This document shows positions 1-64,000 of a stretch of DNA of 64,000 nt, piece after piece (position 1 is the first letter of the stretch; every line of letters begins with the position of its first letter). The stretch covers positions 25,777 to 89,776 of the forward strand of contig CAZDPS010000001.1 in the NCBI GenBank assembly GCA_964507615.1, read 5' to 3'. The position numbers and the translations under genes were made by a program. This DNA is from an uncultured Candidatus Saccharibacteria bacterium (lineage in GTDB: Bacteria > Patescibacteriota > Minisyncoccia > Phycocordibacterales > DATDWN01). The notes beneath the pieces are model-generated. The model saw only the letters and a program-made list of their open reading frames with translations, searched no databases and was not told the DNA's origin.

Positions 1-590
1 GCAAGCTCTAGAATACCCTTTGCCCACTCATCTGTATTGTCTTTTGACTCAAGAGCTTTCAATCCTGAACCTCGGATAATAGGAGCACCGGCACCATCGA
101 AACCTTGTTTTGTAAGGAGCTCTCGAACTTCCTCCTCCACAAGATCAATAAGTTCCTTATCAGGCACCATGTCGCATTTGTTCAAAAATACGATCATTTT
201 AGGCACACCAACTTGTTTCGCCAAAAGAACGTGTTCTCTTGTTTGAGGCATCACACCGTCTGTAGCCGCTACCACAAGCACCGCACCGTCCATTTGAGCG
301 GCACCAGTAATCATGTTCTTGATGTAATCGGCGTGTCCAGGAGCATCCACGTGAGCGTAGTGACGTGTAGGTGTCTCGTACTCGTTGTGAGAAAGAGCAA
401 TAGTAATTCCTCTTGCTTTTTCTTCTGGAGCTGAGTCTATTTGATCAACTCCTTTTAATTTAGCTGAATATCCATTACCTGCTCTATTAAGAATAGTTAG
501 GATAGCTGCTGTTAATGTTGTCTTTCCATGGTCAACGTGACCAATTGTTCCCACGTTTACGTGAGGTTTACTTCTATCAAAATCTGCCAT
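1..590 (-). CDS. tuf: Elongation factor Tu, N-terminal part (gene runs off left edge)
   Basis: Reverse strand from ATG (590-588) reads [31 protein letters not shown]...; GTPase motifs present; open to position 1. Confidence 0.95.
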
Positions 591-760
591 AATAATTTTT
601 AATTAAATTAATAATTTTTAAACAAGAACCTCTAAAAATTTAATGTTCGAGAAATCTAAACTTTTAGAACTTCTGCGTTTACTAATAAATAAAAGCATCG
701 CAAAGCGACACTCAATCATAGTAGACAAAAAGAAAAAAATAGTCAAGTTTGGGCTTTTTG

Positions 761-1057
761 TTAAGCCGTAACTAGAAGATCTCGTTTTAGATTGTTTCTT
801 TCCTCCATCACCATTTGGTCAAATGTTGGTATTTTTGATTTGAGAAATGACAACACATCCTGAGGGGTCGAGGTGTCGTTATCTAAAATGGAGTCAAATT
901 CTTCTTGTTCTTTATCAGACAATATATCAAGAGCCCTAACCAAGACAGCCTGGTATATCATCTTACCCATACGGTCTACCACATCGGCCTGTTTATCCGG
1001 AGGTAGTGAGCCAAGACCCCATTCCTCTATGATATCTTTTGATAAAATATTGTTCAT
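761..1057 (-). CDS. Hypothetical small acidic protein (98 aa)
   Basis: Clean ORF packed 4 nt downstream of the 976-aa gene; host-like AT-rich codons; no family recognised. Confidence 0.55.
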   Translation of the reverse strand: MNNILSKDIIEEWGLGSLPPDKQADVVDRMGKMIYQAVLVRALDILSDKEQEEFDSILDNDTSTPQDVLSFLKSKIPTFDQMVMEERNNLKRDLLVTA

Positions 1058-1061
1058 AAGT

Positions 1062-3992
1062 TTATTTTATTTGTAAAAATTTCTTCACATTTTTAAAAGC
1101 TCTCTCATAAGCATTGTCATCTAAAAACCACCCCCCCTTCAAATTGCTATCAAATTTAAGTTTTGGACCTAAAACTGATCCTTTTACTTCCATCGAGCCG
1201 CTAGCTATCTCTTTTCCATTTAATAGAACTTTCATACCCATAGGGTCATTACTCAATCCTTGAATTATATATATTTTTCCACCTTCAAAATCAATTGCTG
1301 TAGGATTTTGACCAATCTGATCTACTTTTGCACTCTTTTCGAACGCCTCAGCAAAGGCCCCTCTGATATCTTTATATTTTGCACCATCTTGATACATGTC
1401 ATCCAAAACTAATATCTTGCTGTCCCCAAAAACCTTATCATGACCTATAATTTGATCTCCAATCTTTACAACCTTCCCTTCTCCTTGAGTCACAATGTCA
1501 ACCAAAGAACCCTTGTGCTCCACTTGGTGTATTAGATTTTCTGGACGAGACACATCAATCGTTGGTGTTACTTCTGGTTCACTTGGAATAGTTACATGTT
1601 CCATCGGAGCCGTCCTAGAATCCCAATCCGGTATCACTTTTGTTTGTATAACTTCTGCATCAACAGGAATATCTGCCAACTTTTCTGGTGTTGGAGCACT
1701 TGATGTGTTTGTATCCATCTCTGGAACCACTGCCTTAACGCTATCTCTCCCAAGACCTGACAAGGTTTCTTTTGTGCCATCTACACGCTCTATAATTAAT
1801 TTTCCATTACTATCTATTGATAGTTTCTCTCCTGCGTAGCCGATTGCGCTTTCATTAACGTCACCCGGTTTATACAAACCATATTCTTTTGCTATCTCTA
1901 CCGTAGGTTTGTCTATAATATTTGTTTTTATTTCTGGAGGAATATTGTCACCATACTGTTTTATGATGTTCGCTTTTAGATTATGAATGTCCTGCAAAAA
2001 CCCTTTCGGACTTAGCTCAACTGTCGCGGAAACAACAGTTGAAGTTTTTATTGATTCTGGAGTTATTATATTTTCAGGTTTATTGACTATCTCATGAATT
2101 AAACTATCTTGTTTATTTAAAACAGGTTCTGTAATGGATGAAGTAGTTGATTTTGACCTAACAACACCATCAAAAGAACCTGCTTTTGGCTTATTAACCG
2201 TCTCCATAGAACCAGTTGCACCTACTGTGCTACCAGAGGACAGCGCAGATTCTGCCAAACCCGCCAAAATACCGGCTCCAGCACCTGCTCCAACCATAAC
2301 CAAGGCTTTTTTTATCCTCTGACTATTTTTTCTTTTTACTTCTTCTTCTTTAGCCTTCATGTAATCGACCTCTCTTTCCTCAAAAGATTTTTCTAAATTT
2401 TCATAACCAGAAGCTGCCTCTTCCTTGGCTTCGGCATTTATCCTATCTGCTCTTTTGCCATATAGACTACCAGCAACACGAGAGCCAATTGCTCCACCTA
2501 AACCCCTACCCAAACGTGTTCCTGCATATAGAGCGCCAGCGCCAAGACCAGCAGTTAAGCCGACTCCTGTACCAATCAAAATTGGAGCCAAAGCCAAACG
2601 TGCACCAATAGGAATCTTTGACCAGACCTTGAGACCCTTGGTGGCAATTTCTTTTATTTTATTAACCTTATCACTTTCTACCGAAGACAGCTCCGCCATT
2701 TGACCTTGTAATAAATCCCACTCTCTTTCTGCTTGTTCTAGTAGTTTTATTTTGATCTGTCCAACCATCTCTCTCTCCTCTTCTGGAGTCATCGTTACCC
2801 CTCCACCCTCCTTTTCCTGTGCCTTAGATTCAAACGTATCAATAATTTCATCTTTCTTTGTTGCTTTTTCCTTAATGTACATTGCTAGTGCACCATCCAA
2901 ACTCCTTTGCGCCTCATCCAATTCCACCTCTGTTGGAGATTTCTCTTTTGAACGTCCAGACAAAATACCCCAAGAGAGCAAGCTCTGCAAAGAGCCTTTC
3001 ATTTTATTATATTTATTATTTTTTTTATTGAATTCTATTTTTGCACGAGCATAATTTTCTCTAGCAATATCTAAACTAGTTTTAACCGTCTCAATTTTTT
3101 CGACTACATCTGGAGCCAAATCACCCAATTCATATCTATTACCCACAGCATCCGCTTCAACCGAAGACGACAACTCTGTTGAAACATTTTCCTCCTTTTC
3201 TTTTTCGTTTATTAATTTTATGAGCAAAGCTTTTCTCTCAACATCTGTTATATTTTCTACACTATTTCTAGCTACTCCAAAATAACCTTCTTCAATGTCC
3301 TTCAGTATCTGGTCCTCATATTTCTTGTCTGGAGAATCTGCTAGTGGAATATTTGTGTTTTCTTCCTCTAAATCTCCTGTAGCTTCTCCGACAGACTGAA
3401 TAGTATCTTCAACTGCTATAGGCGGTTCACTATTTTTCTTAAGTCCTTCTGTATCTTGATGTTCCATCTCAATCATCTGCACCCCTTCAACGTCTTCCTC
3501 TGATGGAGGCCAAGCAAGATCACCAATATCCTGCTTTTTCTCTCCTTTATTCAAACCATTTAACAAATCAAAGGCTGTATTGTATTCCCGTTCAGTTATG
3601 TAATGTCGTGCATAATGATTATTAAGAGCTCTTATTATCGCATCTTTAGGCATACCTTCCATGCTGTGTAATAAAGATCTCTTTCTAGAATTTTCGGACA
3701 AACCGTTGATATAATCCACAAGACTCTTAGGTAATGGAAAAATCTCTTCACTTGCCTTACTACCTTCTATTGATTCTTTAACAACCGCTCCCCCTGATTC
3801 AGTGGTTATTATGGGTGCTGGATCAATACCTATTTCTGTAGGTTTTTTTATTTCAGAAAAATCATGTATACCAGAAAGAGGTTCTTGTTCTGATTTTGAC
3901 TCCACTTGTCCAGCTAAAAAATCTAGTGGATTTTTTGAGGGAGGATTTAGATGTAAATCTAGATCATCTATTCTTTCTGCAGGAGTTGCCAT
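1062..3992 (-). CDS. Large hypothetical membrane-associated protein (976 aa)
   Basis: Long uninterrupted ORF; acidic/coiled-coil-like N half; central Gly-zipper-like hydrophobic segments (IGARLALAPILIGTGVGLTAGLGAGALYAG; VMVGAGAGAGILAGLAE); no family recognised. Confidence 0.75.
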   Translation of the reverse strand: MATPAERIDDLDLHLNPPSKNPLDFLAGQVESKSEQEPLSGIHDFSEIKKPTEIGIDPAPIITTESGGAVVKESIEGSKASEEIFPLPKSLVDYINGLSENSRKRSLLHSMEGMPKDAIIRALNNHYARHYITEREYNTAFDLLNGLNKGEKKQDIGDLAWPPSEEDVEGVQMIEMEHQDTEGLKKNSEPPIAVEDTIQSVGEATGDLEEENTNIPLADSPDKKYEDQILKDIEEGYFGVARNSVENITDVERKALLIKLINEKEKEENVSTELSSSVEADAVGNRYELGDLAPDVVEKIETVKTSLDIARENYARAKIEFNKKNNKYNKMKGSLQSLLSWGILSGRSKEKSPTEVELDEAQRSLDGALAMYIKEKATKKDEIIDTFESKAQEKEGGGVTMTPEEEREMVGQIKIKLLEQAEREWDLLQGQMAELSSVESDKVNKIKEIATKGLKVWSKIPIGARLALAPILIGTGVGLTAGLGAGALYAGTRLGRGLGGAIGSRVAGSLYGKRADRINAEAKEEAASGYENLEKSFEEREVDYMKAKEEEVKRKNSQRIKKALVMVGAGAGAGILAGLAESALSSGSTVGATGSMETVNKPKAGSFDGVVRSKSTTSSITEPVLNKQDSLIHEIVNKPENIITPESIKTSTVVSATVELSPKGFLQDIHNLKANIIKQYGDNIPPEIKTNIIDKPTVEIAKEYGLYKPGDVNESAIGYAGEKLSIDSNGKLIIERVDGTKETLSGLGRDSVKAVVPEMDTNTSSAPTPEKLADIPVDAEVIQTKVIPDWDSRTAPMEHVTIPSEPEVTPTIDVSRPENLIHQVEHKGSLVDIVTQGEGKVVKIGDQIIGHDKVFGDSKILVLDDMYQDGAKYKDIRGAFAEAFEKSAKVDQIGQNPTAIDFEGGKIYIIQGLSNDPMGMKVLLNGKEIASGSMEVKGSVLGPKLKFDSNLKGGWFLDDNAYERAFKNVKKFLQIK

Positions 3993-4026
3993 GTGTACAT
4001 TATATATTCTTTGAAATACTGACGCA

Positions 4027-4060
4027 ATAAAAAATCTCGCATTTCTGCGAGATTTTTTAT
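4027..4060 (-). terminator. Intrinsic terminator after fusA (bidirectional hairpin)
   Basis: Stem aatctcgca/tgcgagatt (4033-4054) flanked by A-run and T-run. Confidence 0.7.
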
Positions 4061-4063
4061 TTT

Positions 4064-6205
4064 TTATTTTCTACTTTCTACAATAGTCTTCTCAACATTA
4101 GGAGGAACCACCTCGTAATGATCAAACTCCATCATCACACTTCCCCTACCCTGTGTCATAGAACGAATATCAGTAGTGTAACCAAACATTTCTGACAATG
4201 GAACTTTGGCATGAATAACTCTGAGCATTCCTCTCTCTTCCATTCCTTCTATTTGACCTCTCTTTCCTGAAAGTGATCCCGTAACATCACCCATGAACTG
4301 TTCTGGCATGATAGCATCAACTTTCATAATAGGTTCTAGAATAACTGGACGAGCTCTTTTGGCTGCGTCCTGGAACGCTTGTGAAGCTGCGATCTTGTAA
4401 GCGATTTCTGAAGAGTCCACATCATGATATGAACCGAACGTAAGTTCACAAGAAACATTTACCATTTTGTATCCAGCAACAATTCCTCGATCCATAGCCT
4501 CGTGAACACCCTTCTCAACTGCTGGAATGAACTCTTGAGGAATAACACCTCCCTTAATTGAGTCAATGAACTCGAAGTCTTCATATCTTTTAACGTTCTT
4601 TGGAATTTTTGCTCCCTCTTCTATCTTCTCAAGAGGTTTGATCGTAAGTTTAACGTGACCATACTGACCCTTACCTCCAGTTTGTTTGATGTATTTGTGT
4701 TCTGCATCTGCTGTACCCAAGATAGTCTCTCTGTATGCCACTTGTGGTTTACCAACATTAACCTCCACACTGAATTCTCTCTTCATACGATCAACCATAA
4801 TCTCAAGGTGAAGCTCTCCCATTCCTGAAACTATAGTCTCTCCTGTTTCTGTGTTTGAAGAAACAACAAATGTTGGGTCTTCGTCAGAAAGTTTTTTCAA
4901 AGCCATACCCATTTTCTCTTGGTCTGCTTTTGTCTTTGGTTCAATACGTAGAGCAACCACAGGAGCCACGAACTTGATAGGGTCTAGAACTATTGGTTTA
5001 TTCTCGTCACAAAGAGTGTGTGATGTTTTCGCAGACTTCAATCCCACAGCTGCGGCTATCTCTCCAGCAAAAACTTTTTTCACCTCCTCTCTTTTATCCG
5101 CCTGGAGTCTCACAATACGTCCAAGTCTTTCTTTCTCTCCTGTTGTTGAGTTATATATGTATGTTCCTGCTTCTATTGTTCCAGAATAAACACGGAAGAA
5201 TGTAAGCTGTCCAACGAAAGGATCATTTTGCAATTTGAAAGCAAGTGCTGCAAAAGGCTCTTCATCAGAAGCATGTCTTATTGTTTCCTCACCTGTCTTT
5301 GGATCCAAACCTTTTACTGGAGGAATGTCGAGTGGAGATGGCAAATACTCTACAACCGCATCCAAAACAAGTTGAATACCTTTGTTTTTCAATGCTGAAC
5401 CAGCCATAACAGGAACAAGCTTTACTTCCAAACATGCCTTTCTCAAAGTTTTCTTTAACTCTTCTATAGTAGGCTCATTTCCATTTAGAAACATTTCCAT
5501 TTGAGCATCATCTTGCTCAACAATTTTTTCGATGAGTTCTGCACGGAATTTCTTTGCCTCGTCTAGATACTCTGCAGGAATTTCTGCCTCACGAATATTC
5601 ATACCCATGTTGCCCTCAAAGTAGTAGGCCTTCATCTTCAAAAGATCTATCACGCCCTCAAACTTATCTTCCAAACCAATAGGGATTTGTAGTCTAACTG
5701 CATTTTTTGTAAGTCGGTCCAAGATAGATTCGTATGATCTCTCAAAAGACGCACCCGTTCGATCAAGTTTGTTTATGAGACAGATTCTAGGAACATTACC
5801 ATCATCCGCGTATCTCCAGTTTGTTTCAGACTGAGGTTCCACACCAGCCACACCGTCAAACACAACAACCGCGCCGTCCAAAACTCGGAGAGACCTTTTC
5901 ACTTCAGCTGTAAAGTCAATGTGTCCCGGAGTATCAATGATATTGAAACGATACTGTGGCTTACCATCTTTTGGCATGTAAGTAGGATTCCAGAAACAAG
6001 TAATAGCAGCGGCGGTAATAGTAATACCTCGCTCTCTCTCCTGTTCCATCCAGTCAGTCACCGTCTCACCTTCGTGTACCTCACCTATTTTGTGTGTCAT
6101 TCCAGTATAGAAAAGCACACGCTCTGATGTAGTTGTCTTACCAGCATCAATGTGAGCAATAATACCGAAGTTTCTAACTCTCTCCAATGGATAATCGCGG
6201 TTCAT
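4064..6205 (-). CDS. fusA: Elongation factor G
   Basis: [35 protein letters not shown]...; start moved to Met16 of the track ORF to match the conserved EF-G N-terminus. Confidence 0.95.
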
Positions 6206-6292
6206 AATAAAATAATAATTTAATAAATAAATAAAAAAGCCCTCAGGCAATCACACAAAACTATATACCAAAAGACATTTTTGAGCAATAAG

Positions 6293-6323
6293 ATAAAATC
6301 CAAGGGTAACCCTTGGATTTTAT
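6293..6323 (-). terminator. Hairpin terminator overlapping the stop of the 63-aa ORF
   Basis: aaaatccaaggg/cccttggatttt stem followed by a T-rich tract on the minus strand. Confidence 0.55.
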
Positions 6324-6511
6324 CTTTCCTTTAGTGCATTAACTTCCCTTTCTAAATCCTCCAGTCTTTCGTGGTCAGATTTATGATGAATGAGAGCTTT
6401 TTGAACAAAAGGCCAAATAAGAAGACCTATAATAACATCAAAAATAATAATGAGCATAAGCTCAAAATACCAGTGAGCCGGATCTCTAACTAGATGTAAA
6501 AATTCTTCCAT
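6320..6511 (-). CDS. Small membrane protein (63 aa)
   Basis: One hydrophobic helix (WYFELMLIIIFDVIIGLLIWPF) plus charged tail; followed by a terminator. Confidence 0.5.
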   Translation of the reverse strand: MEEFLHLVRDPAHWYFELMLIIIFDVIIGLLIWPFVQKALIHHKSDHERLEDLEREVNALKER

Positions 6512-6574
6512 CCAAACATAATAATACTTTTAGACTTTTTATACAAAACAAAATCTAAGAGCACCTCTCAGGTT

Positions 6575-7066
6575 TTACCTATTACGATCTAGAACGTGAG
6601 CTGATACAAACATAATTACCCTCTTTTTACCCTCAGAATCTTCAAATGAATCTCTTTTAATAGATACCTCTATACCAAGAGTCCAAAGTTTTTTTATTAA
6701 TAATTTAAAACCTTCTTCCCTTTCGTTAGCCATTTCCGGATTGGTATAGTGAAGATCGATTGCATCACCCCGCATTAGAGACAGCTTGACTGTTTTTAAT
6801 AAAAGTTTCTCAGATCTAGTAAAAGTATCAAATTTCTCATCAATAACATCCAACATCCTTGGGGCCTCCCTCATCTCTTTAGCAAAATCAGCTAATTTTT
6901 GCTCTGGAGACTCCGCAACATTTTTCGTATAATTTTTTTCTTGTTCTTTCTGTGCAATCTCAAAACCCTCATTCCTACTTTCACTCATGATTTTCTGTTC
7001 ATCTGTCATCATATCTTCAGCTTTTTTAATTTCCTCTTCTGTTGGTTTATATCCTTCTTCACTCAT
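6575..7066 (-). CDS. Hypothetical acidic protein (about 163 aa)
   Basis: Track ORF 6575..7204 trimmed to MSEEGYKPTEEE...; the upstream part overlaps repeat A1 and looks non-coding. Confidence 0.5.
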   Translation of the reverse strand: MSEEGYKPTEEEIKKAEDMMTDEQKIMSESRNEGFEIAQKEQEKNYTKNVAESPEQKLADFAKEMREAPRMLDVIDEKFDTFTRSEKLLLKTVKLSLMRGDAIDLHYTNPEMANEREEGFKLLIKKLWTLGIEVSIKRDSFEDSEGKKRVIMFVSAHVLDRNR

Positions 7067-7156
7067 ATTTTTTAAATTAGATATTAATAACCTAATTTTA
7101 CCCCCACCCACAGGGAATGCAAGGGAAAAACAAATCCCACTGTAAGCGGGTTGTGA

Positions 7157-7285
7157 GTTAGCTCGGAGGATTTTTCGCGAAGGTCGCGTATAAAATTCGA
7201 GCAAGCGAGGAGCCGTACAATGGTACGGTGACGAGAATGCGAGGATTTTAGACGATGAGATTCGTGAAAAAGACCCGAGCGACTA
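7157..7285 (+). repeat. Family A imperfect palindromic intergenic repeat, copy A1
   Basis: Boxes aaggtcgcgtataaaat ... gaggagccgtac-aatg-gtacggtgacgag ... attttagacgatgagatt; related copies at 19041, 28488, 55436. Confidence 0.7.
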
Positions 7286-7753
7286 CCAAGCGAAGTGAGC
7301 AAAAGCTTTGTTAGCCTCCGCCATCTTGTGAGTATCCTCTCTCTTCTTAACTGCCTTACCTTCGTTTTTTGAAGCTAGTATTATTTCATCTGCTAGACGA
7401 GTTGCCATAGGAGCTCCCTTTCCATCTCGAGCTGCGTCAATAATCCATTTCATAGATAAAAATGATCGTCTTTCTGGTCTTACTTCTCTTGGAATTTGGT
7501 AGTTAGCACCACCAACGCGTCTTGAACGAACTTCTGTTAAAGGTCCTGTATTTTTCAAAGCTGTATCAAATACTTCCATAACATCCTCTACTTTTGCCTT
7601 TTCTTTAACCATTGTTAGTGCTTCGTAGACGATTTTCTGAGCTGTAGCTTTTTGACCACGCAACATAACGTAGTTGATAAATTTACCAATCTTTTCTGAA
7701 CCATATTCATGGTCTTTGCCTACTATATTTCTGTTTGTAACTTTTCTTCGCAT
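7283..7753 (-). CDS. rpsG: 30S ribosomal protein S7
   Basis: 156 aa; MRRKVTNRNIVGKDHEYGSEKIGKFINYVMLRGQKATAQKIVYEAL... typical S7; follows rpsL. Confidence 0.95.
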   Translation of the reverse strand: MRRKVTNRNIVGKDHEYGSEKIGKFINYVMLRGQKATAQKIVYEALTMVKEKAKVEDVMEVFDTALKNTGPLTEVRSRRVGGANYQIPREVRPERRSFLSMKWIIDAARDGKGAPMATRLADEIILASKNEGKAVKKREDTHKMAEANKAFAHFAW

Positions 7754-7766
7754 GATTTATTTAAAA

Positions 7767-8180
7767 TTATTTACCTTTTGGTTTCTTTACTCCGTATCTT
7801 GAGCGACCCTTTGCTCTCTTCTCTACTCCTGTTGCATCAAGCATACCTCGTACTATTGTATATCTAACACCAACATCCTTTACCTTTCCACCTCGGAGCA
7901 ATACCACTGAGTGCTCCTGCAAGTTGTGCCCCATTCCTGGAATATATGCTGTTACTTCAAGACCGTTTGTTAGACGAACTCTGGCGATTTTACGAATAGC
8001 TGAGTTTGGTTTCTTTGGAGTCTTGGTTGTAACTTTTGTACACACACCTCTTTTGAAAGAAGATGGGTAATAAACAGGTCTGTTTGTAAGAGTATTGAAG
8101 CCACGAGTTAAAGCAACGGCCTTTGGTTTTGGTCGAGGTTTGAATCTCTTTCTTTTTATTAACTGATTGATTGTTGACAT
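7767..8180 (-). CDS. rpsL: 30S ribosomal protein S12
   Basis: [15 protein letters not shown]...; start trimmed to the conserved S12 N-terminus. Confidence 0.95.
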
Positions 8181-8223
8181 TGCAGGGTTTACTCTAATAT
8201 ATCTACATAAAAAACGCAAGTAG

Positions 8224-8838
8224 TTAGGCCGTGATCCCGGTTATAAGATAAAACTCCCATGATACTACGGGCAAAAGGAACTTCCAGAGGAAAAATATAA
8301 AGAATATCAATATAAATGTGCCGTTTTGCTCCAAAAAATCACGCACATTCTGCATATGATATGGTAAAAATGAGAATAATATTTTTGAGCCATCCAAAGG
8401 TGGTATAGGAATAAGATTGAACGTTGCTAAAACCAGGTTTATTAGAACTATTATGAAAGAAATATGCGTAAAGGCTTCTCCAAACTGGGCTGATATGCCA
8501 AAACGCATCATCAAACCAAAAAACAATGCTATACATATATTAGATAGTGGTCCTGCGACCGCAACTATAGCCTCTCCCCATTTTTGGTTTCTAAGGTTAT
8601 ATGGGTTAAAAGGAACTGGCTTTGCCCAGCCAATTATAAACCCCCCAAGAAAATAGGACATGACTGGGAGTAAAAATGATCCAAACCATTCCAAGTGTTT
8701 CAAAGGGTTAAGAGTTAAACGCCCTTGAAATCTAGCCGTATTATCACCCTGTAGGTAGGCAGCATACCCGTGCGAAACTTCATGGATAACCACAGAAAAT
8801 ATCAATATTATTATGGAAAATATAAAATCTATTTGCAT
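8224..8838 (-). CDS. Site-2 protease family (peptidase M50) membrane metalloprotease
   Basis: HEVSHGYAA (HExxH) in first TM, later [13 protein letters not shown] motif; polytopic. Confidence 0.8.
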
Positions 8839-8870
8839 TTTGTATTTTATATGATAGCATAATCCAACGT

Positions 8871-9113
8871 ATGGCTAAAGCATGTCCAATAACTAATAAG
8901 AGCTCTCAACTATCTGGTGGTTATTCAAACCGTACCCGTGCAACACAATTTAACCCAACAGGTATAAAGAGAAAATATGCAAACCTTCAAAAAAAGAAGG
9001 TTTACATTCCTGAACTCAAAAAAACAGTTAGCTTGACCCTTTCTGCTCGAGCAATCAAGACTATTCAAAAAAATGGCGCCTACGCTACTCTCAAAAAGGC
9101 TAAACTCATATAA
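8871..9113 (+). CDS. rpmB: 50S ribosomal protein L28
   Basis: MAKACPITNKSSQLSGGYSNRTRATQFNPTG... typical L28, 80 aa. Confidence 0.9.
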   Translation: MAKACPITNKSSQLSGGYSNRTRATQFNPTGIKRKYANLQKKKVYIPELKKTVSLTLSARAIKTIQKNGAYATLKKAKLI

Positions 9114-9205
9114 ATATAAATAAAATAGGTCTCATAAAATAACGAGCGGCCGGTCTCTACACGATAGATCCCGGCCGTTATGATATGCGCCATATGATAA
9201 TCTCC

Positions 9206-9388
9206 TCACGATGCAGCTCGGTTTTTGTCTGGCGTTTCCTGTTCCCGCCAAACAACACGTCCGCACTCTGGACAAGCCCATTTCTCCATGACTGGTCCGA
9301 TACCAGTCAAGAAAGGTACGGGTTTGCCGTTGCGATCGAGCACACGCTCGAACTCCACATCACACTTTATGCAATTTTTCTTGTCCAT
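9206..9388 (-). CDS. Small zinc-ribbon protein (60 aa), GC-rich island 1
   Basis: CIKC...CPEC pair; strong SD (aggagaggagg) 6 nt upstream of ATG; hairpin cggccgg/ccggccg (9147-9177) downstream; GC visibly above flanks. Confidence 0.6.
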   Translation of the reverse strand: MDKKNCIKCDVEFERVLDRNGKPVPFLTGIGPVMEKWACPECGRVVWREQETPDKNRAAS

Positions 9389-9436
9389 GGCACACCTCCT
9401 CTCCTAAAACAATTATACATTAAATAACAAACAGCT

Positions 9437-9685
9437 TCACCTTTTGGGTGAAGCTGTCCTAAGAAAAGAAAGATCAATGGACGAGACCTGCTCCTCCACA
9501 ACGACTTCCACGAGATTGAAGCCTGAACACTCTTCTGGATTCGGGAGGCTATCGATGTGGCGCCGAACTACCGCCTCCATCAATCTTTCTGAGTTAGCCT
9601 TGAACTCAAACTTCCCCACGACAAACTTCAGTGGAGAAAGAGAGTGAACAGTCCTAACCCAAGTAAGTCTGTACCTATGAACCAT
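9437..9685 (-). CDS. Hypothetical protein (82 aa), GC-rich island 1
   Basis: SD ggaggtg 4 nt before ATG; stop embedded in hairpin acagcttcacc/ggtgaagctgt followed by a T-rich tract. Confidence 0.55.
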   Translation of the reverse strand: MVHRYRLTWVRTVHSLSPLKFVVGKFEFKANSERLMEAVVRRHIDSLPNPEECSGFNLVEVVVEEQVSSIDLSFLRTASPKR

Positions 9686-9737
9686 GTAACACCTCCAAAT
9701 GGAACTCTACCAAAAACTTATTCTTATAACAACAATA

Positions 9738-10643
9738 TTATTTACACCCACTCGTTGGCTCTCTCACTTTTTTATTTTTCAATATAAATTCTTTTCCGTC
9801 TGACTGAAAATTTATTTGACCCATATTACACGTAACAAGAGTCTTTAATTTTTGTTTATCCAATATTTCTAGAACCTCTTTGTTTGGATGACTGTACATA
9901 TTATTTGTCCCGGCTGATATGACCACCCACTCTGGAGAAACAGCTTTTACATATTCCTCGCTTGAAGATGTTTTTGAACCATGATGTCCCGCCTTTAGAA
10001 TAGAACTTGTCATTTTCTCCGCGCCCAAACCCAGAAGATAGTGCTCTATATTAGACGTGGAATCCCCTTGGAGCAAAACACTTGTCTCACCATAAACAAG
10101 TTTCATTACTATGGAACCATCATTTGGAGAAAGCCCCGAGACATCACGGTCCGGAAAAAATATTTCCAAATACGCTCCCCCACCCAAGTCTATTATCTGA
10201 CCGCGCCTCGCTATTATTTTTGGAATCTTTTTATCCTTAATTTCGTTTTCCAAAACTCCATATGCACTATTTTTATTCGTTGTTCCTGGTTCAAGAACCA
10301 CATCAGTTTTAAATCTTTTTAAAAGAGCGATGAATCCTTCATAGTGATCCTTGTCTGGGTTTGTAACCACAAGCATATCTATATGCCTGTCGTACCAAGG
10401 TAAAACTTTAGAAATTTCTTTCATTAGATTGTTGTTTGGACCTCCGTCTACCAAAACCTGCATACCAGTTGGCGACTCTATAAAAATAGAATCTCCCTGA
10501 CCTATATCAAGAAAACTCACAGTCAAAATACCATCACGATCTTCACGAATTACTACAAACCACAATGTTAAACTAACTAAAAGGAGAATCCCGAGCACAT
10601 ACCATCTCAAGTAAGCACGGATATGAGATAGAATCCTTAACAT
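9738..10643 (-). CDS. ComEC/Rec2-related metallo-beta-lactamase-fold protein
   Basis: N-terminal TM, then DIGQGDS, NPDKDHYEG, KAGHHGSKTSS motifs typical of the ComEC C-terminal MBL domain. Confidence 0.8.
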   Translation of the reverse strand: MLRILSHIRAYLRWYVLGILLLVSLTLWFVVIREDRDGILTVSFLDIGQGDSIFIESPTGMQVLVDGGPNNNLMKEISKVLPWYDRHIDMLVVTNPDKDHYEGFIALLKRFKTDVVLEPGTTNKNSAYGVLENEIKDKKIPKIIARRGQIIDLGGGAYLEIFFPDRDVSGLSPNDGSIVMKLVYGETSVLLQGDSTSNIEHYLLGLGAEKMTSSILKAGHHGSKTSSSEEYVKAVSPEWVVISAGTNNMYSHPNKEVLEILDKQKLKTLVTCNMGQINFQSDGKEFILKNKKVREPTSGCK

Positions 10644-10686
10644 ATGATATATTATACACACAAATTAAGAACCAAAATATAAAAAC

Positions 10687-11301
10687 ATGAAACCATTTGA
10701 AGAAAAAAAATTTAACCTGCCTACCGGACAGGCAGGTATTAGTGAACTAAAAGGAATATCGGCCAAAACAATTGAGGAGCATTTGAAGCTTTATTCTGGA
10801 TATGTAAAAAACTTAAACAACATCTTTACACAAATCGGCGAACTAATGTCTGACCCAACTAAAAACGCATTTCTTATAGGAGAACTACATCGACGCACTG
10901 GTTTTGAATTCAACGGCATGAGAAATCATGAAGTTTACTTTGATTTACTTGAGGGTGGCTCTCAACCACTTCCAGAAAACTCTAAATTTAAAAAACAAAT
11001 GGAAACCCAAGCACCGTCTGTTGAAGCAGCGCTGGGAGGATTTAAAACTCTTGCAATGACTCGTGGTATCGGCTGGGCAATACTTTACTGGGACAAAGAG
11101 TCAGGACAACTAATTGCAACATGGGTTGATGAACAACACCTAGGACAACTTCAAGGATGCACACCAATCATCGCTCTAGACATGTGGGAACACTCATACG
11201 TTGCCGACTACCAACCAAGTGGAAAGAAACAATACGTAGAAGACTTCTTCAGCAATTTAAACTGGAGCAAAGTTGAAGAAAATTTTAATAGTGTTGTGTA
11301 A
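10687..11301 (+). CDS. Fe/Mn superoxide dismutase family protein
   Basis: C-terminal IIALDMWEHSYVADYQ matches the D-x-W-E-H-x-Y motif; N-terminal His motifs are divergent. Confidence 0.75.
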   Translation: MKPFEEKKFNLPTGQAGISELKGISAKTIEEHLKLYSGYVKNLNNIFTQIGELMSDPTKNAFLIGELHRRTGFEFNGMRNHEVYFDLLEGGSQPLPENSKFKKQMETQAPSVEAALGGFKTLAMTRGIGWAILYWDKESGQLIATWVDEQHLGQLQGCTPIIALDMWEHSYVADYQPSGKKQYVEDFFSNLNWSKVEENFNSVV

Positions 11302-11306
11302 AACTT

Positions 11307-11633
11307 TTAGAGCCAAGCTGCAAACATAAGCAGAATCCACAAAAGCAAAAATAAGACAAAACTAGTTAAACCTAATACCACAAAAACAACCCACAAAGTT
11401 TTTTTGACCACCTCTAACCCTGTGTGGCCTTTTTTTCTGAGAAATAAATATACAATTAAACCTAGAATAAAAATTATAGGCCAGATAATTCCTGCAAGTT
11501 CATCGTCCCACAAAATACTAAACATACTTCTAGAATTAGGTCCCCAACTCCCAACCAAAGCATCTACACCAAAACCCATCAATAAGAAACCCGCAATTGA
11601 ACAAATAGTCAAAATTTTATTTTTTTTGGTCAT
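11307..11633 (-). CDS. Small polytopic membrane protein (108 aa)
   Basis: Three or four hydrophobic helices; overlaps the comEC-like stop by a few codons. Confidence 0.5.
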   Translation of the reverse strand: MTKKNKILTICSIAGFLLMGFGVDALVGSWGPNSRSMFSILWDDELAGIIWPIIFILGLIVYLFLRKKGHTGLEVVKKTLWVVFVVLGLTSFVLFLLLWILLMFAAWL

Positions 11634-13089
11634 GTAAATATTTTAACATGAAAATAAGAGCTAAATAAACCATAATTAAAACCCCAAAAGAAAATGCTGG
11701 TAGGTTTAGTGCACCAAACGGAATACTTGCTCCGATGTGAACTACTGTGAGCTGATACCACAGAAGAATGTAGGTAAAAAATGCCGGAATAAAAGAAAGA
11801 TAAAGAGAAAATAATCCCAGAACGCCGGTGATAAACCCCAAAAACATTGTTAGTGGTATGGTACCCAAAATCAAAACGTTCACAGGTAGAGAAACCAGAG
11901 ATAGTATTCCCATATTGTAAATAAGGTATGGCAAAACTGTAATCTGGGTAGCTATGGTAGAAGAAACTATTTCTTGTAGACCAAACCTTTCGGTTATCCA
12001 AGATAAATATGGTGTTACGTGAGGAGTAACAAATATTAATCCAATTGTTGCCAGAACAGAAAGTTGAAAGGAAGGATCAAAGGCAAGTAGAAGCGGATTC
12101 GGAGCGAGCATCAAGACAATAGTAAAACCAAAGACTCTACTGGCTTTGTAATCCCTATTAAATTTTTTAGCAAACAAGGCAACCAAAACCATAATGGCTG
12201 CCCTCCAGGCACTAGCCCCTCCCCCAGAAAGAATAGTAAACAAAATTATACTAACGGCTCCAAAACCGAAAGACATATTCTTTGGTAAAAATTTAAAAAC
12301 CGCCATTATACTACTGGCCACAATAGCAATGTTGTACCCAGACAAAACAACAATATGAGAAACTCCTGTTTTTTGAAACTCTGTAAGTAGTTCTTTGCCT
12401 AAACTCTGTTTTGTGCCAAGAAGAAGTCCCGCAAGTAAACTGGACTCCGGTTCTGGCAGTGCGTCGCGAATAGAGTCTGTAAATTTTCTTTTTGTTTTAA
12501 AGAGAAGTGTCTTCACTAAACTACCATGACCACTTGATACAAATTCAACGTTTGTAAAACGACTTGTATACCACACACCTCGCACACGAAGATATCCCTT
12601 ATAATCAAAAATTCTTCCATTGGTTTCAAATTCCCCCGGCTCCTCTAGCACAACTTTCGCCCTGACCTTGTCTCCATAAGAAAACTCTGGATATATGGGA
12701 ACTGTCACTAATATTTTCTCTTTAATAGGAATAGTAGTGGTGCCACTCAACACACTTCTCACTCCAACAGTCAGTTTTGTATTAGTTTCTCTCACATCTG
12801 GCTCACCGACAATGATTCCTTCTATATTTATTTGCTTTCCAACATACTCATCTAGTTTGGAATCACTATATAAATCAGAAATCATAATCCTTCCAACCCC
12901 ACACAAAACTCCGAGCACAATAAACAAAGCGATATTTAAAATTTTGTGGCTGTTTTCATCCACAAAATATCTGTACACAAAAAATACAACAGTTAAGAAA
13001 ACAAGAGCAACAAAAAATCCGACGTTAATCGGAAAAATTGAACCCAGTGCTATGCCCCCTATAAATCCTAGAATAATAGAGAGGGCCAT
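11617..13089 (-). CDS. comEC: ComEC/Rec2 competence channel, membrane domains
   Basis: 490-aa polytopic ORF with an OB-like N-terminal region and competence-domain helices (GVSHIVVLSGYNIAIV...). Confidence 0.8.
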   Translation of the reverse strand: MALSIILGFIGGIALGSIFPINVGFFVALVFLTVVFFVYRYFVDENSHKILNIALFIVLGVLCGVGRIMISDLYSDSKLDEYVGKQINIEGIIVGEPDVRETNTKLTVGVRSVLSGTTTIPIKEKILVTVPIYPEFSYGDKVRAKVVLEEPGEFETNGRIFDYKGYLRVRGVWYTSRFTNVEFVSSGHGSLVKTLLFKTKRKFTDSIRDALPEPESSLLAGLLLGTKQSLGKELLTEFQKTGVSHIVVLSGYNIAIVASSIMAVFKFLPKNMSFGFGAVSIILFTILSGGGASAWRAAIMVLVALFAKKFNRDYKASRVFGFTIVLMLAPNPLLLAFDPSFQLSVLATIGLIFVTPHVTPYLSWITERFGLQEIVSSTIATQITVLPYLIYNMGILSLVSLPVNVLILGTIPLTMFLGFITGVLGLFSLYLSFIPAFFTYILLWYQLTVVHIGASIPFGALNLPAFSFGVLIMVYLALIFMLKYLHDQKK

Positions 13090-13094
13090 AATAT

Positions 13095-13556
13095 TTAATA
13101 CCCGGCTGGTGGCACTGTTTTCTTACCCAGCATACTTAAATTCATATTTTTTAACTCTTTATCTATTTTGAAAACAAACTTCTCTAATTTCTTCACCTCT
13201 TTTTCTGTCTTTGTAGAAAGTACGTACTCCAATGCTTTATCAAAGTCATTTTTAAATTTTTGGTTTATATCTTTCCATTTCACTCCTTTTAAAATATTTC
13301 CCACCTCATTTGAATATTCAAGAACTCCTTTCTTCATTAAAAAAGCTATGGACGGATACCCCAAATAACCTTTCCAAAAAGATGCGTTGTCATTTGACAT
13401 TACGGCATTCAATTCTGGATCATATTTTATTTCGTAAAACTTATTACCACTTGATGAAAAAACTTTACCACCTAAATCAGAAGTTTCGACTCTTCCATCA
13501 GCCACCGCACCCAGAGCTTCATAAATTTTTGTTATTGGTGGGTGTTTCCATTTCAT
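13095..13556 (-). CDS. Hypothetical protein (153 aa)
   Basis: Clean ORF, 2 nt from rnhA stop; no family recognised. Confidence 0.6.
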   Translation of the reverse strand: MKWKHPPITKIYEALGAVADGRVETSDLGGKVFSSSGNKFYEIKYDPELNAVMSNDNASFWKGYLGYPSIAFLMKKGVLEYSNEVGNILKGVKWKDINQKFKNDFDKALEYVLSTKTEKEVKKLEKFVFKIDKELKNMNLSMLGKKTVPPAGY

Positions 13557-13557
13557 A

Positions 13558-14232
13558 TTACTCTTTAAATTCTTTTATTATTTCTTCTTCATCAGCAGGA
13601 GAAGTAGATTTTTTATAACGGGCCCCAGAAACTCCATTCACCCGGGCTTTGCAGTCATCCCAAGTTTTGTGAACTTTTATTTCTCCGTCTACCATACTTA
13701 TATAAGAATAGGCTTTGCTTTTACTTTTTGTTTTACTCTTTGAATCTTTTGATTCTTTAATAGAAACATCAATACCATATCTTTCTTTGGAACCGTTATA
13801 CAAAACAACAGGCATTTTATCGGCAAAAGACGTAGCGATCACATCACACCTTTCGTTGCCTGCCGTGCCAGAATGCCCTTTTATTAATTTCCAATCAATT
13901 ATTTTGTGAGAAGTTAATTCAATTAATCTCTCCCACAAATCCTTATTTAAAACGTTCTCCTTTTGTGAAGTCTTCCATTTATTTTTCTTCCAACCTTTGA
14001 CCCAACGGGTTGCACCGTTCAGAACATAAGCTGAATCAGTATATATGGTCATCTCCCTCTCAGACGAAACCGACTCCAAGGCAGATATAACGGCTGTGAG
14101 TTCCATACGATTGTTTGTCGTGTGATCTTCTCTACCACCAAGTTCCATGGCTGAATCATCCGTAATAACAATAGCACCCCATCCGCCAGGACCAGGATTG
14201 CCTCTCGCGCTACCATCTGTAAAAATAATCAT
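13558..14232 (-). CDS. rnhA: Ribonuclease HI with C-terminal hybrid-binding (viroplasmin-like) domain
   Basis: MIIFTDGSARGNPGPGGWGAIV...TNNRMELTAV...; C-terminus YSYISMVDGEIKVHKTWDDCKARVNGVSGARYKKSTSPADEEEIIKEF resembles the RNase H1 HBD. Confidence 0.9.
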   Translation of the reverse strand: MIIFTDGSARGNPGPGGWGAIVITDDSAMELGGREDHTTNNRMELTAVISALESVSSEREMTIYTDSAYVLNGATRWVKGWKKNKWKTSQKENVLNKDLWERLIELTSHKIIDWKLIKGHSGTAGNERCDVIATSFADKMPVVLYNGSKERYGIDVSIKESKDSKSKTKSKSKAYSYISMVDGEIKVHKTWDDCKARVNGVSGARYKKSTSPADEEEIIKEFKE

Positions 14233-14291
14233 TTTTCTATTATAACAAAAACAAATAAAATAACTCTATCTACATTTGCCTTATAAGAAAA

Positions 14292-14324
14292 AGGTGGTGG
14301 TTGCCCGAGAGCTAACCACCACCT
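14292..14324 (-). terminator. Intrinsic terminator of GC-rich island 2
   Basis: Perfect 11-bp stem aggtggtggtt/aaccaccacct followed on the minus strand by tttttctt. Confidence 0.75.
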
Positions 14325-14344
14325 ACCGACGTTCTTGTGGGAGG

Positions 14345-14560
14345 TCACCGACGACGAGCTGCTATCATCTTCCCCAAACCGTCGATCAGCTCGGCCAACG
14401 CTAAGCCCAAACCCACCAAGAACGCGAGCTCACCCGTGAGTGGAATGACTGTAGCATCCAGTACGGGAATACCAAGTAGGTCGATGGGCCAGGACAATAG
14501 TCCAATCCCAGCCAGAACCAGCACGGTCGGCAGTAGTAACCGGAACAGCAACTTGATCAT
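14345..14560 (-). CDS. Small hydrophobic protein (71 aa), GC-rich island 2
   Basis: MIKLLFRLLLPTVLVLAGIGLLSWP...GELAFLVGLGLALAELI...AARRR (two predicted TM helices); SD aaggagg 5 nt before ATG; own promoter TTGACT-17-TATAAT (14605-14577). Confidence 0.6.
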   Translation of the reverse strand: MIKLLFRLLLPTVLVLAGIGLLSWPIDLLGIPVLDATVIPLTGELAFLVGLGLALAELIDGLGKMIAARRR

Positions 14561-14576
14561 GTGACCTCCTTTTATT

Positions 14577-14605
14577 ATTATAGTACAATAAAAAATATAA
14601 GTCAA
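14577..14605 (-). promoter_or_regulatory. Sigma70-like promoter for the 71-aa ORF
   Basis: Minus strand TTGACT (14605-14600), 17 nt, TATAAT (14582-14577). Confidence 0.6.
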
Positions 14606-14615
14606 GTCACATATA

Positions 14616-15019
14616 CAAAAAGGGCCCGCGTTGCAAGCAACGGGGCCCTGGTCTGAGAGAATCCGCAAATCCTCTCAATGGACCTGTTAGTCGAGTGATC
14701 GGCTCACTCTGTGCCACCGGGGACCTACCCCCCGGCTAGGACTCAGTTCTTCATTCACACTCCTTGATGAATTTGGAACCACGCGAGTCTTGGATTACCA
14801 CTTAACCAACCCGATACGGGCGTCAGCGTTCCGGCTCAACCATCACCCATTTGCCCCTTCTGGAGCTATGGACCTGATTCGACTTCGCTTTTTTGGAATG
14901 ACCATCAAGTGGTCAGACGCGTAGGCGGTCATCGAGATATTGGTCCTTATTGTTTGGGGACGGCCTTATTTGCCTTTCCGAAGGGTTTTGTGACAAACCT
15001 CTCTCGCTTTTATTTAACT
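14616..15019 (-). ncRNA. Candidate structured ncRNA of about 400 nt (unclassified), GC-rich island 2
   Basis: Bounded by promoter TTGACA-17-TATACT (15054-15026) and terminator hairpin 14621-14649 plus U-tract; no ORF longer than about 30 codons; many short GC-rich hairpins (ccgggg/ccccgg, gagtga/tcactc, tgacca/tggtca, tgagag/ctctca). Confidence 0.5.
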
Positions 15020-15025
15020 GTGTTA

Positions 15026-15054
15026 AGTATAGCACAGCACCATGTTTCTGTCAA
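15026..15054 (-). promoter_or_regulatory. Sigma70-like promoter of the island 2 ncRNA
   Basis: aatcgcTTGACA-17 nt-TATACT; the -35 box starts 5 nt after the recJ stop; flank homologous to the island 6 promoter. Confidence 0.6.
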
Positions 15055-15058
15055 GCGA

Positions 15059-16795
15059 TTAAAATATATCCACTATTCGGAGGCGAAGTTCGGGAAAATT
15101 ACGAAATTGTGATTTTTCAAGAGTTGCCACCAAGTTTATGCTGTCCCCCACACCTAGAGGCACAGTAAATTTGTCTGGAGTTGAAAAAAATGCGATAGCT
15201 GTGACATCCGAGTTTTTAGAATTTTTAAATTTCAATTCCAAATGATTTTGTTCTTTGCCAAAAAGTTTTACATTACTTATTTTTATATTTTCAAAAAGGA
15301 AAAGTGGTTTCGGATTATCTAAACCAAAAGGAGCGAACCTCTCTATTAGTCTATATGTATCCCAACTGACTTCATCCAAGGATAATTTTTTATCGAGTAG
15401 TGTATCTTCTGTCACTTTATTCTCTTTCATCATTTCCAAGAAAGCCTCGTTCAGCCTATCTTCCAAAGTGTGAATGTTTTCCTGCATAACAGAAAATCCA
15501 CCTGCACCTTTGTGTCCACCATAGTCCACAAAAACATCTTTCACTTTTTCCATAAGAGAAACAACATCAGTGTCTCCACCGGCACGACATGAACCTTTTA
15601 TTATTGCGCTTCCATTACTTCCTTCCCTTCCCCAGAAAAAAACAGGGCGATTGTGTTCATCAGAGAAACTATTTGCCACGAGTCCTAATAGACTTGGCTT
15701 CCATTCTGGATTTCCAAAAACCAAAACGTGTTTCATTGTTTCGTCACGATCTGCAATTTTTTTCTTGATTTCTTTTACCATACTTCCCACCACACCTTTT
15801 CTCTCGTCATTTTTATTATTCAAATGCTCAGCCAAAACTCCAGCTGACACTTCATCCGTAGTAGACATCAGAGAAAACGCGTCATGAGGAATACCCATTC
15901 TAGATGCTGCATTGATACGAGGGGTGATCATGAAAGCAATGTCATCCTCTGTTGCTGTTTGTTGGTTTATTTTAAGTAATGAAAAAAGTTTCTGCAGTCC
16001 AACTCGTGGACTTTTCTGCAAAACTTTTAATCCGTAAAAAGACAGGACTCTGTTCTCCCCAACGAGCGGTACCATATCAGAAAGAGTAGCGAGCCCCACC
16101 ATATCAAGCAACCACTTCTCCCAACCAACCGGAATCGTGGTTGCAATTTCTAATTTCAAATTTCTAATTTCTAAAATCAATGCTTGTACAACTTTAAAAA
16201 TAACCCCGGCACCGCATAACATTTTTTCTGGATAATCACATCCTTTTTGTTTTGGATTTATTATGGCAAATGCTTTTGGTAATTTCTTACCCGGTATATG
16301 ATGGTCAGTGATTACTACATCAATACCAAAACTATTGGCCAGATCAACTTGTGTAACATCAGTAATTCCACAATCAATAGTAATGATTAGTTTCACATTT
16401 TGAGAATTTAAATTCTCTATCGCTTCGTCATTCAAACCAAAACCCTCTTCGTTACGTAGCGGAATATAATTTACAAAATTATTGAAATTTATTTTTTTAA
16501 AGAAGTCGTGCAAAACAACAGCACCTGGAATTCCATCCGCATCATAATCACTATATATTCCAATTTTTTCATCCTTCTCGATTGCCTTCAAAATTCTATC
16601 CACAACCTTTTTCATATCCTTCAAAAGATAAGGGTCGTGAAGATGTAACAAATAATCAGGGTTGAGAAACTGTTCAGAACCCTCTACATCACTTATTCCC
16701 CGAGCACATAACATAGACCTTACAAGCGGATGATAAGGTTTCAAAGTCTCATCAACGTTCTGTGTAACAGGATTTCGTAAGGCGTATTTTTTCAT
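15059..16795 (-). CDS. recJ: Single-stranded-DNA-specific exonuclease RecJ
   Basis: DHH family motifs (IYSDYDADGIPG, ITIDCG, VVITDHHIPG); start trimmed to MKKYALRNP... Confidence 0.85.
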   Translation of the reverse strand: MKKYALRNPVTQNVDETLKPYHPLVRSMLCARGISDVEGSEQFLNPDYLLHLHDPYLLKDMKKVVDRILKAIEKDEKIGIYSDYDADGIPGAVVLHDFFKKINFNNFVNYIPLRNEEGFGLNDEAIENLNSQNVKLIITIDCGITDVTQVDLANSFGIDVVITDHHIPGKKLPKAFAIINPKQKGCDYPEKMLCGAGVIFKVVQALILEIRNLKLEIATTIPVGWEKWLLDMVGLATLSDMVPLVGENRVLSFYGLKVLQKSPRVGLQKLFSLLKINQQTATEDDIAFMITPRINAASRMGIPHDAFSLMSTTDEVSAGVLAEHLNNKNDERKGVVGSMVKEIKKKIADRDETMKHVLVFGNPEWKPSLLGLVANSFSDEHNRPVFFWGREGSNGSAIIKGSCRAGGDTDVVSLMEKVKDVFVDYGGHKGAGGFSVMQENIHTLEDRLNEAFLEMMKENKVTEDTLLDKKLSLDEVSWDTYRLIERFAPFGLDNPKPLFLFENIKISNVKLFGKEQNHLELKFKNSKNSDVTAIAFFSTPDKFTVPLGVGDSINLVATLEKSQFRNFPELRLRIVDIF

Positions 16796-16856
16796 TTCAT
16801 TAGTGTAACACACTAATATAGACATAAATAACAACAAATATGATAAAATATTGTCT

Positions 16857-17282
16857 ATGGAAAACTGTATATTTTGCAAAATAGTGAAAGGAGATCTTCC
16901 TTCACATCGGGTTTATGAGGATGATAATTTTTTAGCATTTCTAGATATCAATCCTGAGTCTCCCGGACACACTTTAGTTATACCGAAAGAACACTACCGC
17001 TGGGTTTGGGACCTGCCCGCTATGCCTGAGCAAAGCGACGGCAGGCAGGTGTCACCAAATATTGGGGATTATTTTAGAGTGGCCCAGAAAATTGCACTAG
17101 CACAGAAGAAAGCTTTCAACACCGACTTGGTTATTTCTAGAGTTGTTGGAGAAGAAGTTCATCATGCCCATATCTGGGTATTCCCTGCTTCTTTCAACAG
17201 AGGAGAGTTTGAAAAAACAGCGGGTGACAAAAAAGACTTCGCCGGAAATGCAGAAAAAATAAAAAAGGAATTAGAAAACTAA
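16857..17282 (+). CDS. HIT-family (histidine triad) protein
   Basis: MENCIFCKIVKGDLPSHRVYEDD...; HHAHIWVFP histidine triad. Confidence 0.9.
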   Translation: MENCIFCKIVKGDLPSHRVYEDDNFLAFLDINPESPGHTLVIPKEHYRWVWDLPAMPEQSDGRQVSPNIGDYFRVAQKIALAQKKAFNTDLVISRVVGEEVHHAHIWVFPASFNRGEFEKTAGDKKDFAGNAEKIKKELEN

Positions 17283-18037
17283 ATTGACTCAACTAGTTTT
17301 ATTATTTCAATAAAATCTTTTGCTCTTAAACTTTCTCGTCCAACTAGGAGGCCCGAAACATTTCCATCACGAACAAGCGAGTCTGCGTTGACCCTATCAA
17401 CATCTCCTCCATAAAGAATTTTCATACTGTCTGAAAAATTTCCACACAAATCTTTCAAAACTTTTTTAATAAAAATAGAAGTCTCAAGTAGGTCCCTTGG
17501 GCTCATGGACTCCCTCGCTCCGATAGCCCACAAAGGTTCGTAAGCAATAATAACTTTGTCTAACATTTTTTTTGGAACATCTTTGAGTCCAGATGTGATT
17601 TGCTGTTTTATGAAATTATAAAAATCCCCATTTTGATCTCTCGTCTCCTCCCCTACACAAAGTATGGCCGTCATACCGCCACCCACCACTGCTCTAACTT
17701 TTTTATTTATCAGCTCATCACTCTCTCCCATTTTTCTTCTCTCTGAATGTCCTACAATCACATAGTCAACTTTGAAATCTGATAGCTCGGTGTAACTCAC
17801 TTCACCTGTGAAAGGTCCTTGTGATTCATAACTAACATTTTGAGCACCAAGAAAGAAATGAGTATCTGAAAGAGAAGTTAAGGGTGACAAAAAAACAAAT
17901 GGAGGACAGATGACCACATCTGTTTTTTTTAATTCTCGTGTTCCTCTCTTTACACTCTGCGCTAGTTTTTTTGCTTCATCCAAACTTTGTGGGTTCATTT
18001 TCCAATTTCCCACAACAAGCTTTTTAGATTTTTTCAT
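17279..18037 (-). CDS. tpiA: Triosephosphate isomerase
   Basis: VVGNWKMN, VGHSERR, AYEPLWAIG motifs; start trimmed to MKKSKKLVVGNWKMN. Confidence 0.9.
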   Translation of the reverse strand: MKKSKKLVVGNWKMNPQSLDEAKKLAQSVKRGTRELKKTDVVICPPFVFLSPLTSLSDTHFFLGAQNVSYESQGPFTGEVSYTELSDFKVDYVIVGHSERRKMGESDELINKKVRAVVGGGMTAILCVGEETRDQNGDFYNFIKQQITSGLKDVPKKMLDKVIIAYEPLWAIGARESMSPRDLLETSIFIKKVLKDLCGNFSDSMKILYGGDVDRVNADSLVRDGNVSGLLVGRESLRAKDFIEIIKLVESI

Positions 18038-18063
18038 AGATATAATTGTACCACAGCAGTTTC

Positions 18064-18149
18064 TATACGAAAAAACCCGATACAGAGAATCTGTATCGAG
18101 TGTGCAGGTAGGGCGCACCGAAGCGCCCTACCTTGAATGTGCTACCTGC
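18064..18149 (-). terminator. Tandem-hairpin terminator module of island 3 (shared with island 4)
   Basis: Hairpins aggtagggcgc/gcgccctacct (18106-18133) and cgatacag/ctgtatcg (18078-18098) followed by tttttt on the minus strand; first 41 nt identical to 24663-24703. Confidence 0.75.
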
Positions 18150-18160
18150 CCGCTCAGGAA

Positions 18161-18850
18161 CTAGCAGGCGGGCTTGCTTGCGACTTCTTCCGTCGCGAAG
18201 GCGGCTGGGGTCAGTTGCGGGAGAACGAAGCGACGCCCGTAGCCACCGTACCAGACGTAGGCGTCGGACAGCCGGCGAGCTTGGACGTCAAGGCCATCAG
18301 GGTGGACGCTCACGCCCGCAACGAAGAACCCGTTGCCCTCCTTCAGGAGAAAGAAGGTCCCGTAGCCGTCTTTGCGGAGCCAGCCCCGATGAGTCTCCAC
18401 GAAGGAGATCACTTGGTCCTGGGTCAGGACCAACTTGTCTAGATCTGCGCCGAGACTGTTGTAGATGTCGGTGAAGTCGCCATCGCGAACGAGCTCATGG
18501 ACTTCGACGTCCGTGTCGGGAGTTGCCACCCCCTCCACATCCAAGCCGTAGTTCACGAAGTCGCGGTCGATGTAACCCCGAAACACCTTGTCGACCTTGG
18601 CGATCGTTCGCTGGCCGGAGCATTCGGAGATGGTGAGCTTCGTCCCACCCAAGATGAGGCGGAGGTAGGGTTGAATTGTGAAGATCGGCTTTGGCTTCGG
18701 CACAATGTCCGCCTCGCCATCGAGGTAGGTCTTGACCATCCGAAGACGACCACCTTGACCGAGCAGGGTCACCTGTGACGGAGTGAACCCGTCTTCCTCT
18801 AGGCGATCCGACAACCACTTCATTTGATCGATTGTGTAGAGTGAGGACAT
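18161..18850 (-). CDS. Hypothetical protein (229 aa), GC-rich island 3
   Basis: Only frame with normal amino-acid composition in the GC-rich block; start taken at MSSLYTIDQMKW; C-terminus AYVWYGGYGRRFVLPQ resembles the island 4 protein. Confidence 0.65.
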   Translation of the reverse strand: MSSLYTIDQMKWLSDRLEEDGFTPSQVTLLGQGGRLRMVKTYLDGEADIVPKPKPIFTIQPYLRLILGGTKLTISECSGQRTIAKVDKVFRGYIDRDFVNYGLDVEGVATPDTDVEVHELVRDGDFTDIYNSLGADLDKLVLTQDQVISFVETHRGWLRKDGYGTFFLLKEGNGFFVAGVSVHPDGLDVQARRLSDAYVWYGGYGRRFVLPQLTPAAFATEEVASKPAC

Positions 18851-18981
18851 CGTCCTACCCTTTCTGGCACATCGTGCCAATGCTGGCCCAGCCCATGCTT
18901 TGCCACAGCAGAGAAAGCCCTGTTTTAGGACACTTTCTGTTGTGGCAAATGCAAGTAGTATTTTAAAGAACTATTTCCAGA

Positions 18982-19010
18982 ATTAAATACCTAAAACCAC
19001 CATGCGTCAA
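18982..19010 (-). promoter_or_regulatory. Sigma70-like promoter of island 3
   Basis: TTGACG (19010-19005), 17 nt, TTTAAT (18987-18982); followed by a 5' UTR of about 130 nt with inverted repeat tttgccacaacagaaag/ctttctctgctgtggcaaa. Confidence 0.5.
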
Positions 19011-19040
19011 TACATAAGTCCAGTCTATGTATTCCATAAA

Positions 19041-19189
19041 CTTTCATAATTTGGATGAAATCCCTAGGGCTTTCAGATTTGAGACAAGGTCGCGTATAAA
19101 ATAAAAAACAATTCCGGAGGTGTACATGTCGTACATTGAGGAAATTGTTTTTTATTTTAGACGATGAGATTGGCCAAATGTGGAAGCCC
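19041..19189 (+). repeat. Family A palindromic repeat, copy A2
   Basis: gagacaaggtcgcgtataaaat...ggaggtgtac-atgtc-gtacattgagg...attttagacgatgagattggccaaat; outer stem gggcttt/gaagccc abuts the stop of the PilX-like gene. Confidence 0.7.
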
Positions 19190-20658
19190 TACCTCACTTC
19201 GTCCCAGGAGACGATTTGATACTGATCGCTAGTCAGTGGAAAACTCGGAGGCGGACCATACAACAAATTTGCATCGTATATAATATTTCTAGTGTTATAA
19301 CCGGTACCATCTGTATAGGCAAAACCATAACGAATATTCGTCCCTATCATTCCATATAAGGTTATTGAGTTTCTGTCATAACCAGTACCACAATCAGATT
19401 CGTAGTAATATCTTCCAACACGACCGTTCTGTGCTATAAGCGCAGCATCAATTCGTAAATCGTTGAGACTGCCCAAACCTGCATTTATATTTCCCTGTGC
19501 TATGAGGGCCAAAACATCTTGACCATCATAATTTGTATATAACAAATTATTATTCACTGTTATTGATGGTCTAGTACTTGCGTTATCTGGAAATCTACCG
19601 GCTGCCAAAGTAACGCGAGCTGTATTTATTTGGCCTTCAACCCAAACGTTGTCTTCAACAAAAATAAGTCCATTAGCTGTTATTGGGTAGTTGCCGATGA
19701 AAGTCTGATTTCCACTGCCCGTTGTTCTTATTGTCCATGTCCCCCAACCTGTCTGACCAGAAACAGCACTACATCCCGATGGTGGAGACATGAGATTGTT
19801 AACTCTGTAAACATCAAAAGTATCGTTTACTTTTAGAACAATCCTATAACCAGAAGCTCCTGAGCTTGATAGATATTTACCACTTGCCTGGGCATCGCTT
19901 TTTATTTGAGCCAAATCTGTGGTCAAACCAACAAAATCGATCGCAGGAACAGGAAAAGACCGGCCAATCATAAAAACATCTGCACGACTCGCCACACCAC
20001 TTGGAGGAGCTTCAGCAACTCTGAATGTATCATTGACACCTGTGGCTGGAGGCGGATTAACATGAGTATGAACACCAAATTCCATATTCCCTGTATGATC
20101 AGGATCATCATATCTATCTTTTGCACTTGTGATTATGTTATGGGCCAACCCATCAAAACGTATCCCTCCGTTTGAATGTATGGGTCCAAAAACTTCTGTG
20201 CCTGGACCAAAACGCATGTTATCGTTTGCTGCTATTGCATATTTGGCAAATGATGGGATAGCGAGTTGAACCACTATTGATCTAGAAACTGTGGGGTCCG
20301 ACAGAACTGTTCCGGTGGATTTTATTCTGACCAATGTAAAACCAGGAAGGGGTGGTGTAATCTCTAATGTAAAAGCACCAATTTCAATACCATCCTTATC
20401 ATAAAATGTATGTACGTAAGGACCAGGCTGTCCTGTGCCATCTTGATAGTCTGTCGAGGCATGAGCTAGGTGCCAACGATAATAGTCTATTCCCGCTTCT
20501 GCGATCTGTAGTGCTTGCTCGCGAAAAACTCCTATCCTTGATGCTTTGAGACTAACACTAGCCCAACTAATAAGGGCCCCTATCATTATTATAGAAATGA
20601 CCCCAAAGAAAAAAGCTTGGAGTAGTATAGAGCCGGATTGTAACTTTTTGCTTCTCAT
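19189..20658 (-). CDS. PilX-N-domain-like pilus assembly protein (489 aa)
   Basis: N-terminal TM then REQALQIAEAGIDYYRWHL (PilX_N-like A..AEAG motif); located in the pilus gene cluster. Confidence 0.65.
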   Translation of the reverse strand: MRSKKLQSGSILLQAFFFGVISIIMIGALISWASVSLKASRIGVFREQALQIAEAGIDYYRWHLAHASTDYQDGTGQPGPYVHTFYDKDGIEIGAFTLEITPPLPGFTLVRIKSTGTVLSDPTVSRSIVVQLAIPSFAKYAIAANDNMRFGPGTEVFGPIHSNGGIRFDGLAHNIITSAKDRYDDPDHTGNMEFGVHTHVNPPPATGVNDTFRVAEAPPSGVASRADVFMIGRSFPVPAIDFVGLTTDLAQIKSDAQASGKYLSSSGASGYRIVLKVNDTFDVYRVNNLMSPPSGCSAVSGQTGWGTWTIRTTGSGNQTFIGNYPITANGLIFVEDNVWVEGQINTARVTLAAGRFPDNASTRPSITVNNNLLYTNYDGQDVLALIAQGNINAGLGSLNDLRIDAALIAQNGRVGRYYYESDCGTGYDRNSITLYGMIGTNIRYGFAYTDGTGYNTRNIIYDANLLYGPPPSFPLTSDQYQIVSWDEVR

Positions 20659-20660
20659 TT

Positions 20661-21344
20661 TTATAAATTATCTTTAAGGTTACGTAAGTTTACCTGCGAA
20701 CTTACTATCATTTCAGCCGGGGAACGGTTTGGGTCTTTATCAATTATAACAGTAATTTTAACAAATCTTATTGATTGTATGTCTATGGGATATGACATTG
20801 GTGGTGTACTGCCTGTATAAGTCGATGGATAGTATTCAAATAAAGGTCTAGTAGAGCTCGCCACAAATCCAGATATGACAGTTGATAATTTTTCGTTTGC
20901 ACTATTATATGTAAGAGGGCTACCCGATGGAGCTGTTATGCCTCTCTTAACCTCCGTTCCACTCAAGAAATATCTAACCTTGTCTTTTAGTCCATTATTA
21001 TCTACGTCACTATAAAAAGTAACCCCGGTGGAAGATGCTAATTCGATTGAATACGCACCTACTGCGGATGGACCAACTTCCCGTAGCTCTGTTACCATAA
21101 CCTTCAATACGTGTCTCGCGTCTATTTGCGCATTTAAACTACCTTGTAATGAAAAATTTAGAGAGAAAACGTCTTTCTGAAAAGTAGAGATAATTAAAGA
21201 TAACATGCTCAATATAGCAACACTAATTAATATTTCAACCAAAGTGAATCCCGTAGTGAAGTTGGCATCTTCTTCTGTGCCTTTGGCACTATGCCAACTT
21301 CTACTACCGGAGAATCCTGTTTTCAAACTATTTTTTTTATACAT
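20661..21344 (-). CDS. Type IV pilin-like (pseudopilin) protein
   Basis: Prepilin-type N-terminal motif GFTLVEILISVAIL after a leader. Confidence 0.75.
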   Translation of the reverse strand: MYKKNSLKTGFSGSRSWHSAKGTEEDANFTTGFTLVEILISVAILSMLSLIISTFQKDVFSLNFSLQGSLNAQIDARHVLKVMVTELREVGPSAVGAYSIELASSTGVTFYSDVDNNGLKDKVRYFLSGTEVKRGITAPSGSPLTYNSANEKLSTVISGFVASSTRPLFEYYPSTYTGSTPPMSYPIDIQSIRFVKITVIIDKDPNRSPAEMIVSSQVNLRNLKDNL

Positions 21345-21354
21345 TTTTTAATAA

Positions 21355-23169
21355 TTAACTAGACATTAAAACAACTTCTGTAGATACCCACGGAGCATCT
21401 ACGTTGATCTGTACATCTTGACTCACATACCCCACCTTCTCTAGGTGTAAATTATATATGCCATTCAATAACCCACTAAATGATGTTTGCCCTGGTGGAG
21501 TACAAGATGATGTAAAGGTAAAAAATATGTCAGAAATGTTTGGTGTGGCTGTGGTCACACTAGAGTCAAGAAATAATTTATATCTCAGAAACCTATTACC
21601 ATTGTTACTCGAATGAATATTTTTATTGGCAACTGTGTAGTAGCTACTACTTGTTCCATCTGGGCCACTGAAATCCCAAGTTGCCCCATCATTGTTTGTA
21701 GCTATTTGGATGCGAACATTTGGATCCCCCGTTGCAACAGGCTGGTCTATTGGAGTCCAATCTATTTGCTGAAAATTACTTGCAGAACCAGTATCGAAAG
21801 ACGAAGAAGTCAAAACACCATTATGAACATAGTCACTAAACACTTTTTTTAATAAAACATCTCCTACAGGATCCAGTGTCTCTAAGTTACCGTCAGAAGC
21901 CAGATACATCGTTGTGTTTGTTGATGTTGCTTGCCCACCACCACCCGACCAATCTGTTTGACCCAAGAATCCCTGACCCGTAACTCCTGATTCACTAAAT
22001 CCTGTCTTGGTTAAAGTAGCCGACACACCAGAAAGAGGAAGATTGGTTGCCCCATCTTTTACGATAACAAGTAGGGTGTTTGGATCTTTGGATGCCATTA
22101 TTAATTGAACATTTTGCGTACTACCAGGAGTAACACTGATAGGAAGAAGAGGGTTTGTTCCAACAACATCATAAATTGAATCTGTCCCGGTAAATGAATA
22201 CGTATCCCACTCAATATCACTTAGTAACAATTGACCGCTTCCGTTTGTAATTTTATTTTCATCATATTTTAAAACATCTGGACTTGTTCCGATAAGCTTA
22301 TTTCCTTTAAGAGAGAAATCAAAAGAACCGACCGGATTACAAGTATTAGAAACAGAAGAAATATTTAATGAACTCAACTCGTCGATAACAAAACTAACTT
22401 GTGTTACTTGTTGCAAAACAATAGTTGCATGAGGTTTAGATGGATTAGAGTTGTCTATTGAAGCCATATATGTTTTGTCTGTAGAAAAACCAGGTTTACT
22501 TATGGTAATTTCGTATGCATTTATTCCAGGAGGCGCATCAACGACCTGAAGCATTCCACTATTATTTGTGACGTCATCAATAATGATCGGTGGCACAACT
22601 TGATTGTTTTCGATGTGCACATTAGCCCCTTCTACCGGATCACCGTTGGCATCAAAAACTCTAACAAAAAGTGCTCCGTTGGTAGATGCTGTCTCTAGAT
22701 TTTTTGGAGACACTCTTGTAGTAATAACCATTGGTACAAAATTTTTACAACTCGTACAATTAACCTCTATTTCAACTATTTTAGAATCCGCCGGGGAAAG
22801 ATCGTTCGGCGTCCCACCCAAAGTACCATCAAAGGGATCGTCAAAATTTCTAACTGTTGTTAAGACTGTGTATTGATATGTGTCTCTCACAATGTTTTGT
22901 GAGTGAACAAGAACCCCAGATGGAATACCTGAAACCACTCCAACACTTGAATATGGAAGATTGCGAACAATCTCTAACCTTTCATTTATCAAACTAATCG
23001 CCTCAATTTTTGCACGACTAGCATGAACCACACTAAAAACACCAACATAGGAGTTGTATACAGCCAAAACAATGACAAGAAAAACTGCGGTGCCTATCAC
23101 GAGTTCTACAAGAGAGAAACCAGAGGAAAATTTTTTTAGGTTTATGTTTTTCTGATTTTTCAGTATCAT
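21355..23169 (-). CDS. Large pseudopilin-like protein (604 aa)
   Basis: Prepilin-type motif SGFSLVELVIGTAVFLVIVL; long beta-rich Ser/Thr/Asn-rich extracellular part. Confidence 0.75.
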   Translation of the reverse strand: MILKNQKNINLKKFSSGFSLVELVIGTAVFLVIVLAVYNSYVGVFSVVHASRAKIEAISLINERLEIVRNLPYSSVGVVSGIPSGVLVHSQNIVRDTYQYTVLTTVRNFDDPFDGTLGGTPNDLSPADSKIVEIEVNCTSCKNFVPMVITTRVSPKNLETASTNGALFVRVFDANGDPVEGANVHIENNQVVPPIIIDDVTNNSGMLQVVDAPPGINAYEITISKPGFSTDKTYMASIDNSNPSKPHATIVLQQVTQVSFVIDELSSLNISSVSNTCNPVGSFDFSLKGNKLIGTSPDVLKYDENKITNGSGQLLLSDIEWDTYSFTGTDSIYDVVGTNPLLPISVTPGSTQNVQLIMASKDPNTLLVIVKDGATNLPLSGVSATLTKTGFSESGVTGQGFLGQTDWSGGGGQATSTNTTMYLASDGNLETLDPVGDVLLKKVFSDYVHNGVLTSSSFDTGSASNFQQIDWTPIDQPVATGDPNVRIQIATNNDGATWDFSGPDGTSSSYYTVANKNIHSSNNGNRFLRYKLFLDSSVTTATPNISDIFFTFTSSCTPPGQTSFSGLLNGIYNLHLEKVGYVSQDVQINVDAPWVSTEVVLMSS

Positions 23170-23271
23170 AAAATTTTCAATTTCTAATTGACCTAATTAC
23201 TCTAATTTCTAAGCAAATTCTAGTTTGATTTATTTAGGTCAATTAGAATAATTAGAAATTAGGTTAATTTT

Positions 23272-24483
23272 TTACAGTGCATCTGCCAATGAATATGTTG
23301 GTCCCAGCATCGATATAGCAAAGAACCCAACAGCCACACCTATAACAATCATAATGAGAGGCTCTATTATGGAAGACATGTCCTTTGTCTTCTGATCAAC
23401 CTCCTCCTCATAAAACACTGCTACACCCATGAGCATCTCCCCTATTTTTCCAGTTTCTTCTCCCACTGCGACCATCTCTCCTACAAATAGCGGATAGAGA
23501 TCGTTGTGACTAGAAAGCACAGTTGAAATCTGCTCTCCCTTCTGAATCTTTTCTTGCATTTCATTTAACACTTCTTTGTAATACGAGTTTTGTACAACGT
23601 CTTTTGTAACACCGAGTGCAACCACCACCTCAACTCCGGAAGAAAGAAGTGATGACAAGGTCCTGGCCATACGAGCAGAGTTAATTTGTCTCGTTATTTC
23701 ACCCACAACTGGCAAGTGAAGCAATATTGAATCCATAACCCTATGGCCTTTAACACTTCGGAAAAATACAACCAAAGAAGATATGCCTGCCAATACCCCG
23801 ATTATAATAAATAGAAAATAATTCTTTAGAAAATCACTGATAGCTATGATGATGCGAGTTGATAGAGGAAGCTTAATATTCAAACCAACAAATGTGGCTG
23901 TCAGTGTAGGCACCATGTAAACAAGCATCAGAACTCCAATAATAATCATTAAGGTAAAAATAACTGCTGGGTACATCATAGCTCCCTTTATCTTTTTTGT
24001 TAGTTGGTATGACTTTTCCATTTGCAAACCAACATTCTGTAGAGCAAAAGAAAGATTACCTGACTCTTCACCCGCACGAACCATGGACACAAATAGAGTC
24101 GAAAATATTTTTGGATAATCTTTCATTGCGTCACTGAAGGTCACACCCCTGGAAAGAGAATCATAAAGCCCAGAAATAACTTTTTTGAAAGTCCCCTTAC
24201 TCTGTCTCTGTAATATAGAAAGAGCACGAGTAATAGGAAGCCCTGCCTCAATCATTTTGGAAAGATTTCTTGCAAAAATTATTTTGTCATGAGCTTTTAC
24301 ACTACCAGAAAAAGGCATAGAGAAAGACAGAAAGGAAGACTTCTTTTTTACTTCCTCTGCGAAAATCACCGTACTACCATCTTGCTTTACGGTGTGATAA
24401 AGAGAAAATTTGTCCTGTGCTTCTGCTGTACCCTCAACTGTCCTACCCTCTCTGCTTATCGTTTTGTAATGAAATAGTGGCAT
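23272..24483 (-). CDS. pilC: Type IV pilus platform protein PilC (T2SS F family)
   Basis: 403 aa, two GspF-type repeats, three TM segments; adjacent to pilB. Confidence 0.9.
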   Translation of the reverse strand: MPLFHYKTISREGRTVEGTAEAQDKFSLYHTVKQDGSTVIFAEEVKKKSSFLSFSMPFSGSVKAHDKIIFARNLSKMIEAGLPITRALSILQRQSKGTFKKVISGLYDSLSRGVTFSDAMKDYPKIFSTLFVSMVRAGEESGNLSFALQNVGLQMEKSYQLTKKIKGAMMYPAVIFTLMIIIGVLMLVYMVPTLTATFVGLNIKLPLSTRIIIAISDFLKNYFLFIIIGVLAGISSLVVFFRSVKGHRVMDSILLHLPVVGEITRQINSARMARTLSSLLSSGVEVVVALGVTKDVVQNSYYKEVLNEMQEKIQKGEQISTVLSSHNDLYPLFVGEMVAVGEETGKIGEMLMGVAVFYEEEVDQKTKDMSSIIEPLIMIVIGVAVGFFAISMLGPTYSLADAL

Positions 24484-24545
24484 GAAATAGTTTTTGTAAA
24501 AATTACTAGATGTAAAAGAGTAAAATAAATTTTAATTTATCTTAA

Positions 24546-24591
24546 TTGTATCAAAAATAAATTTTTAATACATAAAAAATGTGTAAAAGTT
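24546..24591 (-). promoter_or_regulatory. Conserved promoter/operator upstream of pilC
   Basis: About 45 nt nearly identical to 27409-27454; minus strand has palindrome ACACAtttttTATGT and extended -10 TGaTACAAT. Confidence 0.55.
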
Positions 24592-24662
24592 TTTTAATTG
24601 CTTCCGTAGTCCCTGTAATCAAACATCTTTTCCATAGTGACACCTGTGTAAAGTTAAAAATT

Positions 24663-24746
24663 TATACGAAAAAACCCGATACAGAGAATCTGTATCGAGT
24701 GTGTAGGTAGGGTGCCGAGGCACCCTACCTTGAATGTGCTACTTGC
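24663..24746 (-). terminator. Tandem-hairpin terminator module of island 4 (shared with island 3)
   Basis: Hairpins aggtagggtgc/gcaccctacct (24705-24730) and cgatacag/ctgtatcg (24677-24697) plus T-tract; C-G to T-A compensatory change relative to island 3. Confidence 0.75.
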
Positions 24747-25161
24747 GAACGCCGAGGAACCGACAGCCGCCACCCCAGCCAACGTCCCACCAGCTGAGGC
24801 CGAGGTCCCGCCGGGAGACGACCCTGTCGAGGTACGCCACGCGACGGTAGCCGGGGACCTCGCACGAAGAGCCGAGAGCGACGATTGGGAACTGCCTCTG
24901 GACATCGGGATTCTTGGCCCCGAAGGAGAGTAGCTCGTGGATCGTTGCTGAGCGGTATCCGAGCTTGTCCATCTCCAGGACTGCGTTGTCGGACGAGATG
25001 AACTTGTTGAAGTGGATGAGCTCTGCACTCACCACAGTCTCGCGGGTTCCCGTCTTGGGAAAGTTCACCTCGGTGATGCTGGGGTTGACCCAGTCGTAGG
25101 CGCCGGCCTTGATCATATCGACCAACGACAGAGCGAAATTCACAACAAATTCATACACCAT
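24739..25161 (-). CDS. Hypothetical protein (140 aa), GC-rich island 4
   Basis: SD aggaga 7 nt before ATG; normal composition, unlike overlapping frames; C-terminus WDVGWGGGCRFLGVRK. Confidence 0.65.
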   Translation of the reverse strand: MVYEFVVNFALSLVDMIKAGAYDWVNPSITEVNFPKTGTRETVVSAELIHFNKFISSDNAVLEMDKLGYRSATIHELLSFGAKNPDVQRQFPIVALGSSCEVPGYRRVAYLDRVVSRRDLGLSWWDVGWGGGCRFLGVRK

Positions 25162-25217
25162 GGTGTATCTCCTGGGGCCATTAGGCCGAAAGTGGCTGTC
25201 AAACCGTTCTGAATACT

Positions 25218-25246
25218 ATCATACACCTAAATGGTGATAATGTCAA
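25218..25246 (-). promoter_or_regulatory. Sigma70-like promoter of island 4
   Basis: TTGACA (25246-25241), 17 nt, TATGAT (25223-25218). Confidence 0.6.
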
Positions 25247-25336
25247 GGATTTTATGGTAAAAATGACAAAAAAGGCCTGAAATAGGCCGTTTTTCCTAAA
25301 ACCTACACGGGCCAGGCCTATGTAGGTTCTAAAAAT

Positions 25337-25493
25337 CTCGTTGAAGTCGTATCTTTTGAAAGCCTCCACAACCCTCCAGCATGGTTCAGTCAATGACCCT
25401 GAGCATAGCGAAGGGCTCTTGACGGATGGAGGGTGAGGACAAGCCAGCCCATTCGCAGGAATGGGCTGGGAAGCTTTCAAAAGATATGACGAG
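25337..25493 (+). repeat. Family C structured repeat, copy C1
   Basis: P1 ctcgt(tgaag)cgtatcttttgaaagc/gctttcaaaagatatgacgag; conserved core agcatggttcagtcaatgaccctgagcatagcgaagggctcttgacgg; second copy at 38554-38728. Confidence 0.7.
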
Positions 25494-25514
25494 AAAGAGA
25501 TTTTGGAAAAACCT

Positions 25515-27266
25515 TTATTCCGAAATAACACGGAGCACCTCTTCAATCGTTGTTAGACCTTGAACAGCTTGGAAAACTCCATCCTCAAACATCGTAAGCA
25601 TCCCCTCCTTCTCTGCTATCTCCTGGATAGCATCTGCTGTTCCCGATTTCAAAATAACCTCCTTTATAGCTGGAGAGACCTTCATTATCTCGTGTATTCC
25701 AATACGACCAGAGTATCCCTCACCTGCCGGAACATCTTTCTTTAACCTCCAGAAAGGTATTTCTGTCCAGTCATCTGACTTGCCGACAACTTTTTCGGCT
25801 TTCAAGGCCTTTAAGACTTTGTCCAAATCAACAGACTTACCCAGTGTTTCTAACTCTGCTTTTGTAAGAAAGTATTTTTCTTTCTGATCTGTCAATCTTC
25901 TAACAAGCCTCTGAGCAATAATAATATTTATTGTTGAAACCAAAAGAAATGGTTCAACTTTCATATCCATGAGACGAGGGATGGCACCTGCCGCGGAGTT
26001 AGTGTGTAGCGTTGAAAGCACAACGTGACCAGTCAAAGCAGCGTTAACAGCCAATGCCGCCGTTTCGTTGTCACGAATTTCTCCCACCATAATAATGTCT
26101 GGGTCCTGACGCACTAAAGTACGGAGACCGTTTGCAAATGTAAAACCTATTTCAGGACGAACCTGAGTTTGGTTTATTCTTTTCATCTGATACTCAATCG
26201 GATCCTCAATGGTAGAAATATTTACATCTGGAGTATTTAAAATATCTAGAATAGTATAAAGAGTAGTAGTTTTTCCTGAACCAGTAGGGCCTGTTGTTAG
26301 AATCATTCCGGTACTGGATTTTACTGCATCATGTATTCTCTCTAAACCGTCACCATGAAAACACAATGCTTCCAAAGTAAATCCAGAAACATTATCACGA
26401 AGAAGTCTCATCACTATTTTTTCACCATAATATGTTGGCAAGCTTGAAACACGAAAAGAAACTTTTTCTCCGTCTGAATCTATTTTAAACCTACCGTCTT
26501 GAGGAAGTCTTTTTTCATCTAGTTTCAAACTCGATAAAACTTTTATACGAGCCACGATACTTCCCGCCATATTTTTTGGCAGAATCATGGCATCATGCAA
26601 AAGTCCATCCAAACGATATCGAACTAGAAGCTCTTTTTCTTGTGGTTCTATATGAATATCTGACGCATTTTGCAAAATAGCATGTTTCAGAAGAGTGTCT
26701 ACTATACGAACCACAGGAACATCGTCCGCAAGTCTCCTCAAATCCTCTTCACTTGCACTTCCTTCAGGATCATCAGAAATATTTTTCAAAGTATTTGCAT
26801 CTTTTTGAATCAGGTCTCCAAATTCTGCCTTGAGAGATTTCTGATATTGCAAAATCGCACTCTTCATAGACTCTGCATCTGTAAGACGAGGAAGGATTTT
26901 CAAACCAACTTTCTTTTTTACGAAATCAATGGCTGTCAAATCCTCCGTATCAAGCATGGCAACCTCAAGGGATGTATCTGTTTTTTTGAAAGCAACAATA
27001 TTATGATTTCGTGCAATAGGTTCTGGAATAAGAGAGAGAACGTCAAAAGGAAGTTTCTCATTTTTTAAATCAACAAAAGGAATACCTAGAATGTAAGCCT
27101 GCATGCGACGCAAATCGTCTTCTGTCATTTTGCCTTTATTTACCAAAGATTTACCGATGCTTATACCAGTTTCTTTAGTTTCGTTTTCTGCAATATCCAC
27201 ATCAGCACGCGAAACCAATCCGGAGTCTAAAATAAATTCTTTTAGTTGTGTTTCTTCTATGTGCAT
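25515..27266 (-). CDS. pilB: Type IV pilus assembly ATPase PilB (GspE family)
   Basis: 583 aa; Walker A GPTGSGKTTT, Asp/His boxes; GspE N-terminal domain. Confidence 0.9.
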   Translation of the reverse strand: MHIEETQLKEFILDSGLVSRADVDIAENETKETGISIGKSLVNKGKMTEDDLRRMQAYILGIPFVDLKNEKLPFDVLSLIPEPIARNHNIVAFKKTDTSLEVAMLDTEDLTAIDFVKKKVGLKILPRLTDAESMKSAILQYQKSLKAEFGDLIQKDANTLKNISDDPEGSASEEDLRRLADDVPVVRIVDTLLKHAILQNASDIHIEPQEKELLVRYRLDGLLHDAMILPKNMAGSIVARIKVLSSLKLDEKRLPQDGRFKIDSDGEKVSFRVSSLPTYYGEKIVMRLLRDNVSGFTLEALCFHGDGLERIHDAVKSSTGMILTTGPTGSGKTTTLYTILDILNTPDVNISTIEDPIEYQMKRINQTQVRPEIGFTFANGLRTLVRQDPDIIMVGEIRDNETAALAVNAALTGHVVLSTLHTNSAAGAIPRLMDMKVEPFLLVSTINIIIAQRLVRRLTDQKEKYFLTKAELETLGKSVDLDKVLKALKAEKVVGKSDDWTEIPFWRLKKDVPAGEGYSGRIGIHEIMKVSPAIKEVILKSGTADAIQEIAEKEGMLTMFEDGVFQAVQGLTTIEEVLRVISE

Positions 27267-27408
27267 TTATCCGCACACTAATTTTGGCATTGTGTTTTTG
27301 TTGCTTGTTAAGTATTAACACAAAACATTATCTGGTCATTTTATAAATCTACTCTGTATATTTTGTAAAAACACAAAGCAACGATGCCAAATTTAGTGTT
27401 CGGATTAA

Positions 27409-27454
27409 TTATATCAAAAATAAATTTCTATTACACAAAAAATGTGTACAAGTT
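27409..27454 (-). promoter_or_regulatory. Conserved promoter/operator upstream of pilB
   Basis: Near-identical to 24546-24591; palindrome ACACAttttttGTGT and extended -10 TGaTATAAT on the minus strand; followed by a 5' UTR hairpin of about 130 nt (27271-27403). Confidence 0.55.
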
Positions 27455-27496
27455 CACTTGTTTGTTAATAAATATTTCAGTTGATATAATCTACTT

Positions 27497-27925
27497 ATGA
27501 AAAAACTAGAAATTGGAGGTACTTACAAACATTACAAAGGAACATTGAGCCTATTCAAAATCTAAACGCAAATAATAAATCAGTTCTTGGCTTGTCTGCA
27601 AAAATATCCAAATTTCGGCTGCAAATTATTCACTCCTCCTCAATCATATCTCGATATGCCTCGTCGGATTTCATAATTTTCGCTCGAAATTTGAACATTT
27701 TATCTAGACATTAGATTTTTCATAGGCTCCGTTACAGTTTTGTTTGAAGCACTACACAGTGAGACACTAGAGCCAATGGTGATTTATATTCATCTAGAAG
27801 ATGGGGGCACCTGGGCTAGACCTAGAAAGATGTTTCTTGAGAGCACAATGGTAAATGGCAAAAAAACAGAAAGATTCAAGAAAATAAACCAGAAATTGGT
27901 CATAAAGCCAAAGAAAAAACAGTAA
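27497..27925 (+). pseudogene. DUF1653-family gene interrupted by a 183-bp insertion
   Basis: N-terminal piece MKKLEIGGTYKHYKGT and C-terminal piece VTVLFEALHSETLEPMVIYIHLEDGGTWARPRKMFLE... match the two halves of DUF1653; removing 27547-27729 joins them in frame. Confidence 0.75.
27547..27729. mobile_element. MITE-like non-autonomous element (183 bp)
   Basis: 19-bp terminal inverted repeats gagcctattcaaaatctaa / ttagatttttcataggctc (17/19 match); no ORF; introduces an in-frame TAA into DUF1653. Confidence 0.6.
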
Positions 27926-27947
27926 TATAAGGTTTGTTTAAGTACTA

Positions 27948-27976
27948 TTGATTTACCTAGTGTTTTATACAATAAT
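27948..27976 (+). promoter_or_regulatory. Sigma70-like promoter of island 5
   Basis: TTGATT, 17 nt, AATAAT, about 23 nt upstream of the SD. Confidence 0.45.
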
Positions 27977-27999
27977 CAAGAAAGAAGGAGGTTGTGAGG

Positions 28000-28212
28000 A
28001 TGGAAACCATCTGTGAGACTTCAGGACATCTGTCAGGGTCAACGGTCAGAGAACACCACCCGACATGCACGTGCAAGACCTGCCTGTGCCCGTGTTTCAA
28101 ACACCGAGAAGAGTTAGCAGAAAGACAGGAGAACCACAGACTTGAGCTCGAGCGAATGTACCGCGACCGCACTCGGGGTCGTCGCGACTATTCCGGTCCG
28201 ATTACAGACTAG
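28000..28212 (+). CDS. Cys/His-rich small protein (70 aa), GC-rich island 5
   Basis: METICETSGH...HHPTCTCKTCLCPCFKH... then charged helix; SD aggagg 8 nt before ATG; hairpin acggccgttccg/cgggacggccgt downstream. Confidence 0.6.
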   Translation: METICETSGHLSGSTVREHHPTCTCKTCLCPCFKHREELAERQENHRLELERMYRDRTRGRRDYSGPITD

Positions 28213-28284
28213 AGCTGAAACGTGCAGTTCTTCTAAATTCCTACGGCCGTTCCGATCTTCGGGACGGCCGTAAAATTTTAATGT

Positions 28285-28427
28285 TTGACCTGGTAGTAGA
28301 TTTTGGCATAGCTCTCTCGAGCGGGCGAAGCCCAATGCCAAATTCACTACCGGGTTGACAAAAACATGCATATTATGATATGATTGTTTTATCGAAGTTC
28401 GCCCACCCGGGCGGGCCATTTTTTTAC
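28285..28427 (+). other. GC-rich structured non-coding tail of island 5 (possible sRNA)
   Basis: Nested inverted repeats cctggtagt/actaccggg and tttggcat/atgccaaa; TTGACC-17-ATAGCT and TTGACA-18-TATGAT boxes; plus-strand hairpin gcccaccc.gggcgggc plus T7. Confidence 0.3.
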
Positions 28428-28487
28428 CCAAATATAGGGTAGAATAAAGAAGTAAAAATTTATAAACAATTATTAGCTAAAATAACT

Positions 28488-28612
28488 GAAAACTTTCAAA
28501 TTTGAGACAAGGTCGCGTATAAAATTTGAAAATAGATTGGAGGCGTACAGCAGTACGATGACAATCATTTTTAAATTTTAGACGATGAGATTGGCCAAAT
28601 ATGGAAGTTTTA
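28488..28612 (+). repeat. Family A palindromic repeat, copy A3
   Basis: gagacaaggtcgcgtataaaat...ggaggcgtac-agca-gtacgatgac...attttagacgatgagattggccaaat, immediately upstream of nusA. Confidence 0.7.
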
Positions 28613-28619
28613 AAATAAT

Positions 28620-29789
28620 ATGATGGATTTAAAGGTAATAAACAGTGTCCTAGCCCAACTAGAAGAAGAAAGAGGTATTCCTAGAGAGAAAATCTTGGAA
28701 GCTATCGAGCTTGCCCTAGCCACTGCCTACAAAAAAGAATACGGCAAAAAAGGCCAGATAATAAGGTCTAAATTTGATATAAACACAGGAAAAGCTGAAA
28801 TGTTCCAGGTTAAAATCGTTGTGGATGAAAGTACTGTAGTTATGGACGAGGATGAGCTTCCTACGGAAATTAAAGAAGGTGAAGTAGAAATGGATTTATA
28901 CAACCCAGAACATCACATAATGATTGGAGATGCTCGTAGAATAAAGAAAGATGTGGTACTTGGTGAAGAAATGGTCTTCCCTCTTGAGGCACAAGACGAC
29001 TATAGTCGTATTGCCGCACAAACAGCAAAACAAGTTATCATGCAGAAGATACGCGAGGCAGAAAAAGTATCTGTTTTAGCTGAATATGGAAAAAGAGAGG
29101 GTGAAATAGTAACTGGAACTGTTCAAAGAATAGAGAGAGGTAATGTCTTTATTGATATGGGACGTGCTACTGGTCTATTACCATACGAAGAGCAAATTCC
29201 TGGTGAAAGATTTGGCCAAGGTGAAAGAGTCAGAGCATACCTATATAGAGTAGAAGAGTCTGGAAAAGGCGTTTTCTTGCGTCTTTCTCGATCACATCCA
29301 AAGCTTTTGGAAAAACTATTTGAAGCAGAGGCTCCAGAAATTGCAAACGGCACTGTTGTAATAAAATCAGTAGCAAGAGAGGCAGGAAGTAGAACAAAAA
29401 TAGCCGTTGGTTCAACCGATCCACACATTGACCCTGTTGGCTCAATGGTTGGACAAAGAGGAGTTCGAGTTTCTACCGTTATGTCGGAACTTGGAGGAGA
29501 AAAAATAGATATTATTGAGTGGTCAGAAGATCCAAAGAAATTTATTGAGGATGCCCTTTCCCCTGCAAAAGCCTTGTCAGTTACTCTTAATGAACAAGAA
29601 AAACAAGCAACTGTAGTGGTTTCAGAGGAGCAACAGTCACTTGCTATTGGTAAAGGTGGACAGAATGTCCGTCTAGCGGCAAAACTAACAGGTTGGAAAA
29701 TTGATATTCAATCAACTTCTATCAAGGCAGAACCTGCGATTGAGACTTTGAGTATTGAGGAGGATGAACCAGAGGAAAGCATTGTATAA
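28620..29789 (+). CDS. nusA: Transcription termination/antitermination factor NusA
   Basis: N-terminal domain, S1 (GEIVTGTVQRIERGNVFIDMG) and two KH domains. Confidence 0.9.
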   Translation: MMDLKVINSVLAQLEEERGIPREKILEAIELALATAYKKEYGKKGQIIRSKFDINTGKAEMFQVKIVVDESTVVMDEDELPTEIKEGEVEMDLYNPEHHIMIGDARRIKKDVVLGEEMVFPLEAQDDYSRIAAQTAKQVIMQKIREAEKVSVLAEYGKREGEIVTGTVQRIERGNVFIDMGRATGLLPYEEQIPGERFGQGERVRAYLYRVEESGKGVFLRLSRSHPKLLEKLFEAEAPEIANGTVVIKSVAREAGSRTKIAVGSTDPHIDPVGSMVGQRGVRVSTVMSELGGEKIDIIEWSEDPKKFIEDALSPAKALSVTLNEQEKQATVVVSEEQQSLAIGKGGQNVRLAAKLTGWKIDIQSTSIKAEPAIETLSIEEDEPEESIV

Positions 29790-29858
29790 ATAGACGAAAT
29801 TGTCTATAGTATTTCTTATTATCAATCCCGACCATAAAGTCGGAAATTAACAAATCAT

Positions 29859-31871
29859 ATGAATAGTTATCTTATTTTTGCCTTAGTGGCTTCGGTTGTG
29901 GCTATTATTTACGGCCTTCTTTTAGCAAAATCAATACTAAAAAAGAGCGCCGGAAACGAAAGAATGCAGGAAATTGCTAAAGCGATACAGGAAGGCGCAG
30001 GTGCTTATCTAAACAAACAATACAAAACCATAGCCATGATTGCTGTTGTTTTGTTTGTTGTTATTGGTTTTATTCCTAAACTCGGATGGGTTATGGCCAT
30101 AGGGTTCCTTGTTGGAGCCATACTATCAGCTGTAGCTGGATATGTAGGAATGAACGTTTCTGTAAGAGCAAACGTTAGAACTGCAGAGTCAGCACGGAGT
30201 GGAATAAAAGAAGCTTTATCTCTTGCTTTCAAAGGAGGTACGGTAACAGGGCTACTTGTTGTAGGTCTCGCACTTCTTGGTGTTACTGTTTTTTATGCAA
30301 TAACGAAAGATGTACCTGCCCTAGTTGGTTTAGGTTTTGGTGCTTCTCTTATCTCGGTTTTCGCTAGACTTGGTGGAGGTATCTTCACTAAAGCAGCTGA
30401 CGTTGGAGCAGACCTTGTAGGAAAACTTGAGGCAAACATCCCAGAAGATGACCCAAGAAACCCAGGAGTTATCGCCGATAATGTTGGAGACAACGTTGGA
30501 GACTGTGCTGGTATGGCCGCTGATCTTTTTGAGACATATGCCGTTACATCAGTTGCAGCAATGCTACTTGGTTCACTTTTGTTTGCAGGATTTGAAAATG
30601 CGGTTATATATCCACTAGTTATTGGTGGAATAGCTATTTTTGCTTCTATTATAGGTACTTGGTTTGTGCGACTCGGTAAATCAGGAAATATCATGGGTGC
30701 TTTGTACAAAGGACTTATCGCTGCTGGCGTTATTGCTGGAGTAGCATTCTACCCTGTTACAAAACTACTCATGGAAAACAATGGTAAATTTGCTACAGTT
30801 GATTTGTTTATCTGTTCTCTAGTTGGGTTGTTTGTTACTGGAGCTCTTGTAGTTATTACAGAATACTTTACATCAACAAAGTACAAGCCAGTTCAATCAA
30901 TCGCAGAAGCTTCTGTTTCTGGACACGGAACAAATGTTATTCAAGGACTAGCTATTTCCATGAAAGCCACGGCTTGGCCTTTGATTACAATCGTTTTGGG
31001 AATCCTTGTTAGTTACTATTTTGGAGGACTTTATGGAATCGCTATTGCAGCCATGTCCATGCTTTCCATGACAGGAATTATTGTTGCTATTGATGCATAT
31101 GGTCCGATTACAGACAATGCTGGAGGAATTGCCGAGATGGCAGAACTTCCAAAAGAAGTTCGAGATGTTACGGACCCATTGGACGCAGTTGGAAACACAA
31201 CAAAAGCCGTAACCAAGGGTTATGCTATTGGTTCTGCGGGTCTCGCTTCTCTCGTTCTATTTGCTTCTTATACAGAAGAAATAGTCAAAGCTGGCAAAAG
31301 TATCTCTTTTGATTTAAGTAATCCTTACGTTATCGTCGGACTATTCATTGGAGGGCTTTTACCTTATTACTTTGGCGCTCTATGTATGGAAGCCGTAGGA
31401 AAAACAGCCGGCAAGGTTGTGGAGGAAATTAGACGACAATTCAGAGAAATACCAGGCATAATGCAAGGTACAGCAAAACCAGATTACGCAAAAGCTGTTT
31501 CTATTATCACAGGAGCCGCTATAAAACAAATGATAGTTCCCGCTCTAATTCCGGTTCTTACACCTATCTTGGTGGCTATAGTATTCGGAAAGGATAACGG
31601 TTTGGTTGTTCTGGGTGGACTTCTCATGGGATCAATCATCACTGGCTTATTCGTTGCTATATCAATGACTTCAGGTGGTGGTGCTTGGGATAACGCTAAG
31701 AAATATATTGAATTAGGTAATCATGGTGGAAAAGGAAGTGATGCTCACAAAGCAGCAGTTACTGGAGACACTGTTGGAGACCCATACAAAGATACCGCAG
31801 GTCCAGCCATGAATCCTATGATCAAAATATTGAACATAGTTGCTTTAATCATTGTTGCCCTAATGGTCTAA
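29859..31871 (+). CDS. hppA: Membrane-bound proton/sodium-translocating pyrophosphatase
   Basis: 670 aa; [18 protein letters not shown] and [11 protein letters not shown] motifs. Confidence 0.95.
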
Positions 31872-31881
31872 TAAAAACCTC

Positions 31882-31989
31882 CAAATCTGGCGCACTTCTT
31901 CGTTGCTCGTTTTGTTCGCTTCCGTGCAGTACTAAATGTACAGCTTGGTCACAAACAAAACTCCGCTTCTCGAACTACATCCAGATTTG
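31882..31989 (+). repeat. Family B palindromic repeat, copy B1
   Basis: Outer stem caaatctgg/ccagatttg; core ttcgttgctcgttttgttcgc..gtgcagtac-taaat-gtacagcttggtcacaaacaaaact; related to 39150-39262. Confidence 0.6.
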
Positions 31990-32015
31990 AAAGTTTTTGA
32001 CAAACGGTCACACAG

Positions 32016-32048
32016 AAAAAACCTGGTTTTACTTGCCAGGTTTTTTTC
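32016..32048 (+). terminator. Intrinsic terminator downstream of hppA
   Basis: Stem aaaaaacctgg/ccaggtttttt with T-run. Confidence 0.7.
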
Positions 32049-32094
32049 TATATAATTAAATCTGGTAAAAACTTATTAATAACTATTAAAACCA

Positions 32095-32868
32095 ATGAGA
32101 AAATTAACTTTAAATATATTACTGGCATTACTAGTTTTTGGTGTAAACACAACCACTTATGCAATTTCAGACGATGGCAGTGAATCTCCTACAACTGGTA
32201 GTGTGGTTTGTACACAAGAAGTGAAACAATGCCCAGATGGTTCTTTTGTAGGTAGGACAGGACCTAAATGTGAGTTCAGTAGATGTCCTTTTGCCACCAC
32301 AACAGGAGTCCAGAAAATTAAAGCCACACTAGAGACAAGGAAAGAAAATCGAGAGGAAGAGAGAAACGAACTAAAAGAAAAGATGGAGGCAAGACTTGCA
32401 AGCTCTAGCGAAAAAAGAGTTGAGAGGAAAGAAGAAGTTAGAGAGAGGATAGAAAATAGAATAGCTAGCACATCAGCATTTAGATTAGAAAAAAGATTTG
32501 AAAAGATTGCAAAAAATTATTTAAAAGAAGTTGTTAGACTAGAACAAATATTGGGAAGAGTTGTCACAAGAATTGAGAAAGTAGAATCACTTGGAGGAAA
32601 CGTGACAGAAGCCACACAATATGCAGAAGAAGCAAGGACACACCTTTCTGAAGCTAGAAAAACATACGATGTACTTAAAACAATCGCAACAAATGCAGAC
32701 AACAATGCCACAACAACAAAAGAAATGATTACTAGCATGAAGAATTCAGGAAAAACAGTAGAAAACCATCTAAGACTTGCCCACAAAGCATTACAAAAAA
32801 CAGTCGGCAGCTTGAGAGGAGTTTCTCAATTAAACAACACCTCATCTACTACACCAACATCAAATTAA
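32095..32868 (+). CDS. Secreted coiled-coil protein (257 aa), hypothetical
   Basis: Signal-peptide-like N-terminus, Cys-containing segment, then Glu/Arg/Lys-rich helical region. Confidence 0.6.
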   Translation: MRKLTLNILLALLVFGVNTTTYAISDDGSESPTTGSVVCTQEVKQCPDGSFVGRTGPKCEFSRCPFATTTGVQKIKATLETRKENREEERNELKEKMEARLASSSEKRVERKEEVRERIENRIASTSAFRLEKRFEKIAKNYLKEVVRLEQILGRVVTRIEKVESLGGNVTEATQYAEEARTHLSEARKTYDVLKTIATNADNNATTTKEMITSMKNSGKTVENHLRLAHKALQKTVGSLRGVSQLNNTSSTTPTSN

Positions 32869-32889
32869 TAACTAATAACTAATAAAAAT

Positions 32890-33186
32890 ATGGAACCACA
32901 AGCACAACAAGAACAACCACAAATGCAACCCCAAGAGAACAAATCATCTATTGGGTCTGTCATAGGTATAATCATAATAATCGCCATAATAATACTAGGA
33001 GGATTATATTTTTGGGGTAAAAGAATAGAAGAATCAAAATTGCAAGATGATTTACTAATGCAAAACGCAACTACATCTGAAGAAATTGTTCCCGAAAACG
33101 TGAGCTCTTCCGATGATGTAAATTCTATAGAAGCCGACCTCAACGCCACAACAGATTTTAGTGGACTGGGTACAGAACTGGAATAA
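32890..33186 (+). CDS. Small single-pass membrane protein (98 aa)
   Basis: Gln/Pro-rich N-terminus, TM IGSVIGIIIIIAIIILGGLYFWG, acidic tail. Confidence 0.55.
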   Translation: MEPQAQQEQPQMQPQENKSSIGSVIGIIIIIAIIILGGLYFWGKRIEESKLQDDLLMQNATTSEEIVPENVSSSDDVNSIEADLNATTDFSGLGTELE

Positions 33187-33273
33187 TTTACCTTTCACAT
33201 AGCCATGTGACAAAAACACCCAAAGGGGTGTTTTTGCTTGCAAACATACGCTCGACAATATAGACTAACAAAC

Positions 33274-34353
33274 GATATGACAAAACAACAAAAAAACTAT
33301 ACGGATATAAAAATTAACCCCCTTCCAGAAAGAGAGGTGGAGATAATTGGTTCTATTACTGCAGAAAAGATGTCTCTTATGAGAGAGAAAGCCCTGGCTA
33401 AACTTAAAGAAGGACTAGAGCTTCCAGGGTTTAGAAAAGGTAATGCACCAGATAATCTAGTGGCACAGAAAGTTGGAGAGATGAGACTCCTAGAAGAGGC
33501 AGCTGAAATAGCATTGTCAGAAGAGTATCCAAATATTCTAGACGAACACAAAATAGATGCTATTGGAAGACCAGAAATAATGATAACCAAAATCGGCCTT
33601 GGAAACCCTCTTGAATTCAAAATCAAAACTTCCCTTATGCCAGAAGTGAAACTTGGTGATTACAAAAAAATAGCAACGAAAGAAGTTGCCAAGAAAACAA
33701 AAAAACCAGAGGTTACTGAAAAAGAAGTTGAGGACGTCATAAAGAATATCCAAAAAAACATTGCTCATGAAAAAATGCATTCTGATATGGGTCTAGATGA
33801 ACACACACACAGCCACGCAGAAATAAAAGATGAGGATCTTCCAGAGGTTAATGACGAGTTCGCAAAAATGATAGGTGGTTTCAAAGACGTTGCCGACATG
33901 AAAGAAAAAATCAAAGAAAACATTGTCCACGAAAAAGAATTAAAAGAGAAAGACAAGAAAAGAACAGAAATTCTTGAGGCAATAATTGAAAGTTCAACAA
34001 TTGACCTACCTAAAATAATAATAGATGGAGAACTTGAAAAAATGACGGCTCAATTCAAAGATGATATAGCAAGAGCTGGTGTGACTTACGAAGATTATTT
34101 GAAACACATAAAGAAAACTGAGGATGATTTAAAAACTGAATGGAAAGAGACAGCTGTGAAACGAGCAAAATCTCAAATTATTTTGAATAACATTGCAAAA
34201 GAGGAGGGTATAACTCCCGAGGAAGAGGAAGTTAAGAAAGAAATGGAGCATATTCTGTCACACTATAAAGATGCGGAACGTTTCAGAGTAAGAATGTATG
34301 TTGAAACGTTTCTTATGAACGAAATGGTATTCAAGTTTCTGGAAAAACAATAA
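33274..34353 (+). CDS. tig: Trigger factor (short form)
   Basis: Ribosome-binding motif ELPGFRKGNAP; C-terminal chaperone-arm-like region; start set at MTKQQKNY. Confidence 0.8.
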   Translation, partial: DMTKQQKNYTDIKINPLPEREVEIIGSITAEKMSLMREKALAKLKEGLELPGFRKGNAPDNLVAQKVGEMRLLEEAAEIALSEEYPNILDEHKIDAIGRPEIMITKIGLGNPLEFKIKTSLMPEVKLGDYKKIATKEVAKKTKKPEVTEKEVEDVIKNIQKNIAHEKMHSDMGLDEHTHSHAEIKDEDLPEVNDEFAKMIGGFKDVADMKEKIKENIVHEKELKEKDKKRTEILEAIIESSTIDLPKIIIDGELEKMTAQFKDDIARAGVTYEDYLKHIKKTEDDLKTEWKETAVKRAKSQIILNNIAKEEGITPEEEEVKKEMEHILSHYKDAERFRVRMYVETFLMNEMVFKFLEKQ

Positions 34354-34480
34354 TATTACCCTATCTGCGTTGTTGCAGTTCAATTTTGCTCGTTCACCTT
34401 ATGACAGTAAGTCTCACTCACAAAATTTCCTGCGCCTAGCATCTGGGGCAATTTATATTGCTTTTCAAAATCACAGAAGT

Positions 34481-34514
34481 AAAACAAAAGAGGCCATCAG
34501 GCCTCTTTTGTTTT
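34481..34514. terminator. Bidirectional terminator hairpin
   Basis: aaaacaaaagaggcc-atca-ggcctcttttgtttt, serves tig (+) and the small minus-strand ORF. Confidence 0.7.
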
Positions 34515-34648
34515 TACTCCGCTGGAGTTTCTTCTGTAACCTCTGGAACAGGAGTCACTTCTTCTGCTTTCATTCCACATTGTGGACACGCACCGTCTAC
34601 CATGGCCACATTACATGTTGGGCACATTACTTCGTTTGTTGGTTCCAT
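34514..34648 (-). CDS. Possible 44-aa zinc-ribbon peptide (below ORF-track cutoff)
   Basis: MEPTNEVMCPTCNVAMVDGACPQCGMKAEEVTPVPEVTEETPAE; CxxC...CxxC; terminator directly after stop; no clear SD. Confidence 0.4.
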   Translation of the reverse strand: MEPTNEVMCPTCNVAMVDGACPQCGMKAEEVTPVPEVTEETPAE

Positions 34649-34718
34649 AAAAAAATTTTGATTAATAAAAAATTCGACTTATTAAGTTTAACTTTTATAT
34701 CCTGATCTGTATACGTCT

Positions 34719-35423
34719 TTAAATTAAAAACAAACTAGAAACAGCGATGGCTGCTGTTTCGGCCCGGAGAATTTGTGAACCAAGAGAAACTACAGACATA
34801 TTGTACTGCTTGAATAATTTTAATTCTTTATCACTGAATCCCCCCTCTGGTCCAACAAACAAAGCAAATGATGCTTCTTTTGTACTGTCTCTGTATTGTT
34901 TAAAAGAAACACCCATTGGATGAAAAACTATTTTCTCCTGTGGCAAAACGCCACTCGGTAATAAACCTGAAAGATTTGTTATTGGATGAACCGTCATAAT
35001 ATCTCCCCTGCCAGACTGCTCTGATGCCTCCACAGCTATTTTTTGCATTCTGTCCATATTTAATTTTCTTTTCTCTGAGTGCTCACAAATAACAGGAACG
35101 ATATGATTTACTCCAAGTTCACTTGCTTTCTGTACAGCTAATTCAAAATTATCTTTTTTTATAAGCGCCATACACAACCAAATATTTTTTCTAGAAGTTC
35201 CGTCTGGAGTTTGTGTCTTTTTTATAACAGAAACTGTTGCACCTAAATTGCGCAAAGATGTAAGGACGCATAGATAATCTATTCCAGATCCATCAAAAAG
35301 AATGACTTGTGAGCCTACATTATATCGAAAAACACTTCGCCATTGGTGGACAAGATCTCTGTCTGTAACATCAAACGTTTCTCCAGAGATTGGTGTTTTT
35401 ATGTAGAATCTATGAAGTCTCAT
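34719..35423 (-). CDS. rsmE: 16S rRNA (uracil1498-N3)-methyltransferase RsmE
   Basis: MRLHRFYI... N-terminus; C-terminal SPOUT knot (LFVGPEGGFSDKE...LGSQILRAETAAI). Confidence 0.9.
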   Translation of the reverse strand: MRLHRFYIKTPISGETFDVTDRDLVHQWRSVFRYNVGSQVILFDGSGIDYLCVLTSLRNLGATVSVIKKTQTPDGTSRKNIWLCMALIKKDNFELAVQKASELGVNHIVPVICEHSEKRKLNMDRMQKIAVEASEQSGRGDIMTVHPITNLSGLLPSGVLPQEKIVFHPMGVSFKQYRDSTKEASFALFVGPEGGFSDKELKLFKQYNMSVVSLGSQILRAETAAIAVSSLFLI

Positions 35424-35572
35424 ACGGAAACTGTACCATATTTTACAAAATACGTCTTTCTGTTATACTCATGGAATGTTAATACCAACAGTTACCCCAG
35501 TACTAGAGTAAGGGGCGAGAAGTGGTAAAACAAATTTTAGATTACTATATAAATTAAGAGATAAAACTAATC

Positions 35573-36142
35573 ATGCTGATTCCTACCGTTATAGAAAAAT
35601 CACAATTCGGTGAGCGAGCATATGACATTTACTCGCGACTTTTGCGTGAAAATATTATATTTCTTGGAGGACCTATAGATGATGATACTGCAAATATTGT
35701 CATTGCCCAAATGCTTTTCCTTCAATCAGAGGATTCAAAAAAAGATATCCGCTTATATATAAACTCACCCGGTGGATACATCTCATCTGGAATGGCTATT
35801 CTAGACACAATGAATCATGTAAAAAATGATGTTTCTACTGTTTGTGTAGGAATTGCTGCCTCAATGGCATCTGTAATACTATCAGCCGGAACAAAAGGTA
35901 AAAGATTTATACTGCCAAACTCAGAGGTTATGATACACCAACCACACGGAGGAGCAGAGGGACAAGCTTCAGATATTGAAATATCAGCTAAACACATACT
36001 AAAAAGCCGAGAAACTCTTAATAAAATGCTGGCTAAAAACACAGGTCAAACACTATCAAAAATAGAAAAAGACGTTGATCGTGACTTCTTTATGACAGCG
36101 GAGGAAGCCAAAAAATACGGAATTGTAGATAAAATCCTGTAA
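35573..36142 (+). CDS. clpP: ATP-dependent Clp protease proteolytic subunit
   Basis: 189 aa; [18 protein letters not shown] (Ser) and MIHQP (His) motifs. Confidence 0.95.
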
Positions 36143-36167
36143 TAACTAAATAAATAGATACGATTAA

Positions 36168-36199
36168 GGCCCAGTACACGATATTCTGTGTACTGGGCC
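36168..36199. terminator. Bidirectional GC-rich hairpin between clpP and the island 6 ORF
   Basis: 12-bp stem ggcccagtacac/gtgtactgggcc, tttt on the plus side. Confidence 0.65.
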
Positions 36200-36232
36200 T
36201 TTTGGGCTGGGGAGCCCGGGAACTGGGAGGAA

Positions 36233-36505
36233 CTAGACGGCGATCCCCGCCCTGGCGAAGGCGGTGGCCAGGGTGTTGAACCCCCTGCCACGGACCGTCC
36301 GTGCGAGATGTTCGCGGTGCTCGGCGTACGCCTTGTCCAGATCGGACTTGGCGCGCTCGGCCATCTCGCGAGCGATCTGCTCGGCAGTCGGCTTGCGACA
36401 GCCGACGCCATGCAGGTGAACGCGCTCGCTCCCGCCCGGAGTGGGCTGCGAGCTGGCGTACGTGGTGAACTGACCACACTGGGCGCACCGGATGTGCTTG
36501 GTCAT
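36233..36505 (-). CDS. Small protein (90 aa) with N-terminal CxxC, GC-rich island 6
   Basis: MTKHIRCAQCGQFTTY...GVGCRKPTAEQIAREMAERAKSDL...; SD aggagg 6 nt before ATG; Ala/Arg-rich, high-GC codon usage. Confidence 0.6.
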   Translation of the reverse strand: MTKHIRCAQCGQFTTYASSQPTPGGSERVHLHGVGCRKPTAEQIAREMAERAKSDLDKAYAEHREHLARTVRGRGFNTLATAFARAGIAV

Positions 36506-36565
36506 GGGGACCTCCTATGGCCGTAGTTAGCCATTCCTTTGGCATCACTCGACCTTCCTGTGTAT

Positions 36566-36594
36566 ATCCTAGCATACTATACATCTTTTGTCAA
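36566..36594 (-). promoter_or_regulatory. Sigma70-like promoter of island 6
   Basis: aatcgcTTGACA-17 nt-TAGGAT; the aatcgcttgaca flank is identical to the island 2 promoter. Confidence 0.55.
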
Positions 36595-36822
36595 GCGATT
36601 TTATGCTTCCTCTGGACAATTCCCCACAATGGATATATAGTGTAGATATTATTTAAATTAATTAAATAACTGGTTGTTTTTGTTTTTCTGTCTATACTTC
36701 CGTTTATTAACCGAACTCTTATACAAATTTTAGAGATAAAAACTTTTCACATGATCCTCACAGACTACATATTGAATAAACTCTATATTTAGAAAAGCGA
36801 AAGCGGCTGTTATCCGCAAAAT

Positions 36823-38352
36823 ATGTCATTAAAAATAGTAATGTTGCTACTGTCAGTAGCATCACTGGTATCGATAGTAATCGGCTACTATTTGCGTCTC
36901 ATTGTTTCCTTGGGTCAAAAAGGCTCAATGGAACTTGATCTCAAGAAAATGATGCTTGAGGCAAAGGACAAGGAGAAAGCAATAATAGATGAGGCTGAGA
37001 AAAAAGCAGAAGAAATTCTTAGAATTGCGAGAGTTGAGATAAAACAAAAAGAAGAAGATAATAGAAAAACAGAAGAAAGACTTATCAAAAAAGATGAGCT
37101 ACTTTTGAGTAGACAAACAGATATTGATAAGGAAGTAGAAGAAATAAAGAAAAGAATAGAAGAAATAAAGGCCATAAGAGAAAAAACTGAACAAATAGAA
37201 GAAGAGAAAAAAGCAGAATTGAGCAAAATAGCAAAACTTTCTCCGGAAGAAGCCAAAGAAGAAATATTAAAAACTGTAGAAAAAGAAAGTGAGGAAGATG
37301 TTTTGGTTCGCATGAAAAAACTAGATATAGAAGGTCGTGATAGGCTTGAAGAAAAAGCAAAAGAGATTTTGACGGCCTCAATTCAACGTCTTTCTAATTC
37401 CGTATCTTCTGACATGCTTACAACCCACGTTACTATTCCAAACGATGAAATAAAAGGAAAAATAATCGGAAAAGAAGGTAGAAACATAAAGGCTTTTGAG
37501 AGATGCACGGGAGTTGAGGTGATTGTTGATGATACGCCCGGATCAATAACAATTTCTTCTTTTGATCCTGTTCGTAGACAAGTAGCAAAAACTGCTCTAG
37601 AAAAACTAATTGCCGATGGACGCATCCAGCCTGCAAAAATAGAAGAGATGGTACAAAAATCAGAACAAGAAATTGCAAAAATAATTAAAGACAAGGGAGA
37701 CGAAGCTGTGTATGAAACTGGAGTTATTGGTTTAGATCCTAGAATTATTTCCATTTTAGGAAGATTGCATTTCCGAACAAGCTACGGACAAAACGTACTG
37801 GCTCATTCAGTAGAAATGGCTCACATAGCAGGAATGCTTGCTGAGGAAATTGGAGCAAATGTCCAGGTGGCAAAAGCTGGGGCATTGGTACATGACATCG
37901 GAAAAGCCTTGGACCATGAGGTTGTTGGAACACACGTAGAAATAGGAAGAAGAATCCTTCAGAAATTTGGTGCAGACGAAAACATAATAAAAGCAATGCA
38001 AGCACATCATGAAGAATATCCTTATGAAACTCTCGAATCTATGATTGTTCAATCAGCAGATGCTATATCAGGAGGACGACCAGGAGCAAGAAGGGACAGT
38101 GTAGAAAACTACTTGAAACGCCTAAAAGATCTAGAAGCTGTGGCTAGTTCGTTTAAGGGTGTTGAAAAATCATACGCCTTGCAAGCAGGACGCGAAATAA
38201 GAATTTTTGTCACACCAAATGAAATAACCGATCTAGAGGCCAAAAAAATGGCTAGAGATATAGCCGTAAAGATAGAGAGTGAACTAAAATACCCTGGAGA
38301 AATAAAGGTGACGGTTATCCGGGAATTAAGAACTATAGAATTTGCTAGATAA
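36823..38352 (+). CDS. rny: Ribonuclease Y
   Basis: N-terminal TM, coiled coil, KH (GKIIGKEGRNIKAFE), HD domain (HDIGKA). Confidence 0.9.
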   Translation: MSLKIVMLLLSVASLVSIVIGYYLRLIVSLGQKGSMELDLKKMMLEAKDKEKAIIDEAEKKAEEILRIARVEIKQKEEDNRKTEERLIKKDELLLSRQTDIDKEVEEIKKRIEEIKAIREKTEQIEEEKKAELSKIAKLSPEEAKEEILKTVEKESEEDVLVRMKKLDIEGRDRLEEKAKEILTASIQRLSNSVSSDMLTTHVTIPNDEIKGKIIGKEGRNIKAFERCTGVEVIVDDTPGSITISSFDPVRRQVAKTALEKLIADGRIQPAKIEEMVQKSEQEIAKIIKDKGDEAVYETGVIGLDPRIISILGRLHFRTSYGQNVLAHSVEMAHIAGMLAEEIGANVQVAKAGALVHDIGKALDHEVVGTHVEIGRRILQKFGADENIIKAMQAHHEEYPYETLESMIVQSADAISGGRPGARRDSVENYLKRLKDLEAVASSFKGVEKSYALQAGREIRIFVTPNEITDLEAKKMARDIAVKIESELKYPGEIKVTVIRELRTIEFAR

Positions 38353-38553
38353 TTTGGCACTAAATCTCTTTTTGTCATATTTTTTGAGAGCAACCTTTCG
38401 TTCGCCAGCGCTCACTCAAGGCCAGTCCTCGGCCTCTAGCTGTCAAGAACGGGATGCCTTGACAGCACCATGCTAGAGGCACTGCGGGGTCTCTCAAAAA
38501 TCATGACCTCAAAGAGATTTGATGCTAGTCCAACCGCCTCAAACCACCAAAAT

Positions 38554-38728
38554 ACAGAATTTCGTTGAAGTCGTATCTTTTTCAGAGCATCCACAGGCCT
38601 TGAGCATGGTTTCGTCAATGACCCGAGCTAAGCGAGGGCTCTTGACGAATCAAGGCCGAGGACTAGAACGAACTTTTCGCTGGAAAAGTGAGTGTATCTG
38701 AAAAAGATACGACGAAAAAGAAATTCTG
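38554..38728 (+). repeat. Family C structured repeat, copy C2
   Basis: Same P1 with tgaag bulge and the same core as C1; P2 ggccttga/tcaaggcc replaces C1 ccctcc/ggaggg. Confidence 0.7.
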
Positions 38729-38876
38729 TTACTTTTTTAAACAACTATTTTAATCCACAGTCAATATATTGCTTTAAAAAAGCCTTGTAGTATACTGCTA
38801 TTTATAGTAGATAGTTAGAACTAGCTTTTTGGTGGTTCTAAAAATAAAAAATTATTAGCGAATTTAATTAATTATT

Positions 38877-39149
38877 ATGAATAAAGCATCAATTGTAGAC
38901 GCAGTACATGAGAAACTAGGTGGTACAAAAGTTCAAGCAGAGGAAGTTGTTGATTTGGTGGTAGATTCTATAGTTGGAACTCTAAAAAAAGGTGGTGAGG
39001 TTTCAATTGCAGGTCTAGGAATCTTCTCAACAAAAACTCGAGCAGCAAGACAAGCTCGAAACCCAAGAACAGGAGAAACAATTTCTGTTCCGTCTATGAA
39101 AGTTCCTAAGTTCAGAGCAGCTAAAGCCCTAAAAGAAGCAGTAAAATAG
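38877..39149 (+). CDS. hup: DNA-binding protein HU
   Basis: 90 aa; ...GLGIFSTKTRAARQARNPRTGETISVPSMKVPKFRAAKALKEAV. Confidence 0.9.
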   Translation: MNKASIVDAVHEKLGGTKVQAEEVVDLVVDSIVGTLKKGGEVSIAGLGIFSTKTRAARQARNPRTGETISVPSMKVPKFRAAKALKEAVK

Positions 39150-39262
39150 TCGCTTGGTCTTTTTGTCCGATTTTTTCGTTGCTAGTTTTATTTTCTCCAC
39201 GCGCAGTATTAATATACAGCTTGGTCGTAAATAAAACTTCGCGCCTCAAACTCGAACAAAAA
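39150..39262 (+). repeat. Family B palindromic repeat, copy B2
   Basis: ttcgttgctagttttatttt..gcgcagtat-taata-tacagcttggtcgtaaataaaact, directly after the hup stop. Confidence 0.6.
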
Positions 39263-39304
39263 TCCTCAAGCTTACAGTTTTTAAAAATTTTATTTGCGCA
39301 ATTC

Positions 39305-39330
39305 AAAAAACACCCTCTCGGGTGTTTTTT
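39305..39330. terminator. Bidirectional terminator
   Basis: aaaaaacaccc-tctc-gggtgtttttt. Confidence 0.75.
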
Positions 39331-39332
39331 GA

Positions 39333-39722
39333 TTATTTTAATTTTTTAGCAAGCTCTGCTGGAGAAGAAACTATTTCTCGAAAAAAAACGTGTCTACATA
39401 ATTCTTTATCATCTCCACTCAAAGCATAGATTGGTTTACCTAACGCAATGGCATACCCTATTTCTAAAGTGGTACTATTACCAGAATATCCATCTTTATT
39501 ATACACAAAAACAACATCTGCCATTTTAATTTTATAAAAATGATCGTGACTAAGACCAAGTGCAATAAATTTTTGGTAGTCCGAAGACAATTTTTCCCAC
39601 TCATCTTGTCCAGAATGTAGAAAAGGTTCATACACAACAACACCTAATTTTCTTAAGCGTTTAGAGAATTCTCTTATTTCTGGTTTAAAACGTCGGCTGC
39701 CACACATTACAACTGTTTTCAT
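39333..39722 (-). CDS. Nucleoside 2-deoxyribosyltransferase-like protein (129 aa)
   Basis: Rossmann-like MKTVVMCGS... and GNSTTLEIGYAIALGKPIY resemble the NDT-like fold; weak assignment. Confidence 0.5.
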   Translation of the reverse strand: MKTVVMCGSRRFKPEIREFSKRLRKLGVVVYEPFLHSGQDEWEKLSSDYQKFIALGLSHDHFYKIKMADVVFVYNKDGYSGNSTTLEIGYAIALGKPIYALSGDDKELCRHVFFREIVSSPAELAKKLK

Positions 39723-39888
39723 ATTAATGTAATATATCAGATGCTTCGCAAAATTGGAAAGTCGAAGCCAGATAATTCCGTTTTCGTCAAAACGAACAAG
39801 TCGGTCAGGAATAATTTTGATTCCGCCAAATCAAAATTTTCACGACCCTGACTCGCGATCCATCGTGCTCGATGGGTACCCCGCTCCG

Positions 39889-39935
39889 TCTTTCGACTCT
39901 CCACACAAAGCTATGCTTTGCTCATCCCGCACAAT
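39889..39935 (+). repeat. tRNA-Gly 3'-end-like fragment X1
   Basis: tttcgactctcc (T-loop-like) + hairpin caaagc/gctttg + ctcatcccgcacaat; compare tRNA-Gly(UCC) 3' end gagttcgactctcccatcccgcaca. Confidence 0.55.
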
Positions 39936-39999
39936 ATAAAACCGGCCTATGCCGGTTCTTTATTGTGTGCAGGTTATTGTATGAAGTTAGAACCGATAT

Positions 40000-40794
40000 T
40001 TATACAACATAATTACCTTTATGGAGCTTTTGAAGTTCATCTGGTTTCGCATAGAACACATTCGTTCCTTGTCGGAGACAAACACGGCCCTCGTACTGAT
40101 AAATGTTTTTCCTGTTCCAAGGAGGAATAGAAATGATAATTATTTTATGTCCTATCACATCGTTTTCAGTAATTTTTACAGTTAGAGAAGGAGATATTGT
40201 GTTACGTATACTGTTTCGGAGTGATTGATCTAGTTTTTGCCTAGAAATATCTGAATTACCAATCGTGCCATCGTCTTCTACTCCATAAAATATATATCCA
40301 CCATCTTTTGTATTTGCAAAAGCACATATTTCTTTAGATAAGACTTTCATTTCCACTCCTGCTCTTTTGAACTCATAAAGTTGATCTTCGCCGTTATTTT
40401 TACATATGTCTAGTATTTCCGGCGCAGACAAAACACGCATTCCTCGAAGTGTGCCCGTCTTAAATTTTTTATTTATATCCTTGTCAGGTTTAGGTAATCT
40501 GGTTGGATCTTGAAAATATGATTCTGACAAATGTTTAAGAAGTGGGACTTTTTCATAAACTAGTGAGTTTTCTTTCTTTATGACTTTACCGTTTTCATCT
40601 TTAATAAAATCAATTAATTCAAGGTCTCTTAACATTTGGAGACCTTTAAGAGTGTTTGCTTGTGAACTGCCTGTTTTCCTAGCAATTTCCTTAGCTGAAC
40701 GCTTACCATTTATCAACTTAAAGTAAGCAGCCCTCTTTTTTGAGCCATTTATAATCAATCTTGCTCTAGATACCAGTTCTTGAAGAGTATTCAT
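40000..40794 (-). CDS. Winged-HTH plus AlbA_2/Schlafen-type domain protein
   Basis: N-terminal wHTH (KRSAKEIARKTGSSQANTLKGLQMLRDLELI); C-terminal EDQLYEFKRAG...ICAFANTKDGGYIFYGVEDDGTI typical of AlbA_2. Confidence 0.65.
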   Translation of the reverse strand: MNTLQELVSRARLIINGSKKRAAYFKLINGKRSAKEIARKTGSSQANTLKGLQMLRDLELIDFIKDENGKVIKKENSLVYEKVPLLKHLSESYFQDPTRLPKPDKDINKKFKTGTLRGMRVLSAPEILDICKNNGEDQLYEFKRAGVEMKVLSKEICAFANTKDGGYIFYGVEDDGTIGNSDISRQKLDQSLRNSIRNTISPSLTVKITENDVIGHKIIIISIPPWNRKNIYQYEGRVCLRQGTNVFYAKPDELQKLHKGNYVV

Positions 40795-40806
40795 CTATAA
40801 AATATA

Positions 40807-41016
40807 TTATTTATTTTTTACTTTACGACTTAAATGTAAGTGTACCGCTATAGTTTTAGGAGGAATGCTTAAGAAATTGGATATTTCTAGATTTGTAAAA
40901 CCAGCTAAATTTAGTTGATGCACTTTTTCTGCTATGGTTACTTCTTTGATAGAATTTAAGAGAATCATTGCAAGAATATTTTCAGTTCTACTAACAGCTG
41001 TTTGATTTTCTTTCAT
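40807..41016 (-). CDS. Small HTH protein, paralog 4 of 4 (69 aa)
   Basis: ...LAGFTNLEISNFLSIPPKTIAVHLHLSRKVKNK; start trimmed to MKENQ; 1 nt from the upstream paralog. Confidence 0.6.
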   Translation of the reverse strand: MKENQTAVSRTENILAMILLNSIKEVTIAEKVHQLNLAGFTNLEISNFLSIPPKTIAVHLHLSRKVKNK

Positions 41017-41017
41017 G

Positions 41018-41218
41018 TTATTTGTTTTTTTTACTTTGAATAAGGAGAGATGACACATTTTTACTTTGAATATTGGTGTACATTGCTATCTTAGCCACAG
41101 AAAATCCTGCTTCATATAGTTCCATAACAATATCTTTCTTTGTCCTAGAACCTTTAAAAGCCCAAACTATAAGTTTTGCGAGATCTGTAAAAATACCGTC
41201 TTTTTCTTCATTTTTCAT
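41018..41218 (-). CDS. Small HTH protein, paralog 3 of 4 (66 aa)
   Basis: ...EAGFSVAKIAMYTNIQSKNVSSLLIQSKKNK. Confidence 0.6.
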   Translation of the reverse strand: MKNEEKDGIFTDLAKLIVWAFKGSRTKKDIVMELYEAGFSVAKIAMYTNIQSKNVSSLLIQSKKNK

Positions 41219-41222
41219 ATTT

Positions 41223-41423
41223 TTATTTGTTATTTTTTCTAATACTATGAAGTGCTACACTTACGGTGTTTGAGCTTGTGTTCAAAAGCTCAGATATCCT
41301 CTTGGGTGAGAAGCCAACTTTGTCGAATTCCGCTATAAGCGTAGACTGAGTTCTGTCTCTTTTTACAAGTATGGCGAGCAAACGTACAATTTCTTTTTGT
41401 GTTTCTAAAATTTCTTTATCCAT
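41223..41423 (-). CDS. Small HTH protein, paralog 2 of 4 (66 aa)
   Basis: ...KVGFSPKRISELLNTSSNTVSVALHSIRKNNK. Confidence 0.6.
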   Translation of the reverse strand: MDKEILETQKEIVRLLAILVKRDRTQSTLIAEFDKVGFSPKRISELLNTSSNTVSVALHSIRKNNK

Positions 41424-41424
41424 G

Positions 41425-41637
41425 TTATTTTTTTCTATTTATTGCCTTAACAACTGTATCTGATTTCTTTCCTAGTAGTTTAGCAATTCTACTGGGAGCT
41501 AGGCCGGCATTATTAAGAATAATTTCAACCCTTTCCTTCTTGCTGGGGTCTGAAGCATGTTCCACTTGATAAGCGATTAGAGCTATAAGGGCTCCGAGCT
41601 TCTCATCTATACTCCTTAACGCATTTAGATCATCCAT
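41425..41637 (-). CDS. Small HTH protein, paralog 1 of 4 (70 aa)
   Basis: ...NAGLAPSRIAKLLGKKSDTVVKAINRKK. Confidence 0.6.
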   Translation of the reverse strand: MDDLNALRSIDEKLGALIALIAYQVEHASDPSKKERVEIILNNAGLAPSRIAKLLGKKSDTVVKAINRKK

Positions 41638-41986
41638 ATTGGTGGATCTTAGCTAATAAGAGGACATGTTATATAAAATCATCCTACGAGTCAAGCTATT
41701 CTGGTGTTTATGTCCTTTAGTACTAAGAATCTAGCATATTAGAGTGTTATTTGTGGCCATATTATAAAGAATTTGACTTAGTAAGTTTTTTGATTCATAG
41801 CTGCCCAGTATATTATTTTTGGTTATAACCGCACAAAAAATACACAATTCTTTGTGTTTTTCAATATGAAATCAGCATTTACGTCTAAAAACGTTTAGTC
41901 TTCTGTATTTCTATATAACAAAGGTATAACCGCCGAAAATCGTTGTAGATTCAGACACTATCAGAAAAACGTTAGAAATTTCTACT

Positions 41987-42144
41987 ATTGTGCGGGATGG
42001 GAATCTAAGCCCGTATAATTTTTTCGCCGTCGCTCAAAAATTTACGTTGGCCTCACCTCGACCGTTTTGCTTGGTAGCAAAACATGTCTCCGGTCAGTTC
42101 GACTCTCACACAAGAGTGTGCAGACACTCTTGTTCCATCCCGCA
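41987..42144. repeat. tRNA-Gly-derived composite (fragment X2 plus inverted acceptor copy)
   Basis: attgtgcgggatggga (41987-) is a direct copy of the tRNA-Gly 3' end (minus sense); cagttcgactctc + hairpin + ccatcccgca (42095-42144) is the same motif on the opposite strand; the ends can pair (gcgggatgg/ccatcccgc). Confidence 0.55.
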
Positions 42145-42173
42145 AAAAAGAGCCCTGAGGCTCTTTTTTTCTG

Positions 42174-42244
42174 TGCGGGATGGGAGAGTCGAACTCCCCA
42201 CCACAGTTTGGAAAACTGTTATTTTACCGATAAACTAATCCCGC
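42174..42244 (-). tRNA. tRNA-Gly (anticodon UCC)
   Basis: Cloverleaf by hand: acceptor gcgggat/atcccgc, anticodon stem acagt/actgt, loop ttTCCaa, T arm gggag-ttcgact-ctccc; no encoded CCA. Confidence 0.85.
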
Positions 42245-42301
42245 AATAAAACCATATTATCAGAAAAATGAACAACAAGCAAAAAATGTTATAATCACCT
42301 T

Positions 42302-43411
42302 ATGATTCTCAGACTTGCTACCATTTTAATATTGTCATATGTTTTTATGTTTGGTCTTTGGTCTAAACCTGTTTCTGCACCTTTTATAGAGAAAAACAAT
42401 ACTGAAATAGTAGAGATTATACCCATAGCCACAAGTACAGAAAAAATTATCGCTGAAAAACCAAAAGACGGGCAGGCCACTACCACCAAAAAAGTAGTCA
42501 TCAACAAAAAACCAGTAGCTACTACCACCCCGGTAATACAAAAAACCACAACACCAGAACCTGAACCAGATTTTGAGTTAATAAATACAACGGCACGATT
42601 ATCTATCGTCAATATTCTTTGCACAGCCAAAAACAATGATCTGTCCCCTATTTCTGGTACAGGTATTGTGATCAGTCCAGATGGACTCATTCTGACAAAC
42701 GCCCACGTCGCTCAATATTTACTACTGAAAGACTTGTATCAAAAAGATTTTATTAGTTGTGTGATAAGAACTGGTAGCCCCGCCTACCCAAGATACAACG
42801 TAGAACTTGTTTACATTTCTCCACTCTGGATAGAAAGCAATAAAACAGAAATAAAATCACAAAACCCACAGGGTACAGGTGAGAACGATTATGCCTTCCT
42901 ACGCATCACAGGAGGCATAGATGGCTCTGCTTTGCCTGGTTTACCTTATTTACCACTTAATATTCGTGAAAAAATAGACTTAGGAGAACCTGTGGTTCTA
43001 GTGTCATACCCAGCTGGTTTCCTAGGAGGACTTTCGATACTTCAGGGACTAAGTATTACAAGTGCAATAACTATAATTCAGGATATATTTACCTTTAAAG
43101 AAGGAACCATAGATGTTATAGACGTCGGAGGAACTGTTGTGTCTCAAAAAGGGGCATCAGGAGGAGCTGTGGTAGACAAACAAACAACTCTTATCGGCAT
43201 AATATCAACCAGCACAAATGGTGCCACCACAAGCAGTCGCGAATTAAACGCAATTACATTAAGTTATATAAACAGAGTCTTTAAAAATGAATCTGGCATC
43301 ACTATTCCAGAGCTAATATCAAGTAATTTGGCAGATTTTGCAAAGGTGTTCCAAGAAACAGTTGCTCCAGGCCTCACAAAAACTCTAACTGATATAATAA
43401 TTAAAAACTGA
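42302..43411 (+). CDS. Trypsin-like serine protease with N-terminal membrane anchor
   Basis: GTGIVISPDGLILTNAHV (His), NDYAFLRI (Asp), KGASGGAVVD (Ser). Confidence 0.8.
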   Translation: MILRLATILILSYVFMFGLWSKPVSAPFIEKNNTEIVEIIPIATSTEKIIAEKPKDGQATTTKKVVINKKPVATTTPVIQKTTTPEPEPDFELINTTARLSIVNILCTAKNNDLSPISGTGIVISPDGLILTNAHVAQYLLLKDLYQKDFISCVIRTGSPAYPRYNVELVYISPLWIESNKTEIKSQNPQGTGENDYAFLRITGGIDGSALPGLPYLPLNIREKIDLGEPVVLVSYPAGFLGGLSILQGLSITSAITIIQDIFTFKEGTIDVIDVGGTVVSQKGASGGAVVDKQTTLIGIISTSTNGATTSSRELNAITLSYINRVFKNESGITIPELISSNLADFAKVFQETVAPGLTKTLTDIIIKN

Positions 43412-43432
43412 TAATATACAATATATCGTATA

Positions 43433-43726
43433 TTATTGATCGGCTGAAATCTGGACTATCATTTGAAAATTGTCTTCTTTTACAGCTTTGTTTGGTTTTT
43501 TAAAACCACATTTTTGGCATTTGTGTATGATTATGTATTCCTTGCCTTTTTTCTCTATTGTTTCCGGCTCCATCATTCCACCACAATCCCCTGCTCTGTC
43601 TCCCGGAAAAATATCAACATGTTTGGACCACAAACATTCCGGACAGTGGTTCGTGTAGCCATTCCCTTTCACACTGAAACCACATTTCTGACACACAAAA
43701 TCTTCTGTTGTACGAATAAAAGGCAT
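43433..43726 (-). CDS. RNHCP domain protein (97 aa)
   Basis: CQKCGFSVKGNGYTNHCPECLWSKHVD...CQKCG; start trimmed to MPFIRT because the longer ORF runs through tRNA-Pro. Confidence 0.75.
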   Translation of the reverse strand: MPFIRTTEDFVCQKCGFSVKGNGYTNHCPECLWSKHVDIFPGDRAGDCGGMMEPETIEKKGKEYIIIHKCQKCGFKKPNKAVKEDNFQMIVQISADQ

Positions 43727-43731
43727 TTTTG

Positions 43732-43803
43732 TCGGAGTGCCGGGATTCGAACCCGGAATGCTTGATCCCAAATCAAGTATGATAGCCGTTTCACTACACT
43801 CCG
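43732..43803 (-). tRNA. tRNA-Pro (anticodon UGG)
   Basis: Acceptor cggagtg/cactccg, anticodon stem cttga/tcaag, loop ttTGGga, T arm ccggg-ttcgaat-cccgg. Confidence 0.85.
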
Positions 43804-43859
43804 ATACCCACAAATAACTATTGAAGTCTATCATGAAAACCAAAAATAACAAATAAACC

Positions 43860-44216
43860 TCATTTAAAAAAATTAAATATTAGGCTCTTAATTATACCTG
43901 TTTTAATAAAGTCATATGTAAATAACACACAAACACCCACAACAAATGGCACTAAAATCCACCAAAATAATTTCGAGTACCCGGCCTCCAACATATCACC
44001 ACTTTTTTCTTTTTTAAAACCATCATTCTTACCATAAACAACATTACTATCCAATTCCAAGTTGTCGCTCGAAATTGAGCGAATCCCCACATCAAAACCA
44101 CTAACTATGTTATTCTCCAGTTTTACACCGTGACTATTTTGTATATCTATTCCGATACTTTGTTTTTTGCCCTCCTCCAGATCATTGCTCATATTTTTAG
44201 TATTAATGCTATACAC
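43860..44216 (-). CDS. Hypothetical membrane-anchored protein (118 aa)
   Basis: C-terminal TM FWWILVPFVVGVCVLFTY; start uncertain. Confidence 0.45.
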   Translation of the reverse strand: MYSINTKNMSNDLEEGKKQSIGIDIQNSHGVKLENNIVSGFDVGIRSISSDNLELDSNVVYGKNDGFKKEKSGDMLEAGYSKLFWWILVPFVVGVCVLFTYDFIKTGIIKSLIFNFFK

Positions 44217-44251
44217 ACCAGCATATTATCACCTTTCTAATGAAATAAAAA

Positions 44252-44695
44252 CTATAGGACAAGATCGTCTACCAGAGAGATTTTGTGGAGTCCCCTTTCT
44301 GTGTCTATTTGCACCGTAACAACATCAAACTGCCAATCCAAATCATCTGAAATGTCCTTTTCCAAAAGATAGGACTGCACTGCCCTACCCAACCTTTTCA
44401 GTTTCCAAGGATGCATATTATCTTCAGCCCGGTATCCATCCTGCGTTCCACGTGTAACACAGGAGTCCGCTTCATCAGCGGACCCGCCGATGAGGCGGGA
44501 AACGCTCTTAACTTCAACAAAATGAAGAACATTCCCTTTTCTGGCCACAATATCTAATTCTCCCCATTTACGTGAATAGTTTCTGTCTAGTATTTTATAA
44601 CCATTTTTCTGTAAGTATTCACAAGCCAAATTTTCCCCAATTTCCCCTATTTTCTGTTTTTCAGTAGGTTCTTTTGTTTGTTTCTTGCCAAACAT
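44252..44695 (-). CDS. YraN-family (UPF0102) endonuclease-like protein
   Basis: GEIGENLACEYLQKNGYKILDRNYSRKWGELDIVARKGNVLHFVEVKS. Confidence 0.8.
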   Translation of the reverse strand: MFGKKQTKEPTEKQKIGEIGENLACEYLQKNGYKILDRNYSRKWGELDIVARKGNVLHFVEVKSVSRLIGGSADEADSCVTRGTQDGYRAEDNMHPWKLKRLGRAVQSYLLEKDISDDLDWQFDVVTVQIDTERGLHKISLVDDLVL

Positions 44696-45006
44696 TCCTA
44701 AATTGTACCTCAAATTTGTCTTTGTTTCATGTATAACAATATTCTCCATTTCACGTGAAACTTTTACCTACTTTATCAAAAACAGACACTTTCAAGACAT
44801 GTCTCATTATAAAAATCCCTAAACAAAGCCATATTTTTAAACAGACAATCAAAAATAAACGAAATGACCCAAATTCAAAGACCTGTCTTTAATACACATG
44901 TCCCCAGAGTTATCCACATTTTACACATAAATAGGGAATTAGGTTGTGGACATATTTCGCTTTTGTTTTTTACGGGTTTAGTATATGATTATTAAGTTCC
45001 CAAAAT

Positions 45007-45077
45007 GCGGGTATGGTTTAATGGTAGAACACGTCCTTGCCAAGGACGAGATTCGGGTTCGATTCCCGGTACCCGCA
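45007..45077 (+). tRNA. tRNA-Gly (anticodon GCC)
   Basis: gcgggta..cgtcc-ttGCCaa-ggacg..tcggg-ttcgatt-cccgg-tacccgc-a. Confidence 0.9.
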
Positions 45078-45094
45078 CAGTTTTATTAATAAAT

Positions 45095-45169
45095 GCGCTC
45101 GTAGCTCAATGGATAGAGTACCGGTCTTCGGAACCGTGGATGTGGGTTCGATTCCTGCCGAGCGCACCA
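45095..45169 (+). tRNA. tRNA-Arg (anticodon UCG), CCA encoded
   Basis: Acceptor gcgctcg/cgagcgc, anticodon loop ctTCGga, T arm gtggg-ttcgatt-cctgc, 3' acca. Confidence 0.85.
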
Positions 45170-45311
45170 ATAATATTGCAAAAACACGTAGTGTTTTGTC
45201 TCTGGCAGGAATCGAAGCCCAATTGAGATATTTTATGAGTAAAATGAAATAAAATATCTCAATTGGGGTACTGATCCTGTAAGGATCGATTCTTTTAAAT
45301 CCGAAGCCACA

Positions 45312-46796
45312 ATGTATAATACTATTATGTCAGATTTCTCAATTCCAAAAGAAGTTACACATGTAACAAACGAGCTAGAAAAGGCTGGTTTTGAGGCTTT
45401 TCTCGTAGGTGGATGTGTACGAGACCTTATTTTAGGTAAAACACCAAAAGACTGGGATGTGACCACAAATGCAACACCAGACCAGATAATAGCCTTATTT
45501 GACAAGACATTTTACGAAAACGACTTCGGTACAGTAGGGGTGGTTGACGAAACAACTGAAAATGAAACACTTAAAGTCATTGAGGTTACTCCTTACAGAC
45601 TAGAATCTGGTTATTCTGATAACAGACACCCAGATGATGTTGTTTTTAGCCAAAAAATAGAGGATGATTTGAAAAGACGAGATCTTACAATAAACTCTCT
45701 AGCTTATTCTGTTTCACACAAAAAAATTATTGATTTGTTTAAAGGACAAACAGACATTGAGGGGAAACTCATCCGCACAGTAGGGGAACCAGTTGATCGT
45801 TTCACTGAAGATGGCTTGCGTATTTTACGAGCTGTGAGACTAGCTACAGAACTTTCTTTTGAAATAGAATCAAAAACCGAAAAAGCTATACTTGAAAACG
45901 CCCACTTGTTAAAAAACATATCTGCAGAACGTATTCGTGACGAATTTACCAAAATAATCATGTCAGATAAGCCCATGGATGGACTATTGATAATGAAAAA
46001 ACTGGGTATTATTAAATACGTTATACCAGAACTAGAAGAAACTTTCGGAGTAGAGCAAAACAAGGCCCACTCATACGATGTTTGGGAACATCTAATACGC
46101 GCTCTTCAACACTCAGCTGACAAAAAATACCCCTTAGAAGTCCGTTTAAGCGCTCTGTTGCACGATATTTCTAAACCAGAGTCACGAAGATGGGGACAGG
46201 AACAGGGAACTTGGACTTTTTATGGACATGAAGTTCTTGGGGCAAGAAAAACCAAAAAGATACTAACCAATCTGCGTTACCCAACAAAAATAACTGAAAA
46301 AACCACAACCTTGGTTAGATGGCACATGTTCTTCTCTGACACAGAGCAAATTACGCTCTCAGCGGTCCGTAGGATGATTGTAAATGTTGGACGGGAGAAT
46401 ATATGGGATTTAATGAATATGCGCATATGTGACCGTATAGGCACAGGTAGACCCAAAGAAGATCCTTATAGACTACGCAAGTACCATTCAATGATTGACG
46501 AAGCCCTTCGTGATCCAATATCAGTTGCAATGCTAAAAATAGACGGTAAAAAAATAATGGAAGTTACAGAAGTAAATCCCGGACCTAAAATTGGTTTTAC
46601 TCTGCATGCCCTGCTTGAAGAAGTGTTGGAAGATCCGACCAAGAACACAACTGAATATTTAGAAAATAGGGCTAAAGAATTGATTATTTTGCCAGAAACA
46701 GAGCTAGAAGCCCTAGGAAAACAAGGAAAAATAACCAGGGATCAGGCTGATGAAGAGGAAGTAAAGAAAATAAGAGGAAAACACTACGTAAAATAA
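45312..46796 (+). CDS. cca: CCA-adding enzyme / tRNA nucleotidyltransferase with HD domain
   Basis: GGCVRDLILGKTPKDWDVTT, RRDLTINSLAY, LLHDISKPE; start may be Met6. Confidence 0.85.
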   Translation: MYNTIMSDFSIPKEVTHVTNELEKAGFEAFLVGGCVRDLILGKTPKDWDVTTNATPDQIIALFDKTFYENDFGTVGVVDETTENETLKVIEVTPYRLESGYSDNRHPDDVVFSQKIEDDLKRRDLTINSLAYSVSHKKIIDLFKGQTDIEGKLIRTVGEPVDRFTEDGLRILRAVRLATELSFEIESKTEKAILENAHLLKNISAERIRDEFTKIIMSDKPMDGLLIMKKLGIIKYVIPELEETFGVEQNKAHSYDVWEHLIRALQHSADKKYPLEVRLSALLHDISKPESRRWGQEQGTWTFYGHEVLGARKTKKILTNLRYPTKITEKTTTLVRWHMFFSDTEQITLSAVRRMIVNVGRENIWDLMNMRICDRIGTGRPKEDPYRLRKYHSMIDEALRDPISVAMLKIDGKKIMEVTEVNPGPKIGFTLHALLEEVLEDPTKNTTEYLENRAKELIILPETELEALGKQGKITRDQADEEEVKKIRGKHYVK

Positions 46797-47156
46797 AAAA
46801 ACCGCTCAATGATGAGTGTCCATACCTAAGGCACAGACACTCGTCATTGAGCGGTTGAAGTAGAAGATCCATCCAGCTAATTCTGCAAGCTAGTTATAAT
46901 AACGAAGCTCAAAAAAATATAGTAGATAGTGTAGGTTCGATTAAGGCTAGACATACGAACCACCAAATGGTCTTCAAAGAGGGGACTCGGCCGAGTCCAA
47001 AAAAAGAAAACATGTTTTTAAAAAGAACAAATTGTAGAGATTCAATCCGACAAGGTATCGGACATTCAATCTACGTCTGAAATAAGTTTATCATTTGTAA
47101 AAGACATGTAAAGGACATTCACAAATAAAAAGTGGATAACTCCCAAAAATTAATTT

Positions 47157-47954
47157 TTAAATTTCTAGATCTATCTCAATAGGGCAGTGGTCAGAACCAA
47201 AAATGTCACTATGTATAACACTTTTTTTTAGTTTTGGTAAAAGTATTTTGCTTATAAAAAAGTAATCTATTCTCCAGCCAACATTTCTTGAGCGCGCATT
47301 AGCCCAGTGAGTCCACCATGTATAGTGACCGTTTCCTTTTGTAAAATTTCGAAAAGTATCCACAAATCCTGCGGAAATTACTTTGTCTATACCCTCTCTT
47401 TCTTCATTTGTAAAACCGTGTTTACCAATATTCTGTTTTGGATTAGCTAGATCATCTTCTGTATGTGCCACATTCAAATCACCGCAAAAAACAACTGGTT
47501 TAACTTTCTGTAGGGTATTTACGTGTTCAAGAAAAGCAGGATCCCATTGTTTATGACGAAGCTTAAGTCTGCTCAAATCTTCTTTAGAATTAGGAGTGTA
47601 AACGTTCACCAGGAAAAAATCTTTAAATTCTGCAGTTAAAACACGACCCTCTTTGTTTGGATCTCCATAATCGTCTTTTGAAAGTTTGTATTTATCACAC
47701 AACTCTTCAGATAAACCGAACGTAACCTGAACAGGTTTTTCCTTAGTAAATATGGCGGTCCCACTATAACCTGGTTTTTCAGCTGAGTTCCAATATTCTT
47801 CAAACTGGCTCAAATCAACCTCATTTTGATGTTGCATTGACTTTGTCTCCTGCAAACAGACTATGTTTGGATTAAGTTTTTCTATAAACGGCACAAAAAG
47901 ACCTTTCTTATGCACAGCTCTTATTCCATTTACATTCCAGCTTATTATCTTCAT
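47157..47954 (-). CDS. xth: Exodeoxyribonuclease III
   Basis: MKIISWNVNGIRA...LQETK...GDLNVAH...SDHCPIEIDL. Confidence 0.9.
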   Translation of the reverse strand: MKIISWNVNGIRAVHKKGLFVPFIEKLNPNIVCLQETKSMQHQNEVDLSQFEEYWNSAEKPGYSGTAIFTKEKPVQVTFGLSEELCDKYKLSKDDYGDPNKEGRVLTAEFKDFFLVNVYTPNSKEDLSRLKLRHKQWDPAFLEHVNTLQKVKPVVFCGDLNVAHTEDDLANPKQNIGKHGFTNEEREGIDKVISAGFVDTFRNFTKGNGHYTWWTHWANARSRNVGWRIDYFFISKILLPKLKKSVIHSDIFGSDHCPIEIDLEI

Positions 47955-47955
47955 A

Positions 47956-48888
47956 TTAGTGATTTTTATTATGAAACTTTTTGTGTATATCTTTCAAGTG
48001 TTTATCCGTCACGTGTGTATATATCTGAGTGGTCACAATACTTGAGTGGCCTAAAAGAGCCTGAACTGAACGTAAATCAGCACCGTTTGAAAGCAGATCT
48101 GTAGCAAATAGGTGACGCATTGTATGCGGTGTGACTTTTTTTGAAATTCCTGCCTTTGTAGCGTGTTGTTTTACGATTCTTTCTATTGACCTTTTGTCCA
48201 AGAAGCCAAAATTTCTCGTACTGTTTTTATTAAAATTTTTAGCATCAATAGGAACAAAAAGTGCATCGCTTATATCTTTGCGAGCCTTCAAATAATCTCC
48301 AACACACTTTTTGGCATTATCAGAAAGGAAAACAACTCTAACTTTTCCACCCTTACCACGAATAGACAGTTCATCGGACTTAAGGTTTATATCGGAAGTC
48401 AGGGAACATAGTTCGGAAACACGAAGGCCGGTAGAAAATAGTAGTTCAAGAATAGCTTTGTCACGCAAATCTTTTAAGCTAGTGCTATTTGGAGAATCGA
48501 GTAGTCTCTGTAACTCTTCCTGGGTAATAAGGTCAAGCGAGCGTTCAGATGTTTTGGCCAATTCTATACGCTCTGCGGGAAGAGTTTTGATCTCTTGTCG
48601 AGCAAGATATTTTAAGAAAGCCCGAAGTGCGATGAGATAATAGTTTTGTGTTTTTTTGGATAAAGTTTCTGATTCAGCCTTTTTGTGCCCCGTCAGTTGG
48701 CGATTAAGCCATAGGCGGAACTCGCGAACAGAGGTGTCTGTTATGCTTGCAGGATTATCGTTTTTGGTAAAATCAAGAAAACGAGAGAGGTAGTGGTCGT
48801 AGTTCTCGACAGTTTTCATAGAACGGCCTTTTTCTATCTCTATATACTCCAAAAATTGTTGTTTGAGTTGTTTCAGACCTCGAGCCAT
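47956..48888 (-). CDS. Tyrosine recombinase XerC/XerD family
   Basis: SAM-like N domain; R...HTMRHLFATDLL...LLGHSSIVTTQIYTHV catalytic motifs. Confidence 0.85.
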   Translation of the reverse strand: MARGLKQLKQQFLEYIEIEKGRSMKTVENYDHYLSRFLDFTKNDNPASITDTSVREFRLWLNRQLTGHKKAESETLSKKTQNYYLIALRAFLKYLARQEIKTLPAERIELAKTSERSLDLITQEELQRLLDSPNSTSLKDLRDKAILELLFSTGLRVSELCSLTSDINLKSDELSIRGKGGKVRVVFLSDNAKKCVGDYLKARKDISDALFVPIDAKNFNKNSTRNFGFLDKRSIERIVKQHATKAGISKKVTPHTMRHLFATDLLSNGADLRSVQALLGHSSIVTTQIYTHVTDKHLKDIHKKFHNKNH

Positions 48889-49005
48889 GGGTGAATTATA
48901 TCACAAACCGTGTCGCAAAATAATTGAACCACTTAAAACGGCCGGGAATTGCCATCACAAAAGGCTCTTGCAAAGGCCTGTCTTTTGTGATATCCTGTGG
49001 GAACA

Positions 49006-49272
49006 ATGCTTACAAAGACAAAAAAATCAAAAATTGTTAAAGATGTTCAAGTGCACGCCACAGACACTGGTTCTCCAGAGGTACAAATTGCTATTTTGAC
49101 TAAAAGAATAGATGATCTGGCTTCTCACCTAAAGAAAAACACAAAAGATAACCATTCAAGACGTGGGCTACTACAAATGGTTGCTGATAGAAAATCCCAG
49201 ATGAAATATCTTGAGAAAAAATCTCCTAAAAGATATAACGCTTTAGTTAAGAAAGTTGGTTTGAAAAAATAG
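49006..49272 (+). CDS. rpsO: 30S ribosomal protein S15
   Basis: MLTKTKKSKIVKDVQVHATDTGSPEVQIAILTKRIDDLASHLKKNTKDNHSRRGLL... Confidence 0.9.
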   Translation: MLTKTKKSKIVKDVQVHATDTGSPEVQIAILTKRIDDLASHLKKNTKDNHSRRGLLQMVADRKSQMKYLEKKSPKRYNALVKKVGLKK

Positions 49273-49357
49273 TCGCCAAAAGCGATTATTTTTCTATTTT
49301 TTGATACAATTGCTTTATAGCAATAACTTTTTATTATTAATTTAAAAAAACCATTTT

Positions 49358-49897
49358 ATGTCAGTAATTAAACACAAAAACCAGCGCGTTGGTATTTTTA
49401 TAGATACACAAAACCTATACCACTGTGCAAAAAATATATACGGGGCAAAAGTAAATTTTGATCAGGTAGTAAAAGATGGTCTTGCGGGAAGACAGTTAAT
49501 ACGTGCTGTAGCTTATGTAATCACAACAGAAGCAGGTGATGAAAAGAGCTTTTTTGAGGCTCTGGAAAAAATTGGAATAGAAACAAAAACAAAAAATTTA
49601 CAGATATTTTCAGGAGGAGCTAAAAAGGGAGATTGGGATGTTGGCCTTGCGGTAGACGCCATTAAACTCGCTCCAAAACTGGATGCTGTTATTCTGGTAA
49701 CTGGTGACGGAGATTTTGTTCCTCTTGTAGAATATCTACAAGTAAATGAGGGGTGTCAAGTGGAAGTGATGTCTTTCGGAAAAGCATCTTCGGCAAAATT
49801 AATAGAAACCAGTGATGATTTTATAGACCTAGATCTGAACCCACGAAAATATCTGATAGGATTTGGTACAAACAAACGAAATCGCAGGGCTATGTAA
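49358..49897 (+). CDS. NYN-domain (LabA/DUF88-like) protein
   Basis: RVGIFIDTQNLYH...VILVTGDGDFVPLVEYLQ. Confidence 0.8.
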   Translation: MSVIKHKNQRVGIFIDTQNLYHCAKNIYGAKVNFDQVVKDGLAGRQLIRAVAYVITTEAGDEKSFFEALEKIGIETKTKNLQIFSGGAKKGDWDVGLAVDAIKLAPKLDAVILVTGDGDFVPLVEYLQVNEGCQVEVMSFGKASSAKLIETSDDFIDLDLNPRKYLIGFGTNKRNRRAM

Positions 49898-49939
49898 TAA
49901 ACAGAGAACTTGACCTAATATACTACTAGGTATACATTT

Positions 49940-50066
49940 AAGTAGCCACTAGGCATGTCGCCTGGTGGCTATCGTCGGGAAAGCGGCTGGCAACCACTCC
50001 GAGGGTGGTGTTGGAGAGCTCGACAGCCCTTTTCAACACCACCCGCAGGGGTCAAGTTCTTTTTTA
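49940..50066 (+). ncRNA. Candidate GC-rich sRNA of about 125 nt (unclassified), island 7
   Basis: TTGACC-17-TACATT at 49910-49938; hairpins tagccactagg/cctggtggcta (49943-49971) and gggtggtgtt/aacaccaccc (50003-50044); ends in T6; no ORF. Confidence 0.45.
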
Positions 50067-50087
50067 TACTTCTGCATTTTTATGCGC

Positions 50088-50122
50088 AGTCGGTACCTAC
50101 ATGGTAACCGACTTTTTTCGTA
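50088..50122 (+). terminator. Intrinsic terminator
   Basis: agtcggtacc/ggtaaccgact stem followed by tttttt. Confidence 0.65.
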
Positions 50123-50177
50123 TATCTGAACACTAAATTTCTATTATTATAGAAATATCTGATATAATATCTACAAA

Positions 50178-51062
50178 ATGGAACCTCAAAAACAAAATTT
50201 AGAAGGACCTTCACACAACCCTGGCGTTCAGATAAAAAATCTCCGCACATATCAAGGTGACGTTGAAGAAGCTATTGCAAAAAATCACTTCACAACATCC
50301 ACAATTCTTATTGCTGAACAAAAAAGAAAAGCTCAGAACGAAACCTCTAATCCAGAGACAGCAATAAATTCTGGAGCCAGAAATAAATTTTTTATTTTAA
50401 CCGGTGCTCTTTTCCTCATACTGGGAATCGCCACTGTAAGTGTGGTTTTTTATCTAAAATCTAGAAACACAGCCGTGGTAGTACAGAACACCAAAGCCCT
50501 GATGGGTTTCTCGGAAGAAAAAATTATCCCAATATCTGATTTAAATAGAGAAAAATTTATAAATGACATTCTGTCAGAAAAACTGTCCGCCAATCTACAA
50601 GTAAACTCTGTACTATATATAAACACCACAGACACCAGAGATGAACCTGAAGATCTAGAAAACGTTCTGTTGATTTTAGCACCAAACATGCCCCCTTCTC
50701 TATCTAGATCTTTTGACAAAGAATATATGTTGGGAATTTATTCGTTTGGCAGCAACGAGCCATTCATCATTCTAACAACTAGTGATTTTGCGAACAGTTA
50801 CAGTGGAATGCTTAAGTGGGAAAAAGATATGGTGTTGGATTTGGGCAAAATTTTCTCTATACCACAATACGTAGGTTCTTCTACTCCAGAATTCAAAGAT
50901 GAAGCCATGAAAAACAAAGACCTCCGAGTACTAAAAAGTAGTGACAAAAAAACCGTACTATTATACTCATTTATAGACAAGAACACTTTAGTTATAACCA
51001 CCAACGGGGACATTTTGAACGCAATCATTGGAAAATACAGCATTAGCAAACAAATAAGATAA
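50178..51062 (+). CDS. Hypothetical single-pass membrane protein (294 aa)
   Basis: TM FFILTGALFLILGIATVSVVFYL about 80 aa from the N-terminus; no family recognised. Confidence 0.6.
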   Translation: MEPQKQNLEGPSHNPGVQIKNLRTYQGDVEEAIAKNHFTTSTILIAEQKRKAQNETSNPETAINSGARNKFFILTGALFLILGIATVSVVFYLKSRNTAVVVQNTKALMGFSEEKIIPISDLNREKFINDILSEKLSANLQVNSVLYINTTDTRDEPEDLENVLLILAPNMPPSLSRSFDKEYMLGIYSFGSNEPFIILTTSDFANSYSGMLKWEKDMVLDLGKIFSIPQYVGSSTPEFKDEAMKNKDLRVLKSSDKKTVLLYSFIDKNTLVITTNGDILNAIIGKYSISKQIR

Positions 51063-51344
51063 ACCTAGACACCAATTCAGGTATGGTTTTTATTCTTTTT
51101 TTGGTGTTTCATATAAACTTAACTTATGGCTACAATACTGGTGTAATAATTTGTCTACCTTTCAAGACAGAATGATGCTATATATATTTGGTGTGCGAGT
51201 AAATTTGCGTAGGTATTTTTTTCTGCTACAATACGGATATGAATCCCGTTAGAGGTTTCAGTCTATCCTTACCTCAAGGGAAAATGAACGTATTTATCAT
51301 TAACTTTTGTATCGTAGCTAAAAGCTACTGGTACCTCTAATGGG

Positions 51345-51707
51345 ATGAAACCAAACCTACAGCATTTAAGAGATCTTTTGCTCAAAGAATCAGGGGTTTT
51401 AGAAGGTCAATTATCCTCAATCGGCAGGAAAAACCCAGATGACTCTACAGACTGGGAAGCTGTGGCAACTGGACTCGACGATGACAATGCAGACGAATTT
51501 GACGTAGCCGAAGACCTAGAAAACTTTGAAAATAACAAAGCAGAGCTGGAGGCACTCGAAACACAACTAAACAATGTAAAAACCGCCCTCAAAAAAATGG
51601 ATGAGGGTAAATATGGTTTATGTGAAACTTGTGGCAAAGAAATTGAAAACGACAGACTAGAAGCAAATCCTTCAGCTAAAACCTGTAAGGAACACATGAA
51701 CGACTAG
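51345..51707 (+). CDS. DksA/TraR-family C4 zinc-finger protein
   Basis: C-terminal CETCGKEIENDRLEANPSAKTCKEH; acidic coiled-coil N part. Confidence 0.8.
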   Translation: MKPNLQHLRDLLLKESGVLEGQLSSIGRKNPDDSTDWEAVATGLDDDNADEFDVAEDLENFENNKAELEALETQLNNVKTALKKMDEGKYGLCETCGKEIENDRLEANPSAKTCKEHMND

Positions 51708-51717
51708 AAACACCACA

Positions 51718-53826
51718 ATGACTAAAAAAACTTTTACTACGGATTTTGGAGGAAGAGAATTACGAGTAGAGTTTAGCGATATGGTGGACCAAGCACACGG
51801 ATCGTGCCTTGTTCAATATGGAGATACTACTGTGTTGGCTACTGCAGTGATGGCAAGAACAGCTCGTGAAGGAATTGATTTCTTCCCATTAACTGTAGAT
51901 TTCGAAGAGAAATTTTACGCTTCTGGCAAAATTCTTGGTTCACGTTTTCAAAAAAGAGAAGGAAGACCAACAGACGAGGCTATTTTGTCTGGCCGCATTG
52001 TAGACCGAACAATAAGACCGTTTTTTGATAGTTGGATTAGAAACGAAGTACAAGTAGTTGTAACTGTGTTATCCATCGGTGAAGACGATCCTGATATTTT
52101 GGCAGTGTTAGCCTCATCTATTGCACTTGGCACTTCTCACATACCATGGAACGGACCGACAACAGCTGTTCGTATTGGAAAAAATAGTGAGTTTGAAATA
52201 AATCCAACGTATACACAAAGAAACACTGAAAACTACCAGATGGACCTTTTGGTTTGTGGAAAGAATGGAAACGTAAATATGATTGAAATCGGCAGTAACG
52301 AGATAGATGAAACAGAAATAATGAAGGCGTTGGAGTTGGCCAAAACAGAAATATTAAAAATACAAAAATTCCAAGAACAAATATTTAAAGAAATTGGAAA
52401 AGAAAAAAAGAAAATAGAAAAACCAGAATTAAAAAAAGAAACTTTGGATTTGTTTGAAGCAAAAATAGTACCTTTGTTTGAGAAAAATCTATTCTGTGAA
52501 AACAGTAAAGAGGGACTAGTTTTTCTAATTGAAGAATGGAAGAAAAATCTTGAAGAATCTGTGGAAGACGATAAAGAAAAAATGCTAGCTATGGATTATA
52601 TCCAAGAAAGAATAGACGAAACGATTCACAAAGAAATAATCGATAACCAAAAGAGACCTGACGGAAGAAAGATAGATGAATTACGAAAACTTTTTGCCCA
52701 AGCTGGAGGATTATCAAAAGTTCTCCATGGATCAGGACTGTTTTATAGGGGAGGAACCCATGTTTTGTCTGTACTAACTCTTGGAGGACCTGGAGATGCA
52801 CAAATACTAGACGGAATGGAGATAAAAACAGAAAAAAGATTTATGCTTCACTACAACTTTCCCCCATATTCAGTGGGTGAGGTAGGTAGGATGGGAGGTA
52901 CAAACCGTCGTATGGTGGGGCATGGAGCACTAGCAGAGAAAGCTCTAATTCCTGTATTACCAAAAAAAGAAGATTTTCCATACACAATACGTCTAGTTGC
53001 CGAATCAATGGCCTCAAATGGTTCAACATCAATGGCCTCTGTCTGTGCTGGTACTTTGGCACTTATGGATGGTGGAGTTCCAATAAAAAGACCTGTGGCC
53101 GGAATCGCTTCAGGACTTATGATGCATGATGAAAACAACTACGTAGTTCTAACAGATATACAAGGACCAGAAGACCACCACGGAGATATGGATTTCAAAG
53201 TTGCTGGAACAGAAATGGGTGTTACCGCCGTACAGATGGATGTTAAAGTATCTGGAATTCCTCTCAAAATCCTGAAAGAGGCTTTTGAAAAAGCAAAAGT
53301 GGCTAGATTAAATATTTTAAAAGTTATGACAGATGAAATTTCCACTCCTCGAGAGAAAATTTCAGAGTACGCGCCTCATATTGTTTCAATAAAAGTAAAA
53401 CTAGATCAAATCGGACTTGTCATAGGAACCGGAGGTAAGACAATAAAAGAAATTAAAGAAAGAACGGGAGTAGATGCTATAGATATTAGTGACGATGGAA
53501 CGGTATTTATAACAGGAAAAGGGGACACTTGTGATAAAGCAAAATCTATTATAGAGGAAATGACTCATGAATTTGCGGTGGGAGACAGAATGAGAGCCGA
53601 GGTAGTAAAGATCGCTGATTTTGGTGCGTTTGTGAGACTAGCCGGTAGCTCTGCTGAAGGACTGGTCCACATCTCTGAAATTACTCCTCGACGCCTACAA
53701 TCTGCAAACGAAGTTATGAAAGTCGGTGACATCGTACCGGTGGTAGTAAAAGAGATAGATGAACGTGGAAGATTGAAACTTTCAATCAAAGATATCGCTC
53801 CCGCTTGGTTTGACACCCAAAAATAG
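51718..53826 (+). CDS. pnp: Polyribonucleotide nucleotidyltransferase (PNPase)
   Basis: Two RNase PH domains, KH (GLVIGTGGKTIKEI), S1 (GDRMRAEVVKIADFGAFVRL). Confidence 0.95.
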   Translation: MTKKTFTTDFGGRELRVEFSDMVDQAHGSCLVQYGDTTVLATAVMARTAREGIDFFPLTVDFEEKFYASGKILGSRFQKREGRPTDEAILSGRIVDRTIRPFFDSWIRNEVQVVVTVLSIGEDDPDILAVLASSIALGTSHIPWNGPTTAVRIGKNSEFEINPTYTQRNTENYQMDLLVCGKNGNVNMIEIGSNEIDETEIMKALELAKTEILKIQKFQEQIFKEIGKEKKKIEKPELKKETLDLFEAKIVPLFEKNLFCENSKEGLVFLIEEWKKNLEESVEDDKEKMLAMDYIQERIDETIHKEIIDNQKRPDGRKIDELRKLFAQAGGLSKVLHGSGLFYRGGTHVLSVLTLGGPGDAQILDGMEIKTEKRFMLHYNFPPYSVGEVGRMGGTNRRMVGHGALAEKALIPVLPKKEDFPYTIRLVAESMASNGSTSMASVCAGTLALMDGGVPIKRPVAGIASGLMMHDENNYVVLTDIQGPEDHHGDMDFKVAGTEMGVTAVQMDVKVSGIPLKILKEAFEKAKVARLNILKVMTDEISTPREKISEYAPHIVSIKVKLDQIGLVIGTGGKTIKEIKERTGVDAIDISDDGTVFITGKGDTCDKAKSIIEEMTHEFAVGDRMRAEVVKIADFGAFVRLAGSSAEGLVHISEITPRRLQSANEVMKVGDIVPVVVKEIDERGRLKLSIKDIAPAWFDTQK

Positions 53827-53852
53827 TTTTGTGTGTTAAAATTAAACTAAAT

Positions 53853-55430
53853 ATGGCTGTTTCAAAAATCTACAGCGCACAAACCACACTCCTTAGCGCA
53901 CAGATAATAGATATAGAAGTGGACTTGTCAAAAGGGCTTCATAGTTTTTCTGTTGTTGGACTTGCAGACAAATCAGTTGATGAAAGTAAAGACAGAGTAG
54001 GTGCGGCAATAAAAAACACTGGGTTTAAATCTCCCAAGAATAAAAATCAAAAAATTGTTGTTTCTCTGGCTCCGGCGGACATTAAAAAGGAAGGTCCGCT
54101 TTTTGATTTACCGATTGCCATTGGATATCTACTGGCCAGTGAAGATATAAAAGCTGATACAGAAAAAAGAATTTTTGTTGGAGAGTTGTCACTTGATGGG
54201 GAACTGCGTCCAATTAAGGGTGCATTACCTATAACACAAAAAGCCAAAAAAGAAGGCTTCAAAGAGATATTTTTACCAAAAGAAAATGCAGAGGAAGCCG
54301 TAAACATAGAAGGAATAACTGTCTTTGGCGCCGGAAGCTTATTAGAAGTTTTACAACATATTAATACTAAAAAGATAGGTGAGGACGAGGATGGAAAAAC
54401 TCAAGTCCCCAATATACAAATAGCTCCGTTTAAAAAAACCAAAAAGAAAAAAGTCGTACGTGAAGTTGATATTGATTTTGCCGATGTGAAGGGCCAGGAA
54501 TCCGCAAAAAGAGGATTGGAGATAGCTGCGGCCGGTGGACACAACATAATAATGTACGGGCCTCCAGGAACAGGTAAAACCATGCTGGCCAAAGCCTTTA
54601 CTCACTTATTACCATCTCTTTCTTTTGATGAGATGCTCGAGGTGACTTCTATTTATTCTATTGGAGGAATGCTGGCAGATGGACTTATAGAACACCCTCC
54701 TTTTCGTTCTCCCCATCACACCGCATCATATGTTTCCCTTGTTGGAGGAGGAACAAATTTAAAGCCTGGAGAAGTTACGCTAGCTCACAAGGGAGTTTTG
54801 TTCCTAGATGAATTTCCTGAATTCGATAAAAAAGTCTTAGAAACCCTAAGACAACCACTAGAAGACAGAGAAGTTACTGTGTCACGAGCCAAAGGAAGTG
54901 TTAGGTATCCCGCGCACTTTATACTAGTGGCCACAATGAACCCATGCCCATGTGGAAACTATGGGGTAAAAGGTAAAGAATGCATTTGTAGTGCACAAAA
55001 CATAGAAAAATACAAAAGAAAGCTGTCGGGACCTATAGTCGACCGCATTGATTTATGGGTTGAGGTTTCAAAAGTTGAACACCAAAAACTAACAGACGCG
55101 AGGGAAATGCACGAGGGAACAGGAGTGATGAAGCCCCGAGTAGAAAAAGCCAGAAAAATGGCGGAAAACAGATATAAAAAATTAGGTTTAAAAATAAAAA
55201 CAAACGCCGAACTTTCTCCAAAAGATTTGGTAAAACACATTATCCTTTCAGAAAAAGTAAAAGAAACTTTAAACAATTCTGCCAAACAATTGGATTTATC
55301 GGCCCGCTCATATCACAGAATAATAAAACTGGCCCGAACCATTGCGGATATGGAGGAAAGTCCGGATATTTCTGAAAACCATATCCTAGAAGCACTGCAA
55401 TATAGACCAAAAAAATATCAGAGTATTTAA
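53853..55430 (+). CDS. comM: YifB/ComM Mg-chelatase-like AAA+ protein
   Basis: Lon-like N domain; Walker A GPPGTGKTM; LFLDEFPEF; Cys cluster CPCGNYG...CIC. Confidence 0.9.
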   Translation: MAVSKIYSAQTTLLSAQIIDIEVDLSKGLHSFSVVGLADKSVDESKDRVGAAIKNTGFKSPKNKNQKIVVSLAPADIKKEGPLFDLPIAIGYLLASEDIKADTEKRIFVGELSLDGELRPIKGALPITQKAKKEGFKEIFLPKENAEEAVNIEGITVFGAGSLLEVLQHINTKKIGEDEDGKTQVPNIQIAPFKKTKKKKVVREVDIDFADVKGQESAKRGLEIAAAGGHNIIMYGPPGTGKTMLAKAFTHLLPSLSFDEMLEVTSIYSIGGMLADGLIEHPPFRSPHHTASYVSLVGGGTNLKPGEVTLAHKGVLFLDEFPEFDKKVLETLRQPLEDREVTVSRAKGSVRYPAHFILVATMNPCPCGNYGVKGKECICSAQNIEKYKRKLSGPIVDRIDLWVEVSKVEHQKLTDAREMHEGTGVMKPRVEKARKMAENRYKKLGLKIKTNAELSPKDLVKHIILSEKVKETLNNSAKQLDLSARSYHRIIKLARTIADMEESPDISENHILEALQYRPKKYQSI

Positions 55431-55435
55431 ACGTA

Positions 55436-55606
55436 ACCAAAAATTTCAAATTTGGATGAAATCCGACGTGAAAAATGTACAAAATGTATTTGTGGAGATT
55501 TTTGTTCGAGTTCAAGGCGGAATGAGAAAATGTGAGGAGCCGTACTAAAGTACGGTGACGAGAATTTTTGAAATTCCAACGCAGAAATCGAGCAAAAAGA
55601 TCACAA
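55436..55606 (+). repeat. Family A palindromic repeat, copy A4 (long variant)
   Basis: Centre gaggagccgtac-taaa-gtacggtgacgagaa almost identical to A1; left end aatttggatgaaatcc also found at 19050. Confidence 0.65.
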
Positions 55607-55609
55607 AGA

Positions 55610-56644
55610 CTAGAATGGGTTGCGGGCACCACGTATTTCGAAATGTAGATGCACTCCCGTCGGACCATTCACTCTTCCTGTATTACCCATTTTACCTATA
55701 ACCTGACCCTGTTCAACATAGTCTCCAGTATTTACTGTAACGGCACTTAAGTGTCCATACAAAGTTTGTGTACCATTACTATGTTTTATAACCACATACA
55801 AACCGTATCCACCATTCCACCCTGAACCTCTTGCAATCAAGACTTCTCCAGCCGCTGACGCCAATATATCTGCTCCGTATGAAGAAGCTAGGTCAACTGC
55901 ATATTTATCATGCAATCCTTGTGTTTTTATTCCACCAACAATAGGCCTCATATAATATCCTTCATAAGTTGGGTATGAAACAGTTTTCCTTGTGACACCA
56001 CTACTTATTGAAACTTTTGGAGCAGTGGCTGCTTCTCCACCAGGAACCATAATAACATCACCAACTGCCAATTTAGAGTTTTTGCTTAGATTGTTGTATT
56101 GCAAAACCTCGTCCAAATTACCTTTATATTTATTTGTAATACTTTGCAAAGTATCCCCTGATTTTACTGTGTGTTGTATTCCAGAAATAGGCAATATGAC
56201 CAATTTTTGACCCTCAGTTATTATGCTTCCTTTTATATCGTTACCCCACCTAATAGTGTTAACAGAAACACCAAACATCTTAGCTATTGCAGGTAGAGTA
56301 TCTCCTTTTCTCACCACATACAAACTTATTTGATCCTCATCTGCTGTTTTTGTTTCAGTTATTTTCTGGGTGTTGTCCGACAAAAGAAAAGCCCCGTCTA
56401 CTATAACCATTTCTTCTTCTGTGCTGGTTGAGCTCTGATTTGGAGATCTTACCGCTTGCAATAAAGCCATATTTTGTGAGTTAATCTCCACCTCTTCTAC
56501 TTGTGCCTCTGCCGAAGAAAAGAAACCTGATAAAAAGGAAATAACCCCAGCTTGAGCTGAGACAGGTGTGAGAAACGACGTCAGGAGAATTGTATTTAAA
56601 AATAAAGACGTCCATATGTTCACCACAGACTTGCCTGATCCCAC
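55610..56644 (-). CDS. LysM-domain M23 family peptidase
   Basis: Signal peptide; two LysM repeats (YVVRKGDTLPAIA..., HTVKSGDTLQSIT...); M23 motif GHLSAV...GNTG...HLHFEIR. Confidence 0.85.
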   Translation of the reverse strand: MGSGKSVVNIWTSLFLNTILLTSFLTPVSAQAGVISFLSGFFSSAEAQVEEVEINSQNMALLQAVRSPNQSSTSTEEEMVIVDGAFLLSDNTQKITETKTADEDQISLYVVRKGDTLPAIAKMFGVSVNTIRWGNDIKGSIITEGQKLVILPISGIQHTVKSGDTLQSITNKYKGNLDEVLQYNNLSKNSKLAVGDVIMVPGGEAATAPKVSISSGVTRKTVSYPTYEGYYMRPIVGGIKTQGLHDKYAVDLASSYGADILASAAGEVLIARGSGWNGGYGLYVVIKHSNGTQTLYGHLSAVTVNTGDYVEQGQVIGKMGNTGRVNGPTGVHLHFEIRGARNPF

Positions 56645-56873
56645 GTGACGACTTTTTGAAGAGTTTGTCTGCCTCGTGCTTTTAAGACCTGGCCCGAATC
56701 GCGGATCTTGTTGTGAGCTTATAATAAGCTAAAATTAAAGTATATTCTGACTTTCAGACATAAAAAATGGCTCTACTAAACCATATTTTAAATATCGAAT
56801 TCGGTACAATTAAAGTATATACCGACCACCCCATAGGTCAATATGGGTTATAAACAGCCCACAAAAAGCCAGT

Positions 56874-57665
56874 TTAGTACACAACAACCGCTTTATTCTC
56901 TAGAGCCCCCCAGTTTTCCAAAAACTTATCCCGACTCATACGAATTCTTCCGTAAATAGGGTCCATCATTACTATATGTGATGGGTTTGATATGGTTCCT
57001 GAGTAACCAATAACCACCCTAGCATGCTCTCCTGGGAAAGCAGTGATTTTCTTACCTTTTTTTGTGTTCCATTCCATTATTTCTTTGTTTGAAAGTAAAC
57101 CCCAAACAATAACAGGGTTACCTTTATTGGCCTCTTGCAAAACTCTGGTAAGTTTTGCATTTTCTATAATAAAAGCATCTCTGTAACTGAGAGCTAAATC
57201 TCTAATTGGTTCCTCATAGACTCCATAACCGGTACCTAAGAATATTGAGCCATCAACACTGCCGACAAAACCCCTGTCTGGGTCACCCCATATATTGTCT
57301 ACTGTCTTTGGACCTTTTGCATCAAAGGGAATTCTTGCTATAAGCTCATCCTCTGTCACATCTGAATCAAAATAATTCAAAGCCATGCGCAAAGCCGCAA
57401 GTTCACAAGTCACAGAATGTTCTTGTTTTATAAATTCCAAAGGAACTGTTATTTTCTCATTAGAATAAATAACAGAAGCCATCATGTCTTGAGTGGAGTA
57501 GGAGATTTGTTTAACGGCGTGAGTCAACATCAATCTTTCTCTGCGAAAAACATTGGTCTGTGTAAACACAAACCCAAAACCAACTACAAACATAATAGCT
57601 ATCCCAACTATTACTTTTGAAGCCACTTTCATCTTTTTATTATAACTTAGTTTTTTTATAGACAA
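56874..57665 (-). CDS. Peptidase C39-like domain protein with N-terminal TM
   Basis: HSVTCELAALRMALNYF (Cys) ... GEHARVVIGY (His) pattern resembles C39-like/BtrH-type domains. Confidence 0.6.
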   Translation of the reverse strand: MSIKKLSYNKKMKVASKVIVGIAIMFVVGFGFVFTQTNVFRRERLMLTHAVKQISYSTQDMMASVIYSNEKITVPLEFIKQEHSVTCELAALRMALNYFDSDVTEDELIARIPFDAKGPKTVDNIWGDPDRGFVGSVDGSIFLGTGYGVYEEPIRDLALSYRDAFIIENAKLTRVLQEANKGNPVIVWGLLSNKEIMEWNTKKGKKITAFPGEHARVVIGYSGTISNPSHIVMMDPIYGRIRMSRDKFLENWGALENKAVVVY

Positions 57666-57701
57666 AACACGACCCCGAGCTCCTCATGCTATAATCACTC
57701 C

Positions 57702-59666
57702 ATGCAACACCTGGAAACCCTTAACGACGAACAAAAAAAGGCGGTCCTAGCCACAGAAGGACCGGTTATTATAGTTGCTGGTGCTGGTGCTGGTAAAACA
57801 AAAACAATAACCCACAGAATTCTACACTTAATAACAAAAGGAGTACCACCTGAAAAAATATTAGCTATTACATTCACCAATAAAGCCGCCAGAGAAATGA
57901 GAGAAAGAACTATTCATTTACTCGAAGAATACAACAAAGGTTCCGGAACAAAACACAGAGGAATACCGTTTATCAGCACTTTTCACTCCTTGGGGGTTCA
58001 GATAATAAAAGAAAATGCAGAACTTTTAAAACTACCTCGTCATTTTAATATTTTTGATAAATCGGATTCAAAAAAAGTTATGAAAGATGCTATAACATCT
58101 TTCGGTTTGGACCCAAAAGAACATTTGGACAAAATTCAACACATCATATCCACAGAAAAGAGTAAGGGTGTAGATATAAAAGAATACTCGGAAAGGGAAA
58201 GTTTTGACTATACAAGTGACATTACAAAAAAAGTTTGGATAAAATATGAAGAAGTTTTGAAACGTGAGAGCGCATTGGACTTTGACGACCTCCTGTTGAA
58301 AACTTTAAAAATCTTAGAAAAAAATCAGGATGTGCTAGAAAAATACCAAAATCGTTTTCTGTATATACACATTGACGAGTACCAAGATACCAACAAAGTC
58401 CAGAACAAAATCACCCTGCTTCTTGCAGAGAAAAACAGAAATATTTGTGTTGTGGGAGACACAGATCAAAATATTTACAGCTGGCGAGGAGCTGAAATAA
58501 AAAACATGCTCCGTTTTGAAAAAACTTACCCTGAAGTACAAACTTTTTTCTTGGAACAAAATTACAGATCAACAAAAAATATTTTGGCGGTAGCGAATGA
58601 AATAATTGAGAAAAATAATTTTCGAATACCAAAAAAACTTTTTACAAACAACATAGAAGGAGAAAAGGTAGGACTATTCAAGGCTCGTAGTGAGGTAGAT
58701 GAGGCTCATTTTATTGCACTTAAGTCGAAGGGGTTAATTTCAAGTGGAGTAAAAGATGAGAACATAGCTGTGTTATACAGAGCTAATTTTCAATCCAGAA
58801 TCCTAGAAGAAGCTTTCCTGTCTTATGGTGTCCCGTATCAGATGCTCGGGACTAAATTTTTTGAAAGAAAGGAAATTAAGGATTGTTTGGCTTATATTAA
58901 AGCTTCTTTAAACCCAGATGATCTGAGTGACTTCATAAGGGTTATTAATGTTCCACCGAGGGGAATAGGTAAAACAACAGTACAAAAAATATTACAAGGG
59001 CAAGAAAGTGATTTACCGGAAAGCATAAAAATTAAAATAAATAGTTTCAGAAATATGCTTTCTGATTTTGAAAATATATTAATCACACAAAGACCAAGTG
59101 AGGCAATAAAACACATCATAAAAACTTCGGGAATAGAAGATTCCCTAAACACGGGCAAGGAAGAGGATTTAGAGAGACTAGAAAACGTAATGGAACTTGT
59201 TTCATTGGCCACCGAATACGATGATGTCACAGAGAATAACACTGAAAAAAATGACGGGGAAAGCCGGATAGAAAAATTTTTGACAAACACATCTCTTACT
59301 TCAGACCAAGACTCTCTAGATGACACCAAAAGAGGGGTAAAACTCATGACTGTTCATTCTTCTAAGGGCCTTGAGTTTGATTATGTCTTTATTTCAGGAC
59401 TTGAAGATGATTTGTTTCCACACAAAAAAAAGTTTGATACAAAAAAATCAGGGGAGGATAGTGAGGAAGAGAGAAGGCTTTTTTATGTTGCTGTTACACG
59501 CGCTGGTAAAAAACTGTTTTTGACACACGCTGAAACTCGTAATATATTTGGGAAAACAGAGATAAATTCACCGTCTGAGTTTATTGACGACATCCCAGAA
59601 AAATACACCGAAAAAGAATCTTTTGGTGAAACATACAAAGAACCATTGTTTAGTATCGACTTTTAA
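57702..59666 (+). CDS. pcrA: UvrD/PcrA/Rep-family DNA helicase
   Basis: AGAGAGKTKT Walker A, HIDEYQDTN, VGDTDQNIYSWRGA, TVHSSKGLEFD. Confidence 0.9.
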   Translation: MQHLETLNDEQKKAVLATEGPVIIVAGAGAGKTKTITHRILHLITKGVPPEKILAITFTNKAAREMRERTIHLLEEYNKGSGTKHRGIPFISTFHSLGVQIIKENAELLKLPRHFNIFDKSDSKKVMKDAITSFGLDPKEHLDKIQHIISTEKSKGVDIKEYSERESFDYTSDITKKVWIKYEEVLKRESALDFDDLLLKTLKILEKNQDVLEKYQNRFLYIHIDEYQDTNKVQNKITLLLAEKNRNICVVGDTDQNIYSWRGAEIKNMLRFEKTYPEVQTFFLEQNYRSTKNILAVANEIIEKNNFRIPKKLFTNNIEGEKVGLFKARSEVDEAHFIALKSKGLISSGVKDENIAVLYRANFQSRILEEAFLSYGVPYQMLGTKFFERKEIKDCLAYIKASLNPDDLSDFIRVINVPPRGIGKTTVQKILQGQESDLPESIKIKINSFRNMLSDFENILITQRPSEAIKHIIKTSGIEDSLNTGKEEDLERLENVMELVSLATEYDDVTENNTEKNDGESRIEKFLTNTSLTSDQDSLDDTKRGVKLMTVHSSKGLEFDYVFISGLEDDLFPHKKKFDTKKSGEDSEEERRLFYVAVTRAGKKLFLTHAETRNIFGKTEINSPSEFIDDIPEKYTEKESFGETYKEPLFSIDF

Positions 59667-59673
59667 AACTACT

Positions 59674-60456
59674 GTGAAAACAAAAAAATCTCTCGGCCAA
59701 CATTTTTTAAATTCTCCAAAAATAATTGCTGATATAGTTTCTGCTGGAAAAGTTACTGAAACAGATTTAGTAGTAGAAATAGGACCTGGTGAAGGAATAC
59801 TAACAGAGACACTTCTTGAAACTGGAGCCCGGGTTATTATTATAGAAAAAGATGATCGCCTAATTCCATTTTTAGAAGAAAAATTTTCAAAAGAGATATC
59901 TTCTGGCCAATTAAAAATAGTACATCAAGATGTTTTGAATTATGATTTAGAAGAAATTACAAAAAGTTCATACAAAATAATAGCCAATATTCCATATTAT
60001 ATAACTGGACAAATAATCAGAATGTTCTTAGAAACAAACAGGCAACCAGAATCCATGACCCTGCTTGTTCAAAAAGAAGTAGCAGAAAGAATTGTGGCTA
60101 GAGATGGAAAAGAGAGTTTATTATCTCTTTCTGTAAAAATATATGGCGAACCTAGGATGGTGCGCACAGTAGGCAGGGGAGCATTCAACCCCCAACCAAA
60201 AGTTGATTCTGCAGTGCTTAATATTGAAAAAATTTCCAAGAAAAAACTGGGTAAGGTAGACGAGAAACTATTTTTCAGCGTCTTACATGCTGGATTTGCC
60301 CACAAACGCAAACAATTGTTACCAAACCTATCTGTTCTCTATAAAAAAGAAAGTCTTTTAAAAATCTTTGAATCTTGTGACATAGATCTAAAATCCCGTG
60401 CCGAGGATATAAATCTTGAGACTTGGGTGAAACTTTGTAATACAATTAATAAATGA
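59674..60456 (+). CDS. rsmA: 16S rRNA dimethyladenosine transferase RsmA/KsgA
   Basis: GTG start chosen 5 nt after the helicase stop; KKSLGQHFL, EIGPGEG, ANIPYYIT. Confidence 0.85.
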   Translation: MKTKKSLGQHFLNSPKIIADIVSAGKVTETDLVVEIGPGEGILTETLLETGARVIIIEKDDRLIPFLEEKFSKEISSGQLKIVHQDVLNYDLEEITKSSYKIIANIPYYITGQIIRMFLETNRQPESMTLLVQKEVAERIVARDGKESLLSLSVKIYGEPRMVRTVGRGAFNPQPKVDSAVLNIEKISKKKLGKVDEKLFFSVLHAGFAHKRKQLLPNLSVLYKKESLLKIFESCDIDLKSRAEDINLETWVKLCNTINK

Positions 60457-62099
60457 TCGATAGGCTATTGCAACACATAAAAGACCAACAAATAACCCCT
60501 ACTAAGTGGACAGCGGGATTTGTTGGTATTTTTTTTATAAGATTCATCCTTGAGTCTTTTTCTAGTCCAACAAATACGGGCATAATCGCCTCTGATCCTT
60601 ACACTCTTGTTCATTATGGACTGTTTTTTTTGACAGTTATATTTGGAATAATGTGCATTCTAGGATATTTCAGTAAAGACTATTCTAATGCGTCAAAACT
60701 TGTACTTTTCAGTTTACCTATAATTTGGCTTGGGCCAATACTTGATATGATCATCAGTTTTGGAAAAGGTTATAAAATGACATATCTTTTTGAAAGCCAT
60801 TCCGTCCTCCTGTTAGACTTTTTTAAATTTTTCAGCCCAGAATTTATGCCTGGAGCCACATATGGAATACGCATAGAAATAATAATAATCCTTGTGGGAT
60901 TAGGTTTTTATGTTTGGAAAAAAAGTAAAGACATTATTAAAAGCCTCCTAACTATATTCACCACTTATGTTTTTATATTTATCTTGGCCACCATACCAGG
61001 AATTATATATACCATCTCTAATGTAAACAGTGTACCAGGTACACAAATAGAGATAGTGGAGTACCTAGAGAAAACAATGATCCAGTCCAATATCTTCCAC
61101 AACACCCTGCACGACGGAACATTGTCCACATCAAGAAGTAGATTTATAGAATTGGGTTTTAACAAACTCATGTCTCAAATTCTTTTTATTATTAACATAG
61201 TTCTTTTAGTACTTTGGTTTTTTAAGTCACATCCCCAGAAATTTAAAACAGTTTTGAGAAATTTACGACCAGAAAGAACTCTTTTTTATATTTTGTTGTT
61301 AATCCTTGGAATGAGTTACGCCTACCTTGGTGGAGAACGACTAAATTCTTGGGTTGATATATTTGGAATTACCTGTTTGATTATTTCCTGGATAAGTGTC
61401 TGGATGTATGCGGTATATATGAATGACATAGCTGATGTTGAGATTGATAAAATATCTAACCCAAACAGACCTTTGGTGCAAAAAAAGTTAAGTTCTGATG
61501 AAATGCACCAGATTGGTTTTGTTTGGTTTGTTATGACCCTTGTTGGATCATGGTCTGCGGGGTTTTATCCGTTCGTTATGGCTCTAATTTTCATATCAGC
61601 TTCTCACATATATTCTGTTCCCCCCTTACGACTGAGAAGAGTCCCTTTACTTGCTTCTTTCCTTATTAGCATCGCCTGCCTGGCAACCATAATGTCTGGA
61701 TTTTTCTTTGTTTCAAGCAATAAATCAATGTTAAGTTTTCCCACAGCAACAGCTATTGGTATAGTTGTTATTTTTACACTTGCTGTAAACATCAGAGATT
61801 TAAAAGATGTTGAGGGTGATAAAAAAGAGGGTATTAAAACTTTACCTGTAATATTTGGTCAAACAAACGGTCCGCGTGTGGTTGGGGCCCTCTTTGCTCT
61901 GAGTTTAATTTTAATCCCTTTGTTTTTGTCTTTTTATCTCTTATATATTATTTCCATACCTACATCAATAATTGGATACAAAATAATAAACCGGAAACCG
62001 TACAAGGAAAAAAGATTTTTTGCCCTAATTTTAGTTTTTATAACACTGGTTATTTTATTGTTTGCGCTTAGCCCCATGATCGTTTCTGACATATTTTAA
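60453..62099 (+). CDS. Polytopic membrane protein with C-terminal UbiA-type prenyltransferase domain
   Basis: NDIADVEIDK and RDLKDVEGDKKEG Asp-rich motifs in the C half; extra N-terminal membrane region of about 300 aa; ATGA overlap with rsmA. Confidence 0.7.
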   Translation: MIDRLLQHIKDQQITPTKWTAGFVGIFFIRFILESFSSPTNTGIIASDPYTLVHYGLFFLTVIFGIMCILGYFSKDYSNASKLVLFSLPIIWLGPILDMIISFGKGYKMTYLFESHSVLLLDFFKFFSPEFMPGATYGIRIEIIIILVGLGFYVWKKSKDIIKSLLTIFTTYVFIFILATIPGIIYTISNVNSVPGTQIEIVEYLEKTMIQSNIFHNTLHDGTLSTSRSRFIELGFNKLMSQILFIINIVLLVLWFFKSHPQKFKTVLRNLRPERTLFYILLLILGMSYAYLGGERLNSWVDIFGITCLIISWISVWMYAVYMNDIADVEIDKISNPNRPLVQKKLSSDEMHQIGFVWFVMTLVGSWSAGFYPFVMALIFISASHIYSVPPLRLRRVPLLASFLISIACLATIMSGFFFVSSNKSMLSFPTATAIGIVVIFTLAVNIRDLKDVEGDKKEGIKTLPVIFGQTNGPRVVGALFALSLILIPLFLSFYLLYIISIPTSIIGYKIINRKPYKEKRFFALILVFITLVILLFALSPMIVSDIF

Positions 62100-62122
62100 A
62101 GACACGTGATATAATTCTAAAC

Positions 62123-62935
62123 ATGCCAAGTAGGAAAACTTTATTTGTATTAATAATTAGTTTTGGAATCGTCACATCAGTATACCTGTTCTCAAAAACC
62201 CCTGGTAAATCCTTTCTCCCAACACAAAACAAAATCTCCGCCAACCCTTATGTTAAAATCGATGAAGATAAAAATGGCAACTGGGAAAAAATACTAACCA
62301 CAGTAGATTCTAGCAACAACATCGCAACAGTGCTAAACAATAACAGCGCTGAGTCTTTTGAGGAAACAACCCTAACCGCACAAATGTCTCGTGATTTCCT
62401 ATCTCAATACCTATTGGCCATAAAAGATGGTCCTATTACCTCAGACCAATCTACCCAGATAGCCGCGAATACTTTATCCATTCCTCAATACACAACCATA
62501 ACAGGGCCCCGATATGTTGCTCTAAATTTAAATCTTAGCTCAAAATCTGGTCCAAATGTTGATCTAATATACAAAAACACCCTAAATTCCATATTAAGAG
62601 AAAGGTCTTTACAAGTAAAAGAAGATCCTATGGTTATTTTTAAAGATGCTATTGCCACAGAAAACGAGAGCAAACTAGCCAAACTTGATCCAATAATCCT
62701 CACAAACAAAGGTCTTTTGACTGATTTGCTTAACATAGAGGTTCCAGAAAAAGCTGTTAAGGCCCATCTGGAACTTGTTAATGCAACCAGTAATGTGTTA
62801 TCTGATCTCGAGGCGTTGAGAGTGGCTTTCTCTGATCCTATTAGAAGCTTAACAACAATAAGTGCCTACGAAAGTCACATTTTTGATTTTAAAAAGGCCA
62901 TACAAAATATAAAAACTTATTTTGTCCAGAACTAA
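62123..62935 (+). CDS. Hypothetical membrane-anchored protein (270 aa)
   Basis: N-terminal TM LFVLIISFGIVTSVYLF; no family recognised. Confidence 0.55.
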   Translation: MPSRKTLFVLIISFGIVTSVYLFSKTPGKSFLPTQNKISANPYVKIDEDKNGNWEKILTTVDSSNNIATVLNNNSAESFEETTLTAQMSRDFLSQYLLAIKDGPITSDQSTQIAANTLSIPQYTTITGPRYVALNLNLSSKSGPNVDLIYKNTLNSILRERSLQVKEDPMVIFKDAIATENESKLAKLDPIILTNKGLLTDLLNIEVPEKAVKAHLELVNATSNVLSDLEALRVAFSDPIRSLTTISAYESHIFDFKKAIQNIKTYFVQN

Positions 62936-63036
62936 TTTTTGCACAGTCAACACTTTTCAACAGAAACTCTAGTATTTAATAGGTTAGTTAATGTATAATA
63001 AACATAAACAGGTAAAGCTTTTTACTAACCTAAACC

Positions 63037-64000
63037 ATGTTGTATAAAAAACTTTTTATAGCAATAACCATATTCTCTTTGTTTTTGTTTTCTTCTCCCC
63101 AAACAAGCCATGCCCAATGGGTTGATGTTGCCAACACACCAAAGGAATACGGCTTGGACTGGGCCGCCACCGTACTTGGAAAAATAGCTTTGAAGAAATT
63201 GACCGCCCAAACTGTCAACTGGATAAACTCTGGTTTCAAAGGAAACCCGGCTTTCGTTTCTGACCCCAGACAGTTTTTTCTTGATGCGGCAGATGGGGTA
63301 GCATCATCATATCTATCAAGCACAGCCCTAAATCAATTGTGTACCCCATTTAAAGCAAAGGTCAGGCTGGCTCTAGTAAAAAATTATATTCAGGATAGTG
63401 ATAATTATTCCTGTACCTTGGATACATTGAAAGATAATTACAACGAGTTCATGAATGATTTCAGCGCTGGTGGTTGGGATGGATGGTTTGAGATGACACA
63501 AACAACCGGAGGAAACCCTTATAGTGCTTATTTTGCTGTAGAAAGCCAACTACTCAAAAAAACCACAAAAGATAAGACGCAAAAAGAAAAAGAATTAGAT
63601 CAGGGCCAAGGATTCTTGTCGTATAAAAAATGTAAGGAAGGTACAGCACTCACCGCAGAAATGGTTTCTATTCAATATGCGCTTGGAAACACAAATGCAA
63701 AAATTGGTGATTGTGACGAAAAAAACAAAGAAACAGTTACTCCAGGAAGTGTAATAAATGATTCTTTGGGTAATGCACTCGGTTCTGGATGGAAACAACT
63801 TGAAGCTGCTGATGAAATAAACGAGGTTGTATCAGCACTGATTACTCAACTGATGACAACTCTCCTAGATAAAGGTCTTAGTAGTTTGAGTAAATCGTCT
63901 GGGGGTCAAGCTGCATACACAACACAGATCATTGATGAGCCAGCACCGGAAGCTCAATACACAGATGGTCCAATGGAATTAAGCCCTACCACAATGGAGT
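63037..64000 (+). CDS. Secreted hypothetical protein, 5' part (runs off right edge)
   Basis: ATG at 63037: MLYKKLFIAITIFSLFLFSSPQTSHAQWVDV... signal peptide, open to the window end. Confidence 0.6.
   Translation, partial: MLYKKLFIAITIFSLFLFSSPQTSHAQWVDVANTPKEYGLDWAATVLGKIALKKLTAQTVNWINSGFKGNPAFVSDPRQFFLDAADGVASSYLSSTALNQLCTPFKAKVRLALVKNYIQDSDNYSCTLDTLKDNYNEFMNDFSAGGWDGWFEMTQTTGGNPYSAYFAVESQLLKKTTKDKTQKEKELDQGQGFLSYKKCKEGTALTAEMVSIQYALGNTNAKIGDCDEKNKETVTPGSVINDSLGNALGSGWKQLEAADEINEVVSALITQLMTTLLDKGLSSLSKSSGGQAAYTTQIIDEPAPEAQYTDGPMELSPTTME

Follow-up and report, generated by a model that had tools for sequence, protein, structure and literature searches.

Between pilB and nusA the window (the whole stretch of DNA that was analysed, 64,000 nucleotides) contains a DUF1653 gene in two parts, with a segment of 183 bp between them. 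The host assembly (G000) comprises 789 kb in 37 contigs with about 37% G+C. The gene begins with an ATG at 27497, its reading frame opens with MKKLEIGGTYKHYKGT, and the insertion point lies 50 nt inside it. An in-frame TAA at 27563-27565 ends translation after 22 codons. On the far side of the segment the frame continues from 27730 (...VTVLFEALHSET...) to a stop at 27923-27925. The parts of the gene are the following:

27462..27490, plus strand: promoter-like sequence ahead of DUF1653, with TTGTTA and a TG-extended TATAAT spaced by 17 nt
27497..27546, plus strand: 5' portion of DUF1653, comprising codons 1-16 and 2 further nt (MKKLEIGGTYKHYKGT), matching residues 1-16 of intact orthologs
27497..27565, plus strand: truncated ORF as present, 22 codons, of which the last six (LSLFKI) and the TAA come from the inserted segment
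27730..27925, plus strand: 3' portion of DUF1653, comprising 1 nt, codons 18-81 and the stop

Deletion of 27547-27729 in silico gives ...GGA ACA TTC GTT ACA... and a continuous ORF of 81 codons. The joined 81-aa protein matches PF07866 (DUF1653) over profile positions 1-62 of 62 with 70.2 bits (E 2e-19), well above the curated cut-off of 23.5 bits, and the 3' fragment by itself still gives E 7.6e-14. The first-pass annotation had described two halves of a DUF1653-type protein whose frame is restored by precise removal of the segment, and both statements are borne out: the restored length is that of 18 relatives. The gene is uninterrupted and free of the element in 18/18 relatives found, and the intact orthologs have the length of this gene minus exactly 183 bp. 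These relatives are MAGs labelled Paceibacterota, Paceibacteria, Nomurabacteria or Patescibacteria. They include G028 and G012, the closest species in the scan set, with 89-91% amino-acid identity in DUF1653; in DNA, the nearest sampled species are 85-91% identical at this locus.

The promoter-like site has 10/12 hexamer matches in addition to the TG, and the same sequence precedes the intact genes of G028 and G012. Since the site ends 6 nt upstream of the ATG, the DUF1653 mRNA probably has no leader or almost none. Downstream, between DUF1653 and nusA, lies a GC-rich region (27948-28430) with no counterpart in G028. A 72-aa Cys/His-rich ORF at 27994-28212 had no NCBIfam match. The interval between DUF1653 and nusA measures only about 90 nt in G028; hence, this slot has received a second insertion that is specific to the present genome.

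Three substitutions of this genome, K17F, K19T and C22F, lie no more than six codons from the junction. Most relatives have Lys at position 17, whereas position 19 is Lys or Arg in 16/16 aligned sequences and position 22 is variable. Outside the junction region the protein is close to the G012 version. Pairwise dN/dS against G028 and G012 is 0.08-0.10 at a dS of 0.6-0.7, values to which 81 codons lend little power. Such low ratios suggest that purifying selection acted on the gene during most of the period since the species split and, consequently, that the break came late on this scale. Considering also that both halves are open, either the break occurred late in the lineage or the gene has somehow remained in use. 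A DUF1653 gene is present in only 12 of the 63 genomes of the family, and because of this patchy occurrence it is presumably dispensable here. We infer that the gene is inactivated. Metagenome contigs scanned for exact matches to the gene segment adjoining the junction yielded 0 hits, and an exact-protein look-up of the 61-aa DUF1653 fragment returned no match. For annotation purposes, the two DUF1653 fragments should be joined as one disrupted gene and the 183 bp marked as a mobile element.

The inserted segment and its family

The features of the inserted segment are listed below:

27547..27729, plus strand: non-autonomous hairpin MITE with IS5-family-type ends, scoring 186.3 bits against the R1 covariance model over positions 1-183
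27547..27565, plus strand: left terminal inverted repeat GAGCCTATTCAAAATCTAA, with one mismatch to the family consensus GAGCCTGTTCAAAATCTAA
27711..27729, plus strand: right terminal inverted repeat TTAGATTTTTCATAGGCTC, pairing with the left arm
27601..27701, no strand assigned: inner palindromic arms (27601-27636 and 27666-27701), 36 nt each, around a conserved centre

In agreement with the first-pass annotation, the 19-nt terminal arms GAGCCTATTCAAAATCTAA and TTAGATTTTTCATAGGCTC are complementary at 17 of 19 positions, and the element carries an in-frame TAA. This TAA, at 27563-27565, is in fact the first of three in-frame stops (TAA, TAA, TGA). The whole segment folds as a hairpin over its full length, with z = -4.7 for the plus strand and -7.5 for the minus strand, and only 4 of its 54 stem pairs are non-Watson-Crick. 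The family consensus of the centre reads CATATC(T/A)NGATATG. Because the hairpin spans the whole length and belongs to a family of many copies, the inverted repeat is not a chance match. ORFs within the element are only 22-40 codons long and are not conserved between the two copies of this genome.

The net gain at DUF1653 equals the element length exactly and is a multiple of three. A length of exactly 61 codons had been singled out as curious; it turns out to be simply the modal length of the family. Nor is it a sign of in-frame tolerance, because of the three in-frame stops. The element is flanked by ATT and CGT, which contain neither a target-site duplication nor a TWA site, so that the earlier statement that no duplication is obvious can be kept. 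A hidden duplication with shifted boundaries (2-bp TT, or TTA two nt downstream) was considered and rejected: the frame is then lost or the protein becomes shorter than in 18/18 orthologs. The flanks are not easily derived from a TTA/TAA pair by point mutation. From the missing 3-bp duplication and the unusual target (TT|C in place of TWA) we infer an atypical or imprecisely repaired insertion.

The R1 covariance model was built from 16 copies, and up to 6 candidates were scored per genome. Full-length copies were found with it in 87 of 401 genomes and 60 of 223 genera of the order, while BLAST detected copies in 19 of the 63 genomes of the family. Presence is patchy within a single genus (about 11 of 41 genomes), and the closest relatives G012 and G028 have no copies. 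Copy number per genome ranges from 0 to about 30 and reaches about 20-30 in a few genomes; in four genomes, each about 1 Mb in size, a terminal-repeat scan yielded 57, 51, 35 and 34 ends. Copies are 176-186 bp long with a mode at about 183 bp, and the full-length matches of the model measure 179-186 nt.

Forty-six copies were taken with their flanks for counts of duplications, stem pairs and gene context, and the terminal inverted repeats are conserved over all of them (consensus GAGCCTGTTCAAAATCTAA). An exact 3-bp duplication is present in 17 of the 46, either TTA (10) or TAA (7) and never another triplet, and four more copies have inverted flank pairs (TTA/TAA or TGA/TCA). Copies without a duplication have on average 4.9 stem mismatches of 54, compared with 2.7 in those with one (Mann-Whitney p = 0.001), which is what decay with age predicts.

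Among the 46 copies the one in DUF1653 is the only one that splits a gene. When the flanks of all 46 were joined, the other ORF candidates proved to be upstream extensions or antisense frames and were discarded. At four loci (L055, L073, L060 and L066) a neighbouring gene of 260-499 codons terminates at the duplicated TAA or TTA, and insertion at stop codons seems to be common for this 183-bp (GAGCC) family. A stop-free frame of 251 codons runs through the copy at L058 1080-1835 (G071:C9); the encoded sequence would be of low complexity and seems spurious. Short elements (75-80 bp) that share the terminal repeats occur at G046:C14:1486-1561 (L044), G043:C25:256-335 (L045) and G089:C1:2426-2500, and apparently arose from the 183-bp element by internal deletion. 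G221 additionally has longer variants, with 270-400 bp between matching ends.

In the 16-copy alignment 92.4% of the stem cells are paired. Changes on both sides were found in 34 of 49 pairs, compared with 17.8 +/- 2.4 in shuffled alignments and 11-18 when the partners were slid against each other. Nearly all of these stem changes lead from one Watson-Crick pair to another, transversions included, and one-sided (wobble) changes are rare. Over the 46 copies, G-U occurs in 48 and A-C in 52 of 2484 cells. Since G-U is no commoner than A-C, the pattern is not that of selection on a single RNA strand. This explanation had to be given up despite a folding bias: in 44 of 46 copies the predicted fold of the minus-strand RNA is more stable than that of the plus strand by about 11 kcal/mol; this difference stems from regions outside the consensus stem. 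The covariation rather points to upkeep of the palindrome at the DNA level. Selection on the hairpin or on a cruciform may be responsible, or alternatively template-switch correction, a process known to act on near-palindromes. The family also provides a well-defined example for studying how the stems of palindromic MITEs are preserved by covariation that is restricted to Watson-Crick pairs.

Ends, transposase and the second copy

The terminal-repeat scan also revealed an IS of 859 bp in a sister genus (G057:C14:2-860) with the ends GAGCCTGTTCACAATCTTT. Its orfA matches PF13340 (DUF4096; E 1.5e-20) and its orfB PF01609/PF13586 (DDE_Tnp_1; PF01609 E 5.7e-32). The two ORFs overlap at a run of eight A, which suggests that they are joined by a programmed frameshift. 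All six readable IS ends in G057 are flanked by TAA or TTA, the triplets that also border fresh MITE copies. Of the 19 positions of the MITE consensus GAGCCTGTTCAAAATCTAA, 16 are identical in the IS end GAGCCTGTTCACAATCTTT, and the first 16 nt of the left repeat of the DUF1653 copy differ from the G057 IS end (GAGCCTGTTCACAATC) at two. A relative with 68% identity to this IS, with the end GAGCCTGTTCATAATC, is present in G076. The sequence shared by MITE and IS is confined to the first 16-17 or so terminal nucleotides; the MITE interior is a separate conserved palindrome.

As the first-pass annotation had stated, the window contains no transposase, and the same holds for the 789-kb assembly, in which tblastn gave nothing below E 0.46 and PF01609 had no match. 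A transposase of the cognate type was detected in 3 of the 401 genomes of the order, and all three lack the MITE. This dissociation of MITE and transposase across the order is striking. MAGs often lose multi-copy IS, and since they can do so, the absence of the transposase is weak evidence rather than proof.

DDE_Tnp_1 genes are found in G313, G089 and G221, the three genomes richest in the MITE. Those that could be delimited, in G221, were considered as cognate transposases and rejected, their ends (ACTTTGAATTACGAAAC) being unrelated. They belong to a different IS5-type IS of about 990 bp with the ends ACTTTGAATTACGAAAC (L106 1117-2103 and L111 1101-2103 in G221). This IS has a MITE of its own of about 337 bp, which in G089 (L107 2513-2849) contains a nested element of the 183-bp (GAGCC) family. 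A viral or phage vector was likewise considered: the one exact terminal-repeat match in IMG/VR falls within a coding gene and is not recognised as an element by the model, and BLAST of the element against phage records found nothing.

A search of the full genome for other copies, as had been suggested, yielded one more, at G000:C7:32025-32204 (L003 3025-3205), which is 80% identical to the DUF1653 copy. Weaker matches of the model on the opposite strand are the palindrome matching itself, so there are two copies in this genome and not four. They are dispersed at non-orthologous sites, and relatives have empty sites for both. The second copy occupies the interval from trpS to aspS, where it is inserted into the terminator-hairpin loop of a T-box-like leader (CGCCCCTGCGAATT...[element]...AATTCGGAGGGGCTTTTTT). 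At this position the aspS leaders of G012, G028 and G003 have no insert, and comparison with G003 indicates a 4-5-bp duplication, AAAT(G).

L048-L051 and L003 2859-3009, no strand given: aspS T-box-like leaders, sub-threshold match to RF00230

The aspS leader matches the T-box model RF00230 with 49.9 bits (E 4.7e-10), compared with a gathering score of 93, and the uninterrupted orthologous leaders are below this threshold as well. It contains the core AGGGUGGCACCGCG, a terminator stem of 13 bp and then a T run. With scores so far under the gathering threshold, the aspS T-box-like leaders of this genus would be missed in these CPR genomes by standard annotation. A self-folding insert should leave the terminator formable, and the second copy may therefore be tolerated. 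The extra 180 nt must delay the 3' arm of the terminator, so that the timing of the riboswitch could change. At gathering thresholds, Rfam identified only tRNAs in the window and at the second locus. A permissive Rfam search of the second copy gave the sub-threshold T-box and miRNA-like hairpins at chance level.

Interpretation of the interruption

It is highly probable (roughly 85%) that 27547-27729 is one copy of a family of hairpin MITEs of about 183 bp with IS5-family-type ends, and that this copy breaks the DUF1653 gene. The element is non-coding, and its family is spread across an order of Paceibacteria-type CPR bacteria. Its 19-nt terminal repeats are of the kind that an IS5-family DDE transposase, the putative mobiliser, would recognise. 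The copy inserted 50 nt into DUF1653, and translation from the ATG now stops after 22 codons; the gene is presumably inactivated. As the assembly encodes no IS5-type transposase, the copy is now probably stranded. The simplest reading is that an atypical or imprecisely repaired insertion killed a dispensable gene.

The first-pass annotation had proposed a non-autonomous, MITE-like element, a view that the second local copy, the occurrence in 87 of 401 genomes and the parent-type IS with matching ends in a sister genus corroborate. It had also called the insertion recent. This applies in relation to the split from the nearest sampled species (85-91% DNA identity) and not beyond that scale, given the 4 non-Watson-Crick pairs of 54 and an identity of only 80% to the other copy.

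An alternative that we regard as unlikely is that the host has recruited the mobile family as a structural signal, for instance as an mRNA-stabilising hairpin at the 3' end, as a terminator helper or as a palindrome bound by a protein. Conservation would then reflect selection at the level of the host rather than ongoing transposition, and the DUF1653 copy would be an accidental, harmful member. The conservation of length and stem across 60 genera with strong covariation would fit such a role, as would the small palindrome CATATCTAGATATG in the conserved centre; the family has no Rfam match, however, and its occurrence is patchy even in one genus (about 11 of 41 genomes), with copies at non-orthologous sites. 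Many copies lie on or just after the stop codons of long genes (L055, L073, L060, L066), but this placement follows from the TAA/TTA target alone. The better folding of the minus-strand RNA in 44 of 46 copies counts in favour of recruitment, whereas the wobble pairs, which are rare and symmetric between strands, fit poorly with selection on one RNA strand. A cognate transposase in only 3 of 401 genomes and the copy within a terminator loop, where a self-folding insert is harmless, are further points in favour of recruitment; a copy number ranging from 0 to about 30, and closest relatives (G012 and G028) without any copy, argue against it.

It is very improbable that the interruption is bridged and the DUF1653 protein still made, whether by excision of the hairpin from the mRNA and rejoining of the ends or by a ribosome hop, as in phage T4 gene 60 or the mitochondrial 'byp' elements of Magnusiomyces. 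Removal of exactly 183 nt (61 codons) without a duplication would be scarless and in frame, but 183 nt is the ordinary length of the family, of which the other 45 copies examined are intergenic. The stop seven codons past the junction and a strong hairpin that brings the flanks together would suit bridging. The only matching codon pair, however, ACA at 27542-27544 and at 27734-27736, would cost three residues including the conserved Lys/Arg. A hop of 183 nt would exceed every known bypass severalfold, and no bacterial system is known to rejoin mRNA after the cleavage of such a hairpin. A reading as an intron or ribozyme was rejected, as no group I/II intron or self-cleaving ribozyme matched in the window at gathering thresholds. 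Both gene halves are intact with a dN/dS of 0.08-0.10, but the replacement of two conserved lysines beside the junction (K17F, K19T) looks like lost constraint. If bridging did occur, members of this MITE family could behave like introns or bypass elements after insertion into a gene.

The chance of an assembly or binning artefact, that is, a mis-threaded repeat or a minority variant in a population carrying the intact gene, is very small: the assembly is a MAG of 37 contigs with an estimated contamination of 6.3%, but its only other copy is 80% identical and leaves no repeat to confuse the assembler, both junctions lie deep within a contig of 103 kb, and the flanking codons bear changes of their own relative to the orthologs.

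Returning to the MITE insertion as the preferred reading, the call of a pseudogene is itself routine, and the main points of note are the breadth of the family, the covariation restricted to Watson-Crick pairs and the missing transposase. CPR/Patescibacteria have tiny genomes, which are regarded as poor in mobile DNA. Here, one structured MITE family occurs in roughly one in five of the genomes sampled from an order, and in genomes of 1 Mb it reaches bursts of 20-30 copies; a literature search found no previously described MITE from CPR bacteria. The R1 model is suitable for masking these repeats, which break MAG assemblies and can be mistaken for structured RNA genes or parts of riboswitches.

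Comparison with known systems

The IS427-group elements of Paracoccus are 830-865 bp long, contain two ORFs with a frameshift and mostly make 2-bp duplications (PMC3281130). The G057 IS resembles this group in size, in its two-frame layout and in the frameshift motif of an A run, whereas the family described here has 3-bp duplications of TTA or TAA instead of mostly 2 bp. According to the ISfinder description, the ends of the IS1031 group begin with GAG and the target duplication is a 3-bp T-N-A. On the basis of this general description, the GAG ends and the 3-bp T-W-A duplication of that group resemble those found here. TWA is also the target of the related eukaryotic PIF/Harbinger-Tourist pair. 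In comparison with IS5-derived MITEs, the present element differs in not being a deletion derivative of the IS and in having a CPR bacterium as its host.

Hairpin-forming, MITE-like repeats are known as Correia elements in Neisseria, ERIC/IRU in enterobacteria, RUP in Streptococcus pneumoniae and Nezha in cyanobacteria. Like the present family, these are 100-200 bp long with terminal inverted repeats, short AT-rich duplications and folding over the whole length; they are likewise mostly intergenic, often near gene ends, and in several cases the host genome also has no cognate transposase. There is no sequence relation between them and the family here, which moreover spans a whole order and not a genus. 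Correia elements reach hundreds of copies, compared with 0-30 per genome in our case. For repeats of the Correia/ERIC/RUP/Nezha type effects on transcripts are documented, for example RNase III processing and new promoters.

The Rickettsia palindromic elements (RPE) are also palindromic, have a length divisible by three and lie inside an ORF. They stay open and are translated within the protein, whereas the element in DUF1653 has TAA, TAA and TGA in frame. Due to these three stops it truncates the protein, unlike RPE. The family is an IS5-family-type MITE, of a kind that is already known and is found here in CPR bacteria; the break of the gene is in itself an ordinary event, and the family is widespread in a little-studied group.

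Follow-up and report, generated by a model that had tools for sequence, protein, structure and literature searches.

Folded, protein-less elements with tRNA-copied arms are stacked behind a tRNA-Gly gene in Parcubacteria

Islands, prophages, and CIMEs at tRNA and tmRNA 3' ends, which depend on tyrosine integrases and grow by tandem accretion, target the 3' part of tRNA genes and regenerate the tRNA. The inserted DNA is bordered by direct copies that extend from the T-loop to the 3' end, one tRNA carries a stack of several units, and the accessory cargo is missing from relatives. The same traits are found at the tRNA-Gly(UCC) locus described here, where the cargo is an HTH/AlbA_2 operon; the locus lies in a 64-kb stretch (64,000 nucleotides, hereafter the window) of a 789-kb Parcubacteria genome. 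In contrast to islands and CIMEs, none of the units here contains or adjoins an integrase. They may measure only ~150 nt, they add a hairpin-split inverted copy of the target and a conserved folded core, and one core family serves many different tRNAs. RtT repeats (rttR, RF00391), located behind E. coli tyrT-tyrV, are repeated non-coding units that each carry a direct copy of the tRNA 3' end. The elements of the present locus are likewise non-coding, directly 3' of a tRNA gene, and equipped with a direct copy of its 3' end, but the Rfam scan of the region (39300-42500, E values up to 10) returned, beyond the tRNA, only weak, chance-level matches to a few sRNA models. RtT is confined to one operon, and its repeats are not known to have an inverted arm or a conserved multi-hairpin core.

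Other likenesses lie with repeats and recombination sites that are not tied to tRNAs. REP/BIME/REPIN, Correia (CREE), ERIC, and RUP sequences share with the elements described here a protein-less, hairpin-rich, multi-copy makeup of 100-200 nt, a location just past genes and beside terminators, and a modular mosaic structure; they may combine a mobile origin with an RNA-level function. Unlike these repeats, the present elements have arms copied from each individual target and a strict tie to tRNA gene ends, whereas a terminal inverted repeat of their own, a fixed short target duplication, and a RAYT/Y1 link are lacking. Integron attC sites and the forked-hairpin attP sites of XerCD-using filamentous phages are recombined as folded single strands (PMC3458562, PMC5027507, PMC3089051). 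In such sites, two inverted core-site copies fold within one strand and imitate a double-stranded partner, an arrangement that the present elements resemble, as they do in conserving structure over sequence, in their extrahelical bases and branches, in their cassette-like arrays, and in the post-integration order of target, short spacer, inverted copy, body, and direct copy. In contrast to attC, the elements have neither an integron integrase nor the R''/R' consensus (RYYYAAC, GTTRRRY). Moreover, the target is a tRNA end rather than attI or dif, and the centre is a conserved three-hairpin core rather than a variable spacer. Finally, template switching during replication creates and extends hairpins (PMC8794818), and the perfect inverted duplication of flanking sequence around an existing hairpin, variable in length, is also seen here. 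Template switching is, however, a mutational process and not an element, and by itself explains neither the conserved cores nor their distribution.

Repeats at the tRNA-Gly locus exceed chance. The 9-mer CATCCCGCA has four exact copies within 2.3 kb of the locus and one elsewhere in the genome, and TTCGACTCTC has three copies genome-wide, all confined to the locus. An earlier note on this DNA had described an intact tRNA-Gly(UCC), a direct partial copy of it, two opposite-strand copies with a T-loop-like stretch and a hairpin, and inverted repeats of 13-14 nt around a regulator segment. All of these features are present. The tRNA lies at 42173/4-42244 on the minus strand (ARAGORN; Rfam tRNA model, 61.7 bits), and what the repeats copy is its 3' end (T-loop to discriminator plus CA). 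All 14 nt of the direct copy TGTGCGGGATGGGA (41989-42002; repeat D14) are identical to 42172-42185. The inverted repeat pairs CATCCCGCACAATA (39923-39936) with TATTGTGCGGGATG (41986-41999) at 14/14 positions (repeat I20); by our own estimate, ~0.03 perfect 14-nt inverted repeats are expected by chance per 4 kb. The opposite-strand copies at 39889-39935 and 42095-42144 have TTCGACTCTC, an inserted hairpin, and CATCCCGCA in common. These two copies, to which the earlier note had restricted the names X1 and X2, are merely the tRNA-proximal arms of elements of ~150-190 nt, both on the minus strand: X2 spans 41989-42143 and X1 spans 39740-39933. The conserved cores of both, a decayed direct copy at the far end of X1, and a degenerate direct copy at 39964-39997 had been overlooked.

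The locus consists of four units stacked behind the tRNA-Gly 3' end. Read along the minus strand, the first comprises hp0 and X2. The GC-rich hairpin hp0 (42144-42170, no strand assigned) is identified from the sequence between tRNA-Gly and X2; it is preceded by an A-run and followed by a T-run and therefore looks like a bidirectional terminator. The proximal arm of X2, T' (42097-42143; repeats I19 and I25), contains the inverted acceptor 3' strand (42135-42143) and the T-loop/T-stem (42097-42107), separated by hairpin hp3 (42111-42132). It is followed by the structured core (42004-42097; 98.5 bits with covariance model R1, and covariation), which is built of P1, an invariant C-GGA-G / C-GA-G internal loop, and the long hairpins hp2 and hp1. 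The distal arm T (41989-42002) is the 14-nt direct copy of the tRNA-Gly 3' end (TCCCATCCCGCACA; D14, I20) and doubles as one arm of the 14-nt inverted repeat. Next comes a conserved flank (41857-41988) with 80-83% blastn identity to relatives G027 and G022; in relatives, it is positioned after the last tRNA-Gly-end repeat, and the flanks of G047 and G040 start with the same ATAGTG. Degenerate T-arm-like motifs (GCGGTTATA; repeat D16) occur inside this flank (41925-39) and just below it (41824-38).

The flank leads into the HTH/AlbA_2 cassette (39998-41856), delimited by Pfam matches, a promoter scan that found promoter-like sites, and absence from relatives. It holds four small HTH genes (41425-41637, 41223-41423, 41018-41218, and 40807-41058) and a wHTH-AlbA_2 gene (40000-40794), all on the minus strand. 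Just past the AlbA_2 stop codon, the degenerate direct copy of the tRNA-Gly T-arm and acceptor (ATCGGTTCTAACTTCATACAATAACCTGCACACA; 39964-39997, minus) closes the cassette. A second terminator-like hairpin, hp0' (AACCGGC..GCCGGTT; 39928-39970, no strand assigned; sequence and terminator scan), whose stem reaches out to GCACAATA / TATTGTGTGC, opens X1. The proximal arm T' of X1 (39890-39933; sequence and repeat search) contains an inverted acceptor copy (39921-39933), hp3 (39904-39920), and an inverted T-loop/T-stem (39890-39902); its hp3 sequence, CAAAGCATAGCTTTG, is common to tRNA-Gly partner elements of same-genus genomes. The X1 core (39800-39893; R1, 64.8 bits) is of a subtype also found beside tRNA-Arg(tct) on contig C29. 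The tail (39740-39799) consists of an extra hairpin (39770-39799) and the decayed direct tRNA-Gly 3' copy (39740-39769), in which 16/23 positions match and 4/7 mismatches are C-to-T; same-genus orthologues have intact direct copies at this place. The tail overlaps a promoter-like site of the downstream deoxyribosyltransferase gene, which makes up the fourth unit and beyond which lies HU.

X1 and X2 belong to a large family of folded elements without protein genes, which occurs in Parcubacteria and is uncatalogued. The family, defined in this analysis through covariance model R1, has a common layout in which a terminator-like hairpin is followed by an inverted copy of the adjacent gene end, a ~95-nt core, and often a direct copy. 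The R1 model finds 457 copies in 61/63 genomes of the taxonomic family, at 0-22 per genome; the present genome has 13-14 and contains additional element types besides the R1 core. By blastn, X2-like sequence occurs in 49/63 of these genomes, with copies in other genera being 80-84% identical over nearly the full length. When 300 more genomes from the phylum were sampled, nine had a match, six of them in the same order or class. Both X2 and X1 score on the minus strand, and X2 has the expected hairpin and inverted copy near the tRNA end (~100 nt) directly; X1 retains its hairpin and tRNA-Gly-matching inverted arm, with 2.2 kb of inserted DNA now lying between X1 and the tRNA.

The core folds as a single strand, namely the tRNA-sense strand. 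Across 109 copies, 98.2% of cells pair, compared with 42-51% when the partner is slid, all 27 core pairs show changes on both sides, and none of 500 shuffles attained the observed values. In the tRNA-sense strand, G:U outnumbers A.C by 80 to 18, an excess that points to one folded strand. The GA-type internal loop is invariant, a bulged A is kept in both long hairpins, and the core 3' end has the consensus ..GAC(C)ACA, matching the GCACA with which tRNA genes end. The hp0 loops (CUGC) are conserved among copies at different tRNAs. Identity between copies within one genome (0.667) is at the level of random pairs (0.658), and the nearest relative of a copy lies in another genome for 88/93; there is thus no sign of recent within-genome bursts. 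At certain tRNAs, copies have been retained in more than one genus. The lack of bursts and this retention, which count against insertion, fit a selected function equally well or better than selfish spread.

Most elements lie close to a tRNA gene end, and their arms track tRNA identity. Among 93 copies, 56 lie 28-92 nt past a tRNA 3' end on the same strand, and a further 21, oriented on the opposite strand, are 45-47 nt away from a tRNA 5' end; ~83% fall 28-92 nt from the end of a tRNA gene. Of the elements, 53% have an inverted copy of 8 nt or longer (8% with mismatched tRNA ends) and 27% have a direct copy of 8 nt or longer (6% with mismatched ends). The arms follow the Gly, Leu, Arg, Ser, Met, and Ala tRNAs, at all of which the hairpin-split inverted layout recurs, and inverted arms are found behind many tRNA genes of this genome and related ones. 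Arm lengths range from 4 to 26 nt, direct copies reaching 26 nt at other loci. The palindromes are perfect and take in the locus-specific spacer between tRNA end and hp0, with stems of up to 22-25 bp in G058 and G016. That both arms match each new tRNA is not accounted for by a simple crossover within T, which is a point against insertion. So is the occurrence of long hairpins into gene ends without a core: an empty rpsI site has such a hairpin reaching into the rpsI stop region, and part of T' may therefore arise in place.

Several described identities do not apply to X1 and X2. The earlier note had raised the possibility of pseudo-tRNAs, but ARAGORN, which finds only four true tRNAs, and the Rfam tRNA model, which matches 42174-42244 alone in the region even at E up to 10, are blank there on both strands. 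Neither are they tmRNA (ssrA) or a 3' fragment of it, as RF00023 has no match at the locus; smpB and the tmRNA 5' part with the tag ORF sit at the end of contig C24. No described RNA family in Rfam 15 comes near its gathering score, and across the whole 64-kb window only tRNAs exceed theirs. An identity as integron cassettes or attC sites finds no support either: the arms are tRNA-derived and vary from tRNA to tRNA, and the sole tyrosine recombinase is Xer-like.

Judged by synteny, the stretch between HU and tRNA-Gly is an insertion hotspot. The conserved order is RNase Y, HU, a gap, tRNA-Gly, and an S1 peptidase. G037, G040, and four metagenome contigs have nothing in this gap and so provide the empty site sought among related genomes; elsewhere, the gap is occupied by other element types or other gene cassettes. 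For example, in the nearest relative, G028, tRNA-Gly and hp0 are 99% identical, yet a different element comes next. A ~32-nt degenerate tRNA-Gly copy closes cassettes in four genomes, and the different cassettes behind tRNA-Gly in G010, G022, and G027 terminate in the motif seen here at 39964-39997. The 2-kb HTH/AlbA_2 operon is a foreign cassette lodged at this hotspot. The AlbA_2 protein and the operon are absent from the other 62 genomes of the family, whereas the same operon occurs downstream of tRNA-Gln, where it adjoins a partial tRNA duplicate, and of tRNA-Glu in other Parcubacteria. As in a tRNA island, direct 3'-end repeats stand at both borders (41989-42002, exact; 39964-39997, degenerate) and the cargo is missing from relatives that have empty sites. 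In contrast, no integrase lies in the segment or at its border: the five genes encode HTH or AlbA_2 proteins (Pfam), as the earlier note had seen, and the only PF00589 gene of the genome is of Xer type (47956-48888), 5.7 kb away. The tRNA-Gly 3' end has been used repeatedly as an insertion site, with direct partial copies marking the boundaries of inserted units; of the scar of integration and inversion that had been proposed, repeated tRNA-end insertion is upheld and inversion is not.

On balance, it is somewhat probable that the folded units and the stacked gene cassettes are non-autonomous insertion modules. Entry would proceed by recombination within the short tRNA-terminal segment T, a part of the proposal that is plausible but held tentatively. 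A host or transient recombinase, or homologous recombination following DNA uptake, could be responsible for this step, which would regenerate the tRNA and leave T as a direct repeat. In single-stranded form, T' would pair either with T or, across hp0, with the tRNA end to give a duplex copy of the target, and the arms could also supply the homology for exchanging one element for another at a given tRNA. A point against this proposal is that the elements have neither a recombinase nor a transposase linked to them.

A less probable but substantial alternative is a role as functional RNAs or as cis-acting RNA modules that are individually matched to one tRNA, with mobility being secondary or ancient. 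The tRNA-sense core would be a protein-binding scaffold closed by T' and T with a copy of the acceptor/T helix ending in ACA, like tRNA genes. Enzymes that act on tRNA ends (RNase P, RNase Z, the CCA-adding enzyme, RNase III) could process such an RNA, or else it could pair with the tRNA 3' half through T'. Such a function is consistent with the very strong covariation, the strand-specific G:U wobble, the invariant internal loop and bulged A residues, the match between the core 3' consensus and tRNA-gene ends, the absence of bursts, and the upkeep of elements at the same tRNA across genera in streamlined genomes of 0.6-0.9 Mb. In G058, the arms covary with each other (GGGACGG / CCGTCCC) although the tRNA differs, meaning that the closing helix itself is under selection. 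However, the core lies downstream of a strong hairpin-plus-T-run terminator with no space for its own promoter, and in 23% of copies it is divergent from the tRNA, so that co-transcription would yield the opposite strand. tRNA occupancy varies widely among species of one genus, element types replace one another, and no Rfam family matches. The tRNA-hp0 spacer, moreover, is mirrored base for base past the expected transcription stop, which points to DNA-level copying. The arms might, though we consider this rather unlikely, have originated locally, through template switching or fold-back synthesis that took place at stable hairpins as the DNA was replicated or repaired. In this scheme, the terminator hairpin would be extended outward, copying the tRNA end backwards as T', and T' would be copied backwards to close the core as T, with no recombinase and with cores as older residents or separate insertions. 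Template switching, a published route for making and keeping perfect stems (PMC8794818), would accommodate the perfect palindromes with their locus-specific spacers and 22-25 bp stems, the variable arm length, and the core-less rpsI hairpin, but leaves unexplained the same core families behind dozens of different tRNAs, the tRNA-end copies closing gene cassettes at the same site, and the shared hp0 loops.

Two further explanations involve named enzymes. That the elements are miniature IS200/IS605-type or REPIN-like single-stranded DNA elements, moved in trans by RAYT-like Y1 (HUH) transposases, inserted 3' of the tRNA-terminal CACA, and ending in CACA themselves, is very improbable. In favour, the elements have strand-specific hairpins near both ends and no coding capacity, their 3' terminus (..GAC(C)ACA) is similar to the GCACA at the end of the target, and 35/63 genomes of the family encode Y1 transposases. 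Element numbers, however, do not track these genes (rho -0.06 across 63 genomes): the present genome has 13 elements and no PF01797 match, G036 has 22 elements and no Y1, and G015, with four Y1 genes, lacks elements altogether. No element adjoins any of the four best-scoring Y1 genes, and target-derived arms of up to 26 nt are foreign to the IS200/IS605 family. We give hardly any credence to the reading in which 39936-41986 lies between inverted att-like sites and either can still invert or records a past inversion, flipped by a site-specific recombinase such as the Xer-type enzyme, for all that a perfect inverted repeat surrounds the segment and a tyrosine recombinase gene is 5.7 kb away. The arms of this repeat are ordinary parts of two separate elements, in a family whose standard layout includes an inverted tRNA-end copy; the repeat is T of X2 facing T' of X1, most likely a by-product rather than a switch, and extends only 3 nt beyond tRNA-derived bases. 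The recombinase looks like a single housekeeping Xer, Pfam reveals no invertase inside or next to the segment, promoters and terminators suit the present orientation, and at three independent loci the operon points the same way with respect to its tRNA.

Beyond insertion as such, the elements may be nucleic-acid-guided modules without protein genes, in which T' is a re-writable guide pairing with the tRNA gene or the tRNA 3' end; we regard this broader reading as speculative and improbable. In a DNA version, the folded single strand would present a duplex copy of the target and be inserted or exchanged behind any gene with an acceptor/T-arm-like end, both arms being rebuilt from the new target. 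In an RNA version, each tRNA would have a matched partner RNA whose closing helix and ACA tail imitate a tRNA end and recruit tRNA-end enzymes. Neither version, if true, would have a counterpart described so far in bacteria. The element family accounts for many contig breaks and "tRNA fragment" calls in metagenome-assembled genomes, and it should be masked before tRNA fragments are interpreted as inversion sites or as scars of integration. Parcubacteria are symbiotic, naturally import DNA, and have genomes among the smallest and most streamlined in bacteria; nonetheless, many of their tRNA genes are trailed by one or two conserved non-coding folded modules tailored to the tRNA. If these modules are mobile, they would offer a route for adding DNA, including cassettes of the HTH/AlbA_2 type, behind tRNA genes without a resident integrase, which bears on gene exchange in Parcubacteria. 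If they are RNAs, they would point to a level of tRNA handling so far unrecognised in this major lineage of uncultivated bacteria.

tRNA-Gly(UCC), at 42173/4-42244 on the minus strand, lies in a genome of 789 kb in 37 contigs with ~37% G+C, and the names attached to homologues of the genome's proteins are Parcubacteria names. The repeats that the earlier note described around this gene are real. The exact 14 nt of the tRNA 3' end recur at 41989-42002 as a direct partial copy, and the inverted repeat flanking the regulator module is perfect over 14 nt (39923-39936 versus 41986-41999). The two opposite-strand stretches, here X1 (39740-39933) and X2 (41989-42143), each contain TTCGACTCTC, a hairpin and CATCCCGCA when read on the plus strand. 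In whole-genome counts, TTCGACTCTC is confined to the tRNA-Gly locus, and the 9-mer CATCCCGCA occurs four times there and once elsewhere. Searches with ARAGORN and Rfam identified neither X1 nor X2 as a pseudo-tRNA and gave no Rfam match to either.

X1 and X2 belong to a family of folded elements attached to tRNA ends. When 41980-42150 was searched by blastn against the taxonomic family (63 species genomes), 49 genomes matched, with near full-length X2-like copies of 80-84% identity in other genera and several occurrences per genome of a shorter internal core, often close to contig ends. The match loci examined adjoin a tRNA gene (Gly, Leu, Arg, Lys, Ile, Ala or Met). Read in the tRNA sense, the tRNA is followed by a terminator-like hairpin with an A-run ahead and a T-run behind (hp0), an inverted copy of the acceptor 3' strand, an inserted hairpin (hp3), an inverted copy of the T-stem and T-loop, the conserved core and, at many loci, a direct copy of up to 26 nt of the segment from the T-loop to the 3' end. 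The inverted copy is designated T' and the direct copy T. The arms are derived from the target and vary with tRNA identity; the core is homologous across tRNAs. X1 has the same build, and its subtype is also found beside tRNA-Arg(tct) on contig C29. This contig was considered as a small circular element, as ARAGORN wrapped a tRNA-Arg across its ends, but it carries ordinary chromosomal genes (pilM/N/O, ruvX). Most tRNA genes of the lineage, genome-wide, terminate in GC-A-CA without an encoded CCA (e.g., 42172-42176), and a minority encode ACCA; the ACA ending also closes the elements.

This architecture changes the reading of the locus. The opposite-strand copies are not the products of an inversion, since elements of this family normally carry such an arm, a tRNA end in inverted form split by a hairpin. 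T of X2 and T' of X1 face each other to form the 14-nt inverted repeat, which reaches just 3 nt past the tRNA-derived bases. An invertible segment is likewise very unlikely: the repeat consists of the arms of two separate elements, and no invertase was found. Integration at the tRNA-Gly end, as originally proposed, holds for the direct copies and the operon.

The tie to tRNA ends is quantitative. A covariance model of the ~95-nt core (R1) finds 13-14 copies in the genome under study and 457 copies in 61 of the 63 family genomes (0-22 per genome); in a further sample of 300 genomes from the phylum, nine have a match, six of them in the same order or class. Among 93 strong copies, 56 have a same-strand tRNA 3' end 28-92 nt upstream (median 45), and another 21 have an opposite-strand tRNA, almost always tRNA-Lys(UUU), with its 5' end 45-47 nt from the core. 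Of the remainder, most neighbour tRNA fragments or occupy a single conserved site without a tRNA, right after rpsI. Calls of "tRNA-Stop(tta)" beside elements proved to be tRNA-Lys(UUU) genes in the wrong register. Exact inverted copies of the tRNA end of at least 8 nt accompany 53% of 60 copies on the 3' side, compared to 8% with mismatched tRNA ends, and direct copies of that length accompany 27%, compared to 6% in the control. For at least nine of the 41 tRNAs of the genome, the end recurs exactly, inverted and over at least 8 nt, within 110 nt, where fewer than one such tRNA is expected by chance.

The same frame is used by several other core types. A second element type lies directly behind tRNA-Arg(UCG), at 45170-45305 on the plus strand, where a copy of the T-arm in inverted orientation (GGCAGGAATCGAA) accompanies a perfect 17-bp AT-rich hairpin and a GGGGTACTGATCCTGTAAGGATCGATTC module; its frame ("type E") is also found behind tRNA-Val, Ala, Tyr, Ile, Gln, Leu and Lys genes of the genome. 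Short core variants occur upstream of tRNA-Ile(GAU) (C2:~880-1146) and tRNA-Asn (C6:~18190-18451), and ahead of each stands a degenerate direct repeat of the tRNA 5' part together with ~10 nt of upstream flank; therefore, gene starts, and not just ends, can be duplicated. At C10:17384-18043, an ORF for an 82-aa GIY-YIG nuclease lies between a partial 5' copy of tRNA-Lys(UUU), with a GC-palindrome insertion (CCTGCCTGCCGGCAGGCAGG) in its D-loop, and the complete tRNA-Lys, with R1 elements on both sides pointing outward. At C7:~50050-50130, rpsI is terminated by a long hairpin, its stem beginning in the last codons of the ORF (GGTCAAAAC...GTTTTGACC). The element is absent there, and three genomes of the same genus have an R1 core precisely at the 3' foot of the equivalent hairpin.

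The core has a conserved secondary structure, a single-strand fold under selection. In an alignment of 22 cores, the consensus comprises a 3-bp helix (P1), an invariant internal loop (C-GGA-G / C-GA-G) and two long hairpins, each with a bulged A, and double changes occur at 19 of 27 pairs. R1 gathered 109 copies for pairing statistics, in which 98.2% of cells pair, a share that drops to 42-51% if the pairing partner is shifted by 1-3 columns; changes on both sides are seen at all 27 pairs, and none of 500 shuffles matched the observed values. The modelled strand has 80 G:U pairs versus 18 A.C pairs, an asymmetry to be read with the alignment having been fitted to a model built in the tRNA sense. 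The fold is therefore assigned to the strand that has the tRNA sense; in the window, X1 (39800-93) and X2 (42004-97) both have it on the minus strand. A plus-strand RNA gene for X2 has a good fold (z = -7.3) and a terminator after it, but the wobble asymmetry across the 109 copies favours the minus strand. A K-turn, C/D-box or H/ACA-like core is a remote lead at best, given that the 3x2 GA loop departs from the K-turn consensus and the C box is absent.

The tRNA-Gly end is an insertion hotspot whose content turns over between species. The order RNase Y, HU, gap, tRNA-Gly and S1 peptidase is kept within the genus and in another genus. The comparison of relatives suggested in the earlier note yielded the empty site: the gap is practically empty in two genomes (G037, G040) and in four metagenome contigs with the order tRNA, terminator, HU. 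Five genomes carry an X1-type element in the gap (G016, G029, G025, G038, G007), four carry a very different "type C" element (G028, G033, G026, G010), and composites of these elements or protein-coding cassettes also occur. In the nearest relative, G028, the tRNA and hp0 are 99% identical and the type C element takes the place of X2. A metagenome scan with the tRNA-Gly 3' end for near-identical strains returned more distant lineages only.

Gene cassettes are stacked with the elements at this site. Cassettes in G010, G022 and G027 close with a ~32-nt degenerate copy of the tRNA-Gly T-arm and acceptor, and the same motif lies behind the AlbA_2 stop codon at 39964-39997. G027 and G022 also conserve the 130 nt distal to X2 (41857-41988), placed in those genomes behind the last such repeat; with X2 absent, the tRNA-Gly end would directly adjoin ATAGTAGAAATTTC. 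From this motif and flank, the locus is read as four units, counted from the tRNA: hp0, X2 and T; the conserved flank, four HTH genes, the wHTH-AlbA_2 gene and a degenerate T; a second terminator-like hairpin (hp0'), X1 and a decayed T; and a nucleoside deoxyribosyltransferase gene followed by HU. The usual partner of tRNA-Gly is an X1-type core in the genus under study and an X2-type core in other genera. X1 may therefore have been in place first, with X2 and the operon entering between it and the tRNA afterwards. The decayed direct copy of X1 overlaps a promoter-like site at 39731-39760 on the minus strand (TTTCCA, 18 nt, TG..TATATT), which lies ~10 nt ahead of the start codon of the deoxyribosyltransferase gene. 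Downstream genes may receive promoters from element tails; promoter-like sites in this region show no excess over shuffled sequence.

The operon is cargo of foreign origin. For the wHTH-AlbA_2 protein, the other 62 family genomes gave no homologue at E < 1e-10, and other Parcubacteria-group metagenomes gave hundreds, at 50-63% identity. The same arrangement, four to five small ORFs followed by AlbA_2, occurs in two homologue contexts, one downstream of tRNA-Gln and adjoining a partial tRNA duplicate with inserted hairpins, the other ~2.5 kb downstream of tRNA-Glu; in both, the operon has the orientation of the tRNA. The operon, at 40000-41637 (minus strand) in the window, is a conserved accessory module in Parcubacteria-group metagenomes. 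The module comprises four to five HTH-like ORFs of 54-78 aa and, behind them, a wHTH-AlbA_2 protein of ~260 aa, and one archaeal (Micrarchaeota) homologue was recorded. A HEPN_Swt1 protein follows it in one context, an HNH nuclease is nearby in another, and GIY-YIG genes also adjoin tRNAs near AlbA_2 operons on other contigs. The operon may be defence-related.

Taken as a whole, we lean slightly towards a family of folded tRNA-tail elements with a foreign operon stacked among them at the tRNA-Gly end. How the elements enter is more tentative, and insertion by recombination at T is plausible without being the probable route. A circular or folded single-stranded element would recombine with its target inside T, and the product would read target, spacer hairpin, inverted copy, body and direct copy, which is the observed layout. 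Folded-strand sites of such logic are used by integron attC and Xer-dependent filamentous phages (PMC3458562, PMC5027507, PMC3089051). The Xer-type gene at 47956-48888, recorded earlier as the nearest recombinase, is the sole tyrosine recombinase of the genome. hp0 was considered as an Xer/dif-like core site and set aside, as its arm sequences differ between copies.

Several points argue against a simple mobile element. Divergence between copies of one genome matches that of random pairs, and a copy mostly has its closest relatives outside its own genome; long hairpins reaching into a gene end also occur at core-less sites, such as the empty rpsI site of the genome; no enzyme linked to the elements was found; Y1 transposases neither co-occur nor co-vary with them; and the spacer beside hp0 is mirrored base for base, suggesting fold-back or template-switch copying (PMC8794818). 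A primarily RNA-level function, with the element as a tRNA-end mimic ending in ACA or as a partner RNA pairing with the tRNA via T', is for these reasons a serious rival. It is countered by the strong terminator that precedes the core and by copies oriented divergently at tRNA-Lys, and we rate it somewhat below insertion by recombination. Insertion by recombination and an RNA-level function are not mutually exclusive. A divergent or permuted tmRNA was first suspected because ARAGORN gave no tmRNA; this reading was rejected, since the end of contig C24 carries smpB and the 5' part of a tmRNA, tag ORF included, and the acceptor copy at the locus lacks the G3:U70 pair. The tmRNA gene (C24:~7220-7474) stands behind smpB, is cut by the contig end, has a predicted tag ending in ...ANGFALAFA, and was overlooked by ARAGORN and RF00023 at normal thresholds.

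A full-text literature search gave no description of the element family. The nearest kinds are tRNA-targeting integrative islands and CIMEs, folded-strand recombination sites, REP/BIME/Correia-type repeats and the RtT repeats behind E. coli tyrT; with each, some features are common and others are not. The locus adds negative tests for Y1 transposases and extra tyrosine recombinases, quantitative evidence on the fold of one core type and on its strand, and a clear case of gene cassettes stacked with elements at one tRNA.

What the first reader, a model, noticed from the sequence alone, without database searches (positions are those of the whole stretch)
49905..50066. Island 7: GC-rich ORF-free RNA nested inside the loop of a terminator-like hairpin
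Seen: an 11-bp perfect stem, agaacttgacc (49905-49915) with ggtcaagttct (50050-60), followed by T6, encloses a GC-rich insert of about 135 nt. It begins 8 nt after the NYN-gene stop.

The left arm also supplies a TTGACC -35 box with a TACATT -10 box 17 nt downstream. The insert folds into two strong hairpins of 11 and 10 bp. A second, ordinary terminator follows at 50088-50122.

Inference: either an sRNA gene, or a cassette that targeted the loop of the NYN gene's terminator. If terminator loops are the target, that would hint at how the GC islands insert.
Basis: partly seen in the sequence, partly recalled or inferred. Interest (0 to 1): 0.6.

Follow-up and report, generated by a model that had tools for sequence, protein, structure and literature searches.

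The report
Small structured RNA gene after NYN
Just after a ribonuclease-like (NYN) gene of a Parcubacteria genome lies a GC-rich, non-coding RNA gene of about 120-180 nt with its own predicted promoter and two terminators. It belongs to a small RNA family absent from Rfam that close relatives have kept, duplicated or deleted, and nothing shows it was inserted into a terminator loop.

Summary
An 11-bp perfect inverted repeat (49905-49915 / 50050-50060) encloses 134 GC-rich, ORF-free bases. A T-run and a second terminator follow.

It is a structured small-RNA gene. Five closely related lineages carry an orthologous copy. The RNA body is 88% identical, against 35% for the promoter spacer and 58-69% for third codon positions. 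Five base pairs show compensatory changes. One-base indels rule out a conserved ORF. TTGAC/TAnnnT boxes are kept at a constant 17-nt spacing.

A covariance model finds diverged homologues at the same NYN-downstream site in four more genomes, two of them with tandem copies. It finds none in about 150 other NYN loci. Rfam has no match.

The cassette-in-a-terminator-loop idea is not supported. Empty sites contain no hairpin, and a neighbour-gene tree shows they are secondary deletions that also removed the second terminator. The left arm is the RNA's own -35 box. The right arm is also the 3' strand of the RNA's internal terminator hairpin.

The likely architecture resembles a 3'-UTR-type sRNA that shares its terminators with the NYN mRNA. 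Function and transcription are untested.

The parts
49358..49897 (+). NYN-domain (LabA/DUF88-like, predicted RNase fold) gene. Its 3' end directly abuts the RNA gene, with no terminator of its own.
   Evidence: Pfam PF01936, E = 9e-35. 85-97% identical across Parcubacteria.
49905..49915 (+). Left arm of the 11-bp long-range stem. It overlaps the -35 box of the RNA promoter.
   Evidence: In 6 lineages: 98.5% of cells paired, one compensatory pair, one wobble change in two lineages, one break.
49910..49938 (+). Predicted sigma-70-type promoter: TTGACC, 17 nt, TACATT. Predicted start near 49945.
   Evidence: Between W and L171 the hexamers are kept (5/6, 4/6) while the 17-nt spacer is 6/17 identical at constant length. 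Equivalent boxes lie upstream of 7 of 8 family units (read by eye).
49943..49971 (+). P1, the 5' hairpin (12 bp, loop AUGUC).
   Evidence: Three pairs change on both sides between W and the L171 group.
49972..49991 (+). Linker, largely unpaired. Variable, with a 6-nt indel in relatives; GCUGGCA is conserved.
   Evidence: Alignment A4; 10/23 identical W vs L171.
49992..50058 (+). Core extended hairpin: Pa' (49992-94/50056-58), Pa (49996-50000/50048-52), a purine internal loop (GA / GCA) and Pb (50003-18/50029-44). It ends 1 nt before the T-run.
   Evidence: 60/68 identical W vs L171. The motif YUCYGARGGG...CCC-GA-CAGRR-(A)AGUUCUUU is shared with L084B, L096B, L004 and L095.
50050..50060 (+). 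Right arm of the long-range stem. The same bases are the 3' strands of Pa and Pa', so the two pairings exclude each other.
50060..50065 (+). T-run of the first terminator-like site (T1).
   Evidence: T6-T7 conserved in the W clade.
50073..50086 (+). P3, a small hairpin (UGCAU/AUGCG). It aligns with GUGAC-UUCG-GUCAC of L004 and L096B.
50088..50118 (+). T2, a canonical intrinsic terminator (stem 50088-50113, T6 50113-50118, tail CGTATA).
   Evidence: z = -4.6. 29/33 identical W vs L171. Also conserved in L084B.
50160..50168 (+). Extended -10 (TGATATAAT) of the downstream 294-aa membrane-protein gene (ATG at 50178). It lies outside the RNA module and is retained in empty-site relatives.

Best explanation
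Island 7 is a gene for a structured, non-coding small RNA on the + strand. It belongs to a family absent from Rfam that lives in the spacer between the NYN gene and the next gene (a 294-aa membrane protein) in a subclade of Zambryskibacteria-like Parcubacteria.

Shown:
- The RNA body is conserved far above neutral expectation.
- It keeps its helices (P1, Pa'/Pa/Pb, P3, T2) through compensatory changes.
- It has no conserved ORF.
- It has diverged homologues at the same site in other genomes, sometimes as two tandem units.
- It has been deleted cleanly in several lineages.

Inferred:
- Transcription starts near 49945 from TTGACC-17-TACATT, which lies 13 nt after the NYN stop.
- The RNA ends either at T1 (the extended Pa'/Pa/Pb hairpin plus U6, about 120 nt) or at the stronger T2 (about 175 nt).
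- NYN has no terminator of its own here. NYN transcripts must therefore run into the RNA gene and share T1/T2. This is the layout of a 3'-UTR-type sRNA with an internal promoter.
- Only in those read-through transcripts is the left arm present. There it can replace Pa/Pa' and close an 11-bp stem right before the U-run, terminating or capping the NYN mRNA.
- The mature RNA probably acts in trans, by base-pairing or as a protein-binding RNA through the conserved purine internal loop and the AAGUUCUUU tail. The target is unknown.
For: No Rfam match at gathering or at E <= 10.

Orthologues lie in L171-L178, L180/181 and L183-186.

Identity by region, W vs L171: promoter spacer 6/17, core hairpin 60/68, T2 29/33. 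Third codon positions of the flanking genes are 58% and 69% identical.

Structure counts on 6 lineages: 95% of cells paired against 35-51% when partners are slid. Five pairs change on both sides; 1 of 500 shuffles reached this.

The RNA alone (49945-50066) folds at -60.7 kcal/mol, z = -5.05. Four G-U pairs on the + strand would be A-C mismatches on the - strand.

1-nt indels between near-identical strains (L171 vs L175; W vs L171) exclude a conserved reading frame.

Model R1 matches full-length at the same position and strand in L004 (4e-7), L084 unit A (3e-6), L084 unit B (2e-5), L096 (6e-5) and L095 (1e-3). It finds nothing at E <= 0.01 in about 150 other NYN loci or in 793 kb of unrelated viral DNA. 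The core-only model R2 recovers the same set.

TTGAC-type -35 and TAnnnT -10 boxes at 16-17 nt lie upstream of 7 of 8 units.

The downstream gene keeps its own extended -10 whether or not the RNA is present.
Against: There is no direct evidence of transcription. The only 'RNA-Seq'-labelled run that holds the sequence (X7) is kept as contigs. Its depth is flat and low across all genes, and one contig (49956-50206) crosses T2 into the next gene, so it may be DNA.

Promoter-like matches are no more frequent in this region than in shuffles, so the promoter rests on comparative evidence only.

Covariation comes from six closely related sequences, effectively three or four lineages, so the counts are small.

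E-values of the distant homologues are rough (short calibration). Their alignments are imperfect outside the core.

No trans target was found: the only good complement of the tail in the 64-kb window is the left arm itself.

One lineage (L183) breaks a central pair of the long-range stem.
Confidence: 0.7

Rival explanations
1. The element is not an independent gene. It is a structured 3'-UTR of the NYN mRNA. The 11-bp closing stem plus U-run would be the NYN terminator, with the GC-rich domain acting as a 3' stabiliser against exonucleases or as a processing site. The TTGACC/TACATT boxes would be fortuitous.
For: NYN has no other terminator. The closing stem is kept in the W clade, with one compensatory pair (C-G to U-A) and one C-to-U change giving G-U. 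With the arms included the fold is very stable.
Against: In L084 unit B, L096 unit B and L013 the homologous or analogous unit follows a complete terminator, so it must have its own promoter. The hexamers are conserved while the spacer between them has diverged. The stem is absent outside the W clade and broken in L183. The extended internal hairpin Pa'/Pa/Pb already abuts the U-run without the left arm. This reading is compatible with the best explanation as a second role.
Confidence: 0.18
2. The element is a mobile GC-rich cassette or MITE bounded by 11-bp terminal inverted repeats that inserted into the loop of a pre-existing NYN terminator.
For: Perfect 11-bp inverted repeat. Presence/absence polymorphism among close relatives. 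The NYN terminator of L013 (CAACTTGC-GT-GCAAGTTG-T6) resembles the two arms.
Against: Empty sites have no hairpin, and the missing block runs past the repeat to include P3, T2 and about 40 more bases. The tree shows the empties are losses within an RNA-bearing clade. No target-site duplication is visible. There is a single copy in the 64-kb window, and no copy in any other context in about 180 loci or the viral sample. In L084 the left-arm sequence is present with only a partial, interrupted complement (6 + 2 bp) in unit B and functions as a -35 box. Other relatives' NYN terminators are unrelated in sequence, so the L013 resemblance (a 6-mer) may be chance.
Confidence: 0.04
3. The element is a cis-regulatory leader (riboswitch or attenuator) of the downstream membrane-protein gene, with T1/T2 as the expression platform.
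For: A multi-helix GC-rich domain followed by terminators lies upstream of a gene on the same strand.
Against: The downstream gene has its own extended -10 (TGATATAAT, 50160-68) after T2, about 10 nt before its ATG. The same promoter sits directly after NYN in genomes that lack the RNA. T2 is a constitutive-looking terminator with no alternative pairing to the domain. The RNA is dispensable in many relatives that keep the gene.
Confidence: 0.04
4. The element encodes a small protein, for example the 50-aa ORF at 49955-50107.
For: ORFs of 34-54 aa exist in the GC-rich stretch. Other GC islands of this window do encode small proteins.
Against: There is no Shine-Dalgarno sequence. Three 1-nt indels and a 6-nt indel among close relatives shift every frame. 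The substitution pattern is compensatory in helices, not codon-like.
Confidence: 0.01

Closest known systems
3'-UTR-type sRNAs with an internal promoter that share the terminator of the upstream mRNA (the 'type I' 3'-UTR sRNAs of enterobacteria such as DapZ or MicL; from my own knowledge of the literature, not tested here)
   Same: The predicted promoter lies in the 3' end region of the upstream gene's transcript (13 nt after the NYN stop). There is no terminator between gene and sRNA. The RNA ends at a Rho-independent terminator that must also serve the mRNA.
   Different: The organism is a Parcubacteria (no Hfq or ProQ partner is established there). There are two successive terminators. The -35 box is itself complementary to the RNA's 3' strand. 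No target is known. There is no sequence or Rfam relationship.
Classical intrinsic (Rho-independent) terminator
   Same: A GC-rich helix is followed directly by a U-run, at T1 (via Pa'/Pa/Pb or via the 11-bp long-range stem) and at T2.
   Different: The long-range version has a 134-nt structured 'loop', far beyond normal terminator loops. The helix adjacent to the U-run is AU-rich.
GC-rich intergenic structured ncRNA candidates found in AT-rich genomes (GC-IGR approach; PMC11109978, PMC8723152)
   Same: The signature is the same one that flagged this region: a long, GC-rich, ORF-free spacer in an AT-rich genome with conserved helices.
   Different: None of the curated motifs matches (Rfam 15). 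The paper checked does not mention NYN or Parcubacteria.
MITE-like inverted-repeat elements
   Same: A short element flanked by a perfect 11-bp inverted repeat, polymorphic among relatives.
   Different: No target duplication and no other copies. The deletion boundaries do not coincide with the repeats. One arm is a promoter box and the other is part of a conserved RNA helix.
SraG, an sRNA encoded between rpsO and pnp in E. coli (recalled from memory; a lead only)
   Same: A small RNA gene inside the rpsO...pnp neighbourhood. Here the order is rpsO-NYN-[RNA]-membrane gene-dksA-like-pnp.
   Different: Different strand logic, no sequence similarity, different flanking genes. No evidence that this RNA acts on pnp.

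Membership tests
Any curated Rfam family (SRP, 6S, tmRNA, RNase P, riboswitches, known sRNAs) | Covariance-model score at or near the family's gathering threshold | tested here: not met
   Window at gathering: only 4 tRNAs elsewhere. 49700-50300 at E <= 10: best is 17.8 bits against a threshold of 80. Relatives' inserts: nothing relevant.
Independent bacterial sRNA gene | Own promoter upstream of the RNA | tested here: inconclusive
   TTGACC-17-TACATT is present. The hexamers are conserved and the spacer has diverged at constant length. Similar boxes lie before 7 of 8 units, including units that follow a terminator. There is no experimental start site.
Independent bacterial sRNA gene | Rho-independent terminator at the 3' end | tested here: met
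   T1 (extended hairpin plus U6) and T2 (50088-50118) are both conserved.
Independent bacterial sRNA gene | Conserved secondary structure with compensatory changes; non-coding | tested here: met
   (5 double changes, 95% of cells paired). Frame-breaking indels.
Independent bacterial sRNA gene | A discrete transcript detected | not testable with these tools
   Only one ambiguous 'RNA-Seq' metagenomic run, kept as contigs, with flat depth.
Intrinsic terminator of the NYN gene with an insert in its loop | Stem directly followed by a U-run | tested here: met
   11-bp stem ending at 50060 within T6.
Intrinsic terminator of the NYN gene with an insert in its loop | Relatives without the insert keep the same stem with a short loop | tested here: not met
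   L179, L182 and L088 have no hairpin. The empties are secondary deletions. L084 has the left-arm sequence with only a partial, interrupted complement (6 + 2 bp) about 360 nt away.
MITE / mobile inverted-repeat cassette | Terminal inverted repeats | tested here: met
   11-bp perfect repeat.
MITE / mobile inverted-repeat cassette | Target-site duplication, and empty sites that differ exactly by the element | tested here: not met
   No flanking direct repeat. The indel is about 236-250 nt and includes T2.
MITE / mobile inverted-repeat cassette | Multiple copies at unrelated loci | tested here: not met
   Unique in the window. Found only downstream of NYN in about 180 loci.
Riboswitch / 5' leader of the downstream gene | Lies in the 5' UTR of the regulated gene, with the terminator coupled to the aptamer | tested here: not met
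   A separate conserved promoter lies after T2, and the gene keeps it when the RNA is absent.

The most novel reading that the evidence does not exclude
The nested arrangement is functional coupling. The -35 box of the sRNA promoter doubles as the 5' arm of a terminator or capping helix for the upstream RNase-like NYN mRNA, and the 3' arm of that helix is the sRNA's own terminator strand. NYN read-through transcripts (left arm present, closing stem) and promoter-initiated sRNA (left arm absent, Pa/Pa' helix) would then adopt two exclusive folds of the same sequence. That would give two RNA species with different fates, possibly with the sRNA pairing in trans to the NYN 3' end. More broadly, these rapidly duplicating, fusing and vanishing promoter-RNA-terminator modules would show how ultra-small CPR genomes gain and lose regulatory RNAs.
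Probability: 0.15. Interest if true: 0.55.

Novelty: new member of a known kind. Interest (0 to 1): 0.4.

Why it matters
I found no description of regulatory RNAs in Parcubacteria/Patescibacteria in my two literature searches. These are ultra-small, mostly uncultured, host-dependent bacteria with streamlined genomes.

This locus offers a conserved, structured and evidently selected small RNA with a clear comparative history at one fixed site: orthologues, tandem duplicates, a probable fusion, and clean losses. It lies in a cluster of RNA-metabolism genes (S15, an NYN RNase-fold protein, a DksA-like protein, PNPase).

It is a concrete candidate for metatranscriptomic validation and for building a new RNA family. 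The finding also corrects a tempting but wrong idea about how the GC-rich islands of this genome arise.

Tried and rejected
- Known RNA families. Rfam at gathering and permissive thresholds, on the window and on relatives' inserts, gave nothing.
- Repeat within the window. BLAST of island 7 against the other GC islands and the whole window found it unique. The only shared string is the 12-mer TTTTTTCGTATA at the T2 tail, also present in the 3' modules of islands 18 and 24.
- Plain BLASTN of the element against 80 species-level relatives gave no hit. Homology beyond the closest clade appears only with covariance models.
- Trans-target search. Complements of the conserved tail occur in the window only at the left arm. 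An apparent match to the start of the downstream gene in L171 is not conserved in the window, so I dropped it (reading).
- Pseudoknot between linker GGCUG (49985-89) and Pb loop CAGCC (50024-28). It is possible, but both sides are invariant in the W clade and absent in distant members, so it is untestable.
- Expression. Two run searches and one read-laying gave only an ambiguous contig.
- Viral origin. Two 14-16-mer scans of viral contigs returned chance matches, and the model found no family member among them.
- Broader full-length model from the divergent alignment A3. I used a core-only model instead.
- The GC-rich inserts at the same site in L013, L006, L022, L018, L020, L005 and L034 were not detectably homologous. 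L006 is borderline at E = 0.07.

Full report
SETTING. The window has 38% GC. Its proteins match Parcubacteria/Zambryskibacteria metagenome-assembled genomes. The same sequence occurs in wastewater, soil and wetland metagenomes. Around the finding the + strand carries these genes:
- rpsO (48997-49272)
- an NYN/LabA-like gene (49358-49897)
- the GC-rich spacer
- a 294-aa membrane protein without Pfam match (50178-51062)
- a DksA-like gene
- pnp

THE OBSERVATION.
- The 11-bp perfect arms lie at 49905-15 and 50050-60, 134 nt apart.
- The T-run is 50060-65. It has six T including the last stem position.
- TTGACC-17-TACATT is present.
- There are two strong hairpins.
- A second terminator lies at 50088-50118.
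- The region folds far better than shuffles, z = -9.0.
- It has no credible ORF.

On its own an 11-bp inverted repeat with such a loop is not rare. About ten are expected by chance per 64 kb. The case therefore rests on comparison with relatives.

RELATIVES. The NYN protein is 72-97% identical across hundreds of Parcubacteria. I used it to collect about 160 loci. I then used the faster-evolving downstream protein to reach close relatives.

In about 54 loci NYN is followed by the membrane gene.
- About 40 have a spacer of only 4-104 AT-rich bases. These consist of the next gene's extended -10 promoter, in some loci preceded by a simple terminator hairpin.
- Eleven have long GC-rich spacers.

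Five close lineages carry a clearly orthologous 264-267-nt spacer: L171-178, L180/181, L183, L184 and L185/186.

SELECTION. Identity between the window and L171 varies sharply by region:
- promoter spacer: 6/17 identical, but exactly the same length
- -35 box: 5/6
- -10 box: 4/6
- core hairpin: 60/68
- second terminator: 29/33

Third codon positions of the flanking genes are only 58% and 69% identical. So the RNA body and its terminators are under purifying selection.

Structure counts on six lineages:
- 95% of cells form standard pairs, against 35-51% when partners are slid.
- Five pairs change on both sides: three in P1, one in Pb and one in the long-range stem.
- 1 of 500 column shuffles reached this number.

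One-base indels between near-identical strains exclude a conserved reading frame. G-U pairs, the promoter and the T-runs all point to the + strand.

ANATOMY (window coordinates):
- promoter 49910-38
- predicted start about 49945
- P1 49943-71
- variable linker 49972-91
- extended hairpin: Pa' (49992-94/50056-58), Pa (49996-50000/50048-52), a purine internal loop, and Pb (50003-18/50029-44)
- U6 at 50060-65 (T1)
- small hairpin P3 50073-86
- terminator T2 50088-50118

The RNA alone (49945-50066) folds at -60.7 kcal/mol, z = -5.05.

THE LONG-RANGE STEM. The right arm (50050-59) is made of the same bases as the 3' strands of Pa and Pa'. The left arm contains the -35 box. The big stem and the internal helices are therefore alternatives, and the left arm is absent from RNA started at the predicted promoter. 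The stem can form only in transcripts that enter from NYN.

Across lineages it shows:
- one compensatory change (C49915-G50050 becomes U-A);
- one C-to-U change giving G-U in two lineages;
- one break (L183).

The G50050-to-A change also improves Pa (U-G to U-A), so this evidence is shared with the internal fold. In the sister lineage L084 the sequence GAACTTGAC is present at the same place as a -35 box, with only a partial, interrupted complement (6 + 2 bp) about 360 nt away in unit B. I conclude that the stem is real and probably selected in the W clade. It is a derived feature layered on an sRNA gene, not the remnant of a split terminator.

FAMILY. A covariance model of the W-clade RNA (R1) matches full-length, on the same strand and at the same NYN-downstream position:

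| Locus | E-value |
|---|---|
| L004, a Zambryskibacteria MAG | 4e-7 |
| L084 unit A | 3e-6 |
| L084 unit B | 2e-5 |
| L096 | 6e-5 |
| L095 | 1e-3 |

R1 finds nothing at E <= 0.01 in about 150 other NYN loci or in 793 kb of unrelated viral DNA. A core-only model recovers the same set.

The shared signature is a 4-6-bp helix (ACUCC/GGGGU, CUCU/AGAG, ACUCUG/CAGGGU, UUCUG/CAGAA, CUCUG/CGGAG), a purine internal loop (GA/GCA, AA/GA, AA/AA), a long G-rich hairpin, the tail (A)AGUUCUUU, a small hairpin and a terminator. Seven of eight units are preceded by TTGAC[ACT] and a TAnnnT box at 16-17 nt, including second units that follow a full terminator.

L084 and L096 carry two tandem units. The window's unit resembles L084 unit A in its 5' two-thirds and unit B in its tail and terminator. 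A fusion by unequal recombination is plausible; this is an inference.

GAIN OR LOSS. A neighbour-joining tree of the downstream protein shows:
- L179 (empty site) nests inside the RNA-bearing clade, as sister of L180/L184.
- L182 (empty) is sister to that clade, with L084 (two units) outside.
- L092 (empty) is sister of L004 (RNA present).

The parsimonious reading is an ancestral RNA gene at this site that has been lost repeatedly. In L179 and L182 the deletion removed everything from a few bases after the NYN stop to just before the next gene's -10 box, leaving taa-AAATAAAAATCTCTGATATAAT.

MECHANISM (best guess). The layout is that of a 3'-UTR-type sRNA. The promoter lies 13 nt after the NYN stop. 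There is no intervening terminator. T1/T2 are shared by the sRNA and by NYN read-through transcripts. The left arm gives read-through transcripts an alternative closing helix at the U-run.

What the mature RNA does is unknown. The conserved internal loop and tail suggest a protein-binding or seed region. No target was found in the window. Transcription itself is unverified.

NOVELTY. There is no Rfam match. Two literature searches and one paper check found no description. It is a new family of an ordinary kind of element, of moderate interest, mostly because I found no description of regulatory RNAs in these organisms.

Noticed in passing
window 25345-25490 and 38565-38715: Two copies of another GC-rich structured element. 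Each is closed by a 14-17-bp AT-rich stem (GTCGTATCTTTT.../...AAAAGATAYGAC). They are about 82% identical over the aligned ~200 nt (BLAST: 84% over an 88-nt core), with compensatory helix changes (ACCCTCC/GGAGGGT vs GGCCTTG/CAAGGCC). No Rfam match.
   Followed up: partly
window 18060-18950 and 24655-25165 (- strand): Two GC-rich (65-74%) ORFs of about 230 and 140 aa without Pfam match. Each is followed by the same 82-nt two-hairpin 3' module (93% identical), which ends in TTTTTTCGTATA. The same 12-mer ends the island-7 terminator T2 (50113-50124).
   Followed up: partly
window 14290-14570 (-), 36230-36510 (-), 27999-28215 (+): Other GC islands are small ORFs: a 71-aa hydrophobic protein, a 90-aa protein and a 70-aa Cys-rich protein. 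Those at about 14.3 kb and 36.2 kb have AT-type TTGAC promoters and AGGAGG ribosome sites. So most 'GC islands' here are small accessory genes, unlike the non-coding island 7. There are no Pfam hits for the ORFs tested.
   Followed up: partly
L085 1659-2111 vs L084 1993-2111: Two otherwise near-identical genomes differ between xerC/D and rpsO. In L085 a ~370-nt GC-richer cassette (promoter, SD, 84-aa membrane protein, terminator, on the - strand) replaces 39 nt of L084. This is a direct example of a whole promoter-gene-terminator module coming or going in a spacer.
   Followed up: partly
window 51063-51344, especially 51239-51344; L021 3052-3214; L093 2558-2727: The spacer before the dksA-like gene is 283 nt here, against 37-42 nt in close relatives. 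Its last ~105 nt begin ATGAATCCCGTTAGAGG and end CCTCTAATGGG directly before the ATG (inverted ends). A similar element (ATGAATCCCGTAAGAG...CTCAAACGGG) sits directly before the membrane gene's ATG in L021 and L093, flanked by repeated ATGAATCC. This may be a small element that targets start-codon regions.
   Followed up: no
L005 3052-3222; L157/L161/L162 about 1780-2000 (-); L169 about 360-500: The insert at the NYN-downstream site of L005 is a different conserved long-hairpin RNA (core UCUUGCUAGA...GCUC...CCGUCG). It recurs near NYN in four other Parcubacteria, on either side and strand. No Rfam match.
   Followed up: partly
window 50140-50170: There is a tandem, imperfect duplication of the next gene's promoter region (AAATTTCTATTAT / AAATATCTGATAT, period about 18) at the right edge of the RNA module. 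It is also present in L171.
   Followed up: no
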